NCBI GenBank assembly: GCA_040390065.1
Contig: JAZJZE010000017.1
Span: 1 to 64,000 of the forward strand
DNA from: a bacterium
GTDB lineage: Archaea; Thermoplasmatota; E2; JACPAO01; JAHFTW01
DNA: 64,000 nucleotides
Direction: 5' to 3'
Shown: positions 1 to 64,000 of the stretch, piece after piece
Numbering within the stretch: the stretch's first letter is position 1
Layout of the letters: every line of letters begins with the position of its first letter
Program-made: the position numbers and the translations under genes
The notes under the pieces: generated by a model
Databases searched by the model: none
Told to the model about the DNA's origin: nothing
What the model saw: the letters and a program-made list of their open reading frames with translations, nothing else

Positions 1-157
1 CCCCACAGGGGAGCCACAATCCCCTATGTTAACCAGGCTACACTAACCGGGCCATGCGGATGAGAATCAGGGGACTCGGCCCCAGGCGGCTTGTCGCGCG
101 ACTTGGGGCCGACTCATAACCGTTCCGTCGGCCCTCCCAGCGTGCACAATCTCGACA

Positions 158-347
158 AACGACAGGGCCCTCATCCTGCGACGGCGGCGACATCCACGAG
201 CAGGCCCTCAAGATGCAACGCGTTTGGGAAGACACGACGGGCCCCGGCCGGGGCCGCGATGGCACGCGCGAAGCGCGACGCCGAGCGGGTTTGGCAAGCC
301 GAGCTCGCGAACGGAAGTGAGCGGCGACGGCGAGGGCCGCCGGGGCC
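158..347 (-). repeat. Dispersed ~190-bp structured element (family B), copy 1
   Basis: Reverse complement aligns with 31972-32150 and 38803-38974: GCCCCGGCGGCCCTCGCCG, CGGCTTGCCA, GCTTCGC hairpin, GCCCCGGCCGGGGC palindrome, CATCTTGAGGG..CGTGGA..CGTCG.AGGATGA..GCCCTGTCGTT. Confidence 0.85.
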
Positions 348-522
348 GGTCAATGATTGCATATGCGCATGACCCGTCGCGGCGGACCATGAATCGCGTC
401 CGCGTTCCCAGCAAACGCTACGGCGGTTCGTGCATCTGGAGATGGGAGCGTTTCGTGGTCGTCATGGCCTGCGCAGTCGCCCTCGTAATTTACCTACTCC
501 GCCGCGGCTAACGTCGGGCTTC

Positions 523-2208
523 CTACGCAACAACCGGCGTCGGCGCGGCTTCGACGACGCCTTGCCTGACTTGCTCGTCGGCGGGGAGGCTGGCCCAGCC
601 GTCGCCGAGGAAGTAGCGTGTGCGGTGGGCGTCGCGGGTCTTCTGCACGAGGCCGGCTCCAGCGAGGCGGTTGATGTGCCACGTCACGGTGCTGGCGGTG
701 ACTCCGAACGCTTCGGCGAGGTCGCATTGCGCGATGCCGGGGTTGGCGCGGATGTGTTGCGCGATGGCGGCCGTCTTGTCGTTGCGCAGCGCCGAGACGG
801 CGAGTTTCTTGCCGGAGGAGTAGTGGCCCGACTTGCGGTCGAAGAAGCGCAGGTAGCGGCCGTCGCGAACCGAGATGACGAAGCCGTTCTTCTCGAGGAC
901 GCGCAGATGGTAGTTCAGCGTCGACGTGCCGAATTCGACTTGCTCTGACAGTTGCACGAAGTTGACGCCAGGGAACGCCTTGACGCGTTCGTAGACCTCG
1001 GCGCGTCCCGCGTGTTCGAGGATGCCGTCGCCTTGCACGCGGGCGTAGCCGGCCACGATGCCGCCGCCCGTGATGCCAAGGATGGTCTTGCCGTTTGCGA
1101 CCGCCCAGGCGATGGCCGCGATGGCGGCGGCGCCGAGGCCGACTGCTGCGATGGCGGTGGCCCAATCGTAGTGCGCGGAAACGGATCCGTAGCTCACGGT
1201 CGTGATGTCGCCCTGGCCCGAGACCTGCGTCGCAGAGGCGTCGCCGTCCGTGTCGTGCGGCGTGATGGTGAAACGGCCGCCAAGGGTCAGGTCTTCGCCG
1301 CGCAGCGTGTGCGTCGTCGTCTTGCCCTTGTCCGTGATGGTGACGGTGCCTTCCATGTGCTTGAGGACCGCTTGGCCGTCGACGGCGATGGCCGGGTTCT
1401 TGGCGTAGAGGAGGCCGGCCGGGCCGGAGAAGTGCAGCGCGAACGTCGCCTTCTTGGCCTCGACGACGAGGTACTCCTTGATGTGCTCCGTGTGCGAGCC
1501 GGGGCCGCGCCACTGGTTCGTGACCGGGTCGTAGGCCTGGCCGGGCTGCTGCTCGTCGCGCTCGTAGGCCGGGATGCCGCTAGCGTCCGACGTGGAGAGG
1601 ATGTGGGCGCCCGTGACGAACAGCTTCATGGCGCCGTTCATCTGCAAGTCGCCCACGGTGGCGTGCGACGAGGTGAGTCCTGCTGGGACGGTGTACGAGA
1701 AGGGCTCCTGTTGGCTGATGAGAGCCACGTCGGCCGGGATGGGGGGCGTCTCGACGACGACGGGGGCCGCGTTGGCGCCGACCACGAGGGACGACGATTG
1801 GCCGGCGGGCGAGACCAGTTTGGCCGGGCCTGCGTAGGCGAGGATCTGGAAGGCGTCTTCGCGCCCGTCGGAGGCCAAGGCGAGGGCGACGCCGGCGAGC
1901 GGGACGTCGCGGCGGTCCACCTTCTGCTGCCAGAGGACGCGGGCGCTCGGGTCCTTGGTGTCGGCGATGTAGTACGAGCGCTCCAGGACGCGAGTCGCCG
2001 TGCCGTCGACGCTCTTCAGGGTGAACGTGACCGTCCCGCCCTTGCCCGACAGGAGGAAGTCGCCGTCGCTGGCGGAGACCGTGTGGGCGCCCGTGATTTG
2101 GAAGGGGTATGCGGCGTGGCCCCGGATCGTGCCATCGGCAGCCATGGCGGGGGCCGCCAATGCGACCGAAAGCCCCAGCGCCAACACGGCGACCAATGTC
2201 ATCCTCAT
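523..2208 (-). CDS. Membrane-anchored winged-helix transcriptional regulator (signal peptide, large extracellular domain, TM, tandem wHTH)
   Basis: N-terminal signal peptide MRMTLVAVLALGLSVALAAPAMA; hydrophobic segment; C-terminal LEHAGRAEVYERVKAFPGV..TLNYHLRVLE and a second HTH (NPGIAQCDLA..TVTWHINRL). Confidence 0.8.
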   Translation of the reverse strand: MRMTLVAVLALGLSVALAAPAMAADGTIRGHAAYPFQITGAHTVSASDGDFLLSGKGGTVTFTLKSVDGTATRVLERSYYIADTKDPSARVLWQQKVDRRDVPLAGVALALASDGREDAFQILAYAGPAKLVSPAGQSSSLVVGANAAPVVVETPPIPADVALISQQEPFSYTVPAGLTSSHATVGDLQMNGAMKLFVTGAHILSTSDASGIPAYERDEQQPGQAYDPVTNQWRGPGSHTEHIKEYLVVEAKKATFALHFSGPAGLLYAKNPAIAVDGQAVLKHMEGTVTITDKGKTTTHTLRGEDLTLGGRFTITPHDTDGDASATQVSGQGDITTVSYGSVSAHYDWATAIAAVGLGAAAIAAIAWAVANGKTILGITGGGIVAGYARVQGDGILEHAGRAEVYERVKAFPGVNFVQLSEQVEFGTSTLNYHLRVLEKNGFVISVRDGRYLRFFDRKSGHYSSGKKLAVSALRNDKTAAIAQHIRANPGIAQCDLAEAFGVTASTVTWHINRLAGAGLVQKTRDAHRTRYFLGDGWASLPADEQVRQGVVEAAPTPVVA

Positions 2209-2308
2209 AGGTGCCGAACCCCCTTCCAGCGTTCTAAAGCTTATTGGCGGCGCTGTGAAAGGCCCAAGTGAACGCGGCAAGGCCGTTTCTGGCCCATTTC
2301 ACGGCGTT

Positions 2309-2977
2309 TTAGGCCAGTTTCTTCTGGGTTCCCCGCACCGCGGCAATGGCCTTGCCGTAGTCCTTGGCGCCGAAGACGAAAGAACCCGCCACGGCGACCG
2401 TCGCCCCCGCCTTCTCGATGATGCGGGCGGTCTCGGCGTTGACGCCGCCGTCCACCTGGATGTCCAGAGGCGAGTCGCGGCCGGCGGCCTTCGCCATCGC
2501 CTTGATGCGCGAAATCTTCGGCACGACCGACTCGATGAAGGCCTGTCCACCGAAACCAGGGTTGACCGTCATGACGAGTGCCAGGTCGATGTCGCGGATG
2601 ACCGCCTCGAGGATGGATTCGTTGGTGGTGGGATTGAGGCTCACGCCAGCCCGCTTGCCGAGGCCCTTGATCTGCTGGACGTTCCGGTGCAGGTGCGGAC
2701 AGGCCTCGGCATGGACCGTGATGGAATCAGCGCCCGCAGCCGCGAACTCCGGCACGAACTTCTCCGGCTCGACGATCATGAGGTGGCAGTCGAGGAGCAG
2801 TTTCGTGTGCGGCCGGATGGAGCGCAGGACGGGTGGCCCAATGGTGAGGTTGGGGACGAAGCGCCCGTCCATGACGTCGACGTGCAGCCAATCCGCGCCA
2901 GCCTTCTCCACGGCCGCAATCTCGGCGCCGAGTTTCGCGAAGTCGGCAGAGAGGATGGAGGGCGCAACCTTGAGCAC
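2309..2977 (-). CDS. rpe: Ribulose-phosphate 3-epimerase
   Basis: APSILSADF, HVDVMDGRFVPNLT, DCHLM, MTVNPGFGGQ, QVDGGVN motifs. Confidence 0.97.
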   Translation of the reverse strand: MLKVAPSILSADFAKLGAEIAAVEKAGADWLHVDVMDGRFVPNLTIGPPVLRSIRPHTKLLLDCHLMIVEPEKFVPEFAAAGADSITVHAEACPHLHRNVQQIKGLGKRAGVSLNPTTNESILEAVIRDIDLALVMTVNPGFGGQAFIESVVPKISRIKAMAKAAGRDSPLDIQVDGGVNAETARIIEKAGATVAVAGSFVFGAKDYGKAIAAVRGTQKKLA

Positions 2978-2999
2978 GATTGGTCGATGGAGAGGAGGG

Positions 3000-3503
3000 T
3001 TATGAGGGGGACGGCGCGGCGGACGACGCCAGTGGACGCCCGAACCAGGCCTTCGCCGACGGCAGCATCAAGAGGGAACCGACGGCCAGGGCTGCAAGCG
3101 ACGATTCCACATTCATCGCCACGTCGCGGGGGAAACGCAACGCGACGGACGCGGCCCACACCCAGAGCCCCGCCCATGCGGCAACGCGTGCCCATGGACG
3201 CCCCTTTGCCAGCCCGTGGGCCACGCCGAACGAGGGGATCGCCCCCAACAAGAACCATGCCGCGGAAGCTGAGTGCGGAATCAACAAGCCGAGGCCAAGG
3301 CCGCCAAACACCACGCCCGCGACGACGAAGTAGGCCACGACCACGGAGACGACGATAGGCCGCCGACGGATGGGCAGGGCTGGCGCTGCGGCGCCGACGC
3401 CGGCAGCCTCGTTCTCCACGTTTGCTCCAGGGGGGCGCGACGGTTGGACGTTGCGGTCGCTGGGTGGAACGGCTACGGGTACGGGTCGATCGGCTCCTTG
3501 CAT
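3000..3503 (-). CDS. Hypothetical membrane protein
   Basis: About 4 hydrophobic segments; co-oriented with neighbours; start uncertain. Confidence 0.6.
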   Translation of the reverse strand: MQGADRPVPVAVPPSDRNVQPSRPPGANVENEAAGVGAAAPALPIRRRPIVVSVVVAYFVVAGVVFGGLGLGLLIPHSASAAWFLLGAIPSFGVAHGLAKGRPWARVAAWAGLWVWAASVALRFPRDVAMNVESSLAALAVGSLLMLPSAKAWFGRPLASSAAPSPS

Positions 3504-4372
3504 TGGTCGTCGGCGAAACGGTAGAGCGTACCTTCGACGTCGCCGGAGGAATAGAGGTCGCCGTCGCCTGGGTAGGGGTCGCCCATTTTGGATAGGAGCA
3601 TTGGAGGGCGCATGTGGCCGGGGGTGAGAACGGCTTCGGGCAGGTAGCCGCTCAAGGTCTGCTGCATGTCAAGGAGCGAGACGCGGCCTTGTGCAACCCA
3701 GGCAATCCGTTCCCGGGCAGAACCGTGCGTTTCGTAGCCAAGGGCAATCGTCGTTGCCACGTCCGACGGCTGTCCGGTCTCTGGCCGCCAAGACCAGTTT
3801 GCTGTGAACGTGAGCCCCGGGGTTCCCGCCGTTTGCATGGTGATGGCCGACAGATGAACCGGCAAGGACAGGTTGCTTGCCAGGAACGTCGCGACCTGCG
3901 GGTCATCCACCCAGATGCTGTTGAGGACCTGGAAGTATTCGTAGGAACCCTTCGTGCAACTCGCAGGGGGCGTCATGTTGGTGTGCAGTTCGAGGATCAT
4001 TTTCAGCGGACGTTCGAATGGTCCCCAGTTGAACCGTTCGCAGGAGAGCAAGTACAACGAAAGGTCGCTGCCGACGCCGCCCTGGTCGGCGGACCAGTTT
4101 GCAGGCGGCCTGGCGGGATTGGTATCGGCCGGCCACGTCACGCCCGTCGTCATGTATTGACAGCGATTCCATGTCGTGGCGTTGGTCGTCACCCAGGGTG
4201 CGGGTGGCGGCAGGTTGGGCGCCGTCGAGGCTCCCGTCGACGAAGATGGCGGTGGAGTCGTCGTTGGCGACGGCGACGTCGAGCCGGTGCCTGGCCGTTC
4301 AGGCTGCACGCACCCAGTAATCAGCACGAAAGCGACAAGGATGGGTGGCAGGAGCGTGCGATGGTCTAGCAA
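3473..4372 (-). CDS. Hypothetical lipoprotein
   Basis: Lipobox-like VLITGC followed by a Ser/Thr/Pro linker. Confidence 0.7.
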   Translation of the reverse strand: MLDHRTLLPPILVAFVLITGCVQPERPGTGSTSPSPTTTPPPSSSTGASTAPNLPPPAPWVTTNATTWNRCQYMTTGVTWPADTNPARPPANWSADQGGVGSDLSLYLLSCERFNWGPFERPLKMILELHTNMTPPASCTKGSYEYFQVLNSIWVDDPQVATFLASNLSLPVHLSAITMQTAGTPGLTFTANWSWRPETGQPSDVATTIALGYETHGSARERIAWVAQGRVSLLDMQQTLSGYLPEAVLTPGHMRPPMLLSKMGDPYPGDGDLYSSGDVEGTLYRFADDQCKEPIDPYP

Positions 4373-4869
4373 TGGGGTGCCCCCGACGCGGAGGCCGCTC
4401 GCAGGCGGTAGGCCCCCAACCCGAAGGTTCCGAGGTCACGCTCCACGCCGCCGCTATCAATCATGAAGTCGACTCCATAGTACCCGCCTCCGGTCGATAT
4501 GAAGGTCGGCCGCACGGACGTCCTGAACGTTTCCTGGGAGAAGACCCAGAACTCGACGCAGTAGAAGCCGTCCAGGCAGGTCGCCACGTCGTCGTACGCG
4601 GTTGTCGGTCCGGGCGTTTGTTCGGCCCATTTGTTCACGACGCCGATTAGGCAGCCAATGGTGGTGTTTCCAACGTCGCTCGGGCAATCGTCGACGAGGG
4701 GCACGGTCGGCGCCAGGCACGGCGCGCTCTGCAGAACGTCCGTGATTGTGACGATGGCGTTGACCAATTCGTTCACGCTGGGAGGCGAAAGCGGGCTTCC
4801 GGCGTCGGCCGCGGGAATCGGGGCAACGGAGACAAGCAAGGCGGTCATGGCAATCGGCAGGGCACGCAT
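4366..4869 (-). CDS. Hypothetical secreted Cys-containing protein
   Basis: Signal peptide MRALPIAMTALLVSVAPIPAA; overlaps the next gene start. Confidence 0.55.
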   Translation of the reverse strand: MRALPIAMTALLVSVAPIPAADAGSPLSPPSVNELVNAIVTITDVLQSAPCLAPTVPLVDDCPSDVGNTTIGCLIGVVNKWAEQTPGPTTAYDDVATCLDGFYCVEFWVFSQETFRTSVRPTFISTGGGYYGVDFMIDSGGVERDLGTFGLGAYRLRAASASGAPHC

Positions 4870-5129
4870 CGAGTTCACTTTGTACACCATTCTCTTGGGC
4901 TTCTTAGCCTGCGTCGGACAGTGGTTGGTCTTGGCCCTTCCGACAGGAGGGGATGCGCGGGCTCGCCTTGCTCTGGCAATACATGAAGTCGTCGGCGCGG
5001 CGCCACTCTGCCGATAGCGATTTTCGGGAAATCGCTAACGCTCGGTGCCGCACCCTGCCTGAGGCGGCCGGCTGCTGCGGGCGCCAAGGCCAGCCCAGCG
5101 ACGCCGGCCTCCCCGATTCTCGGATTCCT

Positions 5130-5978
5130 TCAAATGGTCCGCAATCCCGGCTCCAGGGGAAACGCAGCGTCGAGCGTCGTCACCGCGTCTTTGGGTAACT
5201 CGAAGTCGCCGCCGGCGTTCTCCACGACGTGCTCCGCCTTCTCGGCTTTGGGAATCGTGAAGACGGATGGGTCGCGGGTGAGGAACGCAAGGGCGACTTG
5301 CCGCGGCGTCTTGCCAACCTGCTTGGCCACCTTGTCAAGCGCGGCCAGTCTCTTGTGGTCCTTGACCCATCGGCCGGCGCCAAACGGGGAGTACGCGACG
5401 AGGGCCACGCCGTTTTGCTTACACCACGGCAGCACATCCGATTCGCAGCCGCGGTCCTCGAGGTGGTAGTAGACTTGGTTCGCAGCGAGTTTCCTCGTCC
5501 CGAGGGCCGACTTGACTTCGTCGAGGCCGTCGACGTCGAAGTTGGAGACGCCGATGTGTCGGACCCAGCCTGCGTCCACGAGGTCGCCCATCGTCGCCAT
5601 CGTGTCCGCGACGGGATGGGGCCCGGGCCAGTGCAGGTAGTAGAGGTCGAGGTGGTCCGTCTGGAGGCGCACGAGGGAATCCTTGCAGGCCGAGCGAGTG
5701 CCCTTGCGCGACGCGTTGCCGGGCTTGACTTTGCTTGCCAGGAAAACGGAGTCGCGCATCGGCCGCCCATCGGCGCCCGGCGTGGACAGAAGTTCACCAA
5801 GCGCCGTCTCCGAGCCGGAGTTCTCCTCGTACAACTCGGCCGTGTCGATGTGCGTCATGCCGAGCCGGATGCCTTCCCCGATGGAGGGCTCGGCCTTGCG
5901 CGCGTTGGCCAGTCGCCACGTGCCTTGGCCAACAACGGCGACGGGTGTGCCAGCGGGACCGAATGGACGCATCCTCAT
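5130..5978 (-). CDS. Aldo/keto reductase
   Basis: GQGTW, IDTAELY, LASKV, DLYYLHWP, IGVSNF, AYSPFG, IPKA motifs. Confidence 0.95.
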   Translation of the reverse strand: MRMRPFGPAGTPVAVVGQGTWRLANARKAEPSIGEGIRLGMTHIDTAELYEENSGSETALGELLSTPGADGRPMRDSVFLASKVKPGNASRKGTRSACKDSLVRLQTDHLDLYYLHWPGPHPVADTMATMGDLVDAGWVRHIGVSNFDVDGLDEVKSALGTRKLAANQVYYHLEDRGCESDVLPWCKQNGVALVAYSPFGAGRWVKDHKRLAALDKVAKQVGKTPRQVALAFLTRDPSVFTIPKAEKAEHVVENAGGDFELPKDAVTTLDAAFPLEPGLRTI

Positions 5979-6021
5979 GCGACGGCGCAGGAGCCGGTGG
6001 GCTAGAACCATTCGGGCCGCG

Positions 6022-6567
6022 TCACGGCCAGGTGATGGTAAGCACGTACGGCTCGTTGGCGGCGATGTCCGCGACGACCTGGGCCTTCGTGGCGTGCGCC
6101 GGAAGGAAGCCTACGTGTTCCTCGTGCAGGGCGGTCCCGTGCTCGTCGAACCAGTGCACGCAGACGCCGTGCGCCGCGTGCCCCGTCATGTTGAGCGCGT
6201 ACGTCGTGCCGTGCTGGACCTCGTGCAGCAGGTCGTGCACGGGGCTCTGCGGCGGAGGCGCGACCGGGAAGGTGGCGATCTCGTTGCACTGCCCGAGCGA
6301 CGTCGCGTTGCCGGTGAAGTGGATGCTGTGGTGGACGCAGTGGTGCGGCGGGCAGGCCTCGTGCGGCGCGGTGCCGTTGTGGTGCGCCGTGGCGTTCTGG
6401 TGGTGCTCGGGGGGCGCGGTGCCGTTGGGGTGATGCGGCGAGGGCTGCCCAGGCGGTGGCGACGAACTGGCGGGCCCGAACGGCACCAACTCGGGTCGCG
6501 CCACGGCGACGGCGACGCCCGCGGCGAGGATGAAGGCCAAGGCGATGGCGAGGACGGCGGGGCGCAT
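6022..6567 (-). CDS. Secreted His-rich hypothetical protein
   Basis: Signal peptide and many His residues (HHPNG, EHHQN, HHCVHHSIH). Confidence 0.65.
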   Translation of the reverse strand: MRPAVLAIALAFILAAGVAVAVARPELVPFGPASSSPPPGQPSPHHPNGTAPPEHHQNATAHHNGTAPHEACPPHHCVHHSIHFTGNATSLGQCNEIATFPVAPPPQSPVHDLLHEVQHGTTYALNMTGHAAHGVCVHWFDEHGTALHEEHVGFLPAHATKAQVVADIAANEPYVLTITWP

Positions 6568-6620
6568 GCTCAGCCGAGGACGCGGGCCGGCTCCCTTAAC
6601 CTTGCCGAGCAGGTGGTCGG

Positions 6621-7076
6621 CTACGGGCCAAGGTCCAAGGCCTTGATGGGCGCCATCGCCAGTTCCGGGTTCTTCCTCCAGTCCACGCCCGGGTTGTCGC
6701 AGTACAACTCGACCTCGTTGCCGTCGGGGTCATGCAGGTACAACGACCAGCTCACCGTGTGGTCGGACGCACCGTCGACGGTGACGCCCGCCTTGCGCAA
6801 GTCCGCAATAGCGGCCTTGAGTTCGGCCTTCGATTCGCCGATCTTGATGCCGATGTGGTACAATCCCCGCCGCCGCGGCGCAGGCCCCGGCAGGTCGCCG
6901 ACCTCGATGAGGAGAAGCTCGTGGTGGGTGCGATGGGCGCCGCCGACGAGGGCCGCGGCCTTGCCCCCGAAGGCGCCGCCGATCACCTTGAAGCCCAACG
7001 TGTCGCGGTAGAAGCGCAGGCTCGCCTCGAGGTTGCGCACATAGAAGACGGCGTGGCCGAGTTCGACGGCTTGCAC
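6621..7076 (-). CDS. VOC/glyoxalase family protein
   Basis: LGHAVFYVRNLEASLRFYRDTLGF, HHELLL, GLYHIG, SLYLHDPDGNEVELY. Confidence 0.92.
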   Translation of the reverse strand: MQAVELGHAVFYVRNLEASLRFYRDTLGFKVIGGAFGGKAAALVGGAHRTHHELLLIEVGDLPGPAPRRRGLYHIGIKIGESKAELKAAIADLRKAGVTVDGASDHTVSWSLYLHDPDGNEVELYCDNPGVDWRKNPELAMAPIKALDLGP

Positions 7077-7122
7077 GCGCTCCGCGAGGGCGACGATGGT
7101 TTTCGCGTTTGGCTTGGGGCAG

Positions 7123-8181
7123 TCAGGACGGAATCGCGTCGGCGGCGACGCCCGCGTGCCGCTCGAGGCCGTAGCGCTTGTCGATGATGAGCACATCGAC
7201 GGGGCCGCTCTGCCGGCTGGCAAACGACGCCGAGAAGCCCGTGGCGTGCATTGTCCCCCAGGTCCAATAGACCTCCGGGTCGCCCCAGGGAAAATGGATT
7301 GGGGGGATGGAGAAGACGAAGCCCGAGCCCATGCGCGTCGCGCTCGGCGTGGTGTCCGGCAGTTGGACGTCCCACCACTCCCCGGGCCGCCAGGCCAGGG
7401 TTGTTGCTCCCAGCAAGAGCGCGTGATCACCCATCCAGACGATGGGCCGGCGGCCGACGGCGACCGGGGCTGCTTCCGCCGAGATCTGCCAGACGCCGCG
7501 GGCGATGTCGGGGTGCCAGACGTGCCGCCCAATGTCCGTGCACGTGGGCATGTGGACGTCGTCACCCAGGATGTACAACTCATCGCCTGATACCGCCGCC
7601 GCCTGGATGCGCAGGCATGGCTTGCCGTGGAACGTCTGGATCTGTCCGTCCGCGTTGGGCCACGTGATGTCGTAGCTGACCTCGTACTGGCGGGTGGCGC
7701 CGGCGACCGTGAGGTGAGATGCTTCCCGGGGGCCAGGCATATGGTCGGTCGCAAGCCACCAGCCATATCGGCTCGCCTTGGCATCCGGCCCGATGTCGTA
7801 CCGCGTCACGTTGAAGGCCACGTGCAGCCCGTCGCCGTGGCAGCCAGGAAAGTCGTTGCACGGGACGGCGTACATCCAGGACTCGTCGGTTCTCGTGTAG
7901 CCGCGCCACGTGCCGTTCCACACTACGCGCGTCCAGTCGTCGGCCTTGGCGGGGCGGTCAGACGAGGCCACGGCGCCCGAGGCGACGTTCCAGACCCAGA
8001 TGCGGTCACCGACCACGACGATATCGTCGCCATGACGCGTTGCCAGAGTCGCGTTGGGAAAGGATGGCGCATCGACGTCGTGCCATCCAGGGGCGCTGGA
8101 CGACGGCCCCTTGTACGGGTGGGCCGGCGCGGCGCAGCCGGCCACGAAGAGGACGACGAAGGATACGGCGAGCCAGCGCAC
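7123..8181 (-). CDS. Hypothetical lipoprotein
   Basis: MRWLAVSFVVLFVAGC lipobox. Confidence 0.7.
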   Translation of the reverse strand: MRWLAVSFVVLFVAGCAAPAHPYKGPSSSAPGWHDVDAPSFPNATLATRHGDDIVVVGDRIWVWNVASGAVASSDRPAKADDWTRVVWNGTWRGYTRTDESWMYAVPCNDFPGCHGDGLHVAFNVTRYDIGPDAKASRYGWWLATDHMPGPREASHLTVAGATRQYEVSYDITWPNADGQIQTFHGKPCLRIQAAAVSGDELYILGDDVHMPTCTDIGRHVWHPDIARGVWQISAEAAPVAVGRRPIVWMGDHALLLGATTLAWRPGEWWDVQLPDTTPSATRMGSGFVFSIPPIHFPWGDPEVYWTWGTMHATGFSASFASRQSGPVDVLIIDKRYGLERHAGVAADAIPS

Positions 8182-8236
8182 GAGAGTGCAAGCGGGCCAG
8201 CCCTCATGGAACTTCGCGTATCGTTGGGCCAGTGGC

Positions 8237-9082
8237 CTACGATGTCACGTCACGCCGGGCGAACAGGATGCCCGAGGCAATCAGGAATGCGGCCGTGTAC
8301 GCGGCGACGGCGACGCAAGCCCATCCGGCCGGCAGCAGGCTCGTCTGGGCGTTGGCCGAACTGCCCCACCCAACGAAGGATTGCAGGGCCTGGCCGGGAA
8401 GCCACTTGGTGGCGCCCTTGAGGGCAAACGCCAGGATGCCTTCGACGAGAAGCGTGTAGCCGATGCCGATGCCGATGGCGGGCGGCGCGGCACGCAGCAG
8501 CACGGCGAGGAAGGTGCCCATGGCGCCCCAGGCCATCGCTGCCGCGGCGACGCGCAGCACGAGCATGGTTCCGTCGAGCGCCGCGTGGGCCGTCCACCAG
8601 GCCGACGTATCGATGCCTTTCGCCTTGGCGATGAGGATGACGAGGGCGGTCTGCAGGACAAAGGCCACCAGGACGGCGCCGATCACCAGGGCCGCCAACG
8701 CGAGGACCTTGCCGGCGAGCACCCGGAGGCGCCGCGGTTCCTGGCTGAACAGCACCTTCAGGGTCCCTTGGCCGTATTCGCTGCCGAAGCTCTGGGCAAA
8801 GACGACGAGGCAGACGACGCCGATAATCTGGGCCGCGAATTGGAACGCCGTGGCAAAGCCGTCTGCCTTTTCCAGGGTCTCGAAGCTGATGCCGGGGCCG
8901 TTGCGGCCACCCGCTTGGCCGGCGCTGGCGATGGCGTCGGCCACGATCTGGGCTTGCGGTTTGGCGGTCGCGAACAGGATCGTGGCGATGAGCAGCGACA
9001 TGCCGACGATGATGCCGAATGTGCCAAGAAGCATGCCGCGGCGGCGCAACTTGTACGATTCGGCACGCAGGGCGTTCATCAT
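8237..9082 (-). CDS. ABC-2 type transporter permease
   Basis: MMNALRAESYKL, GSEYGQGTLK, KVLAL, C-terminal FARRDV; ATGA overlap with the ATPase stop. Confidence 0.92.
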   Translation of the reverse strand: MMNALRAESYKLRRRGMLLGTFGIIVGMSLLIATILFATAKPQAQIVADAIASAGQAGGRNGPGISFETLEKADGFATAFQFAAQIIGVVCLVVFAQSFGSEYGQGTLKVLFSQEPRRLRVLAGKVLALAALVIGAVLVAFVLQTALVILIAKAKGIDTSAWWTAHAALDGTMLVLRVAAAAMAWGAMGTFLAVLLRAAPPAIGIGIGYTLLVEGILAFALKGATKWLPGQALQSFVGWGSSANAQTSLLPAGWACVAVAAYTAAFLIASGILFARRDVTS

Positions 9083-10146
9083 GGTGCACCCTGGCCGGTC
9101 ATGGCGAGCACGGTCTCCTCGAGGTCGGCCGCCTGCATGCGCAGCTCGCTCAGCACGATGCCGGCCCGCATGGCGGATTGGTTGATGGCCGCCGCGGCGG
9201 TGGCGGGGGCATGCACGAGGACGGAGCCGCCGGAGACTTCCGCGCGGTGGCCGAGCGCCTGGCAGACTTGCAGGAGGGCCGCCTGGCGCTTGCGGTCCTG
9301 CGGAGTGGCGAGGATGCCGACCTGGTTCTCGAGAAGCCGGTCGACGGTCCCCTCGTAGACGAGGCGGCCTTGGTGAAGGATGATGAGGCGGTCGCACATG
9401 CGCTGCACCTCCGCGAGCAGGTGGCTCGAGACGAAGACGGTCTTGCCCGAGTCTCCGATGGTGCGCAAGAGGCCGCGGATTTCGCGAATGCCGGCTGGGT
9501 CGAGGCCGTTGGTGGGTTCGTCGAGGATCAGTAGGTCCGGGTCAGGCAGCAGGGCGGCCGCGATGCCGAGGCGCTGCTTCATGCCAAGCGAATAGGTCCT
9601 GTACAAGTCGCCACCGCGCGATTCCAGGCCGACGAGGCGCAGGAGATCTGGCACGCGACCGGCGTCGTGCCCGCCAAGCAGCGCCAGGGAATGCAGGTTG
9701 CGTCGTCCGGACAGTTGCGGGTAGAATGCCGGCGACTCGATGAGCGCACCGACGCGGTGGAGGTACTCCTTCGGCCGCGTCACCGGGTGGCCGAGGACCG
9801 TGGCCGTACCCGACGTGGCGTGGGCGAGTCCCATGAGGATGCGGATGGTCGTCGTCTTGCCGGCGCCGTTGGGTCCGACGAAGCCCACCACGCCGCCGCG
9901 CGGAATCGCGAACGTCAAGCCGTCGAGGGCCACGAGGGCACCGTATCGTTTCGTGAGGCCGCGCACCTCGATGGCTGGCGGGCCGGCGGGGGCTGCAGGC
10001 GGGGCTTCCCTTCTCGGTGCGGTGCGGCGGTCGGGGCCGGGAAACGCGCAGACGGGGCAAACGGGTTGGGCCCCGACCGGCACCTGGACACCGGTCTTGC
10101 AGCGCGGACACGTGAGGTGCTGCAGGACGGGTGGCGGTGGATGCAC
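9079..10146 (-). CDS. ABC transporter ATP-binding protein with N-terminal zinc ribbon
   Basis: Walker A GPNGAGKTT, signature YSLGMKQR, Walker B LILDEPTNGLD, SSH; N-terminal CPRC..CPVC. Confidence 0.93.
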   Translation of the reverse strand: MHPPPPVLQHLTCPRCKTGVQVPVGAQPVCPVCAFPGPDRRTAPRREAPPAAPAGPPAIEVRGLTKRYGALVALDGLTFAIPRGGVVGFVGPNGAGKTTTIRILMGLAHATSGTATVLGHPVTRPKEYLHRVGALIESPAFYPQLSGRRNLHSLALLGGHDAGRVPDLLRLVGLESRGGDLYRTYSLGMKQRLGIAAALLPDPDLLILDEPTNGLDPAGIREIRGLLRTIGDSGKTVFVSSHLLAEVQRMCDRLIILHQGRLVYEGTVDRLLENQVGILATPQDRKRQAALLQVCQALGHRAEVSGGSVLVHAPATAAAAINQSAMRAGIVLSELRMQAADLEETVLAMTGQGAP

Positions 10147-10187
10147 GCGGGCTGCCACAGGCCCCGGTGATAAATTACTGTCGTGCG

Positions 10188-11192
10188 TTACAGCCAACCG
10201 CCAATCGTGGGCGCGTCGAGGAACGCGCAATCGTAGAAGCGCTCGACCTCGTCGACGAGGACCACGTCGGCGACACCGAGGCCGCGCAGGATGGCGGCGC
10301 GCACGAGGAGATCGGCCGCGACTTGCGTGACGCGTTCGGCGGCGGCCGCCGCGACGGTGAATTCGTAGAACATGCCGTCGACCGCGTCAAAGACGGTGCC
10401 GGCAAACAGGTCGCGCGATGCAAGGCGCCGAAGCAAGGCGTCGAGGCCCGCGACGAGGTCCGGGGCAAGCACGGGCGGCCTGACCTCCAACACGTCGGCG
10501 GCGTCGGCCAACGAGCCGTCCTCCTGCATCCGCTTGGGTTGCAGGCGCCCGGCGGCGACGGTCTCGAACGTCAGCCACTGGAGGTCCGCAGCGAGGTAGA
10601 AGGGCCGAGCCACGACGTCCTCTTCCGCAAACGGGGCGAGGGCGGTTGCCCACTCGTCCGGGGAGGACGCTTGCCGCCAGAGATTGGAGTCGCCGAGGGA
10701 CCGCGCAATCTCGCGGTCGACCTCGCCCATCGCGTCGGAGGCGCGGGCCTTGCGCTCGAAGTCGCGGTGCACGCGGGCGGCGAGCCGTTCGTGCTCGGCG
10801 AACTGGTGCGGCTTGGCTACGTCGAGCACTTGCTGCTGGAATGCGCCCCCCAGGTCGCCGCCCTCGACTGGACCGACGCCACGGCATGAGCGGTTGACGT
10901 AGACCTCGGTGCGCCGTCCGAAATACACGTGGAACGGGAAGTAGCGGCAATGGGCGGGCCGGTCCTCGTACGCCGTGCACTTGCGGCGCGCCAGCAGCGT
11001 GCACGCACCGCAGCCACCCTGGAAGGCGATATGCAGCGGCGCCTGCGGGGCGTCGCGTGCAATGGGAAGTTCGGGGAATTTGGCGCGCAGCCGCGACAGT
11101 TCGTCATGCGCCACCTCCGGCGTGAACGTGCAGCAGAAGCCGCAGTCGTCGAGACAGCGGAATGCCAGGCCCTTGAGTTCAGAGGTGATCAT
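10188..11192 (-). CDS. YkgJ family cysteine-cluster (Zn/Fe-chelating) protein
   Basis: FRCLDDCGFCC, GACTLL, CTAYEDRPAHCRYFPF, SCRGVG. Confidence 0.85.
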   Translation of the reverse strand: MITSELKGLAFRCLDDCGFCCTFTPEVAHDELSRLRAKFPELPIARDAPQAPLHIAFQGGCGACTLLARRKCTAYEDRPAHCRYFPFHVYFGRRTEVYVNRSCRGVGPVEGGDLGGAFQQQVLDVAKPHQFAEHERLAARVHRDFERKARASDAMGEVDREIARSLGDSNLWRQASSPDEWATALAPFAEEDVVARPFYLAADLQWLTFETVAAGRLQPKRMQEDGSLADAADVLEVRPPVLAPDLVAGLDALLRRLASRDLFAGTVFDAVDGMFYEFTVAAAAAERVTQVAADLLVRAAILRGLGVADVVLVDEVERFYDCAFLDAPTIGGWL

Positions 11193-11920
11193 GCGGCCAC
11201 CACGTTCCAGCTCAGCCCGGCCGCACTGGCGGGGAGGCGCGCGTCGTTGTGCGGCTTGTAGCCCGCCCTTGCGGAGAGGGCACTGGCGCAGTGCGGAGCA
11301 AGCGGGCAGACGCCGCAGCGGGGCCGGCGCGCAACACAGACTAGTCGGCCGTGGTCGATGATGCGATGCGTGTACGACGTCCACGAGGAAACGGGGATCA
11401 GGCGTTCGAGTTCGTTGGCCATCCCTTCTGCGTCCCGGCGGCGCGACAGGCCGAGCAGGCGGTTGATGCGCAGCATGTGCGTGTCGACCGTGACGCCGGC
11501 CGGGATGCCGTGCGCGGTGCCGAGCACGGCGGTCGCCGTCTTCTTGCCGACGCCGGGGAGCGCCCGCAACGCCTCGAGCGTGCGGGGGACCTCGCCGCCA
11601 TGCCGTTCCAGCAGCAGGTGCGCGATGGCGCGGATGTTCTTCGCCTTGCCGCGCCACAGGCCGATGGAATTGATGATGGTCTCGACGGCGCCGTCGGGGG
11701 CCGTCGCCAGAGCCAGTGCGTCGGGGTACGTGGCAAAGAGGCGTCGCGTCACCCGGTTCACGGCGGCATCCGTGGTCTGGGCGGAAAGGACGGTGGCCAC
11801 GAGGAGCTGGAAGGCGGAGTCGTGCACGAGCGCGCACCTCGACTCGGGATAGGCAGCCGCGAGGGCCGCATCGATGGCGAGGGCCTGGGCGCGCCGGGCG
11901 GCGAGGCTACGCGCCGCCAA
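11189..11920 (-). CDS. nth: Endonuclease III
   Basis: LLVATVLSAQTTD, HhH LPGVGKKTA, VDTH, Fe-S motif CVARRPRCGVCPLAPHC. Confidence 0.95.
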   Translation of the reverse strand: MAARSLAARRAQALAIDAALAAAYPESRCALVHDSAFQLLVATVLSAQTTDAAVNRVTRRLFATYPDALALATAPDGAVETIINSIGLWRGKAKNIRAIAHLLLERHGGEVPRTLEALRALPGVGKKTATAVLGTAHGIPAGVTVDTHMLRINRLLGLSRRRDAEGMANELERLIPVSSWTSYTHRIIDHGRLVCVARRPRCGVCPLAPHCASALSARAGYKPHNDARLPASAAGLSWNVVAA

Positions 11921-11921
11921 G

Positions 11922-12944
11922 CTACACCCAGTCGATCTTCTTGAGAACCGCGTACAGCGGGACCATGGCCAGCATGGAGGCACCGGTCACCGTCCAGAAC
12001 GTTCCGACGTGGATGGGGTCCCACTGCGGGATAGGCACGTTCATGCCCATGAAGGTCCCGACCAGCATCGGCACCGTGAGGACGATTGTCACGCCGGTGA
12101 GCAGCTTGACGATGCGGTTCGTCTGGTTGGCGAGCGTCGCGTTGTAGGTCTCCTGGGTGAGGATGGCCAATTCGCGCACATGGTCCAGCCGCTCGGAAAG
12201 GCGCGTCATGTGGTCGGCCACGTCGCGCAGGAAGATGCGCGTCTCGTCGCTGACGTTCGGATGCTCGCCCTTCTCCAGGCTCGCCATCGCCTCGCGCATG
12301 GGGAACACGGTCTTGCGCGTCTGGCTGACGGTGTGCTTGAACACCTGGACCTTCCGGAGTTCGCTTAGTTCCGGCGAGTCGAGAATCTCGTCCTCAAGCG
12401 TCTCGATGCGGTCCTCCAACTGGTCCATGATGGGGAAGTAGGCGTCCACGATGGCGTCCAGCACCTCGTAGAGAACGCGATCGATAGTGGAGGTCTTCGA
12501 GGTCGCGCGCAGGCCAAGCAGCCGCTTTTCCACGAGGTCCAGCTCGGCCACGGGGTCGGTGCAGGCCGTGATGAGGAAGTCGGGGCCAAGAAACAAGCCG
12601 ATGGTCAGCCAGGACAGCTCGTCGTTCTCCTGGTCCCAGCGCGGCGCCCGGGCCACGACGAACGTGAGGTCCCGGTAGTCCTCGACCTTGGGACGCTGCC
12701 GATGGCTGCGCACGTCCTCGATGGCAAGCGGGTGCAGGTTGAACACCGCCCCGAGCGTGTCCAGCTTGTCGTGCTGCAGCCCCTCCAGACGGATCCACAC
12801 GTGCGTCGGGCCGAAGGCCAGATCACGGGCCGCCTCCGGGCGCAATCCCTTCGAGCGCTGCCAGGCGCCGCCGGAGAACTGCAGGACTTCCACGCGCGGC
12901 CCAAGCTCCAGGAGTATTTCACGCGGCCGGCATCTGGTTTCCAT
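11922..12944 (-). CDS. corA: Magnesium transporter CorA family
   Basis: LHPLAIED..QRPKVE, DAIVDAYFP, C-terminal GMN motif with 2 TM helices. Confidence 0.93.
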   Translation of the reverse strand: METRCRPREILLELGPRVEVLQFSGGAWQRSKGLRPEAARDLAFGPTHVWIRLEGLQHDKLDTLGAVFNLHPLAIEDVRSHRQRPKVEDYRDLTFVVARAPRWDQENDELSWLTIGLFLGPDFLITACTDPVAELDLVEKRLLGLRATSKTSTIDRVLYEVLDAIVDAYFPIMDQLEDRIETLEDEILDSPELSELRKVQVFKHTVSQTRKTVFPMREAMASLEKGEHPNVSDETRIFLRDVADHMTRLSERLDHVRELAILTQETYNATLANQTNRIVKLLTGVTIVLTVPMLVGTFMGMNVPIPQWDPIHVGTFWTVTGASMLAMVPLYAVLKKIDWV

Positions 12945-12993
12945 GCCGCGGCGATTTCGTGGGGTACATACGCTTGCGGCGGGTGGTCGGAGC

Positions 12994-14382
12994 GTGGATG
13001 CCGACCTGCGCGAAACAGCCATGGCGCGCGCCTTGGCCCTTTCGGAGGCGCAGGAATGGGACCAACTGCGGGCCCATGTGGCCGACTGGAGCGCGCCAGA
13101 CCTGGCCGACCTAATCGAGGAGGCGCGGGAGGTCGACCCGGTCAGCCTCCTCCGGGCCCTCCCACCGGGCATCGCCCCCGCAGTCTTCGCGCGACTGGAC
13201 CATTCGCACCAGGAACGCATCGTCGATGACCTGTCCGACGACGAGACGCGCCGTATCCTCTCGGACTTGCCGCCGGACGAGCGCACGGGCGTGCTTGCGC
13301 AATTGCCCGCGGACGCCGCGCGGCGCATCCTTGCACTCCTCAGCCCGGAGGACCGCAAGGAGGCCTCCGAACTCCTGGCCTACGCGCCCGAGTCCGTCGG
13401 CCGCCTCATGACGCCAGACTACGTCGCGCTGCGGCCGGATTGGACGCTCGCCCAGGCCCTCGCCTTCGTCCGCCGGCATGGCAACGACTCGGAGACCATC
13501 AGCCGGGTGTACGTCGTGGACGCCCAAGGCAGGCTCCTCGACGACCTGCGCCTGCGGCAGATCATCCTCGGCGCGCCCGAACGGATGGTCTCGGCGCTCA
13601 TGGACGGGGACTTCGAAGCGCTCTCCCCGGACGACCCCCGCGAACGCGCCGCGCATGAGATGCAGCGTCACGACGCCTTCGCCTTGCCCGTCGTGGACGC
13701 GGACGGCCGGATGCTCGGCATCGTCACGGCCGACGACGCGTTGCAGGTGGCTCAGGAGGAGGCCACGCGCGACATCCAGATGATGGGTGGCCAGGAAGCC
13801 CTGGAGGCGCCCTACCTCGAGACCAGGTTTGGCACCATGATGAAGAAGCGCGGCGGTTGGCTTGCCCTCCTGTTTCTCGGGGAGATGCTCACGGCGACCG
13901 CCATGGCGGCCTTCCAGGACGAGATCGCAAGCGCCGTGGTCCTGGCCCTGTTCATCCCGCTTATCATCTCGAGCGGCGGCAACTCGGGCTCGCAGGCCAG
14001 CACGCTGGTCGTGCGCGCCCTTGCGCTCGGCCAACTCCGGCTGCGCGACTGGTGGCGCGTCATCCGGCGCGAGATCGCAACGGGCCTGGCCCTCGGGGGC
14101 CTGCTTGCCGCCATCGGCGTCCTGCGGATTGTCGTGTGGCATGGCGCGTTCGGTTCCTATGGCGCGCAGTACGCACCCATCGCCGTCGTCGTTGGCCTGA
14201 GCCTGGTCTGCGTCGTCGCCTGGGGCGCCATCAGCGGCTCCACTCTGCCGTTCCTGCTCCGGCGGATGGGCTTCGACCCGGCAGCAGCGTCGGCGCCGTT
14301 TGTCGCCACACTCGTCGACGTGTCCGGCCTCGTCATCTACTTCAGCATCGCCAAGGTCGTCCTGAGCGGGCACCTGGTGTGA
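12994..14382 (+). CDS. mgtE: Magnesium transporter MgtE
   Basis: CBS pair (VGRLMTPDYV), FIPLIISSGGNSGSQ, DPAAASAPFVATLVDV. Confidence 0.96.
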   Translation: MDADLRETAMARALALSEAQEWDQLRAHVADWSAPDLADLIEEAREVDPVSLLRALPPGIAPAVFARLDHSHQERIVDDLSDDETRRILSDLPPDERTGVLAQLPADAARRILALLSPEDRKEASELLAYAPESVGRLMTPDYVALRPDWTLAQALAFVRRHGNDSETISRVYVVDAQGRLLDDLRLRQIILGAPERMVSALMDGDFEALSPDDPRERAAHEMQRHDAFALPVVDADGRMLGIVTADDALQVAQEEATRDIQMMGGQEALEAPYLETRFGTMMKKRGGWLALLFLGEMLTATAMAAFQDEIASAVVLALFIPLIISSGGNSGSQASTLVVRALALGQLRLRDWWRVIRREIATGLALGGLLAAIGVLRIVVWHGAFGSYGAQYAPIAVVVGLSLVCVVAWGAISGSTLPFLLRRMGFDPAAASAPFVATLVDVSGLVIYFSIAKVVLSGHLV

Positions 14383-14446
14383 AGGCCCTGCATGGGCACC
14401 AAGCCAGTTGCGCAACCGTGAAGTGCGGGAAACCCTCGCCTGCACC

Positions 14447-15673
14447 ATGGCCAAGTCGGGTGTTCGCAATCTCGGCATCCGGGCAATCGACCACATCGAC
14501 TTCGTCGTGCACGACCTCGCGCGCTCCAAGAAGTTCTACACGGAGCGCATGGACTTCGGCCTGACCGCGCAGTCGGGGAAGAAGTACGAGGAGCAGACCG
14601 GCGAACGCGTCGCCGTGCTCGACGCTGCGCGCGTCCGCGTGCAATGCACGACACCACTCGACAAGGATTCCCACGCCGGCCGCTTCCTCAAGGGCCATCC
14701 CGACGGCGTGCGCACCCTCGCCTTCCGCGTCGACGACCTCGAGCATGCGTGGAAGACGCTGGAGACGCGTGGCGCCAACTTCCTCTACCAGATCCAAGGC
14801 AAGCCCGGGTACCGCTGGTTCGGCATCGCCACACCGCTTGGCGACGTCGAATACCGCTTCATCGAGAAGACGGGCCCCGTCGCCGCCGATGACGCCGCGG
14901 GAAACAAGACCCAGGGCACCTTCGACCCTCGCCTTGCGCCCGTCGTGAGCGCGCCCGGCAAGGCCGGCGACGGCGGCAACCGCCACAAGTTCACCCATAT
15001 GGACCACGTGACGTCCAACACGCGCGAGATGCGCAGCCTCACGAACTGGTACCGCGACGTCCTCGGCTTCGAGCACTTCTGGGACATCCGCTTCCACACC
15101 AAGGATTCCAAACCCGGCATGGCGGGAGGCTCGGGGCTGCAGTCCATCGTGATGTGGGACCCGACGTGCAACATCAAGTTCGCCACGAACGAGCCGCTGC
15201 GGCCCAACTACCACAATTCGCAGATCGCCAAGTTCGTCGCCGACAACAACGGCCCGGGCGTGCAGCACATTGCGTTTGCCACGCGTTCCATCATGGACGT
15301 GATCCCCAACATGCGCAAGGCCGGCGTCAAGTTCCTCGAGACGCCCGACGCGTACTACGAGATGCTCCCCAAGCGCCTCGCGGAGAAGGCCGTCGACAAC
15401 CTGAAGGAGGACATCGAGGAGCTTCGCAAGCGCAAGATCCTCGTCGACGGGCGTGACCACCGCTACCTTCTGCAGATCTTCATGCAGGAAGCGAGCCTCC
15501 TGTACAACGAAGCGGCGGCAGGGCCGTTCTTCTACGAGGTCATCCAGCGCCACGGCGACCAGGGCTTCGGCGAAGGCAACTTCCGTGCCCTGTTCGAGAG
15601 CATCGAGAGACAGCAGACCGGCGAGAAGCCGACAGGCGTACGCACAGTGCAGAACCCGTACCTCATGGACTAG
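14447..15673 (+). CDS. hppD: 4-hydroxyphenylpyruvate dioxygenase
   Basis: DHVTSN, SQIAKF..GPGVQHIAF, YLLQIF, FYEVIQRHGDQGFGEGNFRALFESIE. Confidence 0.96.
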   Translation: MAKSGVRNLGIRAIDHIDFVVHDLARSKKFYTERMDFGLTAQSGKKYEEQTGERVAVLDAARVRVQCTTPLDKDSHAGRFLKGHPDGVRTLAFRVDDLEHAWKTLETRGANFLYQIQGKPGYRWFGIATPLGDVEYRFIEKTGPVAADDAAGNKTQGTFDPRLAPVVSAPGKAGDGGNRHKFTHMDHVTSNTREMRSLTNWYRDVLGFEHFWDIRFHTKDSKPGMAGGSGLQSIVMWDPTCNIKFATNEPLRPNYHNSQIAKFVADNNGPGVQHIAFATRSIMDVIPNMRKAGVKFLETPDAYYEMLPKRLAEKAVDNLKEDIEELRKRKILVDGRDHRYLLQIFMQEASLLYNEAAAGPFFYEVIQRHGDQGFGEGNFRALFESIERQQTGEKPTGVRTVQNPYLMD

Positions 15674-15674
15674 C

Positions 15675-16307
15675 ATGGCAGCGACCTTGGCGTCCAAGCC
15701 TCCGGTGCCCCTGCGCCTTGCGGCCGATGCCGTGCTGCTCACGATCGACGTGCAGAAGGGCTTCGACCAATTCCCTGGCCGCAACAATCCCGCCGTCATC
15801 GGGAACATCGCGGTCCTGCAGCGGGCGTGGCGCGACGCCGGGCGTCTACCGTGGCACGTCCGGCACGACTCCACGGAGCCGCGCTCGGTGTTCCGTCCCG
15901 GCGAACCCGGCAACGCCTTCCAGCCCGAGACCCAGCCAGCCCCAGGCGAGCCCGTCATCCCGAAGTCCGTCCACTCCGCCTTCATCGGCACGGACCTCGA
16001 CGCGCGCCTCATACGCGACGGGCGGACGACTCTCGTCTTGTGCGGCATCCAGACCAACTACTGCGTGGCCACGACGGCCCGTATGGCCGGCAATCTCGGC
16101 TATACGACCTACGTCGTGGGCGACGCGTGTGCGACGTTCCCGCAACGCCTCCTCGATGGCCGCGAAGTGGATGCAACGGTCGCGCACGACTTGGCCCTGG
16201 CCGAACTGCACGGGGAATTCGCAACCGTCGTCGCGACGGCCGACGTGGTGGATGCGTTGCGGGGAACGGTAGCCAACCAGCAGTCCCGACCAGTCCCCTC
16301 GGCCTGA
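15675..16307 (+). CDS. Isochorismatase/cysteine hydrolase family protein
   Basis: TIDVQKGF, KSVHSAFIGTDL, GIQTNYCVATTAR, DACATF. Confidence 0.92.
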   Translation: MAATLASKPPVPLRLAADAVLLTIDVQKGFDQFPGRNNPAVIGNIAVLQRAWRDAGRLPWHVRHDSTEPRSVFRPGEPGNAFQPETQPAPGEPVIPKSVHSAFIGTDLDARLIRDGRTTLVLCGIQTNYCVATTARMAGNLGYTTYVVGDACATFPQRLLDGREVDATVAHDLALAELHGEFATVVATADVVDALRGTVANQQSRPVPSA

Positions 16308-16389
16308 CGGCCGGCAAAGCGTCTGGCCGGCGAGCCCGCGGGGCGAGCCGGCGTGGGGGGCCGCAGGCCCGCCGTCGGAATGCACCCCA

Positions 16390-16428
16390 GCGGCAGAATC
16401 GCGGAGCAAGGCGAGGCGATTCTGCCGC
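16390..16428. repeat. Perfect 13-bp inverted repeat (hairpin) in an intergenic palindrome cluster
   Basis: GCGGCAGAATCGC-13 nt-GCGATTCTGCCGC. Confidence 0.75.
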
Positions 16429-16468
16429 GGAGAAGACCTCAAGTGCTTTTCGCGCCTATCCAGTCGCC

Positions 16469-16699
16469 ATGAAGCTCGTCCAGTTCGACGCCGGCTCCGG
16501 CCCGCGCGCCGGTCTTGTCCGCAAGACCTTCGTCGTGGACCTGCACCAGGCCAACGGCTTCATCCCGGTCGATTTCGACGCCGTCGTCAAGGATTCCGTC
16601 GCCCTCGAACGCGCCCGCGCCCTCGAAGTCTCATGCCCTGACCGCTCGGTGCTGCGCCGCCGGTCCGAGGTCAAGGTCCTGCGCGAAGTCGACGCCTAA
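16469..16699 (+). CDS. Small protein resembling the N-terminal domain of fumarylacetoacetate hydrolase family proteins
   Basis: MKLVQF..GPRAGLV....VVDL..; ends SEVKVL where FAH proteins continue into the catalytic domain; lies between hppD and hmgA. Confidence 0.65.
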   Translation: MKLVQFDAGSGPRAGLVRKTFVVDLHQANGFIPVDFDAVVKDSVALERARALEVSCPDRSVLRRRSEVKVLREVDA

Positions 16700-16739
16700 C
16701 GCGTTTTTTTGCCAGGGCGCCCTGCGGGGAGCGACGCGC

Positions 16740-17993
16740 ATGATCGACTACCACCACCTCGGCACGGTCCCGGCCAAGCATCACATCCAGCTCAAGCGCA
16801 AGCGCGGCGACATGACGGATGGGTGCCCCGTCTACTATGAACATTGCTTGACGCGGAAGGGATTCGACGGCGCGTATTCGATCGCGTACCGCAAGAACAA
16901 CCCGGCGCAGGAACTCTCGGCGAAGGCCGCGAGTCTTTCGGACACGTTCGAGGTCGCGGGCGACGGGCCGATGCACCGCGTCCACTTGCGCGCTGGGGGC
17001 GCTGCGGGCAAAGGCGCGTTGTGGCAGTCGCTGCGCCTCCTCGTCGGCAACGACGACATCCGCATCGGCACCTCGGAGCCGACGGTCGCGGACTCGGGAC
17101 TCGTCCAGGACGGCGACGGCGACATCCTGCTGTTCTTGCACGAAGGCTCCGGAACGCTCGACTCGGAGCTGGGCCGGCTGGAACTGCGCCGCCACGACTA
17201 CGTCTGGATCCCGCGTGGCCTCGTGCACCGCATCACGTTCCAGGAACCGAAACAACGGAAGACGGGGACCGCGCCGTCGAAGCCGCATGTCATGTGGATG
17301 GAGTGCCGCGGGGGGCTCGAGGTCCCGGGTAACTTTCGTAACCCTTCGGGGCAGCTCAAGATGGATGCGCCATACTCGCACCGCGACTTCCGCCGCCCCG
17401 AACGTCTCTCCAAGCCCGCCCCCGGCGACGCGGACGCGAAAGGCCACGTCAAGGTCCTGCACAAGCGCAACGACAAGTTCACCACGCGCACGCTGCCGCA
17501 TCATCCGTTCGACGTCGTCGGCTGGGACGGCACGAGTTACCCGGTCGCCTTCAACATCCATGACTACCAGCCCAAGACCGGCCTCGTCCACTTGCCGCCG
17601 CCGGTGCACACGACGTTCCTCGGAGGCAAGGGCGCCTTCGTCATCTGCAGCTTCGTGCCGCGCAAGGTCGACTACCACCCCGAGGCGATTCCGTGCCCCT
17701 ATCCGCACAGCAGCGTCGACTGCGACGAGGTCCTGTGGTACGTCGAGGGCAACTTCGCCAGCCGCAAGGGCGTCGGCCCCGCATCCATCAGCCTGCACCC
17801 CGCCGGCGTGCCGCATGCGCCGCAGCCTGGACGCTACGAGGCCAGTTTCGGCGCTGAGCGGACGGACGAGATGGCCGTCATGGTCGACACGTTCAAGCCG
17901 CTCAAGTTGACGAAGTACGCGCTTGGCGTCGAGGACCCGGACTACCACAAGTCGTGGTTGGCCAAGCCGAGCGGTGGACAGTACGTCGATTAG
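16740..17993 (+). CDS. hmgA: Homogentisate 1,2-dioxygenase
   Basis: HHPFDVVGWDG, VHLPPPVHTTF, ICSFVPR, HSSVDCDEVLWY, SLHPAGVPHAPQPG, AVMVDTFKPL. Confidence 0.95.
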   Translation: MIDYHHLGTVPAKHHIQLKRKRGDMTDGCPVYYEHCLTRKGFDGAYSIAYRKNNPAQELSAKAASLSDTFEVAGDGPMHRVHLRAGGAAGKGALWQSLRLLVGNDDIRIGTSEPTVADSGLVQDGDGDILLFLHEGSGTLDSELGRLELRRHDYVWIPRGLVHRITFQEPKQRKTGTAPSKPHVMWMECRGGLEVPGNFRNPSGQLKMDAPYSHRDFRRPERLSKPAPGDADAKGHVKVLHKRNDKFTTRTLPHHPFDVVGWDGTSYPVAFNIHDYQPKTGLVHLPPPVHTTFLGGKGAFVICSFVPRKVDYHPEAIPCPYPHSSVDCDEVLWYVEGNFASRKGVGPASISLHPAGVPHAPQPGRYEASFGAERTDEMAVMVDTFKPLKLTKYALGVEDPDYHKSWLAKPSGGQYVD

Positions 17994-18163
17994 GCCTGCT
18001 TCTGCCGGCCAAACTCTTCGATTTGCAGCACAAGTTGGCGCACCGCGTCGGTCACGAACTCCTGACGGCTTCTGTAGCCGAGGTCCGTCGACTTGAGAAG
18101 CCGGTCGACTCGTTTGGCCAGGTCTGCGGGGAGGGCCGCGTTCACGTACTTGGACGTAACCAC
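17990..18163 (-). CDS. Ribbon-helix-helix (CopG/Arc-like) DNA-binding protein
   Basis: YVNAALPADLAKRVDRLL..GYRSRQEFVTDAVR pattern. Confidence 0.75.
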   Translation of the reverse strand: MVTSKYVNAALPADLAKRVDRLLKSTDLGYRSRQEFVTDAVRQLVLQIEEFGRQKQA

Positions 18164-18289
18164 GAGAAACGAATGGCCCCGAACAACACATTCCTGCGAC
18201 CAGTACTGGTTCTCTATTAGACCAGAATATTGATGATGCGCGAGGCCTTGGTATTTCGCGGACTTGGACGCCATGGAGACCAGCACTTG

Positions 18290-19396
18290 ATGAAACGGAC
18301 GCGAGATGCTAACTGGACGCCCACGTCTCGATGGGGGCGGCAAGGGGCCGCGGTAGCGGTCGTTGCTGCACTCCTATTCTTGGGAGTCCCTGGCAGGGCG
18401 GTTCCGGAGGTGACCCCGGTTGGAGCTGTGTTCGCCCGCGGGGCCCAGGACTGCCCAGGCACCTCGGCTGGCGTCACATGGAATGCGGTCGGAAACGCTC
18501 CCGACACGGGGCCCCGAGATTGGAAAGTCACGACGACAATCCATTGGAACAGGACCAGCCTTGTCCTCTCGGGATTGTCCACCCGGACCGTCGAGGCCAG
18601 CGGGGAAGAGTCCCACGAATCCACGTTCACGGCCGCTGCCGGCGAACAGCGTACGACTTCGGCGGAAGCGCCCCTTTGTGGGAATTGGGGGGCATGCCAG
18701 GCGGTCTCTCAACTCCAGTACTTCGACACGGCTCAGAACACATGGCGCCCGGCCCTCCAGCCACCTTCTACCGATGTGCAGTGGGCGGCTTCGGCCCGCT
18801 GCTTCCCGTGCCCCGTCGCGAGCGCAGGCAATCCCCAAACCGACCCTTCACTCCTTGTCGGTCAGGCAACCTGCGGGGCAGGCCAGCAGCCTAACGTGGG
18901 GCTGCCGCCGGCTCACGCGCTCCCGATTCGGATTGGCGTTACAATCGCGGACAGCCTCCATGCGGCGGACGCGCCAACGTACGAATGCCACGCGCTCCAC
19001 GACGGTTCCGACACTGATTGGCGGAGGTGCGAAACCGTCATCCCTTCCGGGAGCGGCGACCGCGACAAGGTTTGGGACCCCGTCATCCTGTACAACGAGT
19101 CGGGAACGGTGCACGCCACGACCGGTTCGGCCCACGTCATGATGTACAAACCCTACGGAAACGGGGGTGAGCAATGGGCGTACTGGGCGTTCATCGACTA
19201 CAAGGACGGCGAGGAAGTGGGCTGTCGCTTCTGTAGCGACTCCGGAGGGGCCAATACTCCGCCCGTTACAAAGGTGGCGGCGGGCCTGAGCCACGAGCAG
19301 GGCCGCTGCGTCCAGGTCAACGACTATGTTTGTGAGGACGTCCCCGACCTGGAGCCCAGCGGTGCTTTCGGAGGCGCGCTCTATTTGGACCCGTGA
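18290..19396 (+). CDS. Hypothetical secreted Cys-rich protein
   Basis: Hydrophobic signal AAVAVVAALLFLG; about a dozen Cys; atypical codon usage. Confidence 0.6.
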   Translation: MKRTRDANWTPTSRWGRQGAAVAVVAALLFLGVPGRAVPEVTPVGAVFARGAQDCPGTSAGVTWNAVGNAPDTGPRDWKVTTTIHWNRTSLVLSGLSTRTVEASGEESHESTFTAAAGEQRTTSAEAPLCGNWGACQAVSQLQYFDTAQNTWRPALQPPSTDVQWAASARCFPCPVASAGNPQTDPSLLVGQATCGAGQQPNVGLPPAHALPIRIGVTIADSLHAADAPTYECHALHDGSDTDWRRCETVIPSGSGDRDKVWDPVILYNESGTVHATTGSAHVMMYKPYGNGGEQWAYWAFIDYKDGEEVGCRFCSDSGGANTPPVTKVAAGLSHEQGRCVQVNDYVCEDVPDLEPSGAFGGALYLDP

Positions 19397-19417
19397 GGCC
19401 TTGCGGCACGTGTGCAA

Positions 19418-20173
19418 ATGGCCATGAGAGGCCTCCCGGTCGCCCTCGTCGTCCTCGCTTCGTGCGCCGCCGCCGGTTGCCTTGAGGGGCCGGCCCACTC
19501 GACGGACCCAGGGTCGGTGACGAATCGGGGCCCTCCAGCCGAATGGCCCACGGTTTATGTTCTCGAAATTGCCATCCATGGTTCTCCTCGAGATCCGGGG
19601 CAGTACTCATCAGATGTGGTCCCATACCAGGCCTATCGGGACTACCCGGCCAACCGCCTGGACGATACGAATGGCACGTTGTACCTGTTTGCCTACCCAA
19701 ACGCCACGCCTATGCGCGACCATGAGTTGCTCGTTCTTGGTCATCTGGAACGCGTATCGCCAGCCCTTGTCGTCAAACAGGAATGCTACTTCGCGGCCTT
19801 CCAGATGCACAAGGCTGGGCTCGAGATGGACGGCCTCCTCTTTGAGGCGTTTCCCCTCAATGAACGAAAAGTCGACGTTCGCTTCGGGAGAACCGCGACC
19901 AATGGCGAGTGGATCAATGCGGGTCAAGACCCTCCATACAATGTGTCAATCCGGCGATCTGTGGAAGAACTCGCGTACGTGCCGGGGGCGGGCGATGTTC
20001 ACTACCAATCGATGGAAACGGAATTCGATTACCAGGTGACGTTTCATTATCATGGCCTGATGGTTGTTCGGCCGCTTCCAGAATTCGAACCGTCCATGGA
20101 GTTTCAGAGCCCTCCCCAGGGCATCGACCTTGCAAGGGACGAGAATCGGCCGCATGCGTGCTATGGGGTCTAG
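19418..20173 (+). CDS. Hypothetical lipoprotein
   Basis: VALVVLASCAAAGCL lipobox; lower-GC codon usage. Confidence 0.65.
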   Translation: MAMRGLPVALVVLASCAAAGCLEGPAHSTDPGSVTNRGPPAEWPTVYVLEIAIHGSPRDPGQYSSDVVPYQAYRDYPANRLDDTNGTLYLFAYPNATPMRDHELLVLGHLERVSPALVVKQECYFAAFQMHKAGLEMDGLLFEAFPLNERKVDVRFGRTATNGEWINAGQDPPYNVSIRRSVEELAYVPGAGDVHYQSMETEFDYQVTFHYHGLMVVRPLPEFEPSMEFQSPPQGIDLARDENRPHACYGV

Positions 20174-20258
20174 GCTCCACTGGCTCGAGCATCGCAAGCA
20201 CGTTCCGTAGCACGCTCCGAGAAGAACGGATGTCCACCCTCGCCGTGATGGGAGGCGT

Positions 20259-21320
20259 TCACACGTGCAGATACGCCGTCGCTTCAATCGTGTAATCCTC
20301 GTACGCCAAGCCGTCTTCCTTCGGTCCCTCGATGTACGGCACGATTTCCCATTGGCTCTGCTTGGCGTAGGGCCCGTCGCCTGCGATGCCGACGTCGACG
20401 GTGTAGGTCCGCATCGTGGTGGTGTCCTGGCCGACGACGGCCTTGGCAAACGTGCGCGAGTCGGCGCCGTGGTACTTGATGCCGAGCTTCGTGGGTGACG
20501 TGCCGGAGAGTCCGAGCTTGATGACAACGTGGTTGGCATCGATGGGAACCACTACCTTGTCGTCGGGGTGGTAAACGATGGGGCAGCCGCCGTAGCAGCG
20601 CCAATTGTTCGTCGTCGGGTCGCCGTCGTAGAACAAGTGCCCGCTGGCCGAGAACATCTTGATCTCGGTGCGGTTCTGCCACTGGTCTGGGTGCCCCGGG
20701 AAGAGGGGGATGGGCAGCGTGCGGTCCGCGGTGACGAGGAAGTGGACGTTGCCCGTGAAGGCTGCCTCCGGTTGCTGTGCTGGGGTGCCTCCGGCGACGT
20801 AGGTCGGCGCCATGAACAAGTCGAATTGCCACGCCGACAGGACTTGGTGCGGCAGGTCCGCGTCCGTGAGGTTCGTTGGCAGACTGACCGTCGTGGGGCT
20901 CGACGTGAGGTTGGCCCGCACACGGCCCACGTTGTCACCCGCCGTCTTCACCACGAGTTGCACGTTCGTGTACGTGTTGGGCGGGATAGCCTGCGGGTCG
21001 TCCGTCCAAGACACCGTGACGTTGACCCAGCCTGTGCCCTGGGGAACGACGTGGCCCGGGTCGGGCCGGAGTGTCGCCACGGAAATCGAGGTGTCGCCGA
21101 ACCAAAGGTAGCCAGGCGCGAGGACGTCCGTGTCCGCAATCGTGAGCCTGTGGGCCCCGCCCCAGTAATCGTGCAGGTGCGGCCCCGCATTCTGGTCGGC
21201 CGTGCGGTTGAACGGCGAGTCCACGACGATGACGCCGCCGTCGTTGGGTGCCACGTCGGGGCTCGAGGTGCAGCCGGCAAGGAGAACGATGGAAATCGCC
21301 AATGCCGGTGCGATGCGCAT
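20259..21320 (-). CDS. Hypothetical lipoprotein
   Basis: MRIAPALAISIVLLAGC lipobox; host-like codon usage. Confidence 0.75.
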   Translation of the reverse strand: MRIAPALAISIVLLAGCTSSPDVAPNDGGVIVVDSPFNRTADQNAGPHLHDYWGGAHRLTIADTDVLAPGYLWFGDTSISVATLRPDPGHVVPQGTGWVNVTVSWTDDPQAIPPNTYTNVQLVVKTAGDNVGRVRANLTSSPTTVSLPTNLTDADLPHQVLSAWQFDLFMAPTYVAGGTPAQQPEAAFTGNVHFLVTADRTLPIPLFPGHPDQWQNRTEIKMFSASGHLFYDGDPTTNNWRCYGGCPIVYHPDDKVVVPIDANHVVIKLGLSGTSPTKLGIKYHGADSRTFAKAVVGQDTTTMRTYTVDVGIAGDGPYAKQSQWEIVPYIEGPKEDGLAYEDYTIEATAYLHV

Positions 21321-21384
21321 GCCGATTCCAGCCCGCCCAGGCGTATCACTTTTCTGGTGGCCTCCTGTCGGGGGCGGGCCAAGA

Positions 21385-21390
21385 TTTAAG
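21385..21390 (+). promoter_or_regulatory. Putative archaeal TATA box
   Basis: TTTAAG about 24 nt upstream of ATG 21414. Confidence 0.5.
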
Positions 21391-21413
21391 GGATGCAACC
21401 TCTGGAGAAGCCC

Positions 21414-22001
21414 ATGCCCGAGGAGACCCCGGCCGCCCCGACGAGCGGCGGCGCCCAGCCTGACAAGAAGCGCAGTTTCTGGGGCGGCACCTTCGACGCC
21501 ATCACGGACCCCATCCGCCGCGCCTTCGGCTCCAATGCCTCGGCCGTCGCCCGGGGCCGCAGCGGTGTCGCGCGCGAGAAGCACAAGCAGGTCCGCCTCC
21601 TCTTCGTCGACGTCGGCAACGCCAGCCGCAGCCAGATCGCCCAGGCTTGGGCCGCCATCTACGGCTTCCACGCCGAATCCGCCGGCACCTTCCCATCCAT
21701 GCGTGTGGCCCCCGAAGCCGTCGCCGTCATGGAGGACGTCGGCGTCGACATCGGCCACTTCCGCCCCAAGCCCCTGGACGTCAACCGCCTCGAGGCCTTC
21801 GACCGCGTCATCACGATGGGCGACTCCCTGCCCAAGCCGTGGCGCAACCTGTCCAACGTCGAAGAGTGGAACCTCCTCGACCCGCAAGGCATGAGCCTCG
21901 ATGCGTACGCCCGCATGCGCGACGATGCCGAGAAGCGCGTCCGCCGCATGGCAAAGGAATACGGCGTCGAAAAGCCGGAACTCGTCGTCCTCAACGCTTG
22001 A
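21414..22001 (+). CDS. LMW-PTP/ArsC-fold protein lacking P-loop cysteines (probable pseudoenzyme)
   Basis: LLFVDVGNASRSQIAQA replaces FVCxxNxCRSQMAE; ESAGT, VITMG, WNLLDP retained. Confidence 0.85.
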   Translation: MPEETPAAPTSGGAQPDKKRSFWGGTFDAITDPIRRAFGSNASAVARGRSGVAREKHKQVRLLFVDVGNASRSQIAQAWAAIYGFHAESAGTFPSMRVAPEAVAVMEDVGVDIGHFRPKPLDVNRLEAFDRVITMGDSLPKPWRNLSNVEEWNLLDPQGMSLDAYARMRDDAEKRVRRMAKEYGVEKPELVVLNA

Positions 22002-22019
22002 GGCACGCCCCCCGTCCCA

Positions 22020-22092
22020 TCAACCGAAGCAACAGAAGCAACCGAGTGGGCGCCGTCTCCGTGGTGTCGGTTGCCTCGTTTGTATCGGTTGA
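22020..22092. repeat. Family A palindromic element (9-nt periodic arms), empty copy
   Basis: TCAACCGAAGCAACAGAAGCAACCGA-21 nt-TCGGTTGCCTCGTTTGTATCGGTTGA. Confidence 0.88.
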
Positions 22093-22228
22093 CCTGGAGT
22101 CGCTTCGTCCAAACAGCCAACATCCTCAAGGCATCCCGCAGCGGATTTGCCGGCTTCCGCAGCCATTTCAACATAATTCCAGGATACGCGCCACAAAGCG
22201 TAAGTGCTCAGAGAACGACGCTTATCCC

Positions 22229-22666
22229 ATGTCGCACCGCGTCCTTTTCGTCTGCGTCGGCAACTCCTGCCGGAGCCAGATGGCCGAAGCCGTCGCCCGC
22301 AAGTATGGCCTCGACGCCGAATCGGCAGGGACCATGCCCGCCGACGAAGTCAGCCAGGCCGCCGTGGCCGCCATGGCAGAGCATGGCATGGACATGGCCG
22401 GCGCCCGCCCGAAGCCGCTGGACTTCAACCGCCTCGCCGACTACGAGCAAATCATCTGCATGGGCCCCGGCGTCGCCGCCACGAGCCCGGACCTGCACTT
22501 CCACGAGGACTGGGGCATCGACGACCCCGTCAACATGGACTTCGCCGTGTACCGCAGCGTACGTGACGCCATCGAGGCCAAGGTCAAGGCCATGGCCCTC
22601 GAGCAGCTCGAGTGGAGCATGCCGGCGACCGACGAAGACGGCGCGTTGGCGTACGCGGCCACCTAA
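22229..22666 (+). CDS. Arsenate reductase ArsC / low-molecular-weight phosphatase family
   Basis: VLFVCVGNSCRSQMAEA, ESAGT, DWGIDDP. Confidence 0.92.
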   Translation: MSHRVLFVCVGNSCRSQMAEAVARKYGLDAESAGTMPADEVSQAAVAAMAEHGMDMAGARPKPLDFNRLADYEQIICMGPGVAATSPDLHFHEDWGIDDPVNMDFAVYRSVRDAIEAKVKAMALEQLEWSMPATDEDGALAYAAT

Positions 22667-23157
22667 CTCGCAACGAGGCACTCCGAATCCAGGTGCCACG
22701 CCCAGCGTGGGGCGGGGACGGATTCGACAATCTGCGCAACGCCTTGCGCCTTGATGGGTCCCGCGTGCGGACACGTGGCGGTCCCGACGCCTTCGATTCC
22801 GCTGCCCGCCATGAGCGCAACCGGCGTCGTTTCCCACGTCATGGCGATGCGGTATAATCCGCTCGCAGGCAGCGACACCCGCCAACCCATCGTGGATTGC
22901 GGGTCGAGAGTCGCATCCGCTTTGAAAAAGGGCGGCGGTGGGATCTCCGGCTGAACGAACGACGACAGGGTTGCGTTGCTGACTGCGACGTGGAAATGCA
23001 TGGCCAGGAGGCCTAACGGATTCGTTGCAGAAGGCGTGGAGGCATTCGTCATGCTGATGAACAGAACGTCCGAAAACGGTGTTGCGCGATTCGGGTCGGA
23101 GGGGCCGGTACAGCCGGACAAGATCGCCAGCGCAACGAGAAGAGGCCCCCAACGCAC
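22663..23157 (-). CDS. Hypothetical lipoprotein
   Basis: RWGPLLVALAILSGC lipobox. Confidence 0.6.
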   Translation of the reverse strand: MRWGPLLVALAILSGCTGPSDPNRATPFSDVLFISMTNASTPSATNPLGLLAMHFHVAVSNATLSSFVQPEIPPPPFFKADATLDPQSTMGWRVSLPASGLYRIAMTWETTPVALMAGSGIEGVGTATCPHAGPIKAQGVAQIVESVPAPRWAWHLDSECLVAS

Positions 23158-23179
23158 AAGCGATTGACGCCCACGGCCA

Positions 23180-25234
23180 TCAAGAAGGTTTGCCGAGGGT
23201 CTGGGCGAGACTCGGGACATCGGTGACCGGTCGCTTGCAGGCGTAGTTCTCGCACACGTATGCGGCTGCCTTTCCGCCGATGACCTTGTGCTCGGCGGTC
23301 CACCGAGCGGCCCCCTCGAGCCCGGGGCGTGCGTGCAGGACGACGCGGCGCGGGTTGAAGCCCGACGAAGCCACGCGCAGCATGGCATCCGCGGCGGCGC
23401 CACTGCCCACGACGACGACCTCCTGCGTCGGGCCAACGGCGACGTCGAGGGCGCAGAGCATCATGCCGTACGCTTGTGGGTGGTCGGCCAGCTGCGCCGC
23501 GAACGCTTCGAGGGTCCTGTCGGCAAGTTGCGTCCAGCGCGCGTCGCCAGTCAGGAGGCCGAGGCGATGCAGTGCGAAGGCCGCGACGGAATTCCCCGAC
23601 GGCAACGCGCCATCGTAGGCTTCCTTCCTGCGGACGCCGAGGTTCTCTCCGTCGTCGGGGCTGCCGAAGAAGCCGCCGGCAGGATCCGAGAAATGCGCGT
23701 CAAGGTGGCCGGCAATCTCGGCTGCCCATGCCAACCAGCGTGGCTCGTACGTCGCTGCGTACAACTCGAGCAGCCCCCACAGCAGGAAGGCATGGTCGTC
23801 AAGGAACGCCGTCTCGTCGGTGCGACCGGCGTGGAAGCGGTGGCGCAGCCTGCCGTCCGCGCGGACCATGGACTTGCGCAGGAACTCCGCCGCCCGCGTC
23901 GCAGCGGCCACGTAGCGGGGCTCGCCAAGGGTCCGTCCCGCGTGCGCCAACGCCGCAATGGCCAGGCCGTTCCAGTCCGTGAGGACCTTGTCGTCGAGGC
24001 TCGGGCGCACTCGTTTGGCGCGGATGGCGACGAGCCTGGTGCGCTGGGCAGCAAATGGCGGCGCATCCTCGAGCCGGCGAAGGTGCAGCACGTTGGTGCC
24101 TGTCTTGCGGTGCGTCGCTTCGTCGTGGACGTTGCCCTCCACAGTGACGCCGTAGGCGCTGCAGAACGCTCCTGCTTCTGCGCCCAGCACCGCATCCAGC
24201 TCCGCCTTGCTCCAAACGTAGAACTTGCCCTCGACGCCCTCGGAGTCCGCGTCCTCGGCGCAGCGGAATCCTCCCGCCGGGTCGGCCAAGTCCCGCACGA
24301 CGTAGTCGAGAGTGGAGCGGACGACCGCGGCGTACGCTGCGCTGCCGCTGGCGGCGAAGCCCTCCGTGAAAGCGAACGCCAGCATGGCCTGGTCGTACAG
24401 CATCTTCTCGAAGTGCGGCAGAAGCCAGTCCGCGTCCGTGCTGTACCGATGGAAGCCCCCGCCGAGGTGGTCGTGGATGCCGCCTCGGGCCATCGCTTCC
24501 AGGGTCTGAGTGACGAGTTCCAACGTGGCGGCGTCTTGGTCCCGCGTCCATGCCCGCAGAAGGAACAGGAGGTTGTGCGGGGACGGGAACTTTGGTGCGC
24601 CGCCGAACCCGCCGCGCTCTGCATCGAAGCGGGCCGCAAGAGCGTCACGCGCTTGGGAGATCGTCGAGAGATCCGCAGCCTGCGCCGTGCCGGGGGCCGG
24701 CTCGTCGCCGTGTCCGTGCGGCGTCCCGGACAAGTGCAGCATCAGGTGGTCCGCCTGCGCCTGCAAGTCCGCCCGCTTGTCCTTCCACCCCTCGGCGACG
24801 CGTGGCACGAGGTCGAGCATGCCGATGCGCCCATGCCGCGACTCCTTGGGGAAGTACGTGCCGGCGAAGAATGGCTTCTTGTCGTGCGTGAGCAGTGCCG
24901 TCAGAGGCCAGCCGCCGGAGCCCGTCATCATCTGGCAGGCCGCCATGTACACGTCGTCCACGTCGGGCCGCTCCTCGCGGTCGACCTTGACGCACACGAA
25001 GGCGTCGTTCATGAGGCGCGCCACGGCCTCGTCCTCGAAGGATTCGTGCGCCATCACGTGACACCAATGGCACGTCGCGTAGCCCACCGACAAGAAGACC
25101 GGGACGTTGCGGCGTCGCGCCTCGGCGAAGGCGGCCTCGCCCCACGGCCACCAGTCGACCGGGTTGTGCTTGTGTTGTTGCAGGTACGGGCTCGGCTCGG
25201 CCGCGAGGCGGTTCGTCTTGCCGGTGTCGTGCAC
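23180..25234 (-). CDS. Thioredoxin-domain protein, YyaL/SSP411 (DUF255) family
   Basis: [64 protein letters not shown]. Confidence 0.96.
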
Positions 25235-25241
25235 GCGGCCC

Positions 25242-26123
25242 CTACTTCGCCGGCCCTTGTGGGCGTTTCGGCGCGGGCGCGGCGGGCTTGGCAGGCGCGG
25301 TGGGCGGTCGCGGTCGAGAGGCGGGCTGCGTCGGGCGCCGGACCGTCGAAGGCGGCGAGGCGGGCCGGGAGAGGGGGATGACGATGGCGCCCGGCTCCGT
25401 CGTCGGCCGGCCCGGCGGTGTCGGCGGCGCGGGGGATGCCGTCACGACGGCGGGCTCCAGGCCTGCGCGCCGCCAGTACCAACCCATGCCGAAGGCGGCA
25501 CCCGCAGCCACGGGTTGCAGCAGGGCCGCGCCACCAATTCCCGTCGACAAGGTCACGGAGTCCCTTGTCTGGTCCGACATGTGCGCCCGGAACTCGTTGG
25601 CAAAGCCAAGGAAGGACGCAACCAGGACGATGAAGCCGATGAACAGCAGCGAGCCTGCGACGAGGCCGGTGAGCGGGATCCAGCGCTCGATGCGCGCATG
25701 GCGCAGGCCGGAGACGAGGAACAGCCCGACGACCGCAACCGCGAGGGCCGAGCCGTAGGTCAGCACCGAGCCGAGTCGGGCGAGGCCGAGCGGCACGTCG
25801 AGATGGAAGTCGTCGCCTCCCTGCGATTGGGGTTTCTCGAGGTTGATGACCGTGGTGCCGACGGCCTCGCTGAACCACGACGCATGCGCCGTGATGCCGC
25901 CGTACTTCGTGCACATCTCGCCGACGTACGGGCCGCTGCATCGCAGGTCACTGGATTCCACCTGCGGTCCGTATGCCGTGCCGGCCACGACGTACTGGAA
26001 GCTGTCGCTGCCCCCGCCCGAGCTCACCGTGACGCGGACGATGGAGAAGCACATCGACAATGCGAGGGCCACGAGGGCCACGACTGTCAGAAGGCGTGCA
26101 CGACGTTCCAAGGGGTTCCCCAC
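25242..26123 (-). CDS. Hypothetical membrane protein
   Basis: 4 hydrophobic segments and a Pro-rich tail. Confidence 0.65.
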
Positions 26124-26240
26124 AAGTCCACCGTGGACAACGACGATGCGCCCCCTCAAGGACTTACCCCGGCGTCTGCCTCATGCGCGGCGACGGCTTT
26201 GACCGGAAGGCTTTCTGCCCCCCGCGCCGTATCCAATGTC

Positions 26241-26531
26241 GTGAGCCATCCGCACAACCTGCACGAGCTGCAGGAAGGCATCGGCCAGACCGGCAAGCTC
26301 GGCGAACTCTTCATCGGTCTCGGCGGACTCATCGCGGTGCTTGGCCTGACGTTGTTCGTGATTGGCGAGATGCACATGCTAAGCGACGGCTTCAGCCCGG
26401 ACGGCGGCAACGTCGATGCAGTCACGGTCGGCTTCCTGTTCCTCTTCGAAGGCATCGGTTTCGTCGTCTTCGGTGTCATGATCGTGCTGGCGGGATGGGG
26501 CCGGCACCACGAAGGCAAGAGTGATTGGTGA
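26241..26531 (+). CDS. Small two-TM membrane protein
   Basis: Two hydrophobic helices; good codon bias. Confidence 0.65.
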   Translation: MSHPHNLHELQEGIGQTGKLGELFIGLGGLIAVLGLTLFVIGEMHMLSDGFSPDGGNVDAVTVGFLFLFEGIGFVVFGVMIVLAGWGRHHEGKSDW

Positions 26532-26564
26532 CCGCGGGCGCGGGTTGAGGCCACCGGAGTCGCC

Positions 26565-27188
26565 GTGGGCCTGAAGGAGCCGTTCAACGCGGTCAGCCAC
26601 ATGGTCGGAGCAGGCTTGGCCATCGCCTTCCTGCCAATCGTCCTGCTGCGCGCCGAGCACGGCGGAGCGATGGCCATGGTCGCCGCAGCGCTGTACGGGG
26701 CGACGCTGGTCGCCGTGTTTGCCATGAGCGCCGTCTACCACTCCGTCACGCATCCCAGGGCGTCGCCGTGGCTGTTCCGCCTGGACCAATGCATGATCTA
26801 CCTTCTCATCGCGGGGACGTACACGCCCGTGGCGCTACTGCTCGTGCAAGGTTCCCTCGGCTGGCTGCTCTTTGCCATCGAGTGGGGCCTCGCGGCGACC
26901 GGGATCTCGCTCTTGCTGACCGTGCATCGCACGCCGCAGTGGATCCATCAGGCGGCTTACATCGTCCTCGGTTGGGCTGCCCTCCTAGCCCTTCCCCGAC
27001 TCTTGGGGCTGCACTGGTTGGCCCTCGCGCTCCTGCTGGCGGGCGGCGTCGCGTACACGGGAGGCTCGGCCCTGTACAATCGTGACCGCAAGACGACGTG
27101 GGGAATCGGTGACCACGGCGTCTGGCATCTCCTCGTCATCCTCGGCGCCGCCGCTCACGCGGTGTTCATCATGGCGTTCATCGTGTAG
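26565..27188 (+). CDS. Hemolysin III / PAQR family membrane protein
   Basis: EPFNAVSH, SAVYH, RLDQCMIYLLIAGTYTP, HGVWHLLV. Confidence 0.93.
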   Translation: MGLKEPFNAVSHMVGAGLAIAFLPIVLLRAEHGGAMAMVAAALYGATLVAVFAMSAVYHSVTHPRASPWLFRLDQCMIYLLIAGTYTPVALLLVQGSLGWLLFAIEWGLAATGISLLLTVHRTPQWIHQAAYIVLGWAALLALPRLLGLHWLALALLLAGGVAYTGGSALYNRDRKTTWGIGDHGVWHLLVILGAAAHAVFIMAFIV

Positions 27189-27194
27189 CGCGCA

Positions 27195-28466
27195 TCACGC
27201 CGGCTGCAGCTTGTACCGGAGGATGGCGACGACTCCGCCGAAGGCGTTCATCAGGATGCCGCCCTCCTCGCTTGCGCCGGAGACGATGTGGATGTTGGCG
27301 CCGGACCCTTCGGCGAGGTCCGACAACTCCTCGATGAGGTCCTTCTTCTGCACCTCGACGTTGTTGCCGCCCCACAGCTTTGCCTGCGCCGCGACGGCAT
27401 CCTCGACCTGCATGTGCGGAACTGTCTTGACGATGGTTTCGCCGCTCTGCCGGTGCGTGAAGGTCAACCGGTCCTTGCGCAGGTTTTCGGAGACGAGCAG
27501 GTGGTCGACGGCGCCGGCCTCCAGGGCCCGGCGGACCTCGGCCTCACCGTACGTGCCGACACCGCCGTCCTGCTTCGCCGTCTCGCGCAGGAAGCGCTGC
27601 ATGAGCTTGCGGTCGTCCAGCATGGCGATGCCCTGGATGGCGCCGCCGGCCGCCTCGACGAGTTCCTTCAGGCCCTGGTCGTCGTCCGTGTAGCCCGTGT
27701 CGAAGTAGGTTGCGTGCAGCCGTTTCTGGAGTTCGTGGTGCAGGTACGCTTCCTTGGCGAAGAAGTCCTTCGTGGCCCCGGGGCCGCCAAGCAGGACGGC
27801 TTTCACGTCCTGGTTGAGGAAGATCTCCGTGGCGCGCTCACCACAGTAGGCAAACCACTCATGCGCCGCAATCTCGATGAGGCGCTCGAAGCGCTGTGCG
27901 GATTGTCCGCCGCGGCCGTGCTTGGAGGGCACCTGCGATTGGCGGCTGTAGACTGGGATGATCGCCTTGCCGCGTAGGAAGCCCATCGAGCACTCCTTGC
28001 GGTCGATGACGATGAGGCCGTACGTGTCCTCGGCCTGCCCGAGCGCCTTCAATGGCTCCAGGTTGAAGGTGGACTCGCAGCGGTACTGGTACGTCGTGAT
28101 GGGAAGGGGCGGCTCGATGAACTCCGCCACCATCGACGTCTTGCCGGCGCCGACGTTCACGTCGCCGACGAAGATGGCCAGGCCGTTCTTTGGCGTCTCG
28201 CGGTAGTTCTTGAGGCGGGCCAGGATCGACGTCAGCGCTCCCGCCACCGCGTCCTGCGTCTGCTTCGACTTGATGTTCGAGGCCTGGCCGACCTCGTTGC
28301 GCACCATGCCCGCGACGTCGGAGAGAAGCCGCGTCGGCGGCACGTACAGCGTCACGAGGGTGGTGCCGACGCCGCGGTGCTCGGCCAACTCCTCCAAGGT
28401 CCGCTTGAAGACGTAGCGCTGCCGCTCGGACCACTCCACCTTGGGGAGTTCCTTGGGCTGGGCCAC
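27195..28466 (-). CDS. prf1: Peptide chain release factor aRF1
   Basis: QASNIKS, YRCESTF, GRGGQSAQRFERL, FGGVVAILRY. Confidence 0.97.
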   Translation of the reverse strand: MAQPKELPKVEWSERQRYVFKRTLEELAEHRGVGTTLVTLYVPPTRLLSDVAGMVRNEVGQASNIKSKQTQDAVAGALTSILARLKNYRETPKNGLAIFVGDVNVGAGKTSMVAEFIEPPLPITTYQYRCESTFNLEPLKALGQAEDTYGLIVIDRKECSMGFLRGKAIIPVYSRQSQVPSKHGRGGQSAQRFERLIEIAAHEWFAYCGERATEIFLNQDVKAVLLGGPGATKDFFAKEAYLHHELQKRLHATYFDTGYTDDDQGLKELVEAAGGAIQGIAMLDDRKLMQRFLRETAKQDGGVGTYGEAEVRRALEAGAVDHLLVSENLRKDRLTFTHRQSGETIVKTVPHMQVEDAVAAQAKLWGGNNVEVQKKDLIEELSDLAEGSGANIHIVSGASEEGGILMNAFGGVVAILRYKLQPA

Positions 28467-28698
28467 GCACCGGCCACTGGACGGCGCCTAAAAAGGCGCC
28501 CGTCTGTAGTCGGTGCGCCGAAGCGAAGCGAGGGAACGCTCCGGCTGCGTTTGCGCGACCGCAGCGCCGGACTCGGCGAGGGGAGAGGCATATGTGGGGG
28601 GTAAGGTGGGCCGTGTCGTCCAGGCCAGGGCCGGTGCGTGTCTGTTCAAGCGACGCGAGGACGTCCCGTCTTTCCTTGACCACCGTCGGCTCGGACCA

Positions 28699-29145
28699 TC
28701 AACAGATGAAGCAGATGCAACAGATGCCGTGCGCCGGGGGGCGTGACCCACGGACGTATGCGATCCTCGGGGCCGCGATGGAGGTGCACAGTGAGGTCGG
28801 CGCAGGCTACCTGGAACGAGGATACCAAGCCTGCCTGGCCCGAGAACTCGCCTTGCGGCGAATTCCGTTCGAGCGGGAGGTCGAACTCATGATGGCGTAC
28901 AAGGGCCAACCGGTCGACTGTTCGTATCGTGTCGACTTCGTCGCGTTTGGTGAGGTTCTGATCGAACTCAAGGCCATCCGCGAGGTGGGCGGCGTCGAGC
29001 GCGCCCAGATCTTGAACTACCTCAAGATGAGCGGCCTGGATACGGGCCTTCTCGTCAACTTTGGCGCCGAGCGCCTTGAGTGGGAACGCTTCACGTGGTT
29101 TGCCCGCAAGACTCCGTCCTCTGTTTCATCTGTTCCATCTGTTGA
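28699..29145 (+). mobile_element. Candidate autonomous family A element: GxxExxY nuclease bracketed by 26-bp inverted arms
   Basis: Left arm TCAACAGATGAAGCAGATGCAACAGA (28699-28724) and right arm TCTGTTTCATCTGTTCCATCTGTTGA (29120-29145) are 23/26 complementary and sit exactly at the nuclease domain boundaries. Confidence 0.7.
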
Positions 29146-29323
29146 AAGCTATGGGGGGAGTGGTGGGGACACGTTGCCGCCCTGGGCGCCGCCGGGCTCG
29201 AGCCCGCTGCCCAGCTCGAACGTGGTTCGTCACGGCTCGACACAGACGGACTCGGCGTCATCGGCGTCATCCCCGTTCCCCCCGCCGGGCCATGGCAAGG
29301 CCAGCCCGGAGAAGCCCTCATAG
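28706..29323 (+). CDS. GxxExxY protein (PD-(D/E)XK nuclease family)
   Basis: TYAILGAAMEVHSEVGAGYLERGY, RVDFV..IELKA, QILNYLK, GLLVNFG; the ORF starts in the left arm and reads through the right arm into a low-complexity tail. Confidence 0.93.
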   Translation: MKQMQQMPCAGGRDPRTYAILGAAMEVHSEVGAGYLERGYQACLARELALRRIPFEREVELMMAYKGQPVDCSYRVDFVAFGEVLIELKAIREVGGVERAQILNYLKMSGLDTGLLVNFGAERLEWERFTWFARKTPSSVSSVPSVESYGGSGGDTLPPWAPPGSSPLPSSNVVRHGSTQTDSASSASSPFPPPGHGKASPEKPS

Positions 29324-29346
29324 CCCACCGTCATTTCGCGGTCCCA

Positions 29347-30060
29347 ATGGCAGAACGCGTCGCCCTCGTCTTCGGCGGATCCATCCTCGCCCCCGCCGAC
29401 CTGGATGCCCGCTTCCTGCAGGACGTCGCCGAGAACCTGATGGCCTGGAGCAAGGATTGCCAGCTCTTCGTGGTCACGGGCGGGGGCTCCCCGGCCCGCA
29501 AGCACATCACGGCCGCCCGCGCCGCCGGCGTCGCGGAGGACTTGCTGGACCGCATCGGCATCCAGGCCACGCGGCTGAATGCCCAACTGCTGGCGTGTGT
29601 CCTCAAGAAATACGGCGCCAACGTCAACCTGGAGATTCCGCACTCGACGGCGCAGGCCCTGCGCTTTGCCGAGCAGCACGACCTCGTCGTGATGGGGGGC
29701 ACCGTCCCCGGCCACAGCACGGACTACGTCGCCGTGGAGCTCGCGGTCGAAGGCAAGTGCGCCCGCTTCGTCGACGCGACCAACGTGGACGGCGTCTACA
29801 CGCGCGACCCGGCAAAGCACCGCGACGCCAAGTTCCTTGCCGAGCTCGATTTCGAGAACCTGCTTGCCATCATCGAGGAGCGCGAATGGAGCACGGCTGG
29901 CGCCCCGGGCGTCATCGATGGCCCTGCCACCGTCCTCCTGGCCCGGCACGGCATCCCGACGTCCGTCGTGCGCGGCACGGACCTCGACAACCTTGGCAAG
30001 GCGGTCGCCGGAAAGCCCTTCCACGGCACCCGTGTCGCAGGCAAGAAGGTGGCCGTGTGA
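29347..30060 (+). CDS. pyrH: Uridylate kinase (archaeal type)
   Basis: FGGSIL, VTGGGSPARKHI, DRIGIQATRLNA, PGHSTD, TNVDGVYTRDP. Confidence 0.95.
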   Translation: MAERVALVFGGSILAPADLDARFLQDVAENLMAWSKDCQLFVVTGGGSPARKHITAARAAGVAEDLLDRIGIQATRLNAQLLACVLKKYGANVNLEIPHSTAQALRFAEQHDLVVMGGTVPGHSTDYVAVELAVEGKCARFVDATNVDGVYTRDPAKHRDAKFLAELDFENLLAIIEEREWSTAGAPGVIDGPATVLLARHGIPTSVVRGTDLDNLGKAVAGKPFHGTRVAGKKVAV

Positions 30061-30302
30061 AACCCCCCGTCGAGATTCCGATGGCGACCCCGGTGACGGG
30101 TCTCGCCGACCACAAGCACTGCGAGGTCTGCGGCAAGTCCATCGCCCTGGACGGCCGCGTCTGCAGCCCGGAATGCAAGGCGCGCTTGCAGGAAGCGTTC
30201 AGGATGAAGCGGCGCAGCGTGTACATCTTCGTCGTCCTCTTCGCACTCATCCTCGCCGTCACGGCGTGGCCTTACCTCTCGCAGATGGGCAAGGGGCCCT
30301 GA
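30057..30302 (+). CDS. DUF2116-like Zn-ribbon membrane protein
   Basis: DHKHCEVCGKSI....VCSPEC plus a C-terminal TM helix; follows pyrH. Confidence 0.85.
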   Translation: MKPPVEIPMATPVTGLADHKHCEVCGKSIALDGRVCSPECKARLQEAFRMKRRSVYIFVVLFALILAVTAWPYLSQMGKGP

Positions 30303-30341
30303 CGGCGGCCTTTTGAGGCTGGCCCGGGTGGGCGCATCCGC

Positions 30342-31880
30342 ATGGAGCTGAACCTGGCGGCGGCGGAGAAGCGGCTCCTGGCAGCCCTGCCGAAGGACGG
30401 GTCTGCCATGTCGCCCGCCCAACTCGTCGCCGCCGGCTTCTCGTCGGAGACCGAGGTGATGCAGGCCGCGGGCGCGCCGCAGCGTCACGGTCTCGTCGAT
30501 GTCAAGGAAGAACGGGAGACCCTTCACTCGCTCTCCAAAGAGGGCCTCAAGTTCCAGACGGCCGGCTTGCCTGAGCGGCGCGCGGCCGAGGCCCTGCACG
30601 CTGCGGGAGGGCAACTGTCGCTTGCCGAACTCGGCCCGAAGGCCGGCCTCGATGCGGGGGAAGTGAACGTCGCGGCCGGTTGGCTGCGCAAGAAGGGCTG
30701 GGCCACGATGGAGAAGGGGCCCGCTGGCGTCACGGTGCGGCTCGTCGGCGGCCGCCCCGCGCAAGGCATGGACGAAGTCGTTCTCCTCGACCTGGGGGCG
30801 ACGCCCAAGGCCACGCGTGAACCGGGCGCCATCGCCATGCTCGCGCAACGCGGCGGCCTCCTCGTCGAGACGGTCCGCGTGCAGCGCAGCCTCGCCCTCA
30901 CCAAGGCGGGTCAAGCGTTCGCCAAGGGGCTGAAACCCGACGACGTGGCCGGCATCGAGGTCAACCAGGTCACACCGGAACTCATCGCCAAGTGGGCCGC
31001 ATTGACGCCGGCGGAGCGGGCGCGACAGCATCTGCGCCCCTTCGACTTCAACGTCGCCGTCACGGTCCCCACACCGGGCAAGGCGCATCCGCTGACGCAC
31101 ATCCTCACGGAGATCCGCTCCATTTTCTGGAGCATGGGCTTCTCGGAGATCGCCGGCGACTACGTCGAGTCCGCCTTCTGGAACATGGATGCCCTGTTCA
31201 TCCCGCAGGACCACCCGGCGCGCGACATGCAGGACACGTTCTACCTCGCTGAACCGGCATCCGTCGCCGTCGCGAAGGCTGACCTCGACCGCGGCGAGGC
31301 CGTGCACACGAAAGGCGGTGGCACCGGTAGCACGGGCTGGGGCGGCGCCTTCGACCGCAGCGTGTCGCAGAAGGCGATGCTGCGCACACACACGACGAAC
31401 ACGACCATCCGCTACCTCGCGGAGCATTTCCACAACGTGAAGGCGCCGAAGGACGTGCACCGCGTCTTCGGTCTTGGCCGCGTCTTCCGCAAGGAAACCA
31501 TGGACGCGACACACCTTCCCGAATTCACGCAGATCGAGGGCATCGTCGTCGAGCCGGGCGTGACGTTCAACACGCTCGTGGGCCTGTGCCGGCACTTCTT
31601 CAAGGAGATCGGTTTCCCCCAGGTGCGCTTCCGCCCCGCCTACTTCCCCTACACTGAGCCTTCGATGGAGATCGAGGTGTTCTACAATGGCCGCTGGATG
31701 GAACTCGGCGGCTGCGGCGTCTTCCGCCCCGAAGTCACGCAGCCCCTCGGCGTCCCCGGCAACGTTCTGGCGTGGGGTTTCGGGCTGGAACGCTTGGCCA
31801 TGATGCGCCTGGGCCTCAAGGACATCCGCGACTTGTACATCTCTGACGTGAAGTGGTTGAGAGAGACGCCGGTGCGGTAG
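30342..31880 (+). CDS. pheS: Phenylalanine--tRNA ligase alpha subunit (archaeal long form)
   Basis: FWNMDALFIPQDHPARDMQDTFY, LRTHTT, VFRKETMDATHLPEF, YFPYTEPS, AWGFGLERLAM. Confidence 0.97.
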   Translation: MELNLAAAEKRLLAALPKDGSAMSPAQLVAAGFSSETEVMQAAGAPQRHGLVDVKEERETLHSLSKEGLKFQTAGLPERRAAEALHAAGGQLSLAELGPKAGLDAGEVNVAAGWLRKKGWATMEKGPAGVTVRLVGGRPAQGMDEVVLLDLGATPKATREPGAIAMLAQRGGLLVETVRVQRSLALTKAGQAFAKGLKPDDVAGIEVNQVTPELIAKWAALTPAERARQHLRPFDFNVAVTVPTPGKAHPLTHILTEIRSIFWSMGFSEIAGDYVESAFWNMDALFIPQDHPARDMQDTFYLAEPASVAVAKADLDRGEAVHTKGGGTGSTGWGGAFDRSVSQKAMLRTHTTNTTIRYLAEHFHNVKAPKDVHRVFGLGRVFRKETMDATHLPEFTQIEGIVVEPGVTFNTLVGLCRHFFKEIGFPQVRFRPAYFPYTEPSMEIEVFYNGRWMELGGCGVFRPEVTQPLGVPGNVLAWGFGLERLAMMRLGLKDIRDLYISDVKWLRETPVR

Positions 31881-31934
31881 CCATTCGACGGGGCACCGCG
31901 ACAAACCGCCAGGCTGCGTCGGCGCCCGTTGGTA

Positions 31935-31960
31935 TCGGTTGCATCGGTGGCGTCGGTTGA
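31935..31960. repeat. Family A solo arm
   Basis: TCGGTTGCA TCGGTGGCG TCGGTTGA. Confidence 0.78.
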
Positions 31961-31971
31961 CTCGGGGGGTT

Positions 31972-32150
31972 GGCCCCGGCGGCCCCCGCCGCTCGCTTCG
32001 CATCGCGGCTTGCCACGCCCTCGCCTCGCCGCGGCTTCGCCGGCGGCGTGCTCGCCCCGACCGGGGCCTTCCGCGTGTCCTTGCATCTCTTTCATCTTGA
32101 GGGGCTCGTGGTGGACGTCGCCGACGTCGGAGGATGACTGCCCTGTCGTT
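31972..32150 (+). repeat. Dispersed structured element (family B), copy 2
   Basis: Aligns with 158-347 (minus) and 38803-38974. Confidence 0.85.
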
Positions 32151-32248
32151 GGCCTTTGGCAAGCAGGTTTGCGCCATCCGTGCAATCCGAGGTTTCCTCT
32201 TGGACGCGCCCCGATAAGCCTTCAACCCCCGGCCACCTGCCTTCGGTG

Positions 32249-33154
32249 ATGACGGATACCAGCCTCGCCGGCAAGCGCGCCCTCGTCTTCGGCGTCGCGT
32301 CGGAGGACTCGATTGCTTGGGCCATCGCGCAGGAACTCGCCGCGCACGGCGCCAAAGTCACGATGGGCTACCAGAAGCGCTTCCTGTCGCGCATCATGGG
32401 CCTCTTCAAGGACAAGCCGTGGATCGAGGGGCAATTCGAGTGTGATGCGGCCATCGAGGAGTCCGTCGCGAAGTTCTTCACCGAAGCGAAGGGTCCGTTC
32501 GACATGATGGTGCACTGCATCGCCTTCGCCCCGGCCACGGCGTTGCAGGATGAAGTCGTGAAGACGACGGAGGCGGACTGGAACGTCGCCCTCGGCGTCT
32601 CGGCGTACTCGCTCATCCGCCTGACGCGCCACGCCATGCCGCACATGAACCAGGGCGGCGCCATCATCAGCCTCACGTACCTCGGCGCCGACCGCTTCGT
32701 ACCGGGCTACCGCGTCATGTCCGCCGCAAAGGCTGCGCTGCAGGAACTCACCCGCGAACTCTCGTTTACCTGCGGCCGAGAGAAGCAAGTGCGTGTGAAC
32801 GCCATCAGCGCCGGTCCGATCCGGACCCTCGCCGCGTCCGGTGTCCCGGGTTTCAGCATGATCCTCGACTGGATGCGGCACGCAGCGCCATTGGGCAGGA
32901 ACGTGTCGCAGCAGGACGTCGCCAAGTCCGCGTACTTCCTCCTCAGCGACCTCGCATCCGGAGTCACGGGCCAGATCCTCTACGTCGACGCCGGCTACAG
33001 CATCATGGGCGTCCCTCCGGATCTTGACAAGATGACGCTGCCAGGCCAAAGCGCACCTGGAGGCGGCGCGCAGACGGCCGCCGCGCCCCCGCCGGCGCCC
33101 GCGGCGCCTGCGCCCCCGAGGGCACAGCCGCTCATCTTCGGGAAGAAGCCGTAG
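32249..33154 (+). CDS. fabI: Enoyl-ACP reductase FabI-like SDR
   Basis: GVASEDSIAWAIA, VHCIAFAP, VSAYSL, LTYLG...PGYRVMSAAKAAL, VNAISAGPIRTLAASG, VTGQILYVDAG. Confidence 0.9.
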   Translation: MTDTSLAGKRALVFGVASEDSIAWAIAQELAAHGAKVTMGYQKRFLSRIMGLFKDKPWIEGQFECDAAIEESVAKFFTEAKGPFDMMVHCIAFAPATALQDEVVKTTEADWNVALGVSAYSLIRLTRHAMPHMNQGGAIISLTYLGADRFVPGYRVMSAAKAALQELTRELSFTCGREKQVRVNAISAGPIRTLAASGVPGFSMILDWMRHAAPLGRNVSQQDVAKSAYFLLSDLASGVTGQILYVDAGYSIMGVPPDLDKMTLPGQSAPGGGAQTAAAPPPAPAAPAPPRAQPLIFGKKP

Positions 33155-33155
33155 C

Positions 33156-33980
33156 ATGTCCCAGGACCGGCCGGAACTCGCCGGCGCCGCGCCGCGAAGG
33201 CACCTGTCATTGGCCATGCGCTGCTTTGTCGTGGCTTCGCTTGCTTTCATTGCCCTCGGCGCCGCGCAACTGGCGGACCGGTTGGATCCGCTGGACCGCG
33301 CCATCGACGGCCTCGTGCATGACGGCCTTCGACATGACGTTGGGTACGAGGCGACCTGCCAGTCGAGCTTCAACGCCAACCACACGCTTGAGCGGCCAGC
33401 CACGTATTGCCAATACTCGAGGTCGACGAACACGGCGCACGGTTCCTTCTCCTGCCCGGCCCAGACGCCGCGAAACGGCACCTGGACGCAGACGTGCTTC
33501 GTCGAGGAATCGCGGTTGCCGTGGGCCGGCGTGCCGTCCGACTTGGGAGCATCCGGCGCCGCCCTCACCCTCACCATCGCGACGTTCCTCCTGCTCGCCA
33601 TGCGCAGGGCGTGGCCGTCCGCCCTTGTCGTCCTCGGGGTCGCAGTCATCGGCGCGTATCTCGTCGCGCCGCTCAAGGCCTTCTTCCCCGGCTCCTTCCC
33701 GAGCGGCCACACCGTCGGCGGAACGCTCGGTTGGGGCCTGTTCCTGGTCTTCGCGGCGAGGTCGTGGCGGCCCGGCCCGTGGACTGGCATGGCGCCGCGC
33801 GTCGCCCTGGTTGCCTGGGCATTCATCGCATTCGCCGTCGGCTTCGACCGCGTCCACATCGGCGCCCACCCCGCAAGCGACGTGCTGGCTGGTTGGGCCT
33901 TCGGGGCGGCGCTCGTCTTCCTGGCCGTCCTCATCGATGACACCTTGCGCGAACGCACCGCCAGGAACCCCGCGCCATGA
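33156..33980 (+). CDS. PAP2 family phosphatase
   Basis: SFPSGH and DRVHIGAHPASDV motifs. Confidence 0.85.
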   Translation: MSQDRPELAGAAPRRHLSLAMRCFVVASLAFIALGAAQLADRLDPLDRAIDGLVHDGLRHDVGYEATCQSSFNANHTLERPATYCQYSRSTNTAHGSFSCPAQTPRNGTWTQTCFVEESRLPWAGVPSDLGASGAALTLTIATFLLLAMRRAWPSALVVLGVAVIGAYLVAPLKAFFPGSFPSGHTVGGTLGWGLFLVFAARSWRPGPWTGMAPRVALVAWAFIAFAVGFDRVHIGAHPASDVLAGWAFGAALVFLAVLIDDTLRERTARNPAP

Positions 33981-34690
33981 GACACACTCCGCCGTCTGCA
34001 AAGGCCTGGCAGTGGTGGGGCGTGACCCTGGGCTTGCTGGGCTTCGGTGCCCTCGCCTGGGACGAGGCGCTGCACGGCGCCCTGTATCAGTACGACTTCC
34101 GCGTCGATGCCCTCATGTCGCGCCTCGATGGCGACGGCTGGCCCATCCATCTGGTCGGGAACGTCTTCTCGATGCCCGGATTTGGTCCCGTTGACACGCT
34201 TGCCGTCGCCGTCACGGCGACGTGGTTGTGGCGTCGCGGCCAGCGCGACCTGGCCGTCTGGTGCGTCGTGGGGGGCCTTGCCGCGTGGGCCCTGACGGAC
34301 ACCCTCAAGCCGACGTTCGGCCGGCCGCTTCCCCCCTTCATTGCGCAGAGGTTCCCGCACGGCTACGGCTTCCCCAGCGGCCACACGATGGGGGCGACCG
34401 TGACCGTCGGCATCCTTCTCTTCATGGCGACGCAGTCGGAGATCACCCTCCGTCGACTCGGCCCGGCCGCAGCGGGGGCGGCGTGGTGGCGAGCCGTGCT
34501 TTGGTGGACGGGCATCTCGTTGTCCGTCGGCATCGCCCGCATCTTGGCCCAGCACCATTGGGCAAGCGACGTGCTTGGCGCGTGGGCCCTCGGCGTCGCC
34601 ACCGTATCCGCTGTCCTCCTGCTCGCTCGAGTCCCCCGGCCGGTCCCAGAGTCCCCCGTGATATCCGCGCCTTCGCCAGGCGCCACGTAG
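33977..34690 (+). CDS. PAP2 family phosphatase
   Basis: LKPTFGRP, GFPSGH, ARILAQHHWASDV. Confidence 0.88.
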   Translation: MRHTPPSAKAWQWWGVTLGLLGFGALAWDEALHGALYQYDFRVDALMSRLDGDGWPIHLVGNVFSMPGFGPVDTLAVAVTATWLWRRGQRDLAVWCVVGGLAAWALTDTLKPTFGRPLPPFIAQRFPHGYGFPSGHTMGATVTVGILLFMATQSEITLRRLGPAAAGAAWWRAVLWWTGISLSVGIARILAQHHWASDVLGAWALGVATVSAVLLLARVPRPVPESPVISAPSPGAT

Positions 34691-34716
34691 AAGGCGTCCC
34701 CGGCACTGCCTAGGCT

Positions 34717-35997
34717 GTGCGCCGCGCCTTGGGGTGGACTGCTGCCGCCGGCCTTGCCGTCTTCGCCATCGCTTGCCTGGACCTCTTCCAGAGCGGCCCA
34801 CTGACGACGCGGCTCGACCCTGCCGTGAACGACGCCGTCCTGCGCGCCCAGGATGCAGGCTTGGCCGTGGGCGATGTGGGCGCCATCCTGTCGCTGCCCG
34901 GCGCGGGACCCGTCGACGTCGTGGTCGTCGCGGCGGCGGCGTTGTTGTTGGCCGCGTGGCGGCGGTGGGAATCGGCTGCCTTCGTCATGCTCACTCCCAC
35001 ATTGGGCGGCCGCCTCGTGGATGTCATGAAGGAATTCTTTGAGCGTGGCTTCCCGCCCGGCGAGATCGTCTTCGCGACCGGTGCTGGTGCGGCCGCCTCC
35101 GAGGTGCACAATCCTGCGCCCTTTGTCGGCCCGGCCTACGCGTTTCCCAGCGGCCACACGATGGGAGCGCTGCTGTCCGTTGCGCTGGCGGTCATCCTCG
35201 TCGCCGAGGCGTGGATGCAGCGCCGGGGCATGCCCTCGCACCGTGCGTGGCGTGTACGGTGGAGCGTGTTGGCCGCCTGCGGCGCCCTCGTGGTCTTGAC
35301 CGGTATCGCCCGCGTCCTTCTCACCGTGCACTGGGTCAGCGATGTCCTGGCTTCGTGGGGGCTCGGCACGGCCATCATCTGCGGCGTGCTCTTGGCCACG
35401 GGTTGGGGCGAGCCGGCGCCTTTAGATGCCGCAACTCGTCGCAACGTCGTGCGCGTCCTCGGGTTCACCGGCATGCCGGGCAGCGGCAAATCGGAGGCCA
35501 TGGAAGTCGCGAAGGCGCGCAGCATCCCCGTGGTGCGCATGGGCGATCTCATCTGGGAGGAGGTCGAGCGGCGCGGCCTGCCGCGTGATGCCAAGCACGT
35601 CGGCCAAGTCGCGAACGACATGCGCGAATCCCATGGCAAGGACATCTGGAGCAAGCGCACAGTCGAGAAGGTCCGCCACGTCGCCCGCGACAAGGGCATC
35701 GTCATCATCGACGGCGTGCGCAGTGACGCCGAGGTGGAGACCTTCCGCAGCGAGCTTGGCGGCGACTTCGTGCTCGTCGCCATCCACACGGACCGCCACC
35801 ACCGCTTCGAGCGCATGCTTGCCCGGGGCCGCGCCGACGACCCGAAGGACGAAGCCGTCCTGCAAGTGCGCGACGAACGCGAGATCGGCTGGGGCATGGC
35901 GGAATGCATCGCGTTGGCTGACGAGATGATCGTCAACGACTCCGACCTGCCGGAGTTCCGGGCGAAGGTCGGGGCCCTCCTTGACCGGTTGGCCTAG
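34717..35997 (+). CDS. PAP2 phosphatase in frame with a UPF0200/dephospho-CoA-kinase-like P-loop kinase
   Basis: AFPSGH and ARVLLTVHWVSDV, then VLGFTGMPGSGKS, MGD, IDGVRS..E, RDERE. Confidence 0.85.
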   Translation: MRRALGWTAAAGLAVFAIACLDLFQSGPLTTRLDPAVNDAVLRAQDAGLAVGDVGAILSLPGAGPVDVVVVAAAALLLAAWRRWESAAFVMLTPTLGGRLVDVMKEFFERGFPPGEIVFATGAGAAASEVHNPAPFVGPAYAFPSGHTMGALLSVALAVILVAEAWMQRRGMPSHRAWRVRWSVLAACGALVVLTGIARVLLTVHWVSDVLASWGLGTAIICGVLLATGWGEPAPLDAATRRNVVRVLGFTGMPGSGKSEAMEVAKARSIPVVRMGDLIWEEVERRGLPRDAKHVGQVANDMRESHGKDIWSKRTVEKVRHVARDKGIVIIDGVRSDAEVETFRSELGGDFVLVAIHTDRHHRFERMLARGRADDPKDEAVLQVRDEREIGWGMAECIALADEMIVNDSDLPEFRAKVGALLDRLA

Positions 35998-36275
35998 AAC
36001 ACGCAGCGTGCGATGGGTTCGCCGTTCTGGATGTCGACGCCGTAGCGGCAGTTCGTGATGCCGACGCCATACGCGACGTAGACCGAATCCGTGCCGGCGT
36101 GGACCGCGACGCCCATGCCGCCCGCCACGAAGACGGTGACGTGGCCGTTCACGCCGCCGGAGCCAGCGGTTGCGCCTTGGTCGACGCACGGGTCGCGGTC
36201 GCAGACTTGCGGTTTGGCGGTCGCGGCGGGCAAGAGGGTCAGGGCAAGCAGGGTGGCAACGAGGATGGCTTTCAT
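35994..36275 (-). CDS. Small secreted Cys-containing protein
   Basis: MKAILVATLLALTLLPAATA signal peptide; 4 Cys. Confidence 0.65.
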   Translation of the reverse strand: MKAILVATLLALTLLPAATAKPQVCDRDPCVDQGATAGSGGVNGHVTVFVAGGMGVAVHAGTDSVYVAYGVGITNCRYGVDIQNGEPIARCVF

Positions 36276-36432
36276 GCGGTTCACGTGCCGGGAGTCCGGC
36301 GCGCCGCGATTCTGCCTGGCGAATAAAACCCGGGGCCGGTGGGTCGCATCTGCCGAAACAGAAGGGTCGCGGCATTGGGCCGCGGCCCAACGATTTGCCA
36401 ACACTGAAGGGCTTCCTGCCCGCTGCCCGGGC

Positions 36433-37266
36433 ATGACGCGTCTGGGGAAGCAGATTGCCGTGCGCCCGGTGACGGCCGCCTTCGTCGGGGGTGGGCTCCT
36501 GGTCGTGGCTTCCATCCTTGCGGGCTTCGCCCTCGGGCATGGCCGCGAAGCCAAGCCCGCGCCGCTTGATCCGTTGTGGACTTGGTCGAAAGACCCCTGC
36601 GACCCGACGCCGGCCACGGGCATCAACCACGACGCCCCCATCGTCTGGGCGCTGCGCGGCAATGCGACTCGCGCCCTGTCCGCCGTCCCAGATGCCGTGG
36701 GCGATTCCCTTGTCAGCGCACCGCATGCAGGGTCCGACGGCACGTGGCATGCCCGCACGATGCACGGCCTCGTCAACGCGACGGCGACGCCGCGGGACGG
36801 CTGGGCCATCGAGTACTGGAACCCCAACCTGCAGATGCGGGCGGACGACGTCACCGCCGTCGCGCACCGGCTGGGGGCAGCGACCCTGGATGCCCACCTC
36901 ACGGTCGACACGGGCCCTTGGGGTCACCAGCGGCTCGGGGGGAGCATCGGGGTCGGCATCTTCGTCCTTGGCGACGGCAAGACCTTGCAGTTGTCGCGGC
37001 TGCGCACGGCAGACCCGAGGCCCACGATTGACGTGCAGGAGGCGGACCGGACCATCGACGCGTACCTCGCATGCCGATTGGGGTCAGCCCACGCCAGCCA
37101 GGTGTACTACCCGGACGATCGGGTCATTTCCAACCCGCCCCGCGAAACGGGGATTGGCGACACGGGGACCGTCTACGGCATCGCCGGCCTTGCTGGCCAC
37201 GGCTCCATGTACATCTACATCGACGCCGTCACGGGGGCCGTGGCGTTGGCGCAGACCATCGGCTAG
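36433..37266 (+). CDS. Hypothetical membrane-anchored/secreted protein
   Basis: N-terminal TM; C-terminal YIYIDAVTGAV (PepSY-like ending). Confidence 0.6.
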   Translation: MTRLGKQIAVRPVTAAFVGGGLLVVASILAGFALGHGREAKPAPLDPLWTWSKDPCDPTPATGINHDAPIVWALRGNATRALSAVPDAVGDSLVSAPHAGSDGTWHARTMHGLVNATATPRDGWAIEYWNPNLQMRADDVTAVAHRLGAATLDAHLTVDTGPWGHQRLGGSIGVGIFVLGDGKTLQLSRLRTADPRPTIDVQEADRTIDAYLACRLGSAHASQVYYPDDRVISNPPRETGIGDTGTVYGIAGLAGHGSMYIYIDAVTGAVALAQTIG

Positions 37267-46765: not shown

Positions 46766-46854
46766 TCAACCGAAGCAACAGAAGCAGCCGAACGACGGTC
46801 GGTCGGTTGCGTCGGTTGCGTCGGTTGGCAGGCCGGCGTCGTCGGGTCGGTTGA
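46766..46854. repeat. Family A palindromic element, empty copy
   Basis: TCAACCGAAGCAACAGAAGCAGCCGA (25/26 identical to the 22020 arm), then TCGGTTGCGTCGGTTGCGTCGGTTGG, plus an extra TCGGTTGA at 46847-46854. Confidence 0.88.
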
Positions 46855-47418
46855 TTAGCCCAATGGATCGCGCGGCAGACCGATGCGCCCCGCTGCCAGC
46901 GACAGCAGTACGGCCGCCGCAAGCCCAGCCGTCAGAACCGCCAATGCCAGCGGCGTTGCCCGCCCCGCCGCGAGCCAGCCCGCGGTGCCCACAACGAGCA
47001 ACACCGCAGCCCACCGCGCCGGCCGGATGGCTGCCTTGACGCGCAGCTCCACGGTCTTCCGTTCGTCGTCGTGTCGAGCCTCTGCCTTCTTCGCCGCGCG
47101 TTCCACGCCTTCAAGCCGCCTCACATCCGCGCGCAGGGCGGCAAGCTCCTGCTTCTCCGCCGCGCTCGTCTCGACGCGCTGCTCGGCGTTCTCGGTCCGC
47201 CGCCGCACCGTCTCCTTCCGGTCCGCCAACTCCTTGGCTTGCGCCCGCCGGTCCGCTTCCCATTCGGCCTTTTCCTGTTCCATGCGATCCATGCGGCGGG
47301 AGTGCTGCGCCTTGAGGTCGCGCATCTTGAGGTCGAACTCCCGTTCCAAGTCGCGGCGACGCGCAGCCAACTCGCGGTGTGCCGCCTCCGGCAAGTCCGA
47401 CTCGTCCTCGTCCCCCAT
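46855..47418 (-). CDS. Coiled-coil protein with C-terminal TM helices
   Basis: Long charged helical region and two hydrophobic segments. Confidence 0.65.
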   Translation of the reverse strand: MGDEDESDLPEAAHRELAARRRDLEREFDLKMRDLKAQHSRRMDRMEQEKAEWEADRRAQAKELADRKETVRRRTENAEQRVETSAAEKQELAALRADVRRLEGVERAAKKAEARHDDERKTVELRVKAAIRPARWAAVLLVVGTAGWLAAGRATPLALAVLTAGLAAAVLLSLAAGRIGLPRDPLG

Positions 47419-47539
47419 GCAGCCCAAGGAGCACGACCGGGGGCATAGCCCCATCGCGCGGCCCAGCCTCGGGAACGGCCATCCGCCGTACAAGGAAGCG
47501 GCACAAAGATTACCAGCACGAAGCCCATTCCTGCCCTCG

Positions 47540-49291
47540 ATGCAAAGGTATGGAACGGCGGCGGACGGCCTGCGGCGCCTCTACGCCGTGGGGGCCTTCC
47601 TTCTGCTGGCCATCCTCGTCGTGGCTGCGGCGTCCAACTGGCGCGGCGCCGAAGCGTTTGCCGATGCTTGCGTCACCGTCATGGCCATCGCCGTGGGTCT
47701 TGCCGGCCTTTGGCGGGGCCGAATCCTGGAGAGCCAGCGGCGCCTCGCCTGGAACCTCCTGAGTCTCGGCTGCCTGGCGTGGGGGCTTGGCAACGCCGTC
47801 TGGACCGCTGGCGTCCTCCTCGGCAAGCCTCCGGGGACGGTCAGCCTGGCCGACGCCGGATACTTGCCTCTCGTCCCGCTTGCCGCCACGGCGCTTCTCA
47901 CCATGGTCGTCGGCACGACGAACTTGGCATCGCGCCTGCGCATCGCCCTCGATGCCCTGCTGACATCGTGCTCCGTATTGTTCGTGGCGTACGCGGCGGG
48001 CCTTCGTCCCCTCGTCCAACACGTGACCGAGCAGCCCACGACAATCGGACGCGCCGTGGCCTTGGCGTATCCGGTCGGCGACCTGTTCCTCCTGGCCCTC
48101 CTGATCCTCGTCATGCCGCGCGTGCCTGCCGAGGTCCGCCGCACCCTGGCGTGGCTCGGCGTCGCCCTGCTTGCCGTCCTCGGCTCGCACCTCGGATACC
48201 TGGTCTTCGGCGCGGAGGCGGCAAGCCGGGCCGTGCTGTGGTCGGACGCCAGCCGGCTCCTCGGCTTCGTCATCGTCGGCTACGCCGCCATCCGGCCCAT
48301 CGAGGCCGCGCAGCCGCTGACACCGACCAAGCCCGGGCCCGTCGGGGCGCTCCTGCCACTTGCACCGTTTGCCATCTGCATGGTCGTGGCCATCCAGTTG
48401 GAACTGCGCGACGGCATCCTGGAGCCGTTCCTGTTCTGGAGCGCCATCATCGTCGTGTTGTCGCTGGCCGCCCGGCAGTCGTTCATGCTGAACGAGAACT
48501 ACGTGCTGCGGCAACAGGCGGACCACGCCTTGGACCTCCTGAGGCTGCAGGAGCGGCAGCGCACGCAGATGCTCAACAACATCACGCACGACATGCGGCA
48601 CCACCTCTCGCCGGCCGTCATGCACCTCGCCATGATCGATGCATGGTCCGACCCCGTCTCCGAGCGACAGAAGCGCAGCCTCGGCATCGTGCGCCGCAGC
48701 ACGGACCAAGTGACGCGCCTTGCCTCCGACCTGAGCGACGCCGCCAGCCTGGAAGCCGGCCGCTTCGCCGTCCAACTGGCGCCCACGGACCTGGCCCGCG
48801 TCGTCCGCGACGCGACGGAGTCACTGCAAGGCATGGCCCTGGAACGCTCCGTTGCGCTGGACGTCGACGCGGCCGCCGAGGTTCCCGTGGCCGGTGACCA
48901 CGACCGCCTCGTCCAAGTCGTCTTCAACCTAGTCTCGAACGCCATCCGGTTCACGCCTGCCGGGAAGCGGGTGCAGGTGCGGGCCTTGCGCGACGGCGGC
49001 CGCGCCCGCGTCATGGTACGTGACGAGGGCCGTGGCCTCGAGGCGCAAGAGATGGCGCGCTTGTTCTCGGCGTTCACCCAGGTACACGCCAAAGCTGGGC
49101 GTAAGGAACCCGGCATGGGACTCGGCCTGTTCATCAGCCGCGGCATCGTCGAGCAGCACCAGGGCACGATCGGTGTGACCTCCGATGGGCTGGGGCTCGG
49201 CTCCACGTTCCAGTTCGAGATGCCTGCCGCGCCGTCGCCCGAACGGCCGACGACGGATTCCGCCGTCGCACGCTTGTCCCAAAAAGTTTGA
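47540..49291 (+). CDS. Membrane sensor histidine kinase
   Basis: Multi-TM N-terminus; H-box ITHDMRHHL, N-box NLVSNAIRF, DEGRG, GMGLGLFIS, GLGSTF. Confidence 0.92.
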   Translation: MQRYGTAADGLRRLYAVGAFLLLAILVVAAASNWRGAEAFADACVTVMAIAVGLAGLWRGRILESQRRLAWNLLSLGCLAWGLGNAVWTAGVLLGKPPGTVSLADAGYLPLVPLAATALLTMVVGTTNLASRLRIALDALLTSCSVLFVAYAAGLRPLVQHVTEQPTTIGRAVALAYPVGDLFLLALLILVMPRVPAEVRRTLAWLGVALLAVLGSHLGYLVFGAEAASRAVLWSDASRLLGFVIVGYAAIRPIEAAQPLTPTKPGPVGALLPLAPFAICMVVAIQLELRDGILEPFLFWSAIIVVLSLAARQSFMLNENYVLRQQADHALDLLRLQERQRTQMLNNITHDMRHHLSPAVMHLAMIDAWSDPVSERQKRSLGIVRRSTDQVTRLASDLSDAASLEAGRFAVQLAPTDLARVVRDATESLQGMALERSVALDVDAAAEVPVAGDHDRLVQVVFNLVSNAIRFTPAGKRVQVRALRDGGRARVMVRDEGRGLEAQEMARLFSAFTQVHAKAGRKEPGMGLGLFISRGIVEQHQGTIGVTSDGLGLGSTFQFEMPAAPSPERPTTDSAVARLSQKV

Positions 49292-49317
49292 CAGGCTTTA
49301 CGACGGACTGAAAGGCC

Positions 49318-49842
49318 ATGCACACGAAACTCGTCGTGGGCGCGGCCCTGTCCGTGCTCACCATGGTGCTTGCCGGTTGCACGGGACAGTTCACCGTGCA
49401 CCAGACCGAACCCCTGCGCATCCAGTTGGAGGGCGGCGCATCGCGGGACCTGCGGGTCGCCCCGGGTGACTCTGAACCCCAGAAGGTGGAAGTCGAGAAC
49501 ACCAAGAACGCCGAAACGATCAACGTCGAGGTGCATGTCACGCAAGTGGACGACGGGGCGTGCACGGTTCACGTCGTCGTCCAGGACAAGGACACGGGTG
49601 AGGAGCTCGAGTCCCGTGACATCAACGTCAACGTGAACATGACGACCACGACGACGACCACCACCACAACGACGACGGCAGGCTCTGGCCAGACCGTCGT
49701 GCAGAATTTCTTCGTGAACGCAAAGGGCCACAGCCTCGTCGTCATCACGAACGCAATCCAAGGGACGGCGGACGTCAACGTCGCGGCCCAGTCCAAGGAT
49801 GTCTCGCAAGGCGGCAACACCTCGACGACCTCTGCGTATTGA
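49318..49842 (+). CDS. Hypothetical lipoprotein with poly-Thr linker
   Basis: MVLAGC lipobox; run of 12 Thr. Confidence 0.75.
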   Translation: MHTKLVVGAALSVLTMVLAGCTGQFTVHQTEPLRIQLEGGASRDLRVAPGDSEPQKVEVENTKNAETINVEVHVTQVDDGACTVHVVVQDKDTGEELESRDINVNVNMTTTTTTTTTTTTAGSGQTVVQNFFVNAKGHSLVVITNAIQGTADVNVAAQSKDVSQGGNTSTTSAY

Positions 49843-49993
49843 GCCCCTTTTCCTCTTCCTTCTCCCCCTTTCCGTCATACGGGATGGACCGTCACGGCCG
49901 CGCCCGCGGCGCACCCCTTAAATGAGAGCCCCAAGTCCCGCGTTCCAGGGGCAGTCTCATCCGCCCAGTTGAAGGCCGCCCCTTTGGTGAGCC

Positions 49994-50827
49994 ATGCCCG
50001 TTGTGCCCGTGAAGTCTCTCGGCCGACCCCTGCACGTCGCCGTCGCCATGAAGATGACGCCGGATGCGACCGACCTCACCATCGACCCGGTCAAGAAAAC
50101 GCTTGACCGCAGCAAGGTCAAGAACATCATCAACCCGCCCGACGAGAACGCGTTCGAACTGGCGTTGCAGTTCAAGGACCGGTACGGCGCCCAAGTGTCC
50201 GTCCTGACCATGGGCCCGCCCTTCTTCGACGTCATGCTCCGCGAATGCGTCGCGCGCGGCGCCGACCGCGGCGTCCTCATCACGGACCGTGCATTTGCCG
50301 GCGCAGATACCTGGCCGACATCCATGACCATCGCGGCCGGCGTGAAGAAGATCAGCCGGACGTGGGGCGACGTCGACATCATCCTCTTTGGCGAAGAGAC
50401 GACGGATGCGTCGACCGGACAGGTCGGGCCTGGTGTTGCGGGCCAGCTTGGCGTCGAGCAGGCCACGTACATCCACAGCCTCGACTGGGACCCGGTTGCG
50501 GAGCGCCTCACGGCCACACGCTCCATCGGCGGCGGCCACGAGGTCCTGCGGATGCCGTTGCCCGCAGCCGTGACGTGCGAGCTCAAGATGAACCGACCGC
50601 GTCTCGCAAGCCTCGCGGGCAAACTGCGCGGCGCGTCCACGCAACTCGTCGTCTGGAGCCTTGCAGATCTTGCCGACATCAAGGACCCGTCCTGGGTCGG
50701 CCTCAAGGGCAGCCCCACCATCGTCGGCAAGGTCGACATCTCCGCCGGCTTCGACCGCCACGTGAAGAAGTTGCCAGACGCCAAGGCCGCCGTCGACGAA
50801 CTCTTCGCGAAAGGGGCGGTGGCCTGA
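49994..50827 (+). CDS. etfB: Electron transfer flavoprotein beta subunit
   Basis: INPPDENAFELAL, TMGPP, DRAFAGADT, STGQVGP, GLKGSPT. Confidence 0.95.
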   Translation: MPVVPVKSLGRPLHVAVAMKMTPDATDLTIDPVKKTLDRSKVKNIINPPDENAFELALQFKDRYGAQVSVLTMGPPFFDVMLRECVARGADRGVLITDRAFAGADTWPTSMTIAAGVKKISRTWGDVDIILFGEETTDASTGQVGPGVAGQLGVEQATYIHSLDWDPVAERLTATRSIGGGHEVLRMPLPAAVTCELKMNRPRLASLAGKLRGASTQLVVWSLADLADIKDPSWVGLKGSPTIVGKVDISAGFDRHVKKLPDAKAAVDELFAKGAVA

Positions 50828-52551
50828 TGGCCGACGTGAATCCCACGGTCGAGGCCCGCCGCACAGGCCGCGGCAGCCGCTACGACGCCGTGACCTTCCG
50901 CGCCTGCGAACCCTGCAAGGACTTTGCCCAATGGAAGGGCGTCTGGGTCATCGCCGAACACCGCGACGGCAAACTGCGCGACGTGACGCGCGAACTCCTG
51001 GGCGCCGCGAAGCCCATGGCGGACAAGCTCAACCAGAAGATCACGGCCGTCATCCTTGGCCACGACGTGGGCGCCATGCCGCAGGAACTCGTCGCCGCCG
51101 GCGCCGACCAAGTGCTCGTCTGCGACCACGCGATCCTGAAGACGCCGCTCGCCCGGCCGAGCACCGACGTCCTCAACAAGCTCATCGAGGAGCGCAAGCC
51201 CAACGTCGTCCTCATCGGCGCCACGCACACGGGCCGCGACATCAGTTCGCGTGTTGCCGCCACCATCGACGCCGGCATGACGGCGGACTGCACGGAACTC
51301 GACGTCGATGCCGCGAACGGCGAACTCCTGGCACGCCGCCCGGCGTTTGGCGGCAAGATGCTGGCAACCATCCGCTGTGACCGCCACCGGCCGCAGATGG
51401 CGACGGCGCGTCCGGGCATCTTCAAGCCGTTGGCCGCCGACGCCAAACGCAAGGGCTCCATCGAACAAGTCGACGTTGCGTGGCTGTCGCAGCGCACGTA
51501 CGCCGCGCAACTCGTCGACTACGTCATCGACACGGCCTTCGACATCACGAAGGAGGACATCCTCGTCGCGGGCGGCATGGGCATCGGCGGACCCGAAGGC
51601 TTTGCCAAACTCGAGGAACTAGCGCTTGCCCTCGGCGGCCAAGTCGCTTGCTCTCGCCCTGTTGCGGACAAGGGCTGGCAGCCGCGCACACGGCAAGTCG
51701 GCCAGACCGGCGTCTCCGTGCGGCCGAAACTGTACATCGCCGTCGGCATCTCCGGCGCCATCCAGCACATCGAGGGCATGAAGGAATCCGGTACGATCAT
51801 CGCCATCAACGCCGACCCCAACGCGGCCATCTTCGCCTACGCCGACATCGGCATCGTGGGCGACTGGAAGGGCCACGTCGACGCCCTCATCGTGGAGGCC
51901 AAGAAGCGCAATCTGGCCAAGGCGAAGTGGATGGTGCCGACGAAGGACACGCTCGACGCCGACCGGCAAGCAGCGGCCGAACGCGCGGCGAAAGCCAAGG
52001 CACCCGCGACGCCACCCGTGACCGCGCAACCGCCGATGCCGCCGAGCCCGGCGACCAAAGTCGAACCCAAGCACGAGTCGCCGAAGGATTCGCGGCCGCC
52101 CCGCCCGACCTCGGAGCAGAAGGCCCCCGCGACGGCCGAAGCAAGCCCTGCGGCCAAGGCGGCTGTTGCGGAGCCGAAGCCCGCCGCGCAGGCCACGGTG
52201 CAAGTCGCTGCACCAGGCGCCACTGCCGCGTTCCCCGCCAAGTTCGCGGGCAACGCCAAGGACGTCGCGGCCGTCAAGGTCTACGCCAAAACCGTCCCCG
52301 AGGACCAGAAGGCCTGGGTCGTCGCCGCCGACTGCATCGTCTGCAACGGCTGCCAAGCCGCCTGCCCGACGGACGCCGCCATCGTCACGGACATGGCGCG
52401 CGTCGACCGCGACCTCTGCATCGCCGACGGCGCCTGCTTCGACGCCTGCCCAACGGACGCCATCCGGCCGGGCCTCGAGGAGAAAGCCAAGAGCGGGGGC
52501 TGGCCGAAGGGATCGCGCCTGGCGGGGCAGTTCGGGACGCCGGAAGCGTAG
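50827..52551 (+). CDS. etfA: Electron transfer flavoprotein alpha subunit with C-terminal ferredoxin domain
   Basis: GMTADCT, RPAFGG, RPQMATARPG, QVGQTG..VRPKLYIAVGISGAIQH; Pro/Ala linker; CIVCNGCQAACP and CIADGACFDACP. Confidence 0.95.
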   Translation: MADVNPTVEARRTGRGSRYDAVTFRACEPCKDFAQWKGVWVIAEHRDGKLRDVTRELLGAAKPMADKLNQKITAVILGHDVGAMPQELVAAGADQVLVCDHAILKTPLARPSTDVLNKLIEERKPNVVLIGATHTGRDISSRVAATIDAGMTADCTELDVDAANGELLARRPAFGGKMLATIRCDRHRPQMATARPGIFKPLAADAKRKGSIEQVDVAWLSQRTYAAQLVDYVIDTAFDITKEDILVAGGMGIGGPEGFAKLEELALALGGQVACSRPVADKGWQPRTRQVGQTGVSVRPKLYIAVGISGAIQHIEGMKESGTIIAINADPNAAIFAYADIGIVGDWKGHVDALIVEAKKRNLAKAKWMVPTKDTLDADRQAAAERAAKAKAPATPPVTAQPPMPPSPATKVEPKHESPKDSRPPRPTSEQKAPATAEASPAAKAAVAEPKPAAQATVQVAAPGATAAFPAKFAGNAKDVAAVKVYAKTVPEDQKAWVVAADCIVCNGCQAACPTDAAIVTDMARVDRDLCIADGACFDACPTDAIRPGLEEKAKSGGWPKGSRLAGQFGTPEA

Positions 52552-52596
52552 TCGGCCACGCGTGAGCCTTAAGGGGCCCACGGCAAGTCCCCCAGC

Positions 52597-53178
52597 GTGG
52601 TTGTTCCCGCCCGGACCGACGCCCCCGCCCGCGGCCCCGCCGCCGTTCGCCCGATGGTCCCCTTGCCCACCCAGCCCGAGCCCGGACTGAAGGGCATCTG
52701 GCTCGTCACCGGCCTCCTGGGCTTGCTGCCGTTGGTCGCCTTCTTCGCCATCCCGGCCATCTTCTTCATGGTCGCCACGCAACACGAGGGCGCCCCTCCG
52801 TTCGCCTTCTTCCTGCTGCCCGTCGTCTTCATGGCCATTCCGCTCATCGGTCTCATCGCCTCCATCGTCGTCCGGCAGGCGGGCTTCAAGCACTACTCGT
52901 TCGACATCGGCCCCGACCACGTCACGGTCCGCCGCGGGATCATCATGAAACGCGAGGAGCACATCCCCTATGCACGCATCCAGGACGTCGTCGTCCAGCA
53001 AGGATGGCTCCTGCGCCGGCAAGGCCTGTTCACGCTGCAGCTGGACACGGCCGCCATGAACGTGGGCCGCTCGGGGAATGGCGCGAACCGCATGAACCGC
53101 ATCGAGGGCATCCGCAACGGCCGGGAGATTTCGGACTACATCCTCGCACTGGCCCGCAGGACGCACCAGCCCGTCTGA
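52597..53178 (+). CDS. Bacterial-PH domain (YdbS/DUF304-like) membrane protein
   Basis: 2 TM helices then VRRGII..REEHIPYARIQDVVVQQG.L.R..GL.TL.LDTA. Confidence 0.85.
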   Translation: MVVPARTDAPARGPAAVRPMVPLPTQPEPGLKGIWLVTGLLGLLPLVAFFAIPAIFFMVATQHEGAPPFAFFLLPVVFMAIPLIGLIASIVVRQAGFKHYSFDIGPDHVTVRRGIIMKREEHIPYARIQDVVVQQGWLLRRQGLFTLQLDTAAMNVGRSGNGANRMNRIEGIRNGREISDYILALARRTHQPV

Positions 53179-53213
53179 CGAACCTTCAAGGGCCCGGCCC
53201 ACGTCGCAGCCGC

Positions 53214-54260
53214 GTGCGCACCGATGGGGGCCGCTATGTCCGCCAAATCGCCGCCCTTGGCCGCGACGGCCATCGCCGCATCCGCGACGCCAAGGTCCTC
53301 GTCGTCGGCCTCGGCGGACTCGGTTGCCCGGCGGCGTCGTATCTCGCCGGCGCCGGCGTCGGCACGATCGGCCTCTGCGACTCCGACCGCATCGAGCTCT
53401 CCAACCTGCACCGCCAACCGCTCTACACGACCGCTGACGTCGGGCGCGCCAAGGTCGAGGTGGCACTCGAACGGCTTGAGGCGATGAACCCCGATTGCGT
53501 GCTGCTGGCCATTCCGGAGCGCGCCTCGGAGGCGAACGCGGCTGGCCTGGTGCGCGGCTGGGATGTCGTCCTCGACTGCACGGACTCCGTGGACGCCCGG
53601 TACGCGCTCTCCGATGCGTGCGCCGCGCAGCGCATCCCCCTCGTGCAGGCCGGCATCGGCGCCGGCGAATCGGAGATCGCGATCCTGTGCGGCGCAGACG
53701 GGCCGTGCTACCGGTGCCTGCACCCGGCGGCCGAGGCCGCCCCGACATGCGCGGAGGAAGGCATCGTTGGCCCCGTCGCAGGCGCTGCCGGCTCCCTCCA
53801 GGCGCTCTGGACGCTACAAGTCATCACGGGCGCGGCCAGTCCAGGCCGCCTCTGTTTGCTGGACCAACGGGGGGCCGCCACAACCGTCGCCCTTACGAGG
53901 CGGGCCGGCTGCAAAGCCCATGTGAACGAGGACGGGCCGGCCTGCCCGATGCCGTGGAATGCGCCCAAGGGCGTCGACATCACCGTGCAGGATTTCGCCG
54001 CTCACCGCGACGACTTCTTCCTCCTCGACGTGCGCGAGGTCGACGAGAACGAGGAGATGGCCATCGCGGGTGGCACGCTCATCCCGCTTGGCGACCTGCC
54101 GCGCCGTCTCACGGAACTGCCGAAGGACCGGGCCATCGTCGTGTACTGCGCCGTCGGTGGCCGGTCAGGCCGGGCTGCCTCCCTTCTGCGCGACCGCGGC
54201 TTCAACGCAATGAACCTGCGTGGCGGCATCCGGGCCTGGATGATGGCGGGTTTGGCGTAG
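53214..54260 (+). CDS. MoeB/ThiF E1-like adenylyltransferase with C-terminal rhodanese
   Basis: RYVRQI, VVGLGGLG, SNLHRQ, DCTD, PCYRCL, TCAEEGIVG; rhodanese LLDVRE..VYCAVGGRS..LRGGI. Confidence 0.93.
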   Translation: MRTDGGRYVRQIAALGRDGHRRIRDAKVLVVGLGGLGCPAASYLAGAGVGTIGLCDSDRIELSNLHRQPLYTTADVGRAKVEVALERLEAMNPDCVLLAIPERASEANAAGLVRGWDVVLDCTDSVDARYALSDACAAQRIPLVQAGIGAGESEIAILCGADGPCYRCLHPAAEAAPTCAEEGIVGPVAGAAGSLQALWTLQVITGAASPGRLCLLDQRGAATTVALTRRAGCKAHVNEDGPACPMPWNAPKGVDITVQDFAAHRDDFFLLDVREVDENEEMAIAGGTLIPLGDLPRRLTELPKDRAIVVYCAVGGRSGRAASLLRDRGFNAMNLRGGIRAWMMAGLA

Positions 54261-54262
54261 CC

Positions 54263-54505
54263 TCAGAACTGCCGCTTGCCGTCGTTGGCGTTTGCGCCCC
54301 ACAACCGGTCGGCGACTGCCAGGAGTGTGCGGATGTCGTTCGGGTCCGTGGCACAGATGACGAGGCCATCGTCGCGCTGCACCGCGCCGAAGTTGCGCAC
54401 CCACCGCAGGCGTGTGCGGCCACCGTTCTCTTTCGTGTACGTCCTCAGGTCCGTGAGGGTGGCTGCAGGATTGTCGACGAGGCGGTCGAGCGTGGGCGGC
54501 TGCAC
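54263..54505 (-). CDS. Hypothetical protein
   Basis: 80-aa ORF with normal composition; TTAAG box about 25 nt upstream. Confidence 0.5.
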   Translation of the reverse strand: MQPPTLDRLVDNPAATLTDLRTYTKENGGRTRLRWVRNFGAVQRDDGLVICATDPNDIRTLLAVADRLWGANANDGKRQF

Positions 54506-54608
54506 GCAGGTGCCGTGGATTTCGGGGGTCTTAACATCATCGCGCGTGGGCTGTCTCGCCCGGGCGGGGCGGCATCTCCTTGCCGTACCGGTTGGTCGTG
54601 CCGCGTCA

Positions 54609-54634
54609 TCTGTTGCATCGGTTGCATCTGTTGA
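54609..54634. repeat. Family A solo arm
   Basis: TCTGTTGCA TCGGTTGCA TCTGTTGA. Confidence 0.82.
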
Positions 54635-54695
54635 CCCGTCGTGGTGGGTCCGTTGCGGCGTCGCCGTTTTCTATCCCACGCCCGTCGCCGTCGCC

Positions 54696-55658
54696 ATGAC
54701 CGAAAACGTCCCGCAGCCCATCCCCATGGTCGGACCCGGCGCGCCCATGCAGCAAGGCGGCCCCGTCGATCCCCGCGCGGCGGAGCGCCTCAAGCGTCGC
54801 CTGCGTATCATCAACAACATGAAGCGCATCAAGCACAAGTTCATCGTCGCCTCGGGCAAGGGCGGTGTGGGCAAGTCCACGGTCGCCACGAACCTGGCGG
54901 CTGCACTCGCGGCGGCCGGGCACAAGGTCGGCATCCTCGACATGGACCTCACCGGGCCCAACGTGCCGCTCATGCTTGGCATCCACGGCGGCGAAATGCA
55001 GGAGAACGAGCACGGCCTCACGCCGGTACAAGTGACCGACAAGTTGTCGTGCGTCTCCATGCAGTTCCTGCTCAAGGACCCGGACCAGGCCGTCATCTGG
55101 CGCGGGCCGATCAAGATGCAGATCATCGGACAGTTCCTGGGCGACGTCAATTGGGGCGACCTCGACTACCTCGTCATCGACTTGCCGCCCGGCACTTCCG
55201 ACGAACCGCTGTCGGTGGCACAGAACATCCCGGAGGCCGACGGCGTCATCCTCGTCACGACCCCCCAAGAGGTTGCCGTGGGGGACGTGCGCAAGTCGGC
55301 GCAGTTCGTGCAGAAGCTCGAGTTGCCCATCCTCGGCGTCATCGAGAACATGAGCGGTCTGACGCTGAAGGGCGAGACGGCGCCCAATGCGACGGTCACC
55401 ATCGACACGGGGCATGACCGGCATCGCGCGCACGCCGACGCGAAGGGGGAATTCACCGTCGTCGTGGATGTCTTCAAGCGCGGCGGCGGCAAGGCGATGG
55501 CCGAGAAGCTCGGCGTCCCGTTTTTGGGTGCCGTGCCGATGGACCTCAACGTGATGCATGGCGGCGACGAGGGGAAGCCGTTCGCACTCGCGACGCTGGA
55601 TTCACCGAGCAAGGCAGCGTTCCGCAGCATCGTTGCCAAGTTGACCGCCCACCCCTGA
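54696..55658 (+). CDS. Mrp/NBP35 family ATPase (Fe-S carrier family)
   Basis: SGKGGVGKSTV, DLTGPN, IWRGP, WGDLDYLVIDLPPGTSD, VTTPQ, GVIENMS. Confidence 0.94.
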   Translation: MTENVPQPIPMVGPGAPMQQGGPVDPRAAERLKRRLRIINNMKRIKHKFIVASGKGGVGKSTVATNLAAALAAAGHKVGILDMDLTGPNVPLMLGIHGGEMQENEHGLTPVQVTDKLSCVSMQFLLKDPDQAVIWRGPIKMQIIGQFLGDVNWGDLDYLVIDLPPGTSDEPLSVAQNIPEADGVILVTTPQEVAVGDVRKSAQFVQKLELPILGVIENMSGLTLKGETAPNATVTIDTGHDRHRAHADAKGEFTVVVDVFKRGGGKAMAEKLGVPFLGAVPMDLNVMHGGDEGKPFALATLDSPSKAAFRSIVAKLTAHP

Positions 55659-55712
55659 GGGTCGCCTGCGTCCGCCGTGGGGCTTATCAACCGCCGCGGC
55701 AACTGCCCGCCA

Positions 55713-64000: not shown

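What the first reader, a model, noticed from the sequence alone, without database searches (positions are those of the whole stretch)
28699..29145. GxxExxY nuclease enclosed by 9-nt-periodic inverted arms: candidate autonomous member of an undescribed mobile element system
Seen: the nuclease domain is bracketed exactly by TCAACAGATGAAGCAGATGCAACAGA and TCTGTTTCATCTGTTCCATCTGTTGA (23/26 complementary, three 9-nt units each). The left arm supplies three in-frame ATGs (28706, 28715, 28724). The 447-bp unit (149 codons) has no stop codon and reads out through the right arm. It sits between the housekeeping genes aRF1 and pyrH. No target-site duplication is visible. Established: GxxExxY proteins are PD-(D/E)XK-fold predicted nucleases of unknown function, and REP/RAYT systems pair an HUH transposase with dispersed palindromes. 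Inference: this is an analogous system in which a PD-(D/E)XK nuclease, not a classical transposase, propagates its own palindromic ends.
Basis: partly seen in the sequence, partly recalled or inferred. Interest (0 to 1): 0.93.

Follow-up and report, generated by a model that had tools for sequence, protein, structure and literature searches.

The report
Nuclease gene nested in mobile hairpin
A small nuclease gene sits inside a long DNA palindrome whose arms are also scattered through the genome as gene-less hairpins, and this layout recurs in many bacteria and one archaeal genus, so it looks like an undescribed kind of selfish DNA.

Summary
A GxxExxY/PDDEXK_3 nuclease gene (28706-29323) lies between inverted arms (28699-28729 and 29115-29145), each made of three 9-nt units. 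It sits between aRF1 and archaeal pyrH, with no target duplication.

The arms are one member of a dispersed family. About 30 gene-less hairpins of 54-86 nt carry the same arms in this 2.68-Mb genome. One is in frame inside seryl-tRNA synthetase and is missing from 10 of 10 congeners.

The layout holds across the protein family. Inverted 3x9-nt arms flank GxxExxY genes in 22 of 28 archaeal loci and 68 of 80 bacterial loci from more than 10 phyla (consensus ATCC-RCAGATK x3). Arm variants track protein clades. All parsed units of an element share the variant base. Hairpins of a given variant are enriched in genomes whose nuclease gene carries that variant (median 36 against 3).

There are exceptions. 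Some abundant hairpin types have no cognate gene, and one genome has 74 arms and no nuclease. Genes for the non-nuclease 23S-IVS four-helix-bundle protein have an analogous layout with 7-8-nt repeats.

Best reading (about 0.5): a selfish palindromic cassette, like an IVS or a REP/RAYT system, whose nuclease recognises its own repeats. The nuclease's role in mobility is inferred. I found no publication describing this.

The parts
28699..29145 (+). Whole palindromic cassette (447 nt): left arm, GxxExxY nuclease domain, right arm
   Evidence: It is the only long member (447 nt) among 31 paired family-A elements.
28699..28729 (+). Left arm: three 9-nt units of type nAACAGATG, holding three in-frame ATGs (28706, 28715, 28724)
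   Evidence: (pair I1)
29115..29145 (-). Right arm, the reverse complement of the left arm (84% over 31 nt); translated as ..SSVSSVPSVE..
28706..29323 (+). GxxExxY / PDDEXK_3 nuclease ORF (205 aa from the first arm ATG; domain about 28754-29092). Catalytic D-ExK is kept. A low-complexity tail of about 60 aa follows the right arm.
   Evidence: (invariant D64, E74, K76)
43678..43752 (.). Gene-less 75-nt hairpin of the same arm family, in frame in a surface loop of seryl-tRNA synthetase (ORF 43035-44456, minus strand), read as QQMKQNKQIAGSPSASSAASVPSVD
   Evidence: Absent from 10 of 10 congeneric SerRS genes. A contig of a relative skips 43659-43791.
22020..22092 (.). Gene-less 73-nt hairpin, arm variant TCAACCGAAGCAACAGAAGCAACCGA
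46766..46828 (.). Gene-less 63-nt hairpin of the same variant
54607..54634 (-). Solo arm (TCAACAGATGCAACCGATGCAACAGATG on the minus strand) in an intergenic stretch
31932..31960 (-). Solo arm variant (TCAACCGACGCCACCGATGCAACCGAT on the minus strand) downstream of pheS
29245..29271 (-). Degenerate 9-nt-periodic array (GGCGTCATC repeats; on the minus strand GATGACGCC, a CCGA-type unit) about 100 nt beyond the right arm. Possibly the remnant of another arm.
   Evidence: direct family D1; the reading as an arm remnant is my inference

Best explanation
The locus is a full-length member of a family of selfish palindromic cassettes. Each cassette is a roughly 120-aa PD-(D/E)XK nuclease (GxxExxY) gene nested between two inverted arrays of three 9-nt repeat units. 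The family core is C-N-G-A-T/A; the bacterial consensus is ATCC-RCAGATK x3.

Shown:
- The layout is conserved across the protein family in bacteria and in one archaeal genus.
- The same arms occur as many gene-less hairpins in the same genomes.
- Hairpins and cassettes are present or absent between related genomes, without target duplication.
- Arm variants are uniform within an element and follow the nuclease's phylogeny.

Inferred:
- The nuclease binds the repeat units of its own arms, at both ends or in the extruded hairpin, and cuts there.
- The break is then used to copy or move the palindrome, either by repair templated from another copy (homing-like) or by excision and re-insertion.
- Gene-less hairpins are mobilised in trans.
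- Copies whose length is a multiple of 3 survive inside protein loops and linkers because four of the six frames of the arms are open.
For: Architecture:
- The upstream flank against the reverse-complemented downstream flank beats the 99th percentile of shifted-position controls in 22 of 28 archaeal loci (431 controls) and 68 of 80 bacterial loci (1155 controls) (sequences).
- The repeat is strictly 9-periodic: 81 pattern hits in G000 at period 9 against 4 at period 8 and 2 at period 10.

Dispersal:
- G000 holds 30 short paired hairpins plus solo arms.
- In the Pyrinomonadaceae genome G041, 20 of 20 sampled arm sites are gene-less hairpins.

Presence or absence:
- The SerRS hairpin is absent from 10 of 10 congeners.
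- No GxxExxY lies in the 1.5 kb upstream of aRF1 in 12 of 12 congeners, and the aRF1-pyrH interval is only 102-166 nt in 3 of them.

Specificity:
- In 16 archaeal elements, units are 0.80 identical within an element and 0.34 between elements.
- The variable base of C-N-GA is the same in all 4 parsed units in each of the 9 elements whose units parse in the C-N-GA register.
- Arm variants cluster with protein clades.
- Genome-by-variant cells with a cognate gene hold a median of 36 hairpin arms (n=15, own arms subtracted) against 3 (n=37). Mann-Whitney p is 4e-4 and within-genome permutation p is 0.0017.
- At genus level, GxxExxY is found in 13 of 13 genomes of the genus (G000 included), and 10 of these 13 have at least 3 times the control count of arms. 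None of the 12 genomes of the family's other genera has the gene, and 10 of the 12 have arms near the control count; the two exceptions are under evidence against.

Enzyme:
- D, E and K of the PD-ExK motif are invariant in 21 of 21 aligned homologues.
- The AlphaFold2 model has pLDDT 95.2.
- The best structural matches are Cas4 SSO0001 (E 7e-5), the AddAB nuclease domain, lambda exonuclease and Hjc.

Level of action:
- Mismatches between arms show no G:U bias on the sense strand (24 sense against 26 antisense of 126). This fits DNA-level or protein recognition better than selection on one RNA strand.
Against: - No biochemical or genetic evidence exists for binding, cutting or mobility.
- A 120-aa nuclease has no joining activity, so any mobility must borrow host repair or replication.
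- Orphans are common. G019 has 74 arm hits (control 10), all sampled ones short hairpins, but no GxxExxY, PF13366 or PF05635 match in an 83%-complete assembly. G022 also has arms at about twice its control count (42 against 20) and no match. G001 has 157 CGGA arms while its only gene has CGAA-type arms. G002 has 80 CAGA arms and G009 62 CGGA arms without a cognate gene.
- Gene copy number and total arm count correlate only weakly across the 13 genomes of the genus (Spearman 0.26, not significant).
- G033 has the gene, no detectable arms at it, and few hairpins.
- The non-nuclease PF05635 genes have the same kind of layout: 12 of 20 loci score at least 16, and their GAATTGT arms are dispersed, 109 hits against 0 control in G043. 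A nuclease is therefore not needed for this design.
- Hairpin loops are not conserved, and no nucleotide-exact empty site was obtained.
- Co-variation of arms and protein is also expected from simple co-inheritance of a linked unit. Genomes of one genus are not independent samples.
Confidence: 0.5

Rival explanations
1. The hairpins are spread by something else, such as a host replication or repair process acting on palindromes or an unidentified enzyme. The nuclease, like the four-helix-bundle protein of rRNA intervening sequences, is then cargo, or a secondary invader that lives in hairpin loops. It might home into pre-existing hairpins, or serve another role such as defence or addiction.
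For: - Hairpins are abundant without any detected GxxExxY gene in G019, and orphan variants occur in G001, G002 and G009.
- An analogous cassette layout and analogous dispersed hairpins exist for the non-nuclease PF05635 genes.
- Gene copy number and arm number correlate weakly.
- Hairpin loops are unrelated to the gene.
Against: - The arm type is tied to the protein family: 9-nt CRCAGATK arrays with GxxExxY in 68 of 80 and 22 of 28 loci, and 7-8-nt arrays with PF05635.
- Within the archaeal genus the arm variant tracks the protein clade and is uniform over all parsed units.
- Matching variants are enriched in the same genome.
- The orphan cases come from assemblies that are 66-90% complete.
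Confidence: 0.3
2. The arms act mainly in RNA. They would form a long stem that is processed, as RNase III excises rRNA intervening sequences, or bound by the encoded protein. This would release, stabilise or autoregulate the ORF's transcript, which has no evident promoter of its own. Gene-less hairpins would then be terminator-like or regulatory stems.
For: - The architecture resembles that of the Coxiella 23S IVS: an ORF in a stem whose 5' side holds three tandem GACAGAT heptamers and which RNase III excises (PMC4990558, passages read).
- The arms pair in the predicted folds.
- 26 of 29 family-A hairpins are intergenic.
Against: - Mismatches between arms show no bias towards G:U on the sense strand (24 against 26 of 126).
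- The least conserved unit position pairs least well (0.68), so the motif is kept rather than the pairing.
- 0 of 80 bacterial loci lie in rRNA, and Rfam has no family for the hairpin.
- An RNA role does not explain dispersal, insertion into coding genes, or variant matching. It could hold alongside DNA mobility.
Confidence: 0.15
3. Chance similarity or an assembly artefact.
For: None found. The genome is a metagenome-derived assembly.
Against: - Shuffle and shifted-position controls.
- The layout recurs in 90 of 108 independent loci, including an isolate genome record (Oligosphaera ethanolica DSM 24202).
Confidence: 0.01

Closest known systems
23S rRNA intervening sequences (IVS) carrying the S23p / four-helix-bundle ORF (Pfam PF05635), e.g. 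Coxiella burnetii and Leptospira
   Same: - A small ORF is nested in a long stem made of inverted arms that are themselves short tandem repeats. Coxiella has three GACAGAT heptamers, which share the CAGAT core (PMC4990558, passages read).
- In the paper's words the IVS is selfish, sporadically distributed, and of unproven mobility.
- In five bacterial genomes that hold GxxExxY, PF05635 genes are present in 3-10 copies. 12 of 20 loci have inverted 7-8-nt tandem-repeat arms, and one arm type is dispersed as hairpins.
   Different: - The cargo is a PD-(D/E)XK nuclease, not S23p.
- The units are 9 nt.
- The element is not in rRNA: 0 of 80 bacterial loci, and the focal copy lies between aRF1 and pyrH.
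- Many gene-less copies exist, some in frame in proteins.
- PF05635 was not found in the five archaeal genomes searched.
REP / RAYT (REPIN) systems
   Same: - A gene present in few copies is flanked in inverted orientation by the same short repeat that is scattered through the genome as palindromic doublets.
- There is no target duplication.
- Repeat variants are specific to the gene lineage.
   Different: - RAYT is an HUH/Y1 transposase. Here Pfam finds only PDDEXK_3.
- REPs are 20-40-nt palindromes with GTAG or CGTC heads (PMC3733652, abstract in a search listing only). Here each arm is a non-palindromic 3x9-nt array, and the gene sits inside one palindrome.
Rickettsia palindromic elements (RPE)
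   Same: Palindromic elements of the order of 100 nt are inserted in frame into protein-coding genes, including housekeeping genes, and are translated (MITE review PMC10969869, passages read). Here this holds for 3 of 29 family-A hairpins: SerRS, a LigB/L-PSP ORF and a PKS-like ORF.
   Different: - The passages read name no gene linked to RPEs.
- Here a gene-bearing form exists.
- The elements are shorter (54-86 nt), 9-nt periodic, and in an archaeon and many bacterial phyla.
Classical MITE / insertion-sequence pairs
   Same: Terminal inverted repeats are shared between a gene-bearing form and many short gene-less forms.
   Different: - No target-site duplication.
- No DDE, HUH or serine/tyrosine recombinase.
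- The interiors of the short forms are not conserved.
Cas4 / AddB / RecB-family and Hjc-type PD-(D/E)XK nucleases
   Same: Fold and catalytic D-ExK.
   Different: - 120 aa, with no Fe-S cluster domain or helicase partner.
- Sequence searches find no solved relative.
- The genomic context is a palindromic cassette, not CRISPR or a repair operon.

Membership tests
GxxExxY / PDDEXK_3 (TIGR04256, PF13366) | Profile match above the curated cut-off | tested here: met
   TIGR04256 129 bits (cut-off 35); PF13366 119.6 bits (cut-off 22)
GxxExxY / PDDEXK_3 (TIGR04256, PF13366) | PD-(D/E)XK catalytic residues and fold | tested here: met
   D64, E74, K76 and the G..E..Y motif are invariant in 21 of 21 aligned sequences, including the window's. 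Model pLDDT is 95.2. Foldseek's best hits are PD-(D/E)XK nucleases.
REP/RAYT | HUH/Y1 transposase gene between the repeats | tested here: not met
   Pfam finds only PDDEXK_3 in the enclosed ORF
REP/RAYT | Each flanking repeat is itself a short palindrome with a GTAG/CGTC head | tested here: not met
   The arms begin TCAAC and are tandem 9-mers, not palindromes. The definition of REP heads is taken from an abstract seen in a search listing (PMC3733652).
MITE / IS | Terminal inverted repeats shared by long and short forms | tested here: met
MITE / IS | Target-site duplication | tested here: not met
   26 of 30 elements have no flanking direct repeat at offset 0, and no consistent length appears at offsets 1-3
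MITE / IS | Known transposase family in the long form | tested here: not met
23S rRNA intervening sequence | Inserted in a 23S rRNA helix | tested here: not met
   The focal copy lies between aRF1 and pyrH. 0 of 80 bacterial loci contain rRNA at Rfam gathering scores.
23S rRNA intervening sequence | ORF in a stem built of inverted tandem short repeats | tested here: met
   comparison with PMC4990558
23S rRNA intervening sequence | S23p / PF05635 ORF | tested here: not met
   PF05635 was not found in G000.
23S rRNA intervening sequence | Excision from RNA by RNase III | not testable with these tools
   No RNA run holds the stretch
Rickettsia palindromic elements (by analogy) | In-frame insertion in protein-coding genes, translated through | tested here: met
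   3 of 29 family-A hairpins, with lengths 75, 60 and 63 nt. Translation itself is inferred from the open frame.

The most novel reading that the evidence does not exclude
GxxExxY cassettes and the four-helix-bundle (S23p / Avd-like) cassettes may be two branches of one widespread and unrecognised class of mobile 'hairpin cassettes'. In this class a small nucleic-acid-binding protein would recognise tandem 7-9-nt repeats in its own inverted arms, and so drive the spread of itself and of gene-less hairpins. If so, the class would account for three things: the origin of rRNA intervening sequences, RPE-like in-frame peptide insertions in essential proteins, and many unexplained palindromic repeats in bacterial and archaeal genomes. 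The variable base of the 9-mer would act as a simple, evolvable protein-DNA specificity code.
Probability: 0.3. Interest if true: 0.92.

Novelty: new variant of a known kind. Interest (0 to 1): 0.8.

Why it matters
GxxExxY/PDDEXK_3 is a large protein family listed with function 'Unknown' in the 2012 survey of PD-(D/E)XK enzymes (PMC3424549). In my searches of the held library, 'GxxExxY' occurs in 3 papers, 'PF13366' in 2 and 'TIGR04256' in none, and none of the passages I read links the family to repeats.

The results here give the family a concrete and testable context:
- An invariant nuclease active site.
- A conserved 3x9-nt inverted recognition array, present from Acidobacteriota to an archaeal genus.
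- Natural specificity variants (CAGA, CCGA, CGGA, CTGA) that co-vary with the protein.

They also connect three long-standing puzzles: what rRNA intervening sequences are, where in-frame palindromic insertions in essential genes come from, and what spreads orphan palindromic repeats. The repeat-nuclease pairs could serve as a natural panel for studying how DNA-recognition specificity evolves.

Tried and rejected
- Rfam. An E-value scan of 8 loci gave only spurious miRNA-type hits to a perfect hairpin. Gathering-score scans of the 80 bacterial loci gave only one unrelated cobalamin riboswitch.
- Sequence search of solved structures gave nothing meaningful (best E 0.86).
- Sequencing runs. Only contigs of the probable source sample and two sister samples were offered, and no RNA holder was listed. 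Laying them showed no empty site for the focal element. Most joints were cross-matches to other hairpin copies.
- Nucleotide-exact empty sites were not obtainable. The SerRS loop and the aRF1-pyrH spacer have diverged too far in the nearest relative.
- Idea that the hairpins are internal-deletion derivatives of the cassette. One 8-nt match (GCCCGCAA next to the right arm) between the SerRS hairpin and the focal gene's 3' end was seen by eye. Loops are otherwise unrelated, so I make no claim.
- Target-site duplication: none found.
- The reversed-pattern control is uninformative for GTTGAGA repeats, because the unit is nearly mirror-symmetric.
- My first de novo hairpin screen was swamped by a run of N in contig C1 and was redone. 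In the redone screen the mirror-repeat control was high in this GC-rich genome (55 against 80 merged), so only the low-GC periodic families are meaningful.
- Not run: complex prediction, the search of protein representatives, the protein-atlas search, covariance-model building.
Full report
**1.

The repeat finder extends the inverted pair to 31 nt, 84% complementary, with 385 nt between the arms (pair I1).

Each arm is three 9-nt units, nAACAGATG on the left and its complement on the right. ATGs stand at 28706, 28715 and 28724, in the frame of the ORF 28592-29323. That frame has no stop before 29321, so it runs out through the right arm into a low-complexity tail of about 60 residues.

The enclosed domain is PDDEXK_3 (E 1.2e-34) and TIGR04256 GxxExxY (129 bits, cut-off 35). 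The neighbours are aRF1 (TIGR03676) and archaeal UMP kinase (TIGR02076), both above their curated cut-offs.

Chance does not explain the repeat:
- The two-unit motif occurs 8 times in the window against 0.19 expected.
- The flank-against-flank score is 18.5 against at most 10.0 in 16 shifted controls.
- The arms pair in the MFE and centroid folds of the single strand (z -3.83).
- The flanks show no target duplication.

**2. The arms belong to a dispersed family in this genome**

The window is contig C17 of a 2.68-Mb, 50-contig, 66.8%-GC assembly that is 89% complete.

The generic three-unit pattern CNGAW-N4-CNGAW-N4-CNGA occurs 81 times at period 9. It occurs 4 times at period 8 and 2 times at period 10.

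For the focal arm type I found 31 inverted pairs:
- 29 short hairpins of 54-86 nt;
- one 151-nt pair that overlaps another;
- the focal 447-nt element, which is the only pair that encloses a gene.

Several dozen unpaired arms also matched, some of them chance hits and some parts of larger repeats. The loops differ in sequence and length, and only the arms are conserved. The palindrome often extends 1-5 nt beyond TCAAC. No flanking direct repeats appear. 16 of the 30 short pairs have a length divisible by 3.

A de novo screen found further hairpin families:
- GGAATCCACnGAATCCAC
- AACCACTGAACnCACTGAA
- GGCGGCCTGGGAGAACAGGA
- and others.

**3. Every reasonably complete GxxExxY copy in this genome sits in its own arms**

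Six matches at five loci were found.
- The copy on C5 is split over two frames. It is flanked at 19012 and 19557 by inverted copies of GGCGGCCTGGAAAAACAGTGAACC. This repeat has 14 arms genome-wide, mostly as short hairpins.
- The intact copy on C3 has a GAATCCACC/GAATCCACA array upstream and a weak partner downstream. That array is also dispersed.
- A C-terminal fragment on C3 ends in a variant right arm.

**4. Evidence of gain and loss**

*SerRS hairpin.* The 75-nt hairpin at 43678-43752 lies in frame in seryl-tRNA synthetase. It adds QQMKQNKQIAGSPSASSAASVPSVD to a variable surface loop. All 10 congeneric SerRS sequences that cover the region lack it. A contig of a related organism in a sister sample skips 43659-43791.

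*Other in-frame hairpins.* Two more family members are in frame in coding-like ORFs. One is in the linker of a LigB/L-PSP ORF and one in a linker of a 3047-aa PKS-like ORF. Both are read in the same QQM...SVPSVD frame. The other 26 of 29 are intergenic.

*The aRF1-pyrH interval*.
- No GxxExxY lies in the 1.5 kb upstream of aRF1 in any of 12 congeners.
- pyrH is syntenic in 7 of them.
- The spacer is 102-166 nt in three genomes, and one of these holds a short CACGGA-type hairpin.
- It is 650 nt of unrelated ORF in the closest relative, and about 1 kb of unrelated sequence in three others.

The spacers have diverged too far to give a nucleotide-exact empty site.

**5. The layout is a property of the protein family**

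*Distribution among relatives.* Among 41 related genomes (G000 included), GxxExxY is found in all 13 of the genus, in 1-8 matches each. It is found in 0 of 12 genomes of other genera of the same family, and in 1 of 16 more distant genomes.

*Inverted-repeat test, archaea.* I aligned the 160 nt upstream of each domain with the reverse complement of the 160 nt downstream. 22 of 28 loci exceed the 99th percentile of 431 shifted-position controls, and 20 exceed every control. Two loci were skipped for short flanks.

*Variety of arms in the archaeal genus.* The arms differ between copies, for example CGCCGATTn, CGCGGATTn, CACTGAAnn, CACGAATTn, CGCAGATGn and CACGGAAnn. All are three units of 9 nt, rarely 10.

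*Bacteria.* The nearest homologues of the focal protein are bacterial, at best 64% identity. In 80 bacterial loci, 68 exceed the 99th percentile of 1155 controls and 50 exceed every control. These loci come from Planctomycetota, Acidobacteriota, Chloroflexota, Verrucomicrobiota, Bacteroidota, delta- and gammaproteobacteria, Nitrospirota and other phyla. Their arms are strikingly uniform: ATCC-RCAGATK-n-CRCAGATK-nn-CRCAGATT. The arm-encoded peptides show up as tails of database proteins (MTQMTQM......SASSAPSAVSN).

*Gene-less hairpins in a bacterium.* In the Pyrinomonadaceae genome G041, which has 3 GxxExxY genes, the pattern hits 30 times against 0 for the control. 20 of 20 sampled sites are gene-less hairpins.

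**6. Signs of specific recognition**

- *Position-wise conservation.* The core C-A-G-A-T-K and the C-R before it are conserved and match between the arms (0.83-0.99). The spacer position is variable and matches least (0.68). What is kept is therefore a repeated motif more than perfect pairing.
- *No RNA-strand bias.* Mismatches are G:U-compatible on the sense strand 24 times and on the antisense strand 26 times, out of 126.
- *Uniformity within an element.* In the archaeal genus the base N of C-N-GA differs between elements, but it is the same in all four parsed units of each of nine elements (A in 3, C in 2, G in 3, T in 1). Units are 0.80 identical within elements and 0.34 between them. The between-element figure is lowered somewhat by units parsed in different registers. 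Independent drift of six units would not give this pattern.
- *Arm variants follow the protein tree.* The tree has 108 sequences, after dropping one with a stop codon and those under 100 aa. Bacterial sequences form one large clade with CAGATT or CAGATG arms. The archaeal copies are deeper and more varied.
- *Matching within genomes.* I counted homogeneous three-unit arms of each variant in the 13 genomes of the genus. Cells in which a resident GxxExxY gene carries that variant hold a median of 36 arms (n=15, the gene's own arms subtracted). The other cells hold a median of 3 (n=37). Mann-Whitney p is 4e-4, and permutation within genomes gives p 0.0017.

The genomes are kin and some copies could not be typed, so these p-values overstate the case.

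**7. Results against a simple 'nuclease moves its own ends' model**

- *G019*, from a different genus, has 74 pattern hits against 10 for the control. All sampled ones are short canonical CGCAGATT hairpins. No GxxExxY, PF13366 or PF05635 match was found in its 83%-complete, 280-contig assembly.
- *G022*, also without the gene, has arms at about twice its control count (42 against 20).
- *Orphan variants within the genus*. G001 has 157 CGGA arms, but its only gene has CGAA-type arms. G002 has 80 CAGA arms and G009 has 62 CGGA arms without a cognate gene.
- *G033* has the gene, without detectable arms, and few hairpins.
- *Copy number.* Gene copy number and total arm number correlate weakly (Spearman 0.26).
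- *A non-nuclease parallel.* All five bacterial genomes examined also hold 3-10 copies of PF05635, the '23S rRNA intervening sequence protein', a four-helix bundle. 12 of 20 such loci are flanked by inverted arms made of tandem 7-8-nt repeats such as GTGGATA, GTTGAGA, CAGAAGT and GAATTGT. The GAATTGT arms are dispersed in that genome, with 109 hits against 0 for the control, many as short hairpins.

The design of a small ORF in a palindrome of tandem repeats, plus gene-less hairpins, is therefore shared with a non-nuclease protein.

**8. The protein**

- D64, E74 and K76 (the PD-ExK motif), E13, Q88 and the G..E..Y motif are invariant in 21 aligned sequences, including the window's.
- The AlphaFold2 model is confident (pLDDT 95.2; two helices, a four-stranded sheet, a helix, then two strands).
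- Foldseek's best matches are Cas4 SSO0001 (E 7e-5), followed by DinG and the AddAB nuclease domain, lambda exonuclease, RecE, MGME1 and Hjc.
- No solved structure is detectable by sequence.

The enzyme is most likely an active nuclease. Its substrate is unknown.

**9. Comparison with what is known**

In the held library, 'GxxExxY' occurs in 3 papers, 'PF13366' in 2, 'PDDEXK_3' in 1 and 'TIGR04256' in none. The passages I read give no function. The 2012 survey lists PDDEXK_3 as 'Unknown'. A 2024 review of prokaryotic MITEs does not contain the words 'endonuclease' or 'RAYT' (find mode only).

The closest described thing is the 23S rRNA intervening sequence. The Coxiella IVS is called a selfish element. 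It carries the S23p ORF in a stem whose 5' side has three tandem GACAGAT heptamers, and RNase III excises it from the RNA. It has long been suspected, without proof, of being mobile, with the ORF serving mobility (PMC4990558, passages read).

- The GxxExxY cassette shares this architecture, and even the CAGAT core.
- It differs in cargo, in unit length and in location: 0 of 80 loci lie in rRNA.
- It also differs in having many gene-less copies.

In genome-level logic it resembles REP/RAYT, but the defining HUH transposase and REP structure are not met. The in-frame copies resemble Rickettsia palindromic elements. It fails the MITE/IS definition on target duplication and on transposase.

**10. 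Verdict**

What is there is a gene-bearing member of a widespread family of palindromic cassettes, and the family has not been described in the literature I could search.

| Claim | Status | My odds |
|---|---|---|
| Architecture, dispersal, conservation across phyla, variant matching | Shown | - |
| Gain and loss between related genomes | Shown at the level of presence or absence | - |
| The nuclease recognises and cuts its own arrays and thereby spreads the palindromes | Inferred | about 0.5 |
| Something else spreads the hairpins, and the nuclease is cargo or a secondary invader | Inferred | about 0.3 |
| A mainly RNA-level role | Inferred | about 0.15 |

I rate it a new variant of a known kind (IVS-like and REP/RAYT-like selfish palindromes), of high interest.

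Noticed in passing
window 43678-43752 (SerRS ORF 43035-44456, minus strand): A 75-nt palindromic element is translated in frame inside an essential aminoacyl-tRNA synthetase, adding 25 residues to a variable loop. 10 of 10 congeners lack it. This is an archaeal counterpart of the Rickettsia palindromic elements.
   Followed up: yes
G041-G045 (bacterial genomes holding L103, L137, L064, L092, L074); loci L194-L213: PF05635 ('23S rRNA intervening sequence protein', four-helix bundle) genes occur in 3-10 copies per genome. 12 of 20 are flanked by inverted arms of tandem 7-8-nt repeats. The GAATTGT arm type has 109 hits (control 0) in G043, many as short hairpins.
   Followed up: partly
G019 (same family, other genus); loci L141-L160: An archaeal genome with 74 canonical CGCAGATT-type arms, all sampled ones short hairpins, but no GxxExxY, PF13366 or PF05635 match. 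The assembly is 83% complete in 280 contigs, and many hits lie on small contigs.
   Followed up: partly
G008 (same genus): Hairpin arms with a 10-nt instead of a 9-nt period (CCGATTTTCA / CGGATTGGCA units) are common: 53 hits at period 10, against 0-9 in the other 40 genomes.
   Followed up: no
G000 contigs C8 16956-17843, C9 218087-218114, C9 574953; window 54607-54634: Many 'solo' arms share conserved sequence outside the arm (CGACGnCGGG before TCAAC) and inside it (e.g. GGCCTGnCAGCCCCCGGnCGGGGCGAGC). They appear to be ends of larger, uncharacterised composite repeats.
   Followed up: no
G000 C5:345964-355104 (L215): A 3047-aa open frame with KS, AT, ACP, KR, DH and phosphopantetheinyl-transferase domains (PKS or PUFA-synthase-like) in an archaeal genome. 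It carries a 63-nt hairpin in frame in a linker.
   Followed up: partly
G000 C9:388904-390613 (L214): A 570-aa open frame joins a LigB-type dioxygenase domain and an L-PSP (RidA) domain across a 60-nt in-frame hairpin. It may be two genes fused by the hairpin.
   Followed up: no
window 28484-28501: A small perfect palindrome, GGCGCCTAAAAAGGCGCC, lies just upstream of the aRF1 start, around an A-rich TATA-like stretch. It is unrelated to the 9-nt arms.
   Followed up: no
aRF1-pyrH spacer in 12 congeners (L032-L043): This spacer is a hot spot of variable content. It measures 102-166 nt in three genomes (one with a short hairpin), 650 nt with a membrane-protein-like ORF in G004, and about 1 kb of different ORFs in G007, G008 and G012. 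Synteny is lost in five genomes.
   Followed up: partly
G000 C1 around 250068: A run of N (a withheld or masked stretch) in the laid genome upset the first hairpin screen.
   Followed up: yes
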